Positions 1 to 40,880 are shown, numbered from the stretch's first letter. The stretch: DNA of 40,880 nucleotides from Gemmatimonadota bacterium (GCA_003697105.1 RFFQ01000034.1:1-40880); one strand, 5' to 3'. Numbers and translations: made by a program. The notes: a model not told the origin generated them from the sequence alone.

Positions 1-2193
1 GGGATAATCCCCTTCAGGATAGATCAACTCCCATGTACTGCCGCCATCCACACTGATTTTGACATTGCCGCCATCCCATCCCTCATTGGTGGCGTACCAG
101 TGATAAAACGCCAACTGGTAAGGCGGTTGGGGCGCATTCAATTCATAGTCGATTGTGGTCAAACGATAATTGGCAAAAGGACGGTAACGCCCGTCTAAAT
201 CCGTGCCCCAACAATATTGCCCTTCGTAGGCGGTAGCGGGACCACCGCTCTCCTGCGGGATGCCCCATTCCCAAAGACCGGTGCCGCTCCAATTTCCATC
301 ATCTTCCTCAAAACTTTGGGCGAAAGTCAAGCTAAAATCCTGTGTAATCGTCTCTCCGGCGGGGATCACAATCTCCATGTCCTGCCGGACGTAGTTGGGC
401 GCATCACAGGTTAAATTGTAGGTATAATCGCCGGGGATATTGTCGATTTGGTAGAAGCCGTTGCCATCCGAAGTAACCAACGCAAACGGAACGTCGTCAT
501 ATTCTAAAAAGATAGTCGCATCCGCGATAAACAAACCCGTCTGGGCATCGGTAACCGTGCCTTGCAGTGCGCCGGTAGGACGCGGGGTTAACGTCAGGTC
601 AACGGTAATCTCTTCCTGATCTTCAATCGTGATCTCTTGACTTTCGGACTCATAATAACCAAACAAGCGACTATGGACAACATACGTGCCGGGCACCACA
701 TCGAGTACATATTCTCCGTTTTCGCCAGTCACGGTCTCAAAATGATCGCCTCCGGTAACCCACACTTGTGCGTTGGAGAGAGGCAATCCATCTTCAGCGG
801 TAATCGTACCGCGAATCACCGCGCTGGTAAAGCTCTGGACACCGGCAATCGCATTTGCCACGTTCAAGCGACCCCCGGTCACGGTGATGCCTTCCAACGC
901 CGGAATCACGTCAACGCCTTCCAACAGCCATTGCCGGAACAAGAGCGCAATTTCACCCGGATCGCTATGATATTGGCTGATGAGGGCGGAACTTGCCGCG
1001 CCGTACATCAGCCCAATCGACCCGCAGACATGCGGTGTTGCCATGGAGGTACCGGTCAAGGTACTATACCCGCCGCCGGGTACCGTCGATAAAATTTGAG
1101 TGCCCGGTGCACCCAAATCAATGGTGGTAGCCCCATACGCGGCGCCACTGTTACGCTGGTCATTACGGGTCGTATTGGTGACGGAAATCAGGTAATCACT
1201 GGGACATGCCGTGGGAACGTCGCCAGTTTCATCGATATTCCAATTGCGATTTGCCGTGGCACCGGCATTGAGCACCCCGATTTCCCCTAACTCATCATAA
1301 ATACCACACCAAAGGGGGTAATTATCCGGGTTACCGCCATCCACCCCAAACGAAGCGTTCGTTGCAACCACAAACGCCCCCATTTCACCGCCGGTTTCGT
1401 TATACGTTGCCCGGAGTTCTAAGATATAGCTATAAGCAGCAACCACAATCGATTCTTGTCCCGATGACCCTTGAACCGGCATGATCCGGGCATTCCAATT
1501 TACCCCCGTAACACCGAGTCCATTGTTTCCGCGGGCGGCGGCAGTACCAGCGACATGGGTTCCGTGGGTATCACTGGTAATATTGCCGCTGTTGTTGTAG
1601 GCATTCCAGCCATCAAAATCATCTACGTAACCGTTATCATCATCATCAATGCCGTTTCCGGGGATTTCGTGCCAGTTCTTCCAAAAGGGTAAATCGGAAT
1701 GATTGAGGTCAAAGCCCCCATCGACAATCGCGACGACAATGGTATCTCCTAAAGCGGTCATACCACCGGTGGTCGTATCCCATGCTTCCGGGGCATCAAT
1801 GTCGGCATCGGGCGTTCCCCCACTTTGCCCGGTATTGTGTAATCCCCACATCTCGCTAAACCGCGGGTCATTGGGGAACGTCTGGCGCAACACCACATTC
1901 GTGTGATTGAATTGGGCGACATGAACCAATCGATGTTGGCGAAGATCGGTTAGCACCTCGTCATCAGATAAAATATCCGTCTCATATTCCAGTAACCAGA
2001 TATTAAGCCGTTGGGATAACACCTGCTTCGGTTGTAACTGAATGGCGCTAAAATCGGTAAGAACAGTCTGTATGGATGCGCCCGGTGCTAAACGCACCAT
2101 GACATCACCCGGCACATAATCAATCGTCTGCGCCGGCAGATTAACTGCAATCATGAGGGTTATCCCCAGTATAAAAAACGTAAACTTCTGCAT
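1..2193 (-). CDS. Secreted S8 (subtilisin-like) serine peptidase with carboxypeptidase-regulatory-like repeats and a C-terminal beta-sandwich; runs off the left window edge
   Basis: Not in the ORF track because it has no stop in the window. Manual translation from ATG 2193 (RBS AGAGGAG) gives MQKFTFFILGITLMIAVNLPAQ (signal peptide), VAIVDGG (Asp), HGTHVAG (His), GTSMATPHV (Ser), then GTVTDAQTG repeats and WEWGIP...WDGGNVKISVDGG. The frame stays open to position 1. Confidence 0.93.
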   Translation of the reverse strand, partial: MQKFTFFILGITLMIAVNLPAQTIDYVPGDVMVRLAPGASIQTVLTDFSAIQLQPKQVLSQRLNIWLLEYETDILSDDEVLTDLRQHRLVHVAQFNHTNVVLRQTFPNDPRFSEMWGLHNTGQSGGTPDADIDAPEAWDTTTGGMTALGDTIVVAIVDGGFDLNHSDLPFWKNWHEIPGNGIDDDDNGYVDDFDGWNAYNNSGNITSDTHGTHVAGTAAARGNNGLGVTGVNWNARIMPVQGSSGQESIVVAAYSYILELRATYNETGGEMGAFVVATNASFGVDGGNPDNYPLWCGIYDELGEIGVLNAGATANRNWNIDETGDVPTACPSDYLISVTNTTRNDQRNSGAAYGATTIDLGAPGTQILSTVPGGGYSTLTGTSMATPHVCGSIGLMYGAASSALISQYHSDPGEIALLFRQWLLEGVDVIPALEGITVTGGRLNVANAIAGVQSFTSAVIRGTITAEDGLPLSNAQVWVTGGDHFETVTGENGEYVLDVVPGTYVVHSRLFGYYESESQEITIEDQEEITVDLTLTPRPTGALQGTVTDAQTGLFIADATIFLEYDDVPFALVTSDGNGFYQIDNIPGDYTYNLTCDAPNYVRQDMEIVIPAGETITQDFSLTFAQSFEEDDGNWSGTGLWEWGIPQESGGPATAYEGQYCWGTDLDGRYRPFANYRLTTIDYELNAPQPPYQLAFYHWYATNEGWDGGNVKISVDGGSTWELIYPEGDYP

Positions 2194-2358
2194 CAAAAAC
2201 TCCTCTCTTAAATGAGTCAAAATGGATTAAAACGGTATGGCTTACTCCGTGGGAACGAAAAACAGGCGACGTGATAATCCGTCCCTTGGGGGATCAAAAA
2301 TGAAATTGGGGAAATCAATTCGCAGTTGGGGGAAATTTTGGGGAATTTTAGTTGACAA

Positions 2359-2387
2359 AAAGTAATGGTTCACCGGAAAAAGATCAA
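2359..2387 (-). promoter_or_regulatory. Putative sigma70 promoter for the S8 peptidase at 1-2193
   Basis: Minus strand TTGATC-N17-TACTTT. Confidence 0.4.
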
Positions 2388-2396
2388 GCTTTAAAA

Positions 2397-4136
2397 CTAG
2401 CGGTTTTCTAGCCAAAATTCAAGGAAGGATTGTAAATCATGAAGCGACCGATCTGCATCTAAAGCCAACTGTTGCACATCTACAATGTTAAAAATACCAT
2501 CCTGATTGAGATCAAATGCCTGAAACCGCTCCAATAACGCCACTTCCACCGTGATTAACTGCCCATGTTGCACTTGAAAATCGGTTTGGTAGGACACATA
2601 ATCTGGGTAAGAAATTTCGAGATGGTAATCTCCCGCCAAAAGATACAGCGAAAAGTCACCTTCGGCGTTGGCAGTAGTTTCCACCGTTTGATCTCCCACG
2701 GCGCGTATCTGTGCTGGGAGGGGTAATCCAGTCGATTGGTCGGTCACCGTGCCTTGAATCTGGGAAAGTTCATCCTGTACCACATTCAAAAGGGCTTTAT
2801 GGATGTTCAAGCGTCCCCCCGTTACAGTAATACCTTGCAAAGCGGGAAGGGAGTCCACACCCGCCAGCAACCACTCTCGAAAAAGCAGTGCCGAAGCGCC
2901 CGGATTTGCATGATGTGCTTCAATTTGTTCGGGGGTTGCCGCGGCATACAAGAGTGCTACCGCACCGGCAACATGTGGCGTCGCCATGGAGGTACCGGTT
3001 TTATAGCCATACGAACTGCTGGAAACCGTCGATAAGATCGAGGTGCCCGGAGCGCCTAAATCGATAGTTGTTGCGCCGTAACCGGCACTGCCATAGCGCC
3101 CATCGGAGGAGGTGGTATTGGTTACAGAAATCAGGTAATTACTGGGGCAGGCGGTGGGTACATCCCCGTACACATCGATGTTGATGCCCCGATTCGCTGT
3201 AGCACCCGCACTAATGATCCCCAAGGTGCCCATGGTATCGTACAAAGCGCACCAAATCGGATAATCCTCTGGATCGCCGTAGTCCACTCCAAAAGAGGAA
3301 TTGGTGGACACCACAAATGCCCCTTCTTCTCCGTTGGTTTCGTTGTAGCGCGCTCGCATTTCGATCACGTACCCATACGCTTCGATCACCGTCGATTCAG
3401 AACGGGACGATCCCTGTACCGGCATAATTTGGGCATTCCAGTTGACGCCAGCCACACCGAGCGCATTGTTACTTCGCGCCGCCGCAATGCCACAGACATG
3501 TGTGCCATGACTATGCCCGTACAGCGAACCGGAGCTGGAATAAGCATTCCAACCATCGTAATCATCCACATAACCGTTATCATCATCATCAATACCGTTA
3601 CCGGGGATTTCGGCGTAATTTTTCCAGAAGTACAAATCGGGATGAGACAAATGAAACCCAGCATCAATCACCGCAATCACAATCGTATCTCCCAGAGCCG
3701 TTGTTCCGGTGTTCGTGGTTAAATCCCACGCTTCAGGGGCATCAATATCGTGATCATTGGCTTGGTGGAGTGCCCACTGCGAACCAAACCGGGGATCATC
3801 TGGGACGGTCTCCCGCAACGTTAAGTGATGGTTGAATTGCGCCTGTTTTACCGTCCGGTGCCGCCGGATATCCTGCAACACATCAGTCTCATCAAAAATG
3901 GAAGGGTCAAAGGTACACAACCAAATATTCAACCGTTTGGAAAGGGATTTTTCCCGCCGGAGTTGGACCAACCGAAAATCGGTTTCTAACTGATCAAGGC
4001 GCTGGTCCGCCGTGACCGGATCATCTCCCTCCAATTGAATCAATAATTGTCCGTTGTTTAGATTATCTTCGGCACTGGTAGCGATGGAACAAACCCCTAC
4101 CACAAAAATCAAGACCCAAAACAAGGGGTATTTCAT
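2397..4136 (-). CDS. Secreted S8 serine peptidase with carboxypeptidase-regulatory-like domain and dockerin/EF-hand-like C-terminus
   Basis: VIDAG, HGTHVCG, GTSMATPHVAG triad motifs. Signal peptide from ATG 4136 (MKYPLFWVLIFVVG). C-terminal DLNQDGIFNIVD. Confidence 0.93.
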   Translation of the reverse strand: MKYPLFWVLIFVVGVCSIATSAEDNLNNGQLLIQLEGDDPVTADQRLDQLETDFRLVQLRREKSLSKRLNIWLCTFDPSIFDETDVLQDIRRHRTVKQAQFNHHLTLRETVPDDPRFGSQWALHQANDHDIDAPEAWDLTTNTGTTALGDTIVIAVIDAGFHLSHPDLYFWKNYAEIPGNGIDDDDNGYVDDYDGWNAYSSSGSLYGHSHGTHVCGIAAARSNNALGVAGVNWNAQIMPVQGSSRSESTVIEAYGYVIEMRARYNETNGEEGAFVVSTNSSFGVDYGDPEDYPIWCALYDTMGTLGIISAGATANRGINIDVYGDVPTACPSNYLISVTNTTSSDGRYGSAGYGATTIDLGAPGTSILSTVSSSSYGYKTGTSMATPHVAGAVALLYAAATPEQIEAHHANPGASALLFREWLLAGVDSLPALQGITVTGGRLNIHKALLNVVQDELSQIQGTVTDQSTGLPLPAQIRAVGDQTVETTANAEGDFSLYLLAGDYHLEISYPDYVSYQTDFQVQHGQLITVEVALLERFQAFDLNQDGIFNIVDVQQLALDADRSLHDLQSFLEFWLENR

Positions 4137-4213
4137 GGAACGTAAACCTAGCAATTAGGCGGGTAAATTAAAGAGGCTATCCAGGGCTAATGTGGGGGAA
4201 ACGGCGGAAAAAA

Positions 4214-4849
4214 TCAAGGGTTTTGTTGGGTATGCCAATGCCATTCCAGCGGTTGGTTGTTCTGAGTAATCGCCGCCAGATGCCCATCCTGCGCCGAATG
4301 AGCAATCAGCCAGTGACGGTCGTAGTAGTCAATGCGAAGATGCGTCTCATCAAGAACCTCAATGATCCGGCACCGTTTGAGGTGGGCAATACCGATACCT
4401 ACCGCTTTCAGTGCCGCTTCTTTCGCTGTCCAATAGCGGAAAAAGATGTGCCAAAGGACATCATCCGGCATCGTGATTTCTCCGGCAAAGAGTGCCTCAA
4501 TCACAACCGGATCGATACCGGCGCACTGCCACTCTGGCGGGGTTGCCACATAAGCAAACAACCCCGCCGAACGGGGTTGAACCGCTTCAATATCAATACC
4601 GACGGGCTCCGCTGCCAGTACCGCCGCCGCATAGTGTGGCTTGTGAGTCAACGACCAATAAATGCCATCAAACGGGAGAGGCGCCTCGCGTTCGTCTTTT
4701 TGCAGGTCACCCAGACGAACCTGACAAAATTGGGCACATAAGTGTAAAGCGGATCGTGCCGCCCGGCGTTGGGCTTGTAATTTTACCGGACCAGTACGGC
4801 GATTGGTTTCTTGCACAACAGGCAAAATGACCGGATGGAGCGTCATCAA
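4214..4849 (-). CDS. 4'-phosphopantetheinyl transferase, Sfp type
   Basis: WSLTH, VGIDIE and WTAKEAALKAVGIG motifs. Confidence 0.9.
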   Translation of the reverse strand: MMTLHPVILPVVQETNRRTGPVKLQAQRRAARSALHLCAQFCQVRLGDLQKDEREAPLPFDGIYWSLTHKPHYAAAVLAAEPVGIDIEAVQPRSAGLFAYVATPPEWQCAGIDPVVIEALFAGEITMPDDVLWHIFFRYWTAKEAALKAVGIGIAHLKRCRIIEVLDETHLRIDYYDRHWLIAHSAQDGHLAAITQNNQPLEWHWHTQQNP

Positions 4850-5169
4850 TCCAACTTTTCAGCTTTCACCGGGTAAAAGGTCTCAATCATCCAGCAGTGC
4901 GATAGCGCTCTGCCTGAATGAGGCACGTTCGGCGGAATATGCGCTACACCCCCGGGTTCCAGCACCTGAGTTTCGTCCCCTACGGTCATCTCAAAACGAC
5001 CCTGCAATACCGTTGAAAATTGCTCGTGAACATGGCTGTGTTCTGGAAGTACCGCATTTGGCTCGATATCTAAATAGACCATCGATACATTTTCCCCATG
5101 AATAAATTTGATGCCATATCCCGCTAAAATATTCTTTTTTTCGACCGTATCCAGATGGTAAAATGCCAT
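4846..5169 (-). CDS. Cupin domain protein
   Basis: PEHSHVHEQ...G and IPPNVPHS cupin motifs. Likely start ATG 5169 (MAFYHL). 4-nt overlap with the PPTase. Confidence 0.88.
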   Translation of the reverse strand: MAFYHLDTVEKKNILAGYGIKFIHGENVSMVYLDIEPNAVLPEHSHVHEQFSTVLQGRFEMTVGDETQVLEPGGVAHIPPNVPHSGRALSHCWMIETFYPVKAEKLD

Positions 5170-5302
5170 AATGATCCCCTCTCTTTCCAAATTAAGGTCT
5201 AAATTCAAATTGATTGACCATTTAATCCATCACCTAATGTAACACAAACCTATCTGGCGGGCAAATTTTTTTTAAGTTAGGGATTAGGGGAACAAAAGCC
5301 GC

Positions 5303-5340
5303 AACTCCCCAACTCACGAACTCGTAAAACTCCCCAACTC
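5303..5340. repeat. Short degenerate tandem repeat (AACTC core, 8-9 nt period, 5 copies)
   Basis: aactcccc aactcacg aactcgta aaactcccc aactc, abutting the MATE stop codon. Confidence 0.6.
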
Positions 5341-6691
5341 ATTTCAGCTTAATTTCTTTCCATCTACCGCGCCGGAACCACAGCGCCATTGTACCGCCTT
5401 CAAAAATCATGGAGAGAGAGACGGCTCCCCAAATCCAGTCGATACTAAGATGAAACACATAGGCACAAATGAGTGCCGCCGGCAATTTCAAACCCCAGTT
5501 TGCGATCAACGAGATGACCATGGGAGGGCGCGTATCACCTGCACCGGTGAAACCTGCTTGACAGATGGCGCCGGGGGCGGTGAAAATCATCCCTAACCCG
5601 ACGATCAGGAGGTACGACGCCCCGATCCGGAGAACGTTCGCCTCCGTGGAAAAGATCATAATAGCGTATTTTCCACCGAAGCCGTAAAACAGGAAGAATA
5701 GCCCGGCAATCAGGGTTACCACCAATACCGATTTTTTCACGGCGCGTTCCGCCGATTCGGGTAACCCAGCTCCTAAACTTTGCCCGACCAACGCCGAACT
5801 TGCCACGATGAACCCACCCAAAAAGAGCCAGCAAAAGGAGAGTGCCCGCATCCCAAAGCCAAATGCCGCCAGCGCATCCGTACCATATAGGGCGACAATC
5901 TTAAAGGTGACATTGCCGGTGATTGGACGAGCCGTATTCTGAATGCCGGTAGGGAATCCAATCTTAATCAACAACCAAAACAAAGCCTTATCCAAGCGGG
6001 AATCTCGCAAGCGTGGCATGGGAATGGGTGAACGGGGGGTATAGAGGATGAACAGCAGAATACTCACCGAAATCAATTGGGCAATCACGGTTGCCAGTGC
6101 CGCCCCTTTGATACCCATTGCCGGAAAACCAAATTTACCAAACATGAGCAGGGGATCCAGGATCAAGTTGATCGCGTTGGCGAGCGCAAAAAGTTGCATC
6201 GGGCGTTGGGTGTCTCCGGCGGCTTGGAACGCGGCAGAAAGCACCATCCCCATGACCAGTACGGGCGTACCTAAAAACGTGATGTTGAGATAAAGCAAGG
6301 CATGGGCAGTAACATCAGGGGTTGTGCCGAACAGATCGAGTAATTCACGAACAAACGTTAATCCAGTAGTCCCCACCAGTAAGCCCATCACCAACGCTAA
6401 TATCAGCGAGTGAAACGCGGTCAAGCCCGCATCTAGCGGGCGGTCTTCGCCCATCCGGCGCGAAATGACCGCCGTAGTCCCTGCCGAAATCATACCCATT
6501 AGCGAAAAAAGCGTCCAAGTGAGACTACCACTAACCGCCGCGGCGGCGGCTTGCGAAGTGCCCAACATGGCGATAAACTTCATATCGACAACGGTGAAGG
6601 TGGTCTGCAACACCTGCCCTAAAATGACGGGCCACGCCAAGGACCAGATCGTACGGTAGGAAATATGGTGTAAATCCAGCTTTTTTGACAT
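5339..6691 (-). CDS. MATE family efflux transporter
   Basis: About 12 hydrophobic segments. GDTQRPM, NLILDPLLMFG...GIKGAALATVIAQ and GDTRPPM motifs. Confidence 0.93.
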   Translation of the reverse strand: MSKKLDLHHISYRTIWSLAWPVILGQVLQTTFTVVDMKFIAMLGTSQAAAAAVSGSLTWTLFSLMGMISAGTTAVISRRMGEDRPLDAGLTAFHSLILALVMGLLVGTTGLTFVRELLDLFGTTPDVTAHALLYLNITFLGTPVLVMGMVLSAAFQAAGDTQRPMQLFALANAINLILDPLLMFGKFGFPAMGIKGAALATVIAQLISVSILLFILYTPRSPIPMPRLRDSRLDKALFWLLIKIGFPTGIQNTARPITGNVTFKIVALYGTDALAAFGFGMRALSFCWLFLGGFIVASSALVGQSLGAGLPESAERAVKKSVLVVTLIAGLFFLFYGFGGKYAIMIFSTEANVLRIGASYLLIVGLGMIFTAPGAICQAGFTGAGDTRPPMVISLIANWGLKLPAALICAYVFHLSIDWIWGAVSLSMIFEGGTMALWFRRGRWKEIKLK

Positions 6692-6718
6692 TCACAGCTC
6701 TTTGTGGAAGACAAACAG

Positions 6719-6745
6719 TAAAAGGGACGTTTCGTAACGTCCCTT
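6719..6745 (-). terminator. Probable intrinsic terminator downstream of oligopeptidase B
   Basis: 10-bp stem AAGGGACGTT/AACGTCCCTT with a 4-nt loop and a short T run on the minus strand. Confidence 0.55.
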
Positions 6746-6794
6746 GCACTCTGAAAAGTAACAATCATGGATTTCCCGATAGGGCAAATTCCGG

Positions 6795-8849
6795 TTAAGC
6801 TGTAATGCCCAACCGATCCAGCAAAAAGCTAAAATCAAAGGCGGTTTCCTTGAGGCGTTCATAGCGCCCGGAGGCACCCCCGTGCCCGGCGTTGAGGTTG
6901 GTTTTGAGAAATAGCAGATTATCACTGGTTTTGAGGTCGCGCAGTTTCGCCACCCACTTGACCGGCTCCCAGTAATGCACCCGCGGGTCATTCAAACCGG
7001 TCGTTACTAACATCTCGGGGTAATCCTGCGCCACAACGTTATCATAAGGAGAGTAGGAACGGATGTAATCAAAATAGACCTTGTCATTGGGATTCCCCCA
7101 CTCCTCATATTCCCCCGTCGTGAGAGGAAGCGACGCATCCAACATGGTGTTGACCACATCCACAAAAGGCACTTTTGCCAGCACGACCCGAAACAAATCC
7201 GGGCGAAGATTGATCACTGCCCCCATCAACAAACCACCGGCACTGCCCCCCATAATCGCCAATTGAGCCGGATTCGTGTAGTTTTGGGCAATTAGATGCT
7301 CGGCACAATCAATAAAATCCGTAAACGTATTTTTTTTGTGCAAAAATCGACCGTTCTCGTGCCACTCTTCACCCAGTTCACCGCCACCCCGAACATGAGC
7401 AATTGCCCAGATCACCCCTCGATCTAGCAAGCTGAGCAGGTCCGAATTGAAGTACGGCTCCGACGAAATCCCATACGAACCATAGCCATAAAGGATCAAC
7501 GGATTTTTTCCGTTCAGGGTCATGCCTACCCGGTAAACCAATGAGATCGGGATTTCCGTACCGTCGCGCGCGGTGGCATAAATCCGCTCGGAACGATATT
7601 GGGAGGCATCGTAACCCCCGCGCACCTCATACTGCTTCAGGAGGGTGCGCTCCCCGGTATCCATATCAACCTCAAAAATGGAACGCGGTGTGACCAGCGA
7701 GGTGTACGCAAACCGCAATGTTGTTTTATCATACACTGAATTGCCTACCGGATAAACGGTGTACGTCGGTTCAGGGAGATCAAGATAAAAATCATCACCC
7801 TGTACCAACGAGATGATACGAATACGGATCAGCCCTTTTTCACGCTCCCACAAAACTAAATGCCGCTTGAAGACCATCACATCATCCAATTTTACAGCTT
7901 GCCGGTGGGGAATCACGTCCTGCCAGTGTTCCCGACCGGGGGCGTCCTCCGGTGTTTTCATCAGCCGATAATTTTTCGCATCCTCATTGGTGAGAATGTA
8001 AAATGTAGCCTCATGATGGAACAATTCATAACGCCGTCCCGTCCGGCGAGGCGCCACCAACATGAGTTCCTGATCCACCTGATCCGCGCCTAAAATCCGC
8101 ACTTCGGAGGTCAGCGCACTCTGAGAAATCAACTTAAAATATTTTTTGCTTCGGGTTTTTTGAAGATACAGACTGAAACATTCATCTGCTTCAAAATAGA
8201 TTTGCTGGTCCTGTGCTGGGTCATCCCCCAGAACATGCTGGTAAACCGCACAGGAACGCATCGCGTCATCCGAGACCGTGTACAATAAGGCTTGATTATC
8301 ATTGGTCCACTGGAGGTCTGTTTTAACGCCGGAAATCACATCGGGCAAAAGTTCTCCGGTCTGTAAGTTCTTGATATACAAGGTATAGTCTTCATAACCG
8401 GTGGTATCTAGCACATACGCCATCCAGCGATGATCGGGGCTAACCCCAATCTGCCCGACATGGCAGTAAGTATGCCCCTCCGCTAATTGGTTGACATCCA
8501 AAATGATCTCTTCATCTGCTTCCAGATGATCTTTTTTGCGGGCATAAATGGGATACTGGTAACCGGCTTCCGTTCGGGAGTAATAAAAATAGTCATCGAT
8601 CTGCTCCGGCACACTCACATCGGTTTCATTGATCCGGCTGACCATCTCCTGATAGAGTTTGCGGCACAGTGGCTTCAGATGATCCAGCATGGCATCCGTG
8701 TAGGCATTTTCTGCCCGGAGGTACTCCATAACTGCCGGGTTATCCTTATCCCGTAGCCAAAAGTAGGGGTCATCCCATGTTTCGCCATGAACGGTGACCG
8801 GATGGGGTATTTTTTGTGCCCTCGGCGGGTGCAGGATGAGGTCTGCCAT
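6795..8849 (-). CDS. ptrB: Oligopeptidase B (S9A family)
   Basis: DPYFWLRD N-terminus, LYGYGSYG, GGSAGG nucleophile, NDPRVHYWEPVKWVAKLR and AGHGGASGRY. Confidence 0.93.
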   Translation of the reverse strand: MADLILHPPRAQKIPHPVTVHGETWDDPYFWLRDKDNPAVMEYLRAENAYTDAMLDHLKPLCRKLYQEMVSRINETDVSVPEQIDDYFYYSRTEAGYQYPIYARKKDHLEADEEIILDVNQLAEGHTYCHVGQIGVSPDHRWMAYVLDTTGYEDYTLYIKNLQTGELLPDVISGVKTDLQWTNDNQALLYTVSDDAMRSCAVYQHVLGDDPAQDQQIYFEADECFSLYLQKTRSKKYFKLISQSALTSEVRILGADQVDQELMLVAPRRTGRRYELFHHEATFYILTNEDAKNYRLMKTPEDAPGREHWQDVIPHRQAVKLDDVMVFKRHLVLWEREKGLIRIRIISLVQGDDFYLDLPEPTYTVYPVGNSVYDKTTLRFAYTSLVTPRSIFEVDMDTGERTLLKQYEVRGGYDASQYRSERIYATARDGTEIPISLVYRVGMTLNGKNPLILYGYGSYGISSEPYFNSDLLSLLDRGVIWAIAHVRGGGELGEEWHENGRFLHKKNTFTDFIDCAEHLIAQNYTNPAQLAIMGGSAGGLLMGAVINLRPDLFRVVLAKVPFVDVVNTMLDASLPLTTGEYEEWGNPNDKVYFDYIRSYSPYDNVVAQDYPEMLVTTGLNDPRVHYWEPVKWVAKLRDLKTSDNLLFLKTNLNAGHGGASGRYERLKETAFDFSFLLDRLGITA

Positions 8850-9005
8850 GGGTGTACTCCTTTTTTCATGCCTGAAAGTGGGCTAAAAGCCGGAAAAGTG
8901 ACGTGCCACCTTCATAACGGAGGGGCAAATTGTCCTCTCATGAATTTATTGAAATACGTTGAAAGCCTATTATACACCAAAATAGATAAGAATCCAAGTC
9001 AAAAA

Positions 9006-9506
9006 TCAACGGTGGAGGCGCCGGTAGCCGGTGTAACCGATCAGTAACAACCCGGCAACCAGTATAAAAAAGAGATGAAGCGGAAAAAACGAGAAAAAGA
9101 CGATCCGAATCCGATTGAGAATCCAGGAGAGCACTAAAAACACACCCGCCAGCATTGCCAGCCCTTGCAAAGTCCGGTATGCCGGGATGGACTCCAAAGG
9201 CAATCGGCTTCGGGAAAGCCAGATCGAGGCAAGCATATAATAGGGAGGTGCTGCGAGGAGTAACAAATCCGCCTGATGAACAATCTTTACCCAACCGCCG
9301 GTATTCAGGGCATACGCCACATACCCGACCCAAAGGATCAGGCAGACCAGTGCCCCCGCCATGTTGGTGCTCAGTAAAAACGCCTCTTCCCGCCGCCCGG
9401 GGATAACCATACACAACCCCCATGCCACCCACGGCGCGGCATATAGGATCACCATCAGGGGAATTTTGTAGTTGAGAATGAAGATAAAAATATCAGCAAT
9501 CGTCAC
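9006..9506 (-). CDS. Hypothetical integral membrane protein (about 5 TM)
   Basis: 166 aa, several hydrophobic segments, GTG start 42 nt after the ECF gene. Confidence 0.75.
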   Translation of the reverse strand: MTIADIFIFILNYKIPLMVILYAAPWVAWGLCMVIPGRREEAFLLSTNMAGALVCLILWVGYVAYALNTGGWVKIVHQADLLLLAAPPYYMLASIWLSRSRLPLESIPAYRTLQGLAMLAGVFLVLSWILNRIRIVFFSFFPLHLFFILVAGLLLIGYTGYRRLHR

Positions 9507-9547
9507 GGGGAAAACCTCTCATCTGGGTCAAACCTTGAAAAATGAGA

Positions 9548-10750
9548 TTATTTTAAACCGGAGACACAAAAAATACCGGGAATCCGGTGTTTCTGCATCA
9601 ACGGGCGCAAATACCGCCGCACACTCCGCACCTGAATGGAACGAAAATGAACCTCATGAAACCAACGCTCGACGGTTTGTGGGTCAAATCCAAGCCAAAC
9701 ATTGCGCAGGGATTCCCACACGCCAGCTTGATCATGCCGCAGAAAATCGCACACCAACAATTGTCCTTGGGGGCGCAAAACGCGCCGACATTCGCGCAAT
9801 ACTGCTAGAGGGTCTACCGCATGGTGCAAAGCTAAATTGCAAACCAAGGCATCAACCGATTGGTCTGGAAGCGGCAGATGTTCAAAATCACCTTGCCGGA
9901 AGGTGACATTCTGCATCCCGCGTTGCCTAACTTTTTGGCGTGCCCGTTCCAGCATCTTTTCATTCTGGTCAAGTCCGATCACCTGCGCCACATAGCCCGC
10001 CAAAGCCAACGCACAATGTCCCGTGCCGGTCCCGATATCCAGTACAGTCATTTGCTGGTGAAGCGGCATCTGCTCGATCAGCCAATCGATCCACTCTTCT
10101 GCCACCAATTGGTCTCGCACATCATCCCATTGGGCGTAATTTTCGCTAAAATAACGTTGGACGTGCGCTTTCAATGCCTGCTTGAGGTCATGTTGCGGGT
10201 TGAGCGGGTCAATCCGGCGGAGCAAATCGGCGTATCCGGTGGATTGCGTGAGGGTCCCCACCCATTCGGGGGCAACCGCGAGCAAATACTCCCGCCGGAA
10301 GTTCTCCCGCGCCCGGTTGAGTAAGGAGGTTACGGCACTCTGGGAAAGCCCTAAGACCTCCGCAATGCGAGCATACGATAAGCCGTGCACATCTCGCAAT
10401 TCGATCACCCGACGATGGCGTTCCGGCAATATCTCCATAATGGAACGAATCAACAGGCGTGTTTCCACATCGCCCGGCGGGGACGACCGGTGCAGCCGCT
10501 CCGGGGACTCTGCCACCGCTTCCAGCCGGATTTTACGGAACTTGAGATAATTCAACGACATGTTTTTTGCCACACGATACAACCACGCCCGCCAGTTGAT
10601 CGCCATCGTATTCCCCATCCGCCGTTCAAATTGTACCGCTTTGACAAACACATCTTGACAGATGTCCCGGGCGGTCTCACCGTCCCCGATCATCTGTTTG
10701 ATGAAGCCGTAAATTTCACCTTCATACGGCATAAAATCTGGCGCCATCAT
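9548..10750 (-). CDS. ECF sigma factor fused to a C-terminal class I SAM-dependent methyltransferase-like (SahR-type) domain
   Basis: Sigma2: ARDICQDVFVKA...WLYRVAKN. Sigma4: LPERHRRVIELRDVHGLSYARIAEVLGLSQSAVTSLLNRAR. Methyltransferase: VLDIGTGTG, GLD, GDFEHLPL, LHH..DP, RVLRPQG. Confidence 0.9.
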   Translation of the reverse strand: MMAPDFMPYEGEIYGFIKQMIGDGETARDICQDVFVKAVQFERRMGNTMAINWRAWLYRVAKNMSLNYLKFRKIRLEAVAESPERLHRSSPPGDVETRLLIRSIMEILPERHRRVIELRDVHGLSYARIAEVLGLSQSAVTSLLNRARENFRREYLLAVAPEWVGTLTQSTGYADLLRRIDPLNPQHDLKQALKAHVQRYFSENYAQWDDVRDQLVAEEWIDWLIEQMPLHQQMTVLDIGTGTGHCALALAGYVAQVIGLDQNEKMLERARQKVRQRGMQNVTFRQGDFEHLPLPDQSVDALVCNLALHHAVDPLAVLRECRRVLRPQGQLLVCDFLRHDQAGVWESLRNVWLGFDPQTVERWFHEVHFRSIQVRSVRRYLRPLMQKHRIPGIFCVSGLK

Positions 10751-10777
10751 GCTTCCTTCATAAAGAATAGCCTCCGG

Positions 10778-13111
10778 TTAAGAATCCTCCAACGGTGTTC
10801 TCTCGTAAGCACTCACCTTCAAAAAGCGACGGAATCGCTCGCTGAGAATCAGTGCCAGCGTATCCTCAAATTGGTCGGAATGTTCCCAAGCGTCCAGTTG
10901 CGTTTTGGCATATTCATACCCAGTTTGTACCAGTTGGTCAATGGCAGTGAACTCCAACAGACCAAAATCATCAATAGGCGGCTTCAGATAAATATCGGCT
11001 TCCATTGCCGCGACCTGACCCTGATTGATGCTCCGGATGACCTGTGTACGCATGATAATATGCACCAGATTTGGTACTTGCAACGCTTTTTGGAACGGAT
11101 TTAACCAATGCCATAAGACCGTCCACGGCGATGGCAAATCTGGGGTTTCACACCGGATCATCATCTCCTCATCTGGAATGACATTGACCGAGATCACCAG
11201 CCCTCGCGCCATTTTGCGTATAACACCTGCCGGAAGATTATCCAACACCCCGCCATCAATATAGACCTGATGATTCTTAATCACCGGTGGGACCACCCCC
11301 GGTAAAGCCGTCGTGGCCCGGATGGCCTCCCAAACCGGACCCGTGCGATGAATAATGGTATCACTATTCGAGAGATTACACGAGATGGCAAAACAGTTGA
11401 TCCACAGATCTTCCAGCCGGCGCTCTCCAAAGATGTTTTGCATCAATTTATCGATTTTCCGCTTGGATAACAATGCCATGACCGGCAAGGTTAAATCCTT
11501 TATCACCGAATAATGACCCAAGATGGCTTTATTTTGGCGGTACAATTCGTCATGATCCCACCCCATCGCATATTGGGCGGCAATATAAGCCCCGGCACTG
11601 GTTCCCCCAATCACATCAATGGGGATACCGGCTTCCTGCAGTGCCCGGATGACACCGATATGCGCTAATCCCCGCGCACCCCCGCCCCCCAACACTAAAC
11701 CGATTGCCCGCCCGCTAATGATTCGGGCGAGACGATCAATATCCTCCTCACTTAATCCGCGTAAATGATGGTGGCTGGCTACCGTCCGCTCTGCCAACCA
11801 CAAACGTGTCCCCGAAGGCGACACGGTATCCGGTGGATGGATCAAGACCAGTGCTTTTTGCGCCAGAGTGATCCGGTTGAAATGGCTTAAAAATGCCATT
11901 TCAATTGCCCCCGGGGAGGGGTCTGTGTGCGGCTCGGCGAGGATAAGCACCAAATCGGCTTGTTGTAACGCTCGCTCCGTCCAAGCCGTAATGCCGGGAT
12001 CCGCTTCGTACACCAAAAAATCATATTTGATTTCCTGATCATCAAGCCAAGTGATCAGCCGAATGTTATAGGGGTCTTTCACCGCCAATCCTGCCGCGCC
12101 ACTCCAGCCAATCATCTGATCCAGAGATTCATTATTCAAATACAACACGGAACTATAGGTTCGCAGTGATTGCACCAACCGCCGGCAAAATTCCCCAACG
12201 GGTGCGTCTTTGCGGTGCCCGATCACCGCAATATTTTTGGGAATGGAACCGGCTAACCGGCGATGCCGGCGCATATCATTGCGCAACCGGTCAATTAGGG
12301 TTTCCGTGATGGCAAACATCATCTGCGGGTACTGGCGGGTAATGCGTTCAAATACAGGCTTGGAAATCCGTGCCAAAACCGAATCCCGCACCGACCGGAC
12401 GGTTGCGGTCCGTCCCTCATGGGTGAACATGGAAACCTCGCCGATCAATTCACCTCGGGAAAGCTCACCGACGATCTCAAAATCCCCATGTTGCGTTTCG
12501 ACGACCACTTGCAAGCGCCCATTGACCACAATGTACATGCTGTCGCCAATATCACCTTGCCGGAAGAGGGTCTGCCCGTCCCCTAACTGCACCCATTCCA
12601 CCAGATCGCCAATATCACGCCATGCCACCTCGGTGTGAATCCCGAATAATTCCGGTAACAGTGCCAATAATTGATTCCGCATGAGCCGCCGCCGGACAAT
12701 ATTCGTGAGATGGGTTACGGTCTGCGGGGATTCCTGAATCAGGTGTTCAAATGTTGATTTTTCCAGACGCACGAGCGTTGTTTCTTGTGTGGCAATGACG
12801 GTTGCCGTGCGCTGCCCGCCCGTCAGGATTTGCATTTCGCCCACCGGTTGCCCCGCCTCTAAATCCGCAACAAAGGCTTCCGTACCATCTGGTTTTTCCA
12901 TAGTCACCCGTAAATTGCCATGAACCACCACATAGAGCGCATCACTGGGGTCATTTTGCCGGAACAGCACTTCACCGGCGCCTAACCGGATATACTGAAC
13001 GCGCTCAACCAGATGCTGCAGTACCGGCGTCAATAAATCCGTAAACAGTTCACAGATTTGGAGGTCTTGCTGAATTTGCTCAGCAGGAGGAAGAGGAGTG
13101 AGGTATTCCAT
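10778..13111 (-). CDS. Two cyclic-nucleotide-binding domains plus patatin-like phospholipase (NTE family)
   Basis: Two cNMP domains (LFRQND..GEMQIL..RTATV and LFRQGD..GEVSM..RTATV). Patatin motifs GGGGARG, GTSAG and DGG. Start ATG 13111 with AGGAG RBS. Confidence 0.92.
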   Translation of the reverse strand: MEYLTPLPPAEQIQQDLQICELFTDLLTPVLQHLVERVQYIRLGAGEVLFRQNDPSDALYVVVHGNLRVTMEKPDGTEAFVADLEAGQPVGEMQILTGGQRTATVIATQETTLVRLEKSTFEHLIQESPQTVTHLTNIVRRRLMRNQLLALLPELFGIHTEVAWRDIGDLVEWVQLGDGQTLFRQGDIGDSMYIVVNGRLQVVVETQHGDFEIVGELSRGELIGEVSMFTHEGRTATVRSVRDSVLARISKPVFERITRQYPQMMFAITETLIDRLRNDMRRHRRLAGSIPKNIAVIGHRKDAPVGEFCRRLVQSLRTYSSVLYLNNESLDQMIGWSGAAGLAVKDPYNIRLITWLDDQEIKYDFLVYEADPGITAWTERALQQADLVLILAEPHTDPSPGAIEMAFLSHFNRITLAQKALVLIHPPDTVSPSGTRLWLAERTVASHHHLRGLSEEDIDRLARIISGRAIGLVLGGGGARGLAHIGVIRALQEAGIPIDVIGGTSAGAYIAAQYAMGWDHDELYRQNKAILGHYSVIKDLTLPVMALLSKRKIDKLMQNIFGERRLEDLWINCFAISCNLSNSDTIIHRTGPVWEAIRATTALPGVVPPVIKNHQVYIDGGVLDNLPAGVIRKMARGLVISVNVIPDEEMMIRCETPDLPSPWTVLWHWLNPFQKALQVPNLVHIIMRTQVIRSINQGQVAAMEADIYLKPPIDDFGLLEFTAIDQLVQTGYEYAKTQLDAWEHSDQFEDTLALILSERFRRFLKVSAYERTPLEDS

Positions 13112-13232
13112 AGTGCTCCTTTGAAAAGTATGCGATTGAAGATACAGTCGAATAGCGATGCCAACTCGTGATAGTGCCGCCGGTGTATCACCGGACAGCA
13201 CTCATTTCGGGACATACACTATCCGGTCATAT

Positions 13233-14216
13233 TTAAGGACGTAAAGCCGGTAGAAAATCGAGGATAGTATCGATCAGTTGGGCGTTATGCTCCGGGGAAA
13301 GAATATCGCCTGCCAATACATGGTTGGAGGGGTCACCGGCTTCCGGGATTTCCACCACCGTTTTCACGGGAGATCCCCACCGCTGGATGTAGTGGAGGGT
13401 CTTTTCGGGATTGACTACCTGATCGTTCGGGGAATAAAACAGTAATAACGGCGTTTTAATTGATTCCAGTGGAAGCTTGCGCACGTACTCCACCAGACCC
13501 ATCATCGGCAGAAGGGCAAGGGTGGGATAGCTGGTGGTCCAGTACCTTTCTTGCAAATCGTTCGCCGCATCCCACCGGTAGGTCTCCCCATTGAGGAGTG
13601 GGACAAACCGGTTTGCCCAGGGGAACAAAAGCACTTCCGAGAGCGGGTCCTTAGGACCGTAATTGGGCGAGATGAGCACCACCGCCAGGACGTCTGCCGC
13701 TGGGGGTTGCGTTGCCAGCCACGTTGCCAGCGTACCGCCGGTGGATGTCCCAATGAGCAGAACACGCTCCCCAATTCGCCGCCCGATCTCCAGTGCCTCG
13801 TCAGCATCGGTTAACCATGCCTGCACCGTCCCCGCCAACATTGCCGCACTCCCCCGCCCATGACCGGTTAAGCGGGTATAAAATAGATTCGCGCCCAGTA
13901 CCTGCGCCAACGAATCACACACCGGCGCAATCTCCTGCCGCGTGGCAGAAAAGCCATGCAGATAAACAATGGAAACCGGTGTTTGACGCTGACTCGAATC
14001 CGCCCAGATGATGGTCTTCTCTGTGCCGGGAATGATGTCCGGGAACACTGCTTCGGATCGCGCTAAATATGCCTCCAAATCATCCAAATCATCCGGTAGG
14101 TGCCGCGGCTGAAAGGTATCATCTATTGCCACACGCGGACCCAGCATAAAAGCCACCCCCCCCAGCAGGAACAGAATCAACAGCAGGAGTAACATTCCAA
14201 TTTTCATTCTCAACAT
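13233..14216 (-). CDS. Alpha/beta hydrolase (esterase/lysophospholipase-like) with N-terminal anchor
   Basis: YLHGF oxyanion motif, GTSTGG nucleophile elbow, DQVV and HVL. ATG 14216 with a GGAGG RBS. Confidence 0.88.
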   Translation of the reverse strand: MLRMKIGMLLLLLILFLLGGVAFMLGPRVAIDDTFQPRHLPDDLDDLEAYLARSEAVFPDIIPGTEKTIIWADSSQRQTPVSIVYLHGFSATRQEIAPVCDSLAQVLGANLFYTRLTGHGRGSAAMLAGTVQAWLTDADEALEIGRRIGERVLLIGTSTGGTLATWLATQPPAADVLAVVLISPNYGPKDPLSEVLLFPWANRFVPLLNGETYRWDAANDLQERYWTTSYPTLALLPMMGLVEYVRKLPLESIKTPLLLFYSPNDQVVNPEKTLHYIQRWGSPVKTVVEIPEAGDPSNHVLAGDILSPEHNAQLIDTILDFLPALRP

Positions 14217-14217
14217 C

Positions 14218-14451
14218 TCATTCCCCCTCCTTAGGGGCAATGCCGGCTACAAACCGGTCAAACTCGGGGAAATCCCACTGATCTAATATGCCCTTTACCC
14301 TATACAGGTATTTAAAAAAGACCATAAAACGCATTAAAACCAACACAAAACTACCAAATGCAATAAACTGTTTATGATCACGATCTAAATCTAAATAAGT
14401 TGGGTAGGCTTTGAGGATCGCCCGCAAATTGTCCGCCCATTGCGCCTCCAC
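14218..14451 (-). CDS. Possible small hypothetical protein (start uncertain)
   Basis: The frame is open from 14547, but that TTG lies in a promoter -35, so GTG 14451 is more plausible. The stop abuts the hydrolase start. No family recognised. Confidence 0.3.
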   Translation of the reverse strand: MEAQWADNLRAILKAYPTYLDLDRDHKQFIAFGSFVLVLMRFMVFFKYLYRVKGILDQWDFPEFDRFVAGIAPKEGE

Positions 14452-14518
14452 CCGCTTTTTCTCTTTAGTTTTGGAAGACGGTGCGCGGTTGGGGATTGGT
14501 TCGACCACGTTAAAATCT

Positions 14519-14547
14519 AGTTTAGCGAGGATTAAACGGGTTGTCAA
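14519..14547 (-). promoter_or_regulatory. Sigma70-type promoter upstream of the hydrolase/patatin/ECF gene string
   Basis: Minus strand TTGACA-N17-TAAACT. Confidence 0.6.
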
Positions 14548-14630
14548 GCAGATTTTAGTCCTAAAAAACCGTTGTCACTGGCGGGGCGAGCGGCAACGGT
14601 TTTTGGCAATTCGGTCGTCTGGGGGCAGTC

Positions 14631-15602
14631 TCATAGCTGGTGTGGCGGCGGAGAGTCCGTTTTGAGGTCTGGCTGGGGATGGATTACCCGGAGCGAGGCG
14701 GCGAAGTCGTTCCAGCTTTGAGGGCGGTCTTTAAAGACTTTGGTGAGATCGATGGTGTTCGCGGTGAGTTCCACCCGCCGTCCTTTAAAGTTGGGGAATT
14801 CGTACAGGATCACGGTGGTGCCCGGACTGATTTTAAGGGATGAGATGCGCTGGTTCCAGCCGATTTGGCTTAAATCGGCGAGGGCACTGGGCACATCGAG
14901 TTCAAGGGCGTCACCCTGATAGTAGGCGTGTTCGTAAATCCGGACGGACGGCGGCGCATCCGGGGGAGCAATTCGGCGCACGCGGAAGGAGGAGACCCGG
15001 TCATTCCAGGTTGAGGCGGTATTTTCGCGTATATACCTCAAATTGGGGGCATCGTGGCGAAGGGTGATCGAGGGTCCTCCCAGTTGGGCATCTTCATACA
15101 AAGTTACCTCATAGCCCTCTGCCACACGCACGGCGGAGATGCGGTCATTCCAACCGGTCTGGGCGAGGTCATACAAGGTTGCCCCATCGCCCACTGCCAA
15201 AGATTCCCCCCGGTAATAGGCGGCATCGTAAAAGATCACAACGGCTTCGGGCGTCCCGTCCGGCTGCCCGACGGTTAAGGAAGAAATCCGGTTGTCCCAA
15301 CTGGTGTTTGCCGGGTCATCTCGAATCCAACGGAGGTCGGGGACACTTTCGTGGAAGGTGATGGAATGCCCTTCAAAACGGGGATCGGCATAGACGGTAA
15401 CATCCACTCCGGGGTCAATTTGGATCGAGGAAATCGTATCATTCCAATGAAGTTGTGCCAGATCATACCAATATGTATTGGCATCCAAGACCAGCCTGTT
15501 CCCTTGATATTCTGGATGTTCGTACAGGTAAATTTGTTGCGTGGGTGCGGCGGTCACCCACCCCGCCAATAGCAGCAAGCATACATACCAACGTCGCCAC
15601 AT
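14631..15602 (-). CDS. Secreted beta/gamma-crystallin domain protein (three domains)
   Basis: Signal peptide. Six repeats of Y/F-E-x-x-x-Y/F-x-G...W-N-D-x-I-S-S (WNDTISS, WDNRISS, WNDRISA, WNDRVSS, WNQRISS, WNDFAAS). Confidence 0.88.
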   Translation of the reverse strand: MWRRWYVCLLLLAGWVTAAPTQQIYLYEHPEYQGNRLVLDANTYWYDLAQLHWNDTISSIQIDPGVDVTVYADPRFEGHSITFHESVPDLRWIRDDPANTSWDNRISSLTVGQPDGTPEAVVIFYDAAYYRGESLAVGDGATLYDLAQTGWNDRISAVRVAEGYEVTLYEDAQLGGPSITLRHDAPNLRYIRENTASTWNDRVSSFRVRRIAPPDAPPSVRIYEHAYYQGDALELDVPSALADLSQIGWNQRISSLKISPGTTVILYEFPNFKGRRVELTANTIDLTKVFKDRPQSWNDFAASLRVIHPQPDLKTDSPPPHQL

Positions 15603-15670
15603 GGTTCAAACTCCTCAAGTTAAAAGTGGATCGGTAACGCCAATACGTTCACTCCAAAAATTTAGCGAAG

Positions 15671-15690
15671 GTATTGTAACGTAACAATAC
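15671..15690. promoter_or_regulatory. Near-perfect 20-bp palindrome, candidate operator
   Basis: GTATTGTAACGTAACAATAC in the divergent intergenic region. Confidence 0.4.
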
Positions 15691-15733
15691 TCATCCCTAT
15701 GACGACGGCATCTTCCCCAATTGCAAAAAATTT

Positions 15734-15771
15734 GTAGGCGTGCAACGCACTTTTAGAAGTGCGCTGCACCT
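15734..15771. repeat. REP-like inverted repeat
   Basis: GTAG followed by GTGCAaCGCACTT-TTAG-AAGTGCGcTGCAC. Confidence 0.45.
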
Positions 15772-15782
15772 GAAATTAGTTC

Positions 15783-15811
15783 TTGACACCCTTTGTATTT
15801 TTTGCTACTTT
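15783..15811 (+). promoter_or_regulatory. Sigma70-type promoter upstream of the small lipoprotein gene and rpmB
   Basis: TTGACA-N17-TACTTT. Confidence 0.55.
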
Positions 15812-15898
15812 GCGCTACCGATTCCAAAGTGTAGCAAGTTAAGGAATTCCCTCAAGGTAGGTAATTCCTTATTTTTATAGTGTTAAGGAGTTCCGGTC

Positions 15899-16189
15899 AT
15901 GAGAAAGATCATACTTTTCGGACTACTGCTGAGTTGGATGGGGGCAGTTGCCGGATGCACGGTGTTTGAAACAGAACGGTACTCTATGGCGTATTTGGAA
16001 TCGCGTTATCCTGCCGATAGTGAACAGCGGTTTTGGATCAGCAAAAACGGCATCCCGGATGATATTCAAATCCGCTACAGTTACGATAAAAAAGTGAAGT
16101 ACGAAACCTTCATCTGGCACAAAGGGAAGCCGGATGAACGCTGGATTTTATTTGAAAATGGGAAAGCGACAATCTTTTCATTCTTATAA
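15899..16189 (+). CDS. Small hypothetical lipoprotein
   Basis: AAGGAG RBS and MRKIILFGLLLSWMGAVAGC lipobox. Confidence 0.75.
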   Translation: MRKIILFGLLLSWMGAVAGCTVFETERYSMAYLESRYPADSEQRFWISKNGIPDDIQIRYSYDKKVKYETFIWHKGKPDERWILFENGKATIFSFL

Positions 16190-16207
16190 ATTTAGGAGGA
16201 TGTTATA

Positions 16208-16429
16208 ATGTCCAAACGCTGTGATATATGCGGCAAAGGGGCGATGGTTGGAAATCGGGTCAGCCACGCCAATAACAAAACCAAACATCGTTTTATGCCG
16301 AATCTGCAAAATGTCCGGGCAATAGTGAATGGGCAGGTCAAACGGGTCAAAATTTGTACCCGCTGTTTGCGGAGCGGAAAAATAGAAAAAGCCATACGCG
16401 GGCGCCGTTACACGCCGGAAATGGCATAA
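16208..16429 (+). CDS. rpmB: 50S ribosomal protein L28 (zinc-binding C+ form)
   Basis: [10 protein letters not shown]...[20 protein letters not shown]...CTRCLRS, AGGAGG RBS. Confidence 0.97.
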
Positions 16430-16435
16430 CAGAAG

Positions 16436-16464
16436 AAAGAGTAGCAATTCGCTACTCTTTTTTT
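16436..16464 (+). terminator. Intrinsic terminator after rpmB
   Basis: AAAGAGTAGC-aattc-GCTACTCTTT followed by a T run. Confidence 0.8.
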
Positions 16465-16478
16465 ATATCGAGCCGGAT

Positions 16479-17270
16479 ATGAAAAACGTATTATTGAGTA
16501 TGATTATACTTGCCGGTCTGGGAGCCGCATGGTATCTCGCCTACCACCGGGTCACGACCGCCGGTGAACCGTTGCCCGAACCCCATCCAACACACCCCGT
16601 CTCTACCATTTGGGCAATGGGTCAAGCGGAATGGTCAATGGCACAACTTCGGGCACAAACGCACCGTTGCCGCGAACAGCGAGAGTTTCCCTCTCCTACC
16701 GGCAACCGGCAGACGGGAGTGGTCTTCATCCGGAACCAGACAGATCAGAGGGATATACCGCCGTGGGAACGCGAGCACCGGGTATGGCTCTATTGGGGGT
16801 CAACCGCAATGGATTCCGTACTCCGTTTTGGGCGGGCGATGGTCAAGGATACCACCTACCCCAGCGGTACGCTACTGAATGCCACCATCACCCAGCGGCA
16901 CGCGGATTCCGTAACCGTCAGGGGGACCATCGATCTGCCTTTGGCGGGATTAGCCGCCTTTTCGTTTGTGGAAGCCCACGCGGACAGCCTGTACGCCCTC
17001 GGGGCAGAATTGCCGGTGCTCCAGCAAGTGGAATTCGGGCTAGACCCCACACAAGCGGAGCCGTGGCGGTTTGCCCAGTATGCGTGGGAAGCAGCAACAG
17101 AACGGGTACTTGTCCGGTTTACCTCCGCCAAATTAGACAACTCCGAGATCGAACACCGCGGTCACCGGGATCGGGGTGATTTTCTGGTAGCATGGGTCGC
17201 TGTTGACGCCAAGCAATACCACATCACGGATATTTATCTCAGCAAAGAAGAATTAATCTGGTTAGAATAA
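16479..17270 (+). CDS. Hypothetical membrane-anchored or exported protein
   Basis: 263 aa with an N-terminal hydrophobic helix. Its stop overlaps the next start (TAATG). Confidence 0.75.
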   Translation: MKNVLLSMIILAGLGAAWYLAYHRVTTAGEPLPEPHPTHPVSTIWAMGQAEWSMAQLRAQTHRCREQREFPSPTGNRQTGVVFIRNQTDQRDIPPWEREHRVWLYWGSTAMDSVLRFGRAMVKDTTYPSGTLLNATITQRHADSVTVRGTIDLPLAGLAAFSFVEAHADSLYALGAELPVLQQVEFGLDPTQAEPWRFAQYAWEAATERVLVRFTSAKLDNSEIEHRGHRDRGDFLVAWVAVDAKQYHITDIYLSKEELIWLE

Positions 17271-18364
17271 TGAAAAGAACATCCGATTTTTTGAAGTTGA
17301 TCCTTTTGAGCGGTCTGTTGATCCTGTTAAGCGGCTGTTCTGAAAATGATCCGCCGACCATTCCGCCACCGGGTACCGGTAACACACCACCGGATACCAC
17401 CCAGCCCGGTGATTTTGCCTACGAGATTTACTTTTCGCAGGTTTATTCCGGCAACCCCAGCGACGCCGAAGCCAACCCGAACAACGCCGATAAACATCTG
17501 GTTGCTAAAATTGATGCCACAGAACGGACGCTTGATATTGCCGCCCACGAAATCGATAGTTACCTTATTGCCAATGCCATCATCGCCGCCCACCAACGCG
17601 GGGTGCGGGTACGCATCGTTGGCGAAAGTAATTATGCGGATGAAAACGCCATGCAAAACATCCGTGCCGCCGGTATTCCGGTGGTGTTTGATGGGCGTCC
17701 CGAAAGTTTGATGCACAACAAATTTCTGGTGTTTGATGAACACCGCATCTGGACGGGTAGCATGAACCTGACGTGGAACGGTGCCAACCGCAATAATAAC
17801 AATTCAGTCTGGATTGATTCCCCCGAACTGGCACAAAACTTCATCGCGGAATTTGAGGAAATGTTTTTACGACACGAATTCAGCTCCGATTCGGAGCCGA
17901 ATGTTCCTTACCCCGCCCTCTACATGGCAGATGGTACTCTTATCGAGACCTATTTTTCTCCCGATGATGATCGCACCATGACCGTGTTACAACATGCTGT
18001 GGCACAAGCAGATAGTGCCATCCGGTTTATGGCGTTCAGCTTTACACAGGATGAACTCAGCCGGGCAATGGTTGCCCGCTTCCGCGAGGGATTGATTGTC
18101 GAAGGCATTTTTGATGAAGATCAAGCGGAGGGAAGCTCAGAGTATGCTTACCTGATTAGTCAAGGTGTACCGGTCATTGTGGATAAAAACCGTTATTTTA
18201 TGCACCACAAAACGATCATCATTGATGATGACACGGTGATCACCGGTTCATATAACTTCAGCTACAACGCCGCCACCCGCAATGATGAAAATTTCCTAAT
18301 CATCCGCCAAAACCGCGACATTGCCGCCCAATATTTAGCAGAGTTTTACCGCTTGTACCACTAG
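17270..18364 (+). CDS. Phospholipase D-family (two HKD motifs) lipoprotein, nuclease or phospholipase
   Basis: Lipobox LSGC. MHNKFLVFD...GSMN and MHHKTIIIDD...GSYN. Confidence 0.9.
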   Translation: MKRTSDFLKLILLSGLLILLSGCSENDPPTIPPPGTGNTPPDTTQPGDFAYEIYFSQVYSGNPSDAEANPNNADKHLVAKIDATERTLDIAAHEIDSYLIANAIIAAHQRGVRVRIVGESNYADENAMQNIRAAGIPVVFDGRPESLMHNKFLVFDEHRIWTGSMNLTWNGANRNNNNSVWIDSPELAQNFIAEFEEMFLRHEFSSDSEPNVPYPALYMADGTLIETYFSPDDDRTMTVLQHAVAQADSAIRFMAFSFTQDELSRAMVARFREGLIVEGIFDEDQAEGSSEYAYLISQGVPVIVDKNRYFMHHKTIIIDDDTVITGSYNFSYNAATRNDENFLIIRQNRDIAAQYLAEFYRLYH

Positions 18365-18405
18365 ATAAAGGGCATCGCATCTTTAACGGCATTACACGAT
18401 TCAGA

Positions 18406-20472
18406 TTAGTCATCATACGCGGTGAAAAAGATCGGATGTTGCGGGGGGTGTCGCTCCAATTCCCGCCCGATTTCACCCACAATCACATAAAAGCCAACCG
18501 GTGTGGGGAGTTCGACCGGAAACGCGTCCCAGCGGAGACTCGCCTCGAACAAATCCTCACCAGCAACCACCTGCCACTCATTCTCCGGTGGTGGAACGGG
18601 CGCAAGTTGCCATTGGCGAGGTGTTGGATGCACCACCTGTAAATAAACCGGCGCTTGATGATGCCAGTAACGCGGTTCGACATCAATCCGTAAAAACAGA
18701 TGACCGGCATCATACCCGTAATGGATCGCGTGGATTTGAGTCGAGGCAGGGTACATGGTACCCCCCCGGACGGCAGTATAAAACCCGGCGCCACGCCACT
18801 CATAAAAGCCGGTCTCTTTGCCGTCAATAACCGGTTGAATCCGGCGCTGAGGTTGCCGTACCGGGCTCGGACGCCCATTTTTCTTGATCGGTAGGTTCAA
18901 CAGGGTGGGGATGCCCTTTTCCAACAACCGGTACACCTGCTTTAAATGCTCCCGAAACAGCTCATCAAACAACAAGATGTGCTCATCAACGTGCTCATCC
19001 CCATACCACCAGAACCAATCACTGCCTTCAGCAATGTAGATTTCGCGCCATGCGGCGGCTAAAATGGCCGGGTCACATGCTGGGTGTTGTGCCTGATAGG
19101 TTGCTAAGGTCTTACGGGTGACCGATACCGCCTCCCACGCCGCGTTTTCCTCTTCGTGCCCGATCCACATCTTAAAATTGTGATTCAACCACGAACCGGC
19201 AAACAGATGCGTGATCGTCTGTTGGGGCGGAAATGCGGCTAAATAGTCCCGAATGGTGGTGGTCTTTAAGTCCGGGTCATCTGACAAACGGCGATATAAT
19301 TCGCGTAGAAAATCATTACCATCGTTGGGATAATGTTCCCAGCAATTTTCACCGTCCAAAATGACACTGACCAGTCCGGGCGACCCGGTCGCGGGAGTCA
19401 ATTGGTGGATGGCATGTAAGCGCTGGATAAAATCGTCGGCGGCACGGTCGGGTGCCCACGTCGGATAGACAAAAGCGATCAAGTCTGAGAGAGTATGATC
19501 CCGAAAAACAATATCGACGGTCTGATCTCCCGCCCGCACCCGGTAGGGCTGGTACAAAAATTGGAGTTGAACTTGGGACCGGCGTAGAATTTCCTCATCA
19601 CTGGCAATCCATTGAATCTGGTGGTTGGCTATGAGTGGGATCAAGGACTGCGAGACGCTACCTTCACTGGGCCACAACCCGTGCGGTGTGGTGTGGAATA
19701 ACCGGCGGTACAGGGCAATCGCCATCTCGATCTGGCGGGCGGCATCTTCCCGGTGGGCAAAGCGTGTGCGGGGGAGTTTCGTATTCGGTAACGCCTCCAG
19801 AGCACTGTTGGTATCGATCAGCAGAGGTAAAATCGGGTGAAAATAGGGTGAAATGCTGAGTTCGATCTGCCCTCGTGCTTGCACTTCGGCATACTTAGGC
19901 AGAATCCGCGCCAAAATGGAATCTTGCGCCGCCAGCACATCAAGTTTATCCGCTTCGGTAAAATGGCGTCCTTGCTCATAAAATCGCTTCAATGGTTCCC
20001 GCAACATCGGGTCTATCCACGCCAAAACAGACCAGACCTGAAGGTCGCGCCACTCTTGCTCAGTAAAATCCGCGATTTTGTGGTGGAGTGCCTCCTCGTT
20101 GAGGTCTTCCTCGCCGCGTTTCAGCCACAATTCGTGCAAGCGGGGATATGGCAAAATCATGGTGTGCTGTTGGGCGGGGAATGCCTCTTTCAACAGGTGT
20201 ACTTTTGCGGCTGGTGAAAGCCTATCCACCGGTCGCCGAACCCGCTCCAAATAGGGGTCTGTTTTGCCGTTTAGATAGCCCTCAATCTGCTCGATTAGAG
20301 AGGATGACAAGTTGAACGTTTGGTGAATCTGGGGGAACTCATCCAGAATAGCCACCATATTATAGTAATCTTTTAGGGCGTGCAACCGCACCCACGGCAA
20401 ACGGTAGTTACCGGTACGGGGGTCTTCATACATCGGCTGGTGCATGTGCCACAGAAACGAAACATACAACAT
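18406..20472 (-). CDS. Glycoside hydrolase family 57 (amylopullulanase-like)
   Basis: LWHMHQP, WVRLH, HPILPLL, WPSEG (nucleophile), ILDGENCWE and AEGSDWFWW. Start ATG 20472 overlaps the upstream stop. Confidence 0.93.
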   Translation of the reverse strand: MLYVSFLWHMHQPMYEDPRTGNYRLPWVRLHALKDYYNMVAILDEFPQIHQTFNLSSSLIEQIEGYLNGKTDPYLERVRRPVDRLSPAAKVHLLKEAFPAQQHTMILPYPRLHELWLKRGEEDLNEEALHHKIADFTEQEWRDLQVWSVLAWIDPMLREPLKRFYEQGRHFTEADKLDVLAAQDSILARILPKYAEVQARGQIELSISPYFHPILPLLIDTNSALEALPNTKLPRTRFAHREDAARQIEMAIALYRRLFHTTPHGLWPSEGSVSQSLIPLIANHQIQWIASDEEILRRSQVQLQFLYQPYRVRAGDQTVDIVFRDHTLSDLIAFVYPTWAPDRAADDFIQRLHAIHQLTPATGSPGLVSVILDGENCWEHYPNDGNDFLRELYRRLSDDPDLKTTTIRDYLAAFPPQQTITHLFAGSWLNHNFKMWIGHEEENAAWEAVSVTRKTLATYQAQHPACDPAILAAAWREIYIAEGSDWFWWYGDEHVDEHILLFDELFREHLKQVYRLLEKGIPTLLNLPIKKNGRPSPVRQPQRRIQPVIDGKETGFYEWRGAGFYTAVRGGTMYPASTQIHAIHYGYDAGHLFLRIDVEPRYWHHQAPVYLQVVHPTPRQWQLAPVPPPENEWQVVAGEDLFEASLRWDAFPVELPTPVGFYVIVGEIGRELERHPPQHPIFFTAYDD

Positions 20473-21869
20473 CAAATAGCTCCTTTTTGCGTGAGAACCA
20501 CCCAAATGGTGCGAAAGATGATCTCCACATCGAGCCAGAGCGAATAATTTCGGATATAATAATAATCAAATTTAACCCGTTCTTGGATCGTTTGCAAATA
20601 CCGCCCGTTGACCTGCGATAAACCGGTCAAGCCGGGCAACACCGAGAGGCGAATCCCTTGCAATTCGGGGTGTTGTTGTACAAAGTAGGGACGTTCCGGG
20701 CGGGGTCCCACCAATGACATATCCCCTTTTAAGATATTGATAAGTTGCGGAATTTCATCAATACTGGTACGGCGCATAAATCTGCCCCACGGGGTAATGC
20801 GCGGATCATCTTCTGCCGCCCAAACGGGTCCGGTATGCGCTTCTGCATCGGCAATCATAGACCGGAATTTGATCAGGCGAAACGGTTTACCCCCTTTTCC
20901 GGTACGTTCTTGCAAATAAAAAATGGGTCCGGGTGAGGAGAGTTTGATCAAGGTCACCACCAGCGGGAAAAAGGGCAAAAACAACAGCAAACCGGTCAAT
21001 GCCCCCATAATATCGATCACCCGCTTGATCTGGTACTGCCAACCTTGAATCGGACCCGTCATGGCTTCTACCAAGGGGATACTATCCCCACTCCGCATGT
21101 CCGGGTTGACCAGCAAAATCTCATCGGGGTCTGGTGACACCTTAAAACTGACGTGTGGGTATTCGCACGTGTTAATCAGGGCTAAAATATCCTTGTATGA
21201 TTGGTGCGAGCTGCGCACAATGATGAATTCATCAATATAATAACGCTCGATAAGCTGATTGAGTTCCGCCCGGGTGCCTAGCACCGGCAACCCTCCGATG
21301 AGGGTGCCCGCCGGTTGGTGGTCATCCACAAAACCGATCAGCCGGTGTTCGGTATCGGGATAAGATTGGATCTCGCGGGCAATAATTTCGCCTTCCGAAG
21401 TCGCTCCGACCAGTGCGGTGGTCTTGTAGATCAATTTGCTACCGAATGTATCCCACAGCAACAAGCGCACCAATAAGCGCCACCCCCCCACACTGCACGT
21501 GATGAAAAACCAAGTAAGCAAAAAGACCGTGCGGGGATAGGCATAGCGGCGTCCTAAAAAATAAGTTATCACGGTAATGAACACGAAGGCAAGAGTCGCA
21601 CTGCGGAGCGCCTGCGCAAAACTGAACAGATTGCGGGTATATAGCTCTGAACCGTAAAAGGCAACTAACCAAACAACGGTACACACGCCGGCAATGGTGA
21701 TATGGGTCTGTCCCCACCCCCAAAAGGGTTGTAAATGGGGCACACCAGAAAAAATATAAATTGCCAAACTAAAACTAAGGTTGATGCAAATGGCATCCAC
21801 CAGCAGAAAAATAGGGAGGGTAAACCGGCGGAAAAAACGGATCAGGGGTGAAAATGTGGCGTCGTGCAT
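20472..21869 (-). CDS. Priming sugar transferase (polyprenyl-phosphate glycosylphosphotransferase, WcaJ/WbaP-like)
   Basis: N-terminal TMs, CoA-binding-like middle domain, KFRSM, DEIPQLINILKGDMSLVGPRPERP and PGLTGLSQV. Likely start ATG 21869. Confidence 0.92.
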   Translation of the reverse strand: MHDATFSPLIRFFRRFTLPIFLLVDAICINLSFSLAIYIFSGVPHLQPFWGWGQTHITIAGVCTVVWLVAFYGSELYTRNLFSFAQALRSATLAFVFITVITYFLGRRYAYPRTVFLLTWFFITCSVGGWRLLVRLLLWDTFGSKLIYKTTALVGATSEGEIIAREIQSYPDTEHRLIGFVDDHQPAGTLIGGLPVLGTRAELNQLIERYYIDEFIIVRSSHQSYKDILALINTCEYPHVSFKVSPDPDEILLVNPDMRSGDSIPLVEAMTGPIQGWQYQIKRVIDIMGALTGLLLFLPFFPLVVTLIKLSSPGPIFYLQERTGKGGKPFRLIKFRSMIADAEAHTGPVWAAEDDPRITPWGRFMRRTSIDEIPQLINILKGDMSLVGPRPERPYFVQQHPELQGIRLSVLPGLTGLSQVNGRYLQTIQERVKFDYYYIRNYSLWLDVEIIFRTIWVVLTQKGAI

Positions 21870-22125
21870 TCCGTTTACGGATATCTCATAAGGTTCACAA
21901 ATCGTGCAACGCGGTAAAACCCTATACTTAAAGTGGGGATAGGGGGTTGTCAAGCGCAAAAACCGTGGCGGTTAATGCCGGTACTTGATTTTTATCTTGC
22001 TGTAAATACCGAATATAAATAAAATAAATATCTTAGAAGGTCACAAGTTTGAAATCCGGTAACATTATATCTGGAACAACTGGAGCGCATCCACAACCAT
22101 TCTCCCTTTCATGGAGGAGATCATC

Positions 22126-23028
22126 ATGAAACTAGTTGTTAGTGGCGGTACCGGTTTTATCGGGCAAGAACTCGTCCGGCAACTTCTTCACGCCGGGCAT
22201 GAGGTCGTTGTTTTAACCCGTCGCCCGCGCCCAACATCCACACCCCACCTAACGTTTTGCCAGTGGGACACCCAAACCGTTGATACCGCATGGGTAAAAG
22301 AGATTGCGGGTGCACAGGCGGTAATCAATCTTGCTGGCGCCGGAGTTGCCGACCAACGCTGGACGGCGCACCGGAAGAAAATCATCTATGATAGCCGGAT
22401 CAATTCCACCCGTGCCCTCGTAGATGCGATTGGGCACGTTACGGAACGTCCAAGCGTGCTGATCAATGCCTCCGGGATCAGTTATTACGGGCTAAAAACC
22501 GGTCAGGTGACCGAAGATAGCCCTGCCGGAGATGATTTTTTAGCGCGTGTCTCTGCCGATTGGGAAGCCGCGGCACAAGCGGTGGAAGCACACGGAAGCC
22601 GCGCCGTACAACTCCGCATTGGAATTGTCTTGGGAAAAAACGGTGGCGCATTGGCAAAGATGCTACCGCCATTTTACCTCTTCTTGGGGGGTCCCTTGGG
22701 AGATGGCCAGCAGTGGTTCCCGTGGGTGCACCGGGCGGATGTGATTGGTGCGATTCTGTTCGCCCTAGAGAGGGAAACACTCCAGGGACCGGTGAACATG
22801 GTTGCCCCCCATCCGGTACGAATGCGTGACTTTTGCCGCACGCTGGGCGAAGTACTGCACCGCCCCTCGTGGGCGGCAGTTCCCGCCCCAATCTTGCATC
22901 TGATATTTGGCGAGTTAGCGGAGGTCATCCTCGGTGGGCAACACGCCATCCCCCAAAAATTGATCGATGCCGGATATACCTTCCGCTACCCAACCCTCAA
23001 ACCGGCATTACAAGCGATTTTGAATTGA
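22126..23028 (+). CDS. TIGR01777 family epimerase/oxidoreductase (YfcH-like)
   Basis: SGGTGFIG, NLAG..VADQRWT, LGGPLGDGQQWFPWVH. GGAGGAG RBS before ATG 22126. Confidence 0.92.
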   Translation: MKLVVSGGTGFIGQELVRQLLHAGHEVVVLTRRPRPTSTPHLTFCQWDTQTVDTAWVKEIAGAQAVINLAGAGVADQRWTAHRKKIIYDSRINSTRALVDAIGHVTERPSVLINASGISYYGLKTGQVTEDSPAGDDFLARVSADWEAAAQAVEAHGSRAVQLRIGIVLGKNGGALAKMLPPFYLFLGGPLGDGQQWFPWVHRADVIGAILFALERETLQGPVNMVAPHPVRMRDFCRTLGEVLHRPSWAAVPAPILHLIFGELAEVILGGQHAIPQKLIDAGYTFRYPTLKPALQAILN

Positions 23029-23140
23029 CAAGCTACCGCATTTTCCATAAGATAGCACCCCCGGCGCAGAACGAACACCCCATTTCTGCGCCGGTTGTCT
23101 GTCTGTTCACAGTAAACTATTCAGTGAAGGAAAGAAAATC

Positions 23141-24100
23141 ATGAAGCCCTATTTAGGTATCGACGTAGGTGGAACATTTATCAAGGTCGGATTAGTCAGT
23201 GATACGGGAACCCTGCTTCACCACGAAAAAGTCCCAACAGAAGCACAACGCGGTGGCGCGGCAATTCTGGATAACATTGTAGAAGGCGCCAAGCGCTGTG
23301 TCGCCCACGCGCAAATGGACTGGGATGAGATCGCCGGCGCCGGCGTGGGGGTGCCCGGCTTGTTAGATGCCGCCAGTGGGATTGTCCGGCAAGCTCCCAA
23401 TCTGCCGGATTGGGATAATTTGCCCGTCCGTGACCGCCTCACGGAAAAACTGGGCATTCCGGTGCAAGTGGAAAACGATGCCAACGCCGCGGCGTTTGGC
23501 GAGTGGTGGGTTGGCGCCGGTCAAGGGGTCGATCATCTCATCGGCTTGACCTTGGGCACCGGCGTCGGCGGTGGATTGATTCTCAATGGCAAAATTTATC
23601 ATGGCGCCATTGGAGCGGCGGCGGAACTAGGTCATATGACAATTGATCCCTACCATCCCTATGTCAAGGAGGGTATCCGGGGAAGTCTGGAAGCACTCGC
23701 TTCCGGTCTGGCGATTGTCAAATTCGCTACCGAAGGCTTGAAAAGCGAGGATGCCGATATTTTGCTCCAAATGGTCAAAGAGAACGATAACGAAATCACC
23801 CCGTACATCGTGTATAAAGCCGCACAGGCAGGAGATTCGCTCTCCGCGCACATCTACCACGAGGTCGGTACGTTTTTGGGGATTGGCATTGCCAACCTGA
23901 TCCATATTTTCAACCCCCAAATGGTCGTCATTGCCGGTGGCATTGCCGCCGCCTATGATCTGTTTGCCCCGCCCATGATGAAGCAGATCACCGAACGAAC
24001 ATTTGAGACCTCGCGCCAATGCGTCCAGATCGCAAAAGCCCAACTCGGTGAATTTGCCGGACTGATCGGCGCCGCGGCAAGCATTAAATTTAAAGATTGA
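23141..24100 (+). CDS. ROK family sugar kinase (glucokinase-like)
   Basis: GIDVGGT, ENDANAAAFGE, LGTGVGGG and ELGH. Confidence 0.9.
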   Translation: MKPYLGIDVGGTFIKVGLVSDTGTLLHHEKVPTEAQRGGAAILDNIVEGAKRCVAHAQMDWDEIAGAGVGVPGLLDAASGIVRQAPNLPDWDNLPVRDRLTEKLGIPVQVENDANAAAFGEWWVGAGQGVDHLIGLTLGTGVGGGLILNGKIYHGAIGAAAELGHMTIDPYHPYVKEGIRGSLEALASGLAIVKFATEGLKSEDADILLQMVKENDNEITPYIVYKAAQAGDSLSAHIYHEVGTFLGIGIANLIHIFNPQMVVIAGGIAAAYDLFAPPMMKQITERTFETSRQCVQIAKAQLGEFAGLIGAAASIKFKD

Positions 24101-24175
24101 TCTGGCAATAACATATTTATTCCAAGTAACTTGCCGAAGTTTGACAACGGTGTTGATTACCGGCAGATAATTTCA

Positions 24176-24204
24176 TTGACATCACCGCTGAAATCCTCTA
24201 AATT
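24176..24204 (+). promoter_or_regulatory. Sigma70 promoter about 240 nt upstream of the folE2-like gene
   Basis: TTGACA-N17-TAAATT. Confidence 0.6.
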
Positions 24205-24445
24205 GAAAACGCCTAAAACGCTCATTTTTTTAGTACGGTGTACTTTCAGTGCTTTCGCTTTTTTGGATAGGTGATTGCTGCGGTAGTAAAGGCCTTGACC
24301 TTTGGGTACTACCTCACGATTACAGCGTAAAATCTGTTTTTTTACGCGTCGGATGTTGCTCCCGATCAAAGCACACGTTGACAACCCGGAAGTATCGCAA
24401 CTCATCTATCTTCACTTCAATTTTAGATCACAAAAAGGAAAATTC

Positions 24446-25534
24446 ATGAAGACATTGAATCCCCAATCGGTCTTGAAAAACCCGGTGCATCCCAACGGGA
24501 AGAGCAACGGGCAACCTCATTCGGTGCCGGAACTCACCCTTTCACCTCATGACATGCCAACGCACCAACGACAGATACCGACCTTTGAGCAAACGCTATC
24601 GACCCCAGCCGGTCAGGTCATCCGGGCAATGGATGCCGCCGGGGATGACATTCCCTACCAAGAACCGGAATTTAAGATTGCCCTTTCCTCCGTAGGGCTA
24701 AACCGCCACCATATTCCGCTACAGATAATCGATCCATTTGGTTCTGAGACCGTTTGTCACCTGAATTGTACCGTCGAAACCCGCACATTTGTACCGGCGG
24801 AAAAACGGGGAATTCACACCTCTCGTATTGGCCGGCTGATAGCAGAACGCACCCCCACCGTTTATAGCACGATGCAGGAATACGCCGCCGATTTGGCACA
24901 AGCGATCACCCGCGCCGAATATGGCGTCAGTTCGGAAGTCCGGGTCAGCGGCACGCTCTCGTATCTGGAAGTGGTGAAAGGTTGGAAAACGGAGAAAAAC
25001 AAAACCTCACTGGAACACTTGCAGTTGAATGCCGCCGCTCGCTATACCCCGCATGAATGCATGGAAAGTGCCGGTATAACCGTCAACCACATCACGGCGT
25101 GCCCCTGTGTACAGCAAACCTACAAACACGCGCTGCTCCAAGCAAAAGGGGATGTTACCGCCGCCTTGGAGACCGTCGCCCCCTTGTTGACCCACTCCCA
25201 GCGGTGCACCACGCGGGTCGAAGTACGGAATTTGAGCAAGCCATTACCCATTTTGGCAATGCTCAATACACTGGATCAGGTGCTTTACCGGGTTCAAAAT
25301 ACACTCCCGCGGGAATACGAACTGCTGTTGGTTTACCGGGCGCATAACTCGCCGCAATTCATTGAAGATGCTACCCGCCAGATTTTAGCCCATCTATACC
25401 GGTTGCTCCATGAAGATTTTGCGGATAGCTCCATTTATCTGCACTCCACCAGCATGGAATCCATCCATGATTTTGACATTGCGGCAGAGGTAGAACTCAC
25501 CATGGACCAACTTCGCACAATGGTAGCGATGTAA
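24446..25534 (+). CDS. folE2: GTP cyclohydrolase, FolE2/MptA (type IB) family, divergent
   Basis: KRGIHTSR, TACPC, THSQR, PQFIED and ESIH motifs. AAAGGA RBS before ATG 24446. Confidence 0.82.
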   Translation: MKTLNPQSVLKNPVHPNGKSNGQPHSVPELTLSPHDMPTHQRQIPTFEQTLSTPAGQVIRAMDAAGDDIPYQEPEFKIALSSVGLNRHHIPLQIIDPFGSETVCHLNCTVETRTFVPAEKRGIHTSRIGRLIAERTPTVYSTMQEYAADLAQAITRAEYGVSSEVRVSGTLSYLEVVKGWKTEKNKTSLEHLQLNAAARYTPHECMESAGITVNHITACPCVQQTYKHALLQAKGDVTAALETVAPLLTHSQRCTTRVEVRNLSKPLPILAMLNTLDQVLYRVQNTLPREYELLLVYRAHNSPQFIEDATRQILAHLYRLLHEDFADSSIYLHSTSMESIHDFDIAAEVELTMDQLRTMVAM

Positions 25535-25535
25535 C

Positions 25536-26234
25536 ATGAAGCGTCCGTTCATCCGCTTGAATATGGCTTCCAGTATTGATGGCAAAATCACAACCGTTCA
25601 GCGAGACACGATTCATTTAGGTAGTGCAGAAGATCGAGCCTTGATGGAAGAATTGCGGGCAGATGCCGATGCGGTACTCATCGGTAGCGGAACGCTGATC
25701 GATGAAGACCCGCGCTTGCTAGTCGAACATCCCGGACGGATTGCCCAGCGGGAAGCCCTGAAAGGCAACCCCCAGCCAATGAATATGGTGGTTTCTTCCA
25801 CCCTCAATTTCCCCATCGAAAATAGCCGCTTTTTTACCCGAGATGCCGTGAAAAAAGTGGTGTTCACAACCCCTCAGGCAGATGAGCGGCAGCGAGAGGC
25901 GTTAAAAGATGTTGCCACCGTCATTACGGTACCGGCAACGGCAACGGGCCATGTGGATGTCGTGGAGATGGTCCAACGAATGCCGGATTTGGGCATCCAG
26001 CAGTTATTGTTGGAAGGCGGCGGCATCCTTAATTTTGCAATGCTCCGTGCCAATCTGATTGATGAAATATATCTAACCCTGTGCCCGCTGGTGATCGGCG
26101 GTGCCACCGCACAAACCACTTTTGAGGGTGCGGGTTTCTCCCACGAGATGATCCGCCGGTTGCAACTGCGAAGTCTTCGGGTCAATGAGGTTGGCGAGCT
26201 GTTTTTGCGATATGCCGTGCAACCACCGGCATGA
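25536..26234 (+). CDS. RibD C-terminal/dihydrofolate-reductase-like NADPH reductase (no deaminase domain)
   Basis: MASSIDGKI, DAVLIGSGT...DPRL, LLLEGGG and DEIYLTLCPLVIGG. Confidence 0.88.
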   Translation: MKRPFIRLNMASSIDGKITTVQRDTIHLGSAEDRALMEELRADADAVLIGSGTLIDEDPRLLVEHPGRIAQREALKGNPQPMNMVVSSTLNFPIENSRFFTRDAVKKVVFTTPQADERQREALKDVATVITVPATATGHVDVVEMVQRMPDLGIQQLLLEGGGILNFAMLRANLIDEIYLTLCPLVIGGATAQTTFEGAGFSHEMIRRLQLRSLRVNEVGELFLRYAVQPPA

Positions 26235-26258
26235 TCCCCCCCTGAGACCCCCACAAAC

Positions 26259-26298
26259 ACGAAACCCCCCGAATGTGAATATATTCGGGGGGTTTTGT
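26259..26298. terminator. Hairpin between convergent genes, probable bidirectional terminator
   Basis: AAACCCCCCGAAT...ATTCGGGGGGTTT. Confidence 0.75.
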
Positions 26299-26343
26299 AT
26301 GGCATTACTTCGTGATAACATCGTTAGATTGGGGCAATTTTCC

Positions 26344-29300
26344 TTATTTCATCAACATCATCGTCCGGCTATCGCTAAAAGTGTCTGTAGTTAAGCGATA
26401 AACATATACCCCCGAACCCACCGGTTGCCCGTCTGAATCGCGCCCATTCCACACCGTGGAATACCTGCCCGCACTGTGGGCACCATGTACCAATGTGCGG
26501 ATCAACCGTCCTTGAATATCATAAATAGCCAAGGTTACCTCTGTGGTCTGGGGTAATTCGTAGGCAATTGTCGTTTGGGGATTGAATGGATTAGGATAGT
26601 TACTCAGGGAATAGGACTCAGGGGTCAGGATGTGGGGTTCGGGGGTGACAACATCCACATTCGGGTCGAGGAACATCAGCATGTTATACATGAGTTCCTC
26701 CCGGCTTGCCATGACGGGGGTTCGCTGGTTGACGGCTTCAAAGCCAAATGCGAGGTAGATCAACCGGTAATCACCTTGATAATGGAGTGCCACCGAATTT
26801 GTGGTGGGGAAGAAGTTTAAAAAGCTCTCCGCGTCCTCCTGCGGTTCGATGACGTTGACGTGGGTTTGGTTATTTGCCCCGTCGCCACCACTGATAGAAA
26901 CCACCATGCCATCACTAATTGGGTCCCCATCCACACCCTGTAAAATGCGCTGCCCGCTGGTGTTACCCGGTTGCATGGTTGCATGGAGATAATCCGTGTA
27001 GAACATGCTATTACCGATATCTTCCGCGATACCTTGCCCGCTTAGCAGTAAATTTCCGCCATTCTCCAAATAGGTCATTAAAACAGCTTGTTCTGCCCCG
27101 GTTAAGGTATTTTCCGTTTGGTCGCCGGTGTACCAAATAACCAGATCAAAGTTATCCAGATGTTCACTGGTGGGCACACCGAACAAGCGGTTATCACGGA
27201 TTTGATAAGCTGTAGGCGCCGCCTCCAACGCACCGGTGTAATAGTGCAGGTATGCCGGATTTCCATCGTCATCATTCACCACCAACACATCCTGAGCCGG
27301 CCCGATGGCTACTGTTTGTTCGATTGTGGTATGGCTGCCATCTCCCCACGAAATCACCAGATCAAAGGAGACCTCGTGGGGTTCAATTTCGTCTGCTATC
27401 TGGATCGTGAACGGGTCATTTGTGTTAAGTACCATTTCGCCGGCGCCAATCGTGCCAAATACGGCGGTATCATCGGTGATCGTCACAGCATCATCCGTTG
27501 TAACCAATGTCACGGAGACATTTTCTGCCGGAGCAAGTCCATTGCGCAACCCGAATACCAGATTCGCGGTTTCATTTTCTTCGAGCAACTGGTCGTTATC
27601 GTTGTCTAAAATTCCGATCTGGTCAACAGCAAACTTTTGCGTTCGCGCCACATTGACGGACTTGACCACTACCCATTCATAAGGGTCAATCGCCACATCT
27701 AGGGGTTCGTCGTTGAAGGTGAGGGTCACATAATTGGCATCCGTCGCTTCAATTTGGACGGTTTCCAGTTCGTAAATTTCATTATCTTCGTTAATGGTAT
27801 AATCGCCCCCGAGCTGCATCGGCATTTCAAACAGGCGGTCTCCTTCAGCCGTTTGGGTCTGGTAGAGTGCCATTTCGAGCGTGTACGTATTTTCGCTACT
27901 TTGCCACATATCCCAAAAAATATCGAACTGGGGATAGCCTTCATCGTAAATCCACTCATCAAAAAACCAATCGAGGTCATCGCCGGTGACGGTTTCGCAC
28001 ACCTGATGAAAATCGGCGGTTTCGGCGGTACTAAAGGCATACTGGGCGCGGTATTCGGCTAAAATATCGTCAAACTGGTCGGGATAAAGTCCGCGGAGCA
28101 TGTGGAGCACCATTCCGGCTTTGTCGTACACCACATTGGAGAACAAAAATCCCGGCGGGGGGTCGTACACCGGATGGTCATACCCTTGATTTTGATACGA
28201 ATTGCGCATACTGAGCACATACGGGCGAATATCCCCAAAATAGGCTTCATAATAGAGGGCTTCGGTGTAGGAGGCAAACCCTTCATTAAGCCAAATGTCC
28301 GCCCAGGTTTCACAGGTAATCATATCTCCCCACCACTGATGCCCCAACTCATGGGCATAGAGCCAAAAATTATGATTGATAGAGCCATCAATGGTATTGG
28401 CATGGAGGAGGGTAATCGTCTGGTTTTCCATTCCCCCACCAAAAATATGAAAAGAGGCCTGCCCATACTTTTCGGCTAAAAAAGGATATTCACCAAAATG
28501 ATTGACCAGCGATTCCATCATGAATTGCATATCCTGAAAACTGCCTTCAGCCTCTTCGTATTGCCAGTTGAAAACGTAGCAAGGCATCGGCATTATCGTG
28601 CCATCTAACGCCTCGTATTCCAGTTCCAGTACTTCATAATCCGGGGAGGCAACAAACGCAATTAGATAGGTTGAGATCGGGTATTGCGTATGCCAGCGGT
28701 GGGTTCGGGTCTCCCCGTTATCTACAATCTCGCGGAGTACGCCGTTGGAGTACACATTCCACTCGCTGGGAAAGGTAAGATTCATAGAAAGGGAATCCGC
28801 TTTATCCGACGGGTCATCAAAACAGGGAATATAATAGCGCACATCCGACGGCTGGTTGTGGGTGCTAACCTCACCGATACTGGGAAAAAAATAGATACCG
28901 TAAGCCGGTGTCCCGTAATACTGAACAGAGACCGTAAAGGGTTGCCCTTCGTCATACGCCGTATCTAACGTGATGGCAAGCTGGTTATTCTCATGGATAA
29001 AATCAACGTCCGTATCATTCATGACCACGTTGGAAACGGTCATGTCCTCCATCAAATCCAATTCGATGGTTTGCAAACCGGCTTCCGTACTGGTAGCAGT
29101 CATGTGTACCGTCCCCTCGACCATTTCGGTTTCGGGATCAATCTCCAGATGCACATCATAATAGGTGGCATCAAAGCCGTGATCGGTACGTAAGTTACTG
29201 AAATAATGCCGGTATTTAGCCTCATCTTTGCCATGAGAACAGCCCGGATAGCCTTCCGGCTGAAACCACGGGGCGGAATCTTCCGCCAGACCATAGTGAG

Positions 29301-29349
29301 TCCCCAAACCCAGAAATAGACTAACCCAAATCAATACAAACTGCTTCAT
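26344..29349 (-). CDS. Secreted M1 family aminopeptidase with C-terminal FlgD-Ig/secretion-tail domain
   Basis: AGGAGG RBS and signal peptide from ATG 29349. GGMEN, HELGH...WLNEGFA and VYDKAG motifs. C-terminal NYPNPFNPQTTIAYELP...WNGRDSDGQPVGSGVYVYRL. Confidence 0.93.
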   Translation of the reverse strand: MKQFVLIWVSLFLGLGTHYGLAEDSAPWFQPEGYPGCSHGKDEAKYRHYFSNLRTDHGFDATYYDVHLEIDPETEMVEGTVHMTATSTEAGLQTIELDLMEDMTVSNVVMNDTDVDFIHENNQLAITLDTAYDEGQPFTVSVQYYGTPAYGIYFFPSIGEVSTHNQPSDVRYYIPCFDDPSDKADSLSMNLTFPSEWNVYSNGVLREIVDNGETRTHRWHTQYPISTYLIAFVASPDYEVLELEYEALDGTIMPMPCYVFNWQYEEAEGSFQDMQFMMESLVNHFGEYPFLAEKYGQASFHIFGGGMENQTITLLHANTIDGSINHNFWLYAHELGHQWWGDMITCETWADIWLNEGFASYTEALYYEAYFGDIRPYVLSMRNSYQNQGYDHPVYDPPPGFLFSNVVYDKAGMVLHMLRGLYPDQFDDILAEYRAQYAFSTAETADFHQVCETVTGDDLDWFFDEWIYDEGYPQFDIFWDMWQSSENTYTLEMALYQTQTAEGDRLFEMPMQLGGDYTINEDNEIYELETVQIEATDANYVTLTFNDEPLDVAIDPYEWVVVKSVNVARTQKFAVDQIGILDNDNDQLLEENETANLVFGLRNGLAPAENVSVTLVTTDDAVTITDDTAVFGTIGAGEMVLNTNDPFTIQIADEIEPHEVSFDLVISWGDGSHTTIEQTVAIGPAQDVLVVNDDDGNPAYLHYYTGALEAAPTAYQIRDNRLFGVPTSEHLDNFDLVIWYTGDQTENTLTGAEQAVLMTYLENGGNLLLSGQGIAEDIGNSMFYTDYLHATMQPGNTSGQRILQGVDGDPISDGMVVSISGGDGANNQTHVNVIEPQEDAESFLNFFPTTNSVALHYQGDYRLIYLAFGFEAVNQRTPVMASREELMYNMLMFLDPNVDVVTPEPHILTPESYSLSNYPNPFNPQTTIAYELPQTTEVTLAIYDIQGRLIRTLVHGAHSAGRYSTVWNGRDSDGQPVGSGVYVYRLTTDTFSDSRTMMLMK

Positions 29350-29585
29350 AAAAACCTCCTGACTGGTAAAAAGGATAAGAATCTGAAAAACCATCAATTA
29401 TCAATGGGTATCCGCGGGTGTACTCGTCAAAAATCGAGTGGAAATGGGGGGGACGTGGGGATGATGAATTTCAAACGGTGCCCAATAAACGGTTGGTGAC
29501 GAGAACCACCAGATTGACCCTAAAATAGCCTCCCAAGATACATCACCCCGCCAGTTTAATCAATTGTTAATTATTGAAAAAACTG

Positions 29586-29614
29586 TTGCGTAGAAAAATT
29601 GATTGTATTATATT
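29586..29614 (+). promoter_or_regulatory. Putative sigma70 promoter
   Basis: TTGCGT-N17-TATATT. Confidence 0.4.
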
Positions 29615-29664
29615 CGACACGCTTAAGGAGAATAAGAACTTAACTTTAATAACATCAGTAAGTT

Positions 29665-30180
29665 ATGAAGGTAACCATGATAAACGAACCGAAAAATAAC
29701 CCTGAATTTGAAGACGAAGATGATGATCTCTTGGCGGATGACCTCGATGACATTGAAGTAATTGATAGCGACGAGGACACCGATGAGATCGATGAAGATG
29801 AGATCGAAGCGGTTGAGTTTGAAGATGACTATGAACTTTTCGATGAAGATACCGGCACGCACGAACAGATTGAGATGGTGCCGGTTTATCGTGCGCCCAC
29901 CGAGCATGTGGGGTATTCGCTAGTCAAAATTTTACAGGAAAATAATTATTTGGTGGACATCCGCCAGTTGGAGGGTCCTGTAAATCAAGCAACCAAACGC
30001 ACCATCCGCTCCCGGGATTTTTGGGGTGAAATTTTAGTACCCGCTCCAGATGCCCAACAGGCGTTATCCCTCATCACCAAATATCTGGATGTTGTCGAAA
30101 ATGCGGAACGGATGAGTGTGGGCGAGGACTTCCTACCTCACCAAATTATCAGTGGGCGGATGCCACACGTAAATATATGA
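29665..30180 (+). CDS. Hypothetical protein with a very acidic N-terminus and a DUF2007-like C-terminal domain
   Basis: Asp/Glu-rich first 65 aa, then VPVYRAP...EILVPAPDAQQALSLI. Start may be 29677. Confidence 0.75.
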   Translation: MKVTMINEPKNNPEFEDEDDDLLADDLDDIEVIDSDEDTDEIDEDEIEAVEFEDDYELFDEDTGTHEQIEMVPVYRAPTEHVGYSLVKILQENNYLVDIRQLEGPVNQATKRTIRSRDFWGEILVPAPDAQQALSLITKYLDVVENAERMSVGEDFLPHQIISGRMPHVNI

Positions 30181-30207
30181 GAAATAAAGGATAACCTCCG
30201 AAAATAC

Positions 30208-30240
30208 AACCCGGACATCAAACGATGCCCGGGTTTTTTT
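30208..30240 (+). terminator. Intrinsic terminator
   Basis: AACCCGG-ACATC...GATGC-CCGGGTT followed by a T run. Confidence 0.8.
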
Positions 30241-30311
30241 GTATCCAACACAACCCGCCGTACATTTGCCATATTTGCGCTTTTAGCTTGCCATTTTAGA
30301 GCTAAATCATT

Positions 30312-30893
30312 ATGCTACATGCCATGCAAACCGAACATGCCTTTTTGTGCCCAAATTATCTCTTGGCGGGCACCCCACGCCAGCAACAGGCGTATCAAAC
30401 GTTAGCGGAACACCATATTTTGCAGCACCTGATGAGTTTTCAACCGGTGTTGTGCGGTACAATCCCCTTGAATATCGATCTGAATACAAGCGATTTAGAC
30501 ATCATTTGCACGGTCACCAATGCCGACCGTTTTCGGAAACAGATTTACACCCACTTTAGCCGTTATCCGGCATTTGAATACACAGAACGGCTCTTTCAAG
30601 ACGAACCGTCGTTTATTTTTCGGTTTGAAACCGGTCTGTTTCCGGTTGAAATTTTCGGGCAGGCAACACCGGTGGCAACCCAAGCCGCATTCCGCCACAT
30701 GTGGGTTGAATACCTGCTCCTGCAACTGGGAGGCGAACCGGCACGGCAAGCCATCCGGCAACTCAAGCAAAACGGAGTAAAAACAGAACCGGCGTTTGCT
30801 CGCTACTTTCAACTGGACGGTGACCCGTACCGGCGGTTGTACGAACTCTCTTTTTTGACCCTGACTGAATTGAAAGCCCATATATCCCGATGA
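30312..30893 (+). CDS. DUF4269 family protein
   Basis: PVLCGTIPLNIDLNTSDLDIIC, EIFGQ and GVKTEPAFA...GDPY. Confidence 0.85.
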   Translation: MLHAMQTEHAFLCPNYLLAGTPRQQQAYQTLAEHHILQHLMSFQPVLCGTIPLNIDLNTSDLDIICTVTNADRFRKQIYTHFSRYPAFEYTERLFQDEPSFIFRFETGLFPVEIFGQATPVATQAAFRHMWVEYLLLQLGGEPARQAIRQLKQNGVKTEPAFARYFQLDGDPYRRLYELSFLTLTELKAHISR

Positions 30894-31741
30894 AATTATT
30901 TCAAAAATCAAAAACCATCCCCCCCCGTGCAGATTTGCACATGCATTCGGTTTTTTCTGATGGGAAATCCACCCCCTCAGAATTGGTCGATCTGGCAAAA
31001 GCCCACCATCTGACCGCCATTGCCATTACGGATCATGATGTGATGGACGCCTACCCCGATATTTGCGAGTATGGCAAACGCCAGAACGTGGAAGTGATTC
31101 CGGGGGTGGAACTCTCCGCCAATTATCAGGAGAAAGATGTGCATATTCTGGGTTATTTTGTCGATCCAGAACATCCCGAACTCAAAGCAACCATGCGCCA
31201 CTGCCGGGAAAGCCGCCATGAGCGGGCAAAGCAAATGGTGGAAAAGCTGAACCAGCAAAACGTCAACATCAGCTTTGACCGGGTGGCTGAAATTGCCGGT
31301 GAAGGCGCCATTGGGCGCCCGCATATTGCACAGGCGCTGCTGGAATCCGGCTATGTGTACGAGTGGCAAGAAGCGTTTCACCGCTTCATCGGCTATCATA
31401 ATGAAGCCTATGTGGCAAAAGCCGGACTATCTCCTGCCGAGGCATTCCGGTTGATTCATGATGCCGGCGGAATTGCCGTATGGGCACATCCGGGTAGTAT
31501 CCGGCAAGACAAATGGCTGACAGAGTTTGTGGCACAAGGCTTGGACGGTCTGGAGGTGCACCATCCCGTGCACGATCCCCATCGACGCCGGCAATATGCC
31601 GCTCTCGCTCGAAAATATGGCTTGATACCGACCGGTGGTACGGACTTCCACGGGGACCCGCAAACTACCCCGGCAATCGGTGCCATTTCGGTTTCCTATG
31701 ATGTCGTGAAACAGATGAAACGACGAACAGCAGACCAGTAA
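30890..31741 (+). CDS. PHP domain metal-dependent phosphoesterase (TrpH/YciV-like)
   Basis: DLHMHSVFSDG, AITDHD, HILGY, GRPHIA, AHPG and GGTDFHG. Confidence 0.92.
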   Translation: MKLFQKSKTIPPRADLHMHSVFSDGKSTPSELVDLAKAHHLTAIAITDHDVMDAYPDICEYGKRQNVEVIPGVELSANYQEKDVHILGYFVDPEHPELKATMRHCRESRHERAKQMVEKLNQQNVNISFDRVAEIAGEGAIGRPHIAQALLESGYVYEWQEAFHRFIGYHNEAYVAKAGLSPAEAFRLIHDAGGIAVWAHPGSIRQDKWLTEFVAQGLDGLEVHHPVHDPHRRRQYAALARKYGLIPTGGTDFHGDPQTTPAIGAISVSYDVVKQMKRRTADQ

Positions 31742-31805
31742 CAGAGATCCCCCCCTTGAAATCTCCGGTGGAGTCTATTCTACTGCCAATGTTGGGACAA
31801 AATCC

Positions 31806-33713
31806 ATGACGAACCATATCACGCCCCCTCACCCCTCTTTTGACGAACTTCAACAGCAATTGGATCACATGCTACAGCGCATTCATCGCATCCGGCAGGA
31901 GGTTCGCCGGCTGGAATCACCCCCCAACCAACCGGCGTTCGCACCCGAAGACCGGGAAAAACTGCTCCATGTGATCCATTTGATCAGTGCTAATTTGCGA
32001 TTAGATGACTTGCTGGATACGGTTATTGATGTGTCTTTACGGTTGACCGGCGCAGAACGAGGCTTTTTGATGCTCATTGCCGAGGATGGAAGTTTTGACT
32101 TTAAGGTCGCCCGCCGGATAGACCAAACTGATCTGGAAGCCGAGCCATTTCAAGTAAGCCGAACGGTATTACGTCAGGTTGTTGAATCCCAACAACCGGT
32201 GTTTATTCGGGATACCGGTAAAGAATTGGAGTTCAGCCGCTCCAGCAGTATTGCACAATTGGAGTTATTATCCGTGATTGCCGTCCCTTTGATCGGGCGC
32301 TCCAGCCACACCCTGATCGGCGCGATTTACGTGGACAGCCAATCCATTAATCAAGTGTTTGAACCACACGATATGGAACTCGTACAAGCCGTGGCAAATC
32401 AAGCCGCCATTGCGATTGAGAACGCCCGGTTATACGAGCATGTGGAACAAGACCGGCAGGATTTAGAACGGATTTATGAAGTTAGCAAAGCGATCAATGC
32501 CACGCTAAACCCGGAGGAACTCCTCACCTTAATTGTGGATACCGCCATTGACATCACCGCAGCGGAACGAGGGGTACTCATGCTAACCCATCCCAAAGTT
32601 CATGGTACCTACGAACTGGAATTTCGGATTGCCCGCGATCACCAGAAACAAACCCTAGCGGAAAATGAATTTGACATCAGCTACACCATCACCAATAGGG
32701 TTTTGGAAACAAAAGCCCCCGTATTGATCGCCGATGTGGAAAAGGAAGTGGACTTGATCCCACCCAGTAGTAGTATTATGAACTTACAGTTGAAATCTGT
32801 GTTGGGGGTGCCCCTCCTGACCAGCCAACGATTGATCGGCATTATTTACGTGGATACATCCGCCCTGAGCCAGCATTTTACCAAGCGTGAATTGCGCTTG
32901 CTGAGTACGCTCTCGGGACAGGCGGCAATTGCCGTCGAAAATGCAACCCTTTATACCGATCTTCAACGCGCCCATCAGGAATTGACCGAACTGGATAAAA
33001 TGAAATCCAAATTCATCAGCCTTGCCTCCCATGAACTGCGCACGCCCATGACGGTCATTGCCGGTTATTTGTATCTCCTGAATAACTTTCCGGAATCCGA
33101 AGTCTCGGGAAAAGCGCGTGACATCATCGGTATCTTAAAAAAAAGCATGGAAAAACTCACCAGCATCGTCAACAATATTGCCAATTTAGCCCGTCTGACC
33201 GCGCCGGATTATCAAATTGAAATGAAACCGGTCTCCATAACCCATGTGATCCAAGATGTACGGCAGGAAGTCACCCCTTTTATTGAACAGCGAAATCAGC
33301 ACCTAACAATACAGCTCCCAGAAGAAGAAATATGGATTGAAGCCGATGAACAATCGATCTGGCAAGCGTTAGCAAATTTAGTGATCAACGCGATCCGCTT
33401 TACCGAAGATAGCGGCTCAATCCAGATCACTTTATTGGATCAAGACCAGCAGGTGGAAATCCAAGTAACAGATACCGGCATCGGAATTCCGGCAACAGAA
33501 CATCACCATATTTTCGACCAATTTTATGAAATCGGAGATGTTCTTTATCACAGCTCTGGGCACGTGGAATTTAAATCCGGCGGTCTGGGTGTTGGGCTAT
33601 CCATTGCAAAAATCGCAGTGGAGCAACATCACGGTAAAATCTGGCTGGAAAGCGAAGAAGGTAAAGGTAGTACGTTTTATTTCCGGTTGCCGAAAACGCA
33701 ACCACCCCATTGA
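31806..33713 (+). CDS. Cytoplasmic sensor histidine kinase with two GAF domains
   Basis: Two GAF repeats (AERG.LML...IYVD...QAAIA.ENA), H-box SHELRTP, N-box NLVINA, DTGIGI and GLGVGLSI. No TM segment. Confidence 0.92.
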   Translation: MTNHITPPHPSFDELQQQLDHMLQRIHRIRQEVRRLESPPNQPAFAPEDREKLLHVIHLISANLRLDDLLDTVIDVSLRLTGAERGFLMLIAEDGSFDFKVARRIDQTDLEAEPFQVSRTVLRQVVESQQPVFIRDTGKELEFSRSSSIAQLELLSVIAVPLIGRSSHTLIGAIYVDSQSINQVFEPHDMELVQAVANQAAIAIENARLYEHVEQDRQDLERIYEVSKAINATLNPEELLTLIVDTAIDITAAERGVLMLTHPKVHGTYELEFRIARDHQKQTLAENEFDISYTITNRVLETKAPVLIADVEKEVDLIPPSSSIMNLQLKSVLGVPLLTSQRLIGIIYVDTSALSQHFTKRELRLLSTLSGQAAIAVENATLYTDLQRAHQELTELDKMKSKFISLASHELRTPMTVIAGYLYLLNNFPESEVSGKARDIIGILKKSMEKLTSIVNNIANLARLTAPDYQIEMKPVSITHVIQDVRQEVTPFIEQRNQHLTIQLPEEEIWIEADEQSIWQALANLVINAIRFTEDSGSIQITLLDQDQQVEIQVTDTGIGIPATEHHHIFDQFYEIGDVLYHSSGHVEFKSGGLGVGLSIAKIAVEQHHGKIWLESEEGKGSTFYFRLPKTQPPH

Positions 33714-33772
33714 CACAAATAGCGGCAAGCGATGCCATCCCGTAGCAAACCCCTAACAAAGGGAAGTCTCCA

Positions 33773-34123
33773 ATGGTACATTCATGCAAAACCCTAGCAG
33801 ATTTTGAGCAATTACAGCAAAATAGCTATCACAAGCCGGTTTTTCTATTCAAACATTCGTCGATCTGTCCGGTTTCATCACGGGCGTGGCAGGAATTTAA
33901 GCAATTTCTGTCTGCCAACCCGACTTACGAGTATTGGCGGGTGCTGGCTGTGGAGGATCGCGCTCTATCCCGCCAAATTGCGGAGATATGTGGGGTAACG
34001 CACCAATCTCCCCAAGTAATTTTGTTCCATCAGGGACAAGCTATCTGGCATCAATCACATCTGTATATTACATCCGAAGCGCTCTTGCAAGCGGTTCAAT
34101 CTCTCATTCCTTCCACAAGGTAA
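33773..34123 (+). CDS. ytxJ: YtxJ-family monothiol redox protein (bacillithiol-associated, DUF2847)
   Basis: FKHSSICPVS and GVTHQSPQVIL...WHQSH. Confidence 0.85.
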   Translation: MVHSCKTLADFEQLQQNSYHKPVFLFKHSSICPVSSRAWQEFKQFLSANPTYEYWRVLAVEDRALSRQIAEICGVTHQSPQVILFHQGQAIWHQSHLYITSEALLQAVQSLIPSTR

Positions 34124-34126
34124 GTT

Positions 34127-34687
34127 ATGCCACTGGTTCTTATCCTATTGAGTACGCTTTCGTTAATCGGATTCGGGGTGACGTTTGCCTTGCGTCGCCA
34201 GCCTATCCCTGCGGCGAAATGGGTATGGTTTGGCGCGATTGGGGTCGGTCTGGTCGGTGCGGGTTTGGTCATCCACAACAGCCACCGTTTGGAAGAAGCG
34301 TTCACCCACCAACAGTGGCATCACGTCACGGGTCAAATCGTCCAGACCGAGATCATTGATAAATCCTTCCGTCCAATATTGACCTATCGCTATCTGGTGA
34401 ATGGACAATCTTTTACGGCTCAATCAGACCTCGATTTACCTTTTTTTGGCGGGAAGCGCAATCGCCGGGAAACGGCGGAAATTATTGTTCACGAATACCC
34501 GGCAGGTAAAAGGGTGACGGTTTACTATGATCCGGCAAATCCGGCAAAGTCAACCTTAACCCGTGTGCCAGCGTGGGATATTTTTATGAAACTCAGTTTT
34601 GGATCGTTCCTTTACGGTACCGGTCTGGTTTATACCTTGATGTTTCTCTGGAGTCAACGTTCCAAGCGTAAAACGATAACCCCTTGA
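34127..34687 (+). CDS. DUF3592 domain membrane protein
   Basis: TMs flanking W..VTGQI...YRYLVNGQ...YPAGKRVTVYYDPANP. Confidence 0.8.
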   Translation: MPLVLILLSTLSLIGFGVTFALRRQPIPAAKWVWFGAIGVGLVGAGLVIHNSHRLEEAFTHQQWHHVTGQIVQTEIIDKSFRPILTYRYLVNGQSFTAQSDLDLPFFGGKRNRRETAEIIVHEYPAGKRVTVYYDPANPAKSTLTRVPAWDIFMKLSFGSFLYGTGLVYTLMFLWSQRSKRKTITP

Positions 34688-34703
34688 GAAGATAGGAGGT
34701 TCC

Positions 34704-35414
34704 ATGCAACAGTTAAGTAACAAAGTCGCCCTGATCACCGGCGCCGGTGGTGCCGTCGGGAGTGGTGTCACCACCGCTTTGCACAAAGCCGGCTGCAAGC
34801 TCGTACTGGTGGAACTCAACGATACCCGGCTAATGCAACTTCGCCAACAGTTCGCGGGTTCAGATGATATTTTGCCCCTTCCGGCAGATTTAGGCGATCC
34901 GGAAGCGGTACAACGGCTGGTAGATAGTGCTACCCGCACATTTGGGCGGGTCGATTTTCTGTTTAATGCCGTTGGCGGTTGGGTCGGGGGTAAGCGGCTC
35001 CATGAGCACACTCTGGACGACTTGCAAAAGATGCTGCGCATTGACCTTATCCCAACATTCAACATTATGAACAAAATTCTACCGGTGATGGTCGATCAAG
35101 GTGGGGGTAAGATCATCAATTTTGCCTCGATGGCGGTATTTGGAACGGGAGCGAATGTCTCGGCGTATGCCGCCTCCAAATCTGGAATCGTGGCATTAAC
35201 CCGAGCCGCCGCCGAGGAATATAAAACCCATAATATTCAGGTACATGCCTTTGCTCCCTCCATTATTGACACCCCTGCCAATCGGGCGGCGATGCCCGGT
35301 GCCGATTTCAGCCAGTGGGTCAGTATTGCAGAGTTGGCACAGACTGCCGTCTTCATTTTTAGCTCGGCAAATTCCCTTAGCAGTACCATCTTCAAATTTA
35401 CCGGTCGTCTCTAA
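34704..35414 (+). CDS. Short-chain dehydrogenase/reductase
   Basis: TGAGGAVG, YAASK and PSIIDTPANRAAMP. Confidence 0.9.
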   Translation: MQQLSNKVALITGAGGAVGSGVTTALHKAGCKLVLVELNDTRLMQLRQQFAGSDDILPLPADLGDPEAVQRLVDSATRTFGRVDFLFNAVGGWVGGKRLHEHTLDDLQKMLRIDLIPTFNIMNKILPVMVDQGGGKIINFASMAVFGTGANVSAYAASKSGIVALTRAAAEEYKTHNIQVHAFAPSIIDTPANRAAMPGADFSQWVSIAELAQTAVFIFSSANSLSSTIFKFTGRL

Positions 35415-35430
35415 ATCCAAAAGGAAATTC

Positions 35431-36510
35431 ATGAGCACATTCACCAATTCAATGCTGGGATTAGCATTTTTAGGACTGGCATTTTTCGCCAGTTTATTGA
35501 TGTACAAGCTGTGGGGGTATCCCTTTGATAAACAAAAATTGAAAAGCGAAGCCCCCCCATTTTGGATACTGGTGCATAAGCTATTGGGCTGGGCGTTTGT
35601 CATTATCTATGTCCTGCTGATGTGGCAGATGATCCCGCGTTTGTGGAATTATCAGGTGGAACTCCCCCCGCGGACGGTGATGCATTTAACGATGGGTTTG
35701 GCAATCGGCATCATGTTATTCGTTAAGATTGTCATTGTCCGGTTTTTTCGCTATTTGGAGGACCCGATGGCACCTCTGCTCGGTACGGGGATTTTAATCG
35801 CAACCTTTATTTTGGTCTCGCTTTCCGTACCGCTTGCCCTACGGGATATTCATCTCAGCCAGCAAACATTGGGGGGTACCGTCTTCAGTGATGAAAATAT
35901 CAAACGGGTACAAAACCTGTTACCCACCGCCGGATTTCCCCCCGAAGCTGACCTGAAGGACCTCACTTCCATCAAAACCCTGAAACGGGGGCGCGATGTA
36001 TTACAGAAAAAATGTGTAGTTTGCCATGATATGCGAACCATTCTTGCCCGCCCCAAAACACCGGCAAATTGGGTCAAAACGGTGAACCGGATGGTTGAAC
36101 GCAGCCTTTTTGAGCCATACACCCCGGCGGAAACGTGGGCGGTATCCGCGTACCTGATCGCCATTTCACCCGAGTTACAAAAGGCAGTTAAACAACAACG
36201 CCAAGAAGAAGAAACCGCCGAAAACGCCAAAGCCGCGCTGGAAACACTCAATGAATCTTTTGAACCGGCAGAAGATAATACCGAAGAACACACCGGCGAA
36301 CCGGAAGTCGATCTGGCAGCGGCTCGCGAGTTGTGCGTAAAACTGTGCAACCAATGCCATGACTTTTCCGAAATTGAAACCTATCCGCTGGCGTCCAAAG
36401 CCGATGTGGTGAACTTGGTGGATCGCATGATCGATGAGGGATTGGAAATCGAAAAAGATGAGCTTCAACAGGTTATCCGCTACCTGAAAGCGACCTATGT
36501 GACACATTAG
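35431..36510 (+). CDS. Membrane protein (4 TM, two intramembrane His) with two C-terminal c-type heme domains
   Basis: ATG 35431 after AAGGA. His in WILVHKLLG and TVMHLTMG. CVVCH...VNRM and CNQCH...VDRM. Confidence 0.85.
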   Translation: MSTFTNSMLGLAFLGLAFFASLLMYKLWGYPFDKQKLKSEAPPFWILVHKLLGWAFVIIYVLLMWQMIPRLWNYQVELPPRTVMHLTMGLAIGIMLFVKIVIVRFFRYLEDPMAPLLGTGILIATFILVSLSVPLALRDIHLSQQTLGGTVFSDENIKRVQNLLPTAGFPPEADLKDLTSIKTLKRGRDVLQKKCVVCHDMRTILARPKTPANWVKTVNRMVERSLFEPYTPAETWAVSAYLIAISPELQKAVKQQRQEEETAENAKAALETLNESFEPAEDNTEEHTGEPEVDLAAARELCVKLCNQCHDFSEIETYPLASKADVVNLVDRMIDEGLEIEKDELQQVIRYLKATYVTH

Positions 36511-36624
36511 TGATCTCCTCGTGAGGGCTTTGACATTGACTTTTCGACGAGATTCGTTACGTTGCATGACACAATTCATTCGTTTTGTGAACACACACCA
36601 TCGCGAAGATATAAAGGAGGATTT

Positions 36625-37845
36625 ATGGCAGTTCGATTACCCATTTGGCTACAAATAACGGTTCTATTCCTGTTAGGGGGCTTCACCGTTGTACAGGCGG
36701 CACCCGCAATTCCGGCGGATGTAGCAACCATTTTTGCCAATAATTGCACCGATTGCCACGCCGGTGACCTACCGGATGCAAACCTGCGTCTCTCGGCGGA
36801 TATGATTTTTAGCTCGGCGGTGGGCAAACCGAGCCGCCAAATGCCGGGCATGATGCGTATCAAACCGGGAGACCCCGCAGGAAGTTATTTGATGATGAAA
36901 ATCCGCCATGATGAAGGGATTCAAGGGGAACCCATGCCCCTCGACGAAGACCAGCTTGCCCCAGCCGACATCGAAAAAATCGCCGGTTGGATTGCGTCGC
37001 TTTCGGCGGCAGATGTAGCCCCGGATCAACCGGAACCGGTGCAGGCGTTTGCCGGGTGGACGGTCGGTAATACCCCCACCGCCAAGGTACTCCGCAAAGG
37101 GGAGATGCTCTTTCGCATCAGCCACCGCTTTGTACCGGTAGTGAACGGCGGAGAAAATCAGAATGCCTACGACGTCAACTTTGGCTTGGACGGTCCCGCC
37201 GTGATCATGATTTCACTGGGTTACGCTCCCACAGATAACCTATTGCTCAATCTCGGACGGACTAACGCCGCCGATAACGTGGAATTTAACGCCCGCTACC
37301 GGATTTTACGGGAAACCTCCGGTCAAATACCGGTTTCACTGGCGATACAAGGAAATCTCAACTGGGAGAGCCAAAAGGTAGGAGATGAAAGCCGCCTACG
37401 GGGTGAAGTCCTTAAATATTCCATGCAAGCAATTGCCACCAAAGCCCTTACGGAAAAAGCCTCGATAGCAGTGGTTCCCGGCATTCTGATCAATTCCAAC
37501 AGTGCCATAGAGGATGAAGACCCGCTCCTAACGCTGGGCGTGGGGGGGCGCTATCATTTCGGTAATGGGCTTTCGCTCACAGCGGATTGGCTGCCGATCT
37601 TCACAGAATTGGACGCCGTCCAAAATTATGGGGTCGGGTTTTATGAAGGGGATGACCCCACAAAGGCACGCCGGTTTGATAGTTGGACGGTCGGCGTGGA
37701 AAAACAGGTTGGCGGGCACGTTTTTCAGCTCTTTTTTGCCAACTCACCTGTCATTGCAACCGATCAAGTCATGAACGGCGGTGATCTGGACGTCGCCGAA
37801 GGGGATATGCGACTCGGATTTGCCATTTACCGGATTTTGCGATAG
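36625..37845 (+). CDS. Exported cytochrome c domain fused to a DUF5777-like outer-membrane beta-barrel
   Basis: AAGGAGG RBS and signal peptide. CTDCH...PGDPAGSYL...PMP...IAGWI, then FRISHRF...FGLD...GGHVFQLFFANS...RLGFAIYR. Confidence 0.82.
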   Translation: MAVRLPIWLQITVLFLLGGFTVVQAAPAIPADVATIFANNCTDCHAGDLPDANLRLSADMIFSSAVGKPSRQMPGMMRIKPGDPAGSYLMMKIRHDEGIQGEPMPLDEDQLAPADIEKIAGWIASLSAADVAPDQPEPVQAFAGWTVGNTPTAKVLRKGEMLFRISHRFVPVVNGGENQNAYDVNFGLDGPAVIMISLGYAPTDNLLLNLGRTNAADNVEFNARYRILRETSGQIPVSLAIQGNLNWESQKVGDESRLRGEVLKYSMQAIATKALTEKASIAVVPGILINSNSAIEDEDPLLTLGVGGRYHFGNGLSLTADWLPIFTELDAVQNYGVGFYEGDDPTKARRFDSWTVGVEKQVGGHVFQLFFANSPVIATDQVMNGGDLDVAEGDMRLGFAIYRILR

Positions 37846-37858
37846 GAGACTTTCAACC

Positions 37859-39370
37859 ATGAATGTAAAATATATTATTATTTTGATGGGGCTGGGACTT
37901 TTGACTGTGCTGATCAGCAGTTGTGAACATGAAGTGGACCTGCCGGAAATATCCGGTGATGTGACCTTTGCCGACGTTAAAAGTGAAGTATTTGAAGCCA
38001 GTTGTAAATCCTGCCATATTGATGCCTCTAGCGGCGGTTTGAATCTCGCATCGTATGACAATCTGGTGGGGGTGATGAGTTCCAACCCCCCGTATCTGCT
38101 GATCGAACCCAATAATGTGGCAGACTCCTACATCTACATGAAATTAATCAACGATTCCCGCATCACCGGCGACCCCATGCCGCAGGGCGGGACCATCTCG
38201 CAATACCAGTTGAACTTGCTCACGGCGTGGATTGAAAACGGTGCACCGGAAGGATTTGTAGATCGTACTGTCGCGACAATTGAACTGGAGCCAACCGCCA
38301 TCACAATGCCGCTGGGTACCACAGCAACATTGAGCGCAACGGCTAAAAATGCCGCCGGTGATGTATTATCCGGTGTTGATTTTGGCTGGAGCAGCTCCGA
38401 TGAAACGGTTGTCACCGTCATGCCCTCTGTCGGTAATACCTCGCAAGCCACGTTGACCGCAACGTTCGCTGGAGCGGGGGTTCAATCGGCGACGGTTACC
38501 GTACAAGCCGGTGAGGTTTCCGCAACAGTAACGGTCACCGTAGAAGGCGTTAGCACCATCCATTTGAATGTGGAAACATTGGCATTGGCTGAAGGGGGAT
38601 CTGCCCAATTAACAGCAACGGCACAAACAGCTTCCGCAGTTGATCTACCGACGGTCACCGATTTTACGTGGAGCAGTTCTGCGCCGGCAATTGCCACCGT
38701 CGATCAAAACGGACACGTCACAGCGCTCAGTGCGGGTATAGCCGAAATCACAGCCAGTTATGCGAGTGTGGTCAGTAATGCCTGTGAAGTAACGGTGACG
38801 GCAACGGATCCAGCGGAACGGGTAACCTCCATTACCCTAAGTCCAGAATCGACCCTGCTCGGTGTAGGGGAAACGGTCACCCTCACCGCAACCGCGTTTG
38901 ATTCGCTAGGGAGTACCATCGATGTCACGTTTGACTGGACTTCGGATAACCCGGAGGTGGCAACCGTCAATTCCAGCGGAAATGTGACCGCGCTCACTTA
39001 CGGAACAGCGAACATCACCGCCAGTGTCCGCAGCGGCGCCGTGGTCAGCAATGCCGCCCAAATTCGGGTGGAAGCCACGTTAAGCGCGGTGCAGAGTGCC
39101 GTTTTTAATAATTGTACGGGGTGTCATGGGGGTGCCGGCAATCTCTATCTTACGGATGGCGATTCCTACAACAATCTGGTAAACGTGCCAGCAACCGGCA
39201 ACGCCAGTTTTATGCGGGTTTCTCCCGGCGACCCCGCCAATTCGTATCTGTATATGAAAGTTACCGGCGATGTACGTGCCGGAGATCAGATGCCGTTGGG
39301 GGGGCAATTGACCGCAGAACAGATTGAAATGATCGAAAACTGGATTCAAAACGGCGCACAGGATAACTAA
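37859..39370 (+). CDS. Lipoprotein: cytochrome c, three Big_2 Ig-like repeats, cytochrome c
   Basis: AGGAG RBS and lipobox ISSC. CKSCH and CTGCH domains. Three W-S/T-S-S/D Ig repeats (WSSSDETVVTV, WSSSAPAIATV, WTSDNPEVATV). Confidence 0.87.
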   Translation: MNVKYIIILMGLGLLTVLISSCEHEVDLPEISGDVTFADVKSEVFEASCKSCHIDASSGGLNLASYDNLVGVMSSNPPYLLIEPNNVADSYIYMKLINDSRITGDPMPQGGTISQYQLNLLTAWIENGAPEGFVDRTVATIELEPTAITMPLGTTATLSATAKNAAGDVLSGVDFGWSSSDETVVTVMPSVGNTSQATLTATFAGAGVQSATVTVQAGEVSATVTVTVEGVSTIHLNVETLALAEGGSAQLTATAQTASAVDLPTVTDFTWSSSAPAIATVDQNGHVTALSAGIAEITASYASVVSNACEVTVTATDPAERVTSITLSPESTLLGVGETVTLTATAFDSLGSTIDVTFDWTSDNPEVATVNSSGNVTALTYGTANITASVRSGAVVSNAAQIRVEATLSAVQSAVFNNCTGCHGGAGNLYLTDGDSYNNLVNVPATGNASFMRVSPGDPANSYLYMKVTGDVRAGDQMPLGGQLTAEQIEMIENWIQNGAQDN

Positions 39371-39387
39371 TCCACGCACACGAAATC

Positions 39388-39416
39388 TTTACAAAACGCT
39401 CGTTTTGCATTACATT
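39388..39416 (+). promoter_or_regulatory. Putative sigma70 promoter for the hypothetical gene and glnS
   Basis: TTTACA-N17-TACATT. Confidence 0.45.
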
Positions 39417-39455
39417 AAGTCGAAGATCAACCCCCATCTTCGACTTAATTTTTTT
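39414..39455 (+). terminator. Intrinsic terminator ending the cytochrome cluster
   Basis: 14-bp perfect stem ATTAAGTCGAAGAT/ATCTTCGACTTAAT followed by T6. Confidence 0.75.
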
Positions 39456-39475
39456 AAGGATGAAAGGTATCTATC

Positions 39476-40033
39476 ATGGCTGAAGAAAGTAGTTGGATAA
39501 GCTATACGGAGCGGTTGGAGTCCCTCACGGAGGAAGAATTGACACGGGTGATGGACACCCTTTTCCCCATTTTAAAGAAGGAAGGGGTTTTCGCCAAAGT
39601 GATCGGGCGCAATAGCCAACTTCAAAAGAAGTATTTCCCCGGGATGCGGATGACCAAAATTCAACCCTCGATGTTTAAGCGGGCAGTTCAAAGAGCAATC
39701 CGCTCAAACGATGATTTTTTCCTCGGACCGCTCATCATCGAAAAGTGGTTATCCCTTTATGGTGAGATTGAAATGAGCATCTCACAATTCTTGGAGAATA
39801 CCGAGCAACTAGCGGCATATGAGGCATACCGTACGGATACCGATCCGGAAGCGGACAATTTAGTTTTCGCCGTCCACTATTTGCTATACCAACAACAACT
39901 CGACGAAGGAGACCTCCGGCTGTTCCTCAAGCTCAGTGGCGGGTTTGATGAACCGTTATTTATGCAGCAGGTACAACGCGCCGCAGAAATTGAAAACGCC
40001 ATGAAAACCGAAAATCAAGGAGAAACATCGTGA
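39476..40033 (+). CDS. Hypothetical protein
   Basis: 185 aa ORF, stop overlaps the glnS start (GTGA). Confidence 0.75.
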
Positions 40034-40880
40034 GTGAACATGAAAAAAAACCATCCCATTTTATCCGGGACATCATCATTGAAGATTTGAAAGCCGGTAA
40101 AAATGACAAACGTGTCCACACCCGCTTCCCACCGGAACCAAACGGCTATTTGCATATTGGTCACGCGAAGTCGATCTTGCTAAATTACGGGTTGGCAAAG
40201 GAATTTGGGGGCAAGTTCAACTTGCGCTTCGATGATACCAATCCCATCAAAGAAGAACAAGAATATGTGGATGCCATCATGGAGGACATCAAATGGTTGG
40301 GGGCAGATTGGGAAGACCGGCTCTTTTTTGCTTCGGATTATTTTGACCAACTGTATGAATGGGCGATCAAACTTATTAAAAAGGGTAAAGCGTATGTCTG
40401 CGATCTGACGGCAGATGAAATCCGAGAATATCGGGGTACGCTCACCGAACCGGGCAAAAACAGCCCCTACCGGGATCGCTCCATTGAGGAAAACCTCGAC
40501 CTGTTTGAACGAATGAAAGCCGGTGAGTTCCCGGATGGGTCAAAAACCTTGCGGGCAAAAATCGATATGAGTGCCCCGAATCTGAATCTACGAGACCCCG
40601 TGATGTACCGCATTTTACACGCCCACCACCACCGAACCGGTGATAAGTGGTGTATCTATCCCATGTATGATTGGGCACATGGACAATCGGACTCAATTGA
40701 AGGCATTACCCACTCGATCTGTACCCTAGAATTTGAAGACCATCGACCCCTTTACGACTGGTTCATCCGGGAATTGGGGATTTTTCAATCGCGCCAATAT
40801 GAATTTGCCCGCCTGAACCTGAATTACACGGTGATGAGCAAACGAAAACTACTGGAACTGGTCAAAGGGGGTTACGTGAA
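40030..40880 (+). CDS. glnS: Glutamine--tRNA ligase (5' part, truncated by the window edge)
   Basis: Manual translation from GTG 40030 (RBS AAGGAG): [11 protein letters not shown]...[17 protein letters not shown]...LRFDDTNP...[11 protein letters not shown]...HSICTLEF...VMSKRKL. Confidence 0.96.

Follow-up and report, generated by a model that had tools for sequence, protein, structure and literature searches.

A SahR-like methyltransferase-fold domain on an ECF sigma factor linked to ahcY: a candidate one-component SAH- or SAM-responsive regulator

The window analysed in this study, a stretch of 40,880 nucleotides from a Gemmatimonadota bacterium (GCA_003697105.1 RFFQ01000034.1), encodes a protein in which an ECF sigma factor continues into a methyltransferase-fold domain of the SahR type, and we consider this protein to be probably a one-component sigma factor with SAH or SAM as its gating ligand, driving ahcY, the gene of SAH hydrolase. 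The protein has this architecture without interruption and recurs across phyla, its C-terminal domain is homologous to SahR-type proteins, its gene is linked to ahcY, and a two-box DNA motif co-occurs with the sigma gene. The original prediction, made from the same DNA, had at its centre an ECF sigma factor with a SahR-like domain, and this reading gained support from the homologues, from ArsR-methyltransferase kin, from the ahcY linkage and from the two-box motif. To our knowledge, the signal is not known for most ECF sigma factors that bear a fused extension; since both a likely ligand (SAH or SAM) and a target (ahcY) can be named in the present case, the gating of an ECF core by its extension, long a matter of debate, becomes testable with one promoter and an inexpensive ligand.

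The gene, its parts and its downstream neighbour are located in the window as follows.

9548..10750, minus strand: whole gene, ECF sigma factor with SahR-like methyltransferase-fold domain, 400 amino acids plus stop codon.
10541..10729, minus strand: sigma region 2, residues 8-70 (Pfam PF04542, 37.2 bits), with the DxxQDVF and WLyxVA(R/K)N signatures present family-wide.
10295..10456, minus strand: helix-turn-helix of sigma region 4.2, residues 99-152 (PF08281, 55.6 bits; PF04545, 44.3 bits).
10169..10294, minus strand: linker, residues 153-194, with a conserved DLLxxIDPxxPxxDL stretch and modelled with high confidence.
9551..10168, minus strand: SahR-like class I methyltransferase-fold domain, residues 195-400, assigned by Pfam methyltransferase families, homology and fold.
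9006..9506, minus strand: membrane ORF of 166 amino acids, 41 bp downstream of the fusion gene.

The fusion ORF on the minus strand, a strand that the original prediction left unstated, starts with ATG and holds zero internal stops. Pfam placed Sigma70_r2 at residues 8-70 (37.2 bits, cut-off 24) and Sigma70_r4_2 at residues 99-149 (55.6 bits, cut-off 25.7), and the NCBIfam model TIGR02937 (sigma70-ECF) was exceeded with 78.8 bits against a cut-off of 42.9. The layout is that of ECF sigma factors, without region 1.1, without region 3 and with a short linker between sigma2 and sigma4: region 2 begins at residue 8, the stretch between regions 2 and 4 measures about 28 residues (71-98), and Sigma70_r3 is absent among the 25 Pfam matches listed of 28. 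As to the ECF group, no curated ECF model was exceeded, the best specific NCBIfam models all remaining below cut-off (sigma_PG0214, 97.7 against 130; Sig70_bacteroi1, 82 against 126.4; SigZ, 74 against 168.65). In Pfam, neither HTH_5 nor HTH_20 matched the fusion protein, the N-terminus of which consists of sigma regions 2 and 4, and the extension matched methyltransferase families only, with no SnoaL-like, TPR or Cys-rich type among them.

These families are present in the C-terminal domain as the full class I set over residues 231-337, including Methyltransf_11 (residues 237-332, 102.7 bits) and Methyltransf_31 (107.3 bits). Both class I hallmarks were located, motif I (D/ExGxGxG) as DIGTGTG at residues 238-244 and the acidic residue after beta-2 as D261; together with LHH at residues 308-310, the cofactor motifs are all intact. 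Elements specific to this domain family, namely YF..WD..R, D...RH and WLGF (residues 352-355), accompany them; YFSENYAQWDDVR was read at residues 200-212 and RVLRPQGQLLVCDFLRH at residues 323-339 of the translation. All motif strings named in the original prediction occur in the translation, but the spacing it gave as DP...E is in reality DP, five residues and E. Pfam, the translation and the structure model agree with its account of an uninterrupted 400-amino acid ORF with sigma2, sigma4, a linker and a class I fold; it was also correct in seeing no recognisable anti-sigma gene next to the fusion, the 166-amino acid neighbour being unmatched in Pfam and NCBIfam and receiving no name from the Atlas look-up.

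The AlphaFold2 model, calculated from a 36-row alignment, reached a mean pLDDT of 91.3 and a pTM of 0.75, with the beta-alpha-beta pattern of the class I fold. Residues 75-89, between sigma2 and sigma4, form its sole disordered stretch, and the linker at residues 153-194 has block pLDDT values of 87-95. Docking of the sigma part (residues 1-160) on the methyltransferase-like part (186-400) gave a median score of 0.17 against a mark of 0.32. Across 36 representatives, R146 in sigma4 and D238, G240, D261 and H310 in the cofactor motifs are invariant, and A27, Q32, W56 and A61 in region 2 as well as A139, L143, L144, A147 and R148 in region 4 are nearly so; in the linker D175, L177, I180, D181, P182, P185, D188 and L189 do not vary among P0001, P0003 and P0004. 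An invariant sigma4 arginine beside four invariant residues of the cofactor pocket fits selection for both promoter reading and ligand binding.

The top Foldseek matches were class I methyltransferases (1xxl YcgJ, E 6e-16), the nearest solved structures by sequence and fold searches were the active enzymes AtmM, RebM and ArsM, and neither search found a solved structure of SahR or of a sigma-methyltransferase protein. One could read the C-terminal domain as an active SAM-dependent methyltransferase whose substrate is a small molecule, a protein such as RNA polymerase or the sigma factor itself, with no ligand gating, for which the intact and conserved class I cofactor motifs and these active structural neighbours speak. 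We regard this as unlikely, though worth keeping in view: the invariant residues are cofactor-binding ones and no further conserved candidate catalytic residue stands out, and an enzyme would leave the covalent sigma core, with a conserved promoter-like motif of its own, without reason.

Whether two separate genes had been merged by an assembly, frameshift or gene-calling artefact was a question raised by the origin of the window from a draft genome of 199 contigs. The answer is that such an artefact is excluded, and its probability is negligible: the reading frame is unbroken, the identical fusion protein is recorded from two contigs, the linker itself is conserved, and full-length homologues exist in independent assemblies across several phyla. 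A word-indexed search returned two full-length relatives (40% and 36% identity), and a HMMER profile of three proteins, run against 1.84 billion representatives, yielded at least 36 full-length fusion matches of 370-440 amino acids among the best 150 matches listed. The full-length homologues are 20-40% identical, some of them lie on chromosome-scale records, and their named sources include Tectomicrobia, Calditrichota and Latescibacterota MAGs. The architecture search thus recovered full-length sigma-methyltransferase homologues, and the artefact that the original prediction had named as its possible refutation came out negative.

In the GTDB species set the fusion is present in 23 out of 86 Calditrichota species genomes, and is absent from all 40 relatives that were sampled around the window's genome, only two of which belong to the same class. 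A metagenome scan for the sub-clade of the window returned two loci, L054 and L055. The latter was rejected as a fusion, being an ordinary ECF sigma factor with a zinc-finger anti-sigma gene.

The kinship of the C-terminal domain to SahR was assessed through ArsR-methyltransferase homologues that carry PF01022, and these proteins align to the domain at 33-39% identity. With one of them, P0120, the fusion shares 33% identity over residues 103-398 (BLASTP, E 5e-41) and the stretches QWD..R, LALHH and WLGF. Outside the generic cofactor motifs, the elements in common with ArsR-methyltransferases are YF..WD..R ahead of motif I and, past beta-5, D...H with WLGF behind it. Furthermore, in four unrelated genomes the genes that match the domain best are those of ArsR-methyltransferases, located upstream of ahcY on the same strand; they adjoin it directly in three (G036, G032 and G024), and in G029 the gap is approximately 760 nt to an ahcY matched in part. 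The designation of the C-terminal domain as SahR-like is therefore sustained by the P0120 alignment and by named relatives that precede ahcY. It should be added that an ArsR-type SahR is absent from the window's genome, where the sole pair of ArsR and methyltransferase genes belongs to an ars operon.

Proteins of about 480 amino acids with two methyltransferase domains made up 114 of the 271 fetched and classified proteins. They combine a SahR-like N-terminal domain, 43% identical to residues 198-369 of the fusion and with the same family-specific motifs, with an ArsM-like second half; they have no DNA-binding or sigma module, the partner being the second methyltransferase domain. The occurrence of the same domain type beside an ArsM-like methyltransferase is a further point for an enzymatic role in the fusion, to be set against the fact that the named homologues sharing its family-specific elements are regulators of the SahR type, encoded before ahcY.

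In a FastTree phylogeny of 138 domain sequences, with a poorly resolved backbone, the sigma-fused copies fell into two groups, the second comprising 17 representatives, apart from the ArsR and double-methyltransferase clades. In an IQ-TREE analysis of 70 rows, from which P0140 and P0174 were omitted as truncated or long-branched and in which the other groups were subsampled, a constraint placing the 34 sigma-fused rows in one clade was not rejected (p-AU 0.82), so a single origin of the sigma-methyltransferase fusion is possible. In both trees the sigma-fused domains are not nested inside the ArsR clade. The ArsR module may have been exchanged for a sigma factor, but a recent swap from a particular ArsR lineage finds no support in the trees.

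Contextual evidence comes from Calditrichota. In 20 of their 23 fusion loci ahcY follows immediately downstream on the same strand, and as the remaining three (L031, L040 and L042) stop at the contig end, the linkage amounts to 20 out of 20 informative loci. The downstream gene was recognised as ahcY by TIGR00936, with more than 600 bits against a cut-off of 497.6, and the gap between the two genes was 30-45 bp in the first three Calditrichota loci fetched. Because the genes upstream of the fusion differ among the loci examined, ahcY is the only conserved neighbour, and there is no conserved anti-sigma candidate. The 18 fusion-less Calditrichota genomes inspected have neither a sigma fusion nor an ArsR-methyltransferase gene upstream of ahcY, so that non-orthologous displacement gained no support there, and no Rfam family, the SAH riboswitch included, was matched at E 0.1 or better in the ahcY and fusion upstream regions searched. 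If the extension were an enzyme, the linkage would merely pair a SAM-consuming activity with removal of its inhibitory product SAH, an explanation that we again think improbable.

An exception to the gene order was seen on the metagenome contig L054 (1981 nt), in which a full-length fusion gene is followed by an unrelated 155-amino acid ORF and ahcY is missing.

A second line of evidence is provided by the motif CGAAAG-N16-TGTATA, which stands immediately before the fusion gene in 21 of the 22 Calditrichota loci where upstream sequence is present, a count that leaves out the locus L049; the 22nd locus, L038, is uninformative because only 20 nt of upstream sequence precede the contig end. In one of the 21 loci CAAAAG replaces CGAAAG. 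The motif consists of two 6-nt boxes at a fixed spacing of 16 nt, is non-palindromic and lies on the sense strand. Searches for the exact pattern in five genomes (24.4 Mb) produced five matches, four of them at the fusion gene and one near metH, 98 nt upstream of an ORF matching metH (690 bits over 467 residues), and the reversed-pattern control produced one match in the same genomes; each genome thus has hardly more than a single exact copy. A one-mismatch search across 23 genomes gave matches no more numerous than those of the reversed control. One further exact match (G049:C208), within a large outer-membrane-receptor-like gene and on the opposite strand, was discarded as a target and taken as chance.

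With a weight matrix built solely from the 20 distinct Calditrichota fusion-gene sites, the metH upstream regions scored 13.7 and 17.5 bits in two of 18 fusion-bearing genomes and 8.3 bits in a third, and 2.8 bits at most in 20 fusion-less genomes. Upstream of metK the motif was absent from 18 of 20 regions, and marginal matches of 10.8 and 11.6 bits, 343 nt upstream, were noted in G079 and G080. The ahcY upstream regions of the 18 sigma-less Calditrichota scored 1.0 bits or less, and those of two sigma-less same-class kin of the window's genome scored -8.0 and -2.7 bits. The ahcY regions of all 20 sigma-less relatives thus have no motif, and therefore the motif travels with the sigma gene. 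We infer that CGAAAG-N16-TGTATA is a candidate promoter recognised by the fusion sigma factor itself.

A cognate promoter of two boxes, as a rule found before the own gene as well, is typical of ECF sigma factors. The geometry of the sites has to be considered here. In the Calditrichota loci the TGTATA box reaches into the called start codon of the fusion gene or ends 0-11 nt before it, with no alternative in-frame start downstream, and it keeps register with CGAAAG and not with the ATG. A -10 box in this position would set the transcription start inside the first codons, which means either leaderless mRNAs of unusual geometry or a motif that is not a promoter there and acts differently. At the remote sites, 65-151 nt upstream of metH or of ahcY in the window's genome, the geometry is that of an ordinary promoter.

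A structural role has been proposed for the TPR extensions of ECF42. By analogy, the extension might be a structural part or a binding site for a partner, required for sigma activity and sensing neither SAH nor SAM, and the motif might be the operator of another regulator or an RNA-level element. The TGTATA box abutting or overlapping the start codon is a better place for an operator or translation-level site than for a -10 box, and the window's own fusion gene has no upstream motif. Notwithstanding these two points, we see rather little chance for this alternative, given that the motif is confined to sigma-bearing genomes, being absent before ahcY in the 18 sigma-less Calditrichota and the two sigma-less kin, and that boxes of 6 nt with a fixed 16-nt spacing, non-palindromic, sense-oriented and, at remote sites, 65-151 nt upstream, are not what it would lead one to expect. 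Moreover, Rfam gave no match at E 0.1 or better in the upstream regions searched, and no other conserved neighbour gene able to encode such a regulator was seen.

The methyl-cycle genes of the window's own genome are dispersed, with ahcY on contig C53, metK on C99, metH on C153, and a gene fusing homocysteine methyltransferase to MTHFR on C185. The Calditrichota-derived matrix located CGAAAG-N16-TGTTTT (11.5 bits) 65 nt upstream of the ahcY start on C53, pointing in the sense direction and followed by a normal Shine-Dalgarno sequence. This site ranks 18th among 8,348,422 positions, the 17 that score as high or higher being mostly chance-like; within the 303-nt region such a score is expected about 0.0007 times, a figure that rises to about 0.003 on correction for five regions, in a test somewhat weakened by the site having been spotted by eye before scoring. 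No site was found by the matrix upstream of the fusion gene itself (best score -15.0 bits), metK (-16.2), metH (-7.9) or the homocysteine methyltransferase-MTHFR gene (-3.7). The motif search among the targets originally proposed was accordingly successful for ahcY, but not for metK, metH or the own gene.

The fusion gene of the window is not beside ahcY; it lies 27 bp downstream of a cNMP-binding patatin gene and is followed by the membrane ORF listed above, a setting that the reading as an SAH sensor cannot explain. Scans for sigma-70-type promoters and terminators around the gene gave nothing above shuffled expectation. The link of this particular gene to ahcY is thus the one made by the motif on C53.

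Returning to the one-component sigma factor, we propose the following mode of action. The C-terminal domain would take up S-adenosylhomocysteine in the conserved cofactor pocket, where SAM may compete with it, such that the pocket would report SAH or the SAM/SAH ratio. Binding would alter the way in which the domain and the linker hold sigma2 and sigma4, and upon SAH build-up the sigma factor would join core RNA polymerase and initiate transcription at CGAAAG-N16-TGTATA promoters, with ahcY as the chief target. In Calditrichota, co-transcription of sigma gene and ahcY would set up a positive autoregulatory loop that is damped as the ligand is removed; ahcY of the window's genome would be driven through a remote promoter on another contig. 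Ligand binding by the fusion protein is predicted from its sequence, SAH is presumed to be the inducer rather than SAM, and the ligand is expected to activate rather than inhibit by the logic of SahR and the SAH riboswitch. On a broader and more tentative view, about which our doubts slightly exceed our confidence, the protein may be a sigma factor in which a methyl-cycle metabolite, bound in the pocket of a former methyltransferase, directly switches promoter access, and in this respect a third solution to SAH homeostasis, acting at the protein level.

SahR is described as SAH-responsive, with a core regulon of sahR, ahcY, metH, metF and metK, of which ahcY is the most conserved target, and it is known from Desulfovibrio and other Proteobacteria, with a 20-bp palindrome as the DNA motif (PMC4239095); it is also described as often encoded with AHCY (bioRxiv 10.1101/2022.10.17.512643). 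The fusion resembles it in the homologous methyltransferase-fold domain (33-39% identity to the ArsR-methyltransferase homologues, with YF..WD..R, LHH, D...H and WLGF in both), in the gene order regulator then ahcY shared with the ArsR-methyltransferase loci, and in overlapping targets, ahcY always (20/20 informative Calditrichota loci) and metH sometimes. The differences concern the module that reads DNA, an ECF sigma2-sigma4 core in place of the ArsR winged helix, the non-palindromic two-box motif with a 16-nt spacer as opposed to the 20-bp palindrome reported for SahR (PMC4239095), and the position of sigma-fused domains outside the ArsR clade. With an ECF core instead of ArsR, the protein would be an initiation factor, i.e. 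an activator working as a monomer in the holoenzyme, and not a dimeric repressor. In brief, it appears to work like SahR, yet without an ArsR domain it does not count as one.

With other extended ECF sigma factors the fusion has in common the ECF core, an attached extension exceeding 200 residues, the lack of a conserved anti-sigma gene and one-component logic. It differs from ECF41, ECF42 and ECF238, with their SnoaL-like, TPR and Cys-rich extensions, in that the extension has the class I methyltransferase fold of SahR type, and from other extended ECFs in that both ligand and regulon can be predicted from context. The SAH riboswitch is comparable in its expected role, the induction of SAH hydrolase when SAH rises, but it is an RNA element, and none was found in the ahcY and fusion upstream regions searched.

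No published description of an ECF sigma factor with a methyltransferase extension was found in the full-text literature or in the ECF main texts. The word stem 'methyl' is absent from the main texts of the 2021 ECF classification and the 2020 evolution paper, and in the 2022 ECF review 'methyltransferase' occurs once, for a neighbouring gene of ECF122. The statement of the original prediction that no ECF with such an extension had been characterised agrees with the literature and main texts covered here.

If the proposed reading is true, this would be the first ECF sigma factor for which a small-molecule ligand inside the cell is defined and whose regulon is a single operon (sigma-ahcY), and a third SAH-responsive control mechanism beside the SahR repressor and the SAH riboswitch. 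The SahR sensor domain would then be a portable module, wired independently to three outputs: the ArsR helix-turn-helix, the ECF sigma core and the ArsM-like enzyme. A compact sigma factor switched by a metabolite, together with its promoter, could furthermore be of use for synthetic circuits.

Two minor observations may be recorded. Databases label these proteins solely as 'sigma-70 family RNA polymerase sigma factor' or 'methyltransferase domain-containing protein'. In Poribacteria (locus L015), a stand-alone ECF sigma factor with the same N-terminal signature occurs without the extension.

On its upstream side the fusion gene is preceded by two genes of the same strand, and on its downstream side a membrane ORF follows after 41 bp:

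9006..9506 (-), 166-aa multi-pass membrane ORF
10778..13201 (-), 807-aa patatin protein: cNMP-binding domain (two copies), NTE-family P-loop-like domain, patatin phospholipase domain
13233..14240 (-), alpha/beta hydrolase

The gap between the patatin gene and the fusion gene is 27 bp, and that between the alpha/beta hydrolase gene and the patatin gene is 31 bp; these short distances suggest that the three genes form a single transcription unit. No link of the patatin or alpha/beta hydrolase gene to the methyl cycle was found. The membrane ORF belonged to no family in Pfam and NCBIfam, its Atlas look-up returned “hypothetical protein” clusters only, and it was absent from the Calditrichota fusion loci.

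In two fusion-less Calditrichota (loci L056 of G085 and L069 of G084), the same pair of genes, desaturase-like and arylformamidase-like, is located directly 5' of ahcY. The arylformamidase-like gene of this pair was also identified upstream of the fusion-ahcY pair at locus L011, and on account of this common upstream gene the fusion gene appears to have been inserted, or deleted, at the site before ahcY. It should be added that ahcY and the sigma fusion share about 25 kb of one strand with metH and a second metK paralogue in the Calditrichota genome G046 (contig C2:525986-550088), and that metH is likewise paired with a metK paralogue on contig C332 of G068.

The two-box sites (CGAAAG-N16-TGTATA) found 5' of Calditrichota fusion genes, L037-type sites, differed in their spacer, which was either AT-rich or “AAATTGAACGTTCAGG”-like; the box-to-box spacing was a constant 16 nt in both types, and the TGTATA-to-ATG distances were 2 nt apart between them. 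In the window's own genome, the matrix built from these sites scored 15.5 bits at contig C179:16574 (+); the ORF that lies 81 nt downstream encodes 411 aa and looks like CoaBC of the pantothenate/CoA pathway at its N-terminus. The 15.5-bit match may be due to chance. PMC4239095 names panC in some SahR regulons.

At the ahcY locus of the same genome (L026), the start of contig C53 (positions 1-97) matches Rfam RF00001 with 64.3 bits and is part of a 5S rRNA gene, about 130 nt past the ahcY 3' end. Contig C34:456-3029 of this genome bears an ars-type cluster, distinct from the SahR-like system, in which an ArsR-like helix-turn-helix gene stands together with genes for a Cys-rich ArsM-like methyltransferase and a permease. 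Furthermore, a large family of ~480-aa proteins (P0005-P0110, e.g. P0007), annotated at source as arsenite methyltransferase or UbiE, has at the N-terminus a SahR-like methyltransferase-fold domain that shares 43% identity with that of the fusion protein, followed by a C-terminal ArsM-like methyltransferase, and may represent a sensor-enzyme fusion.
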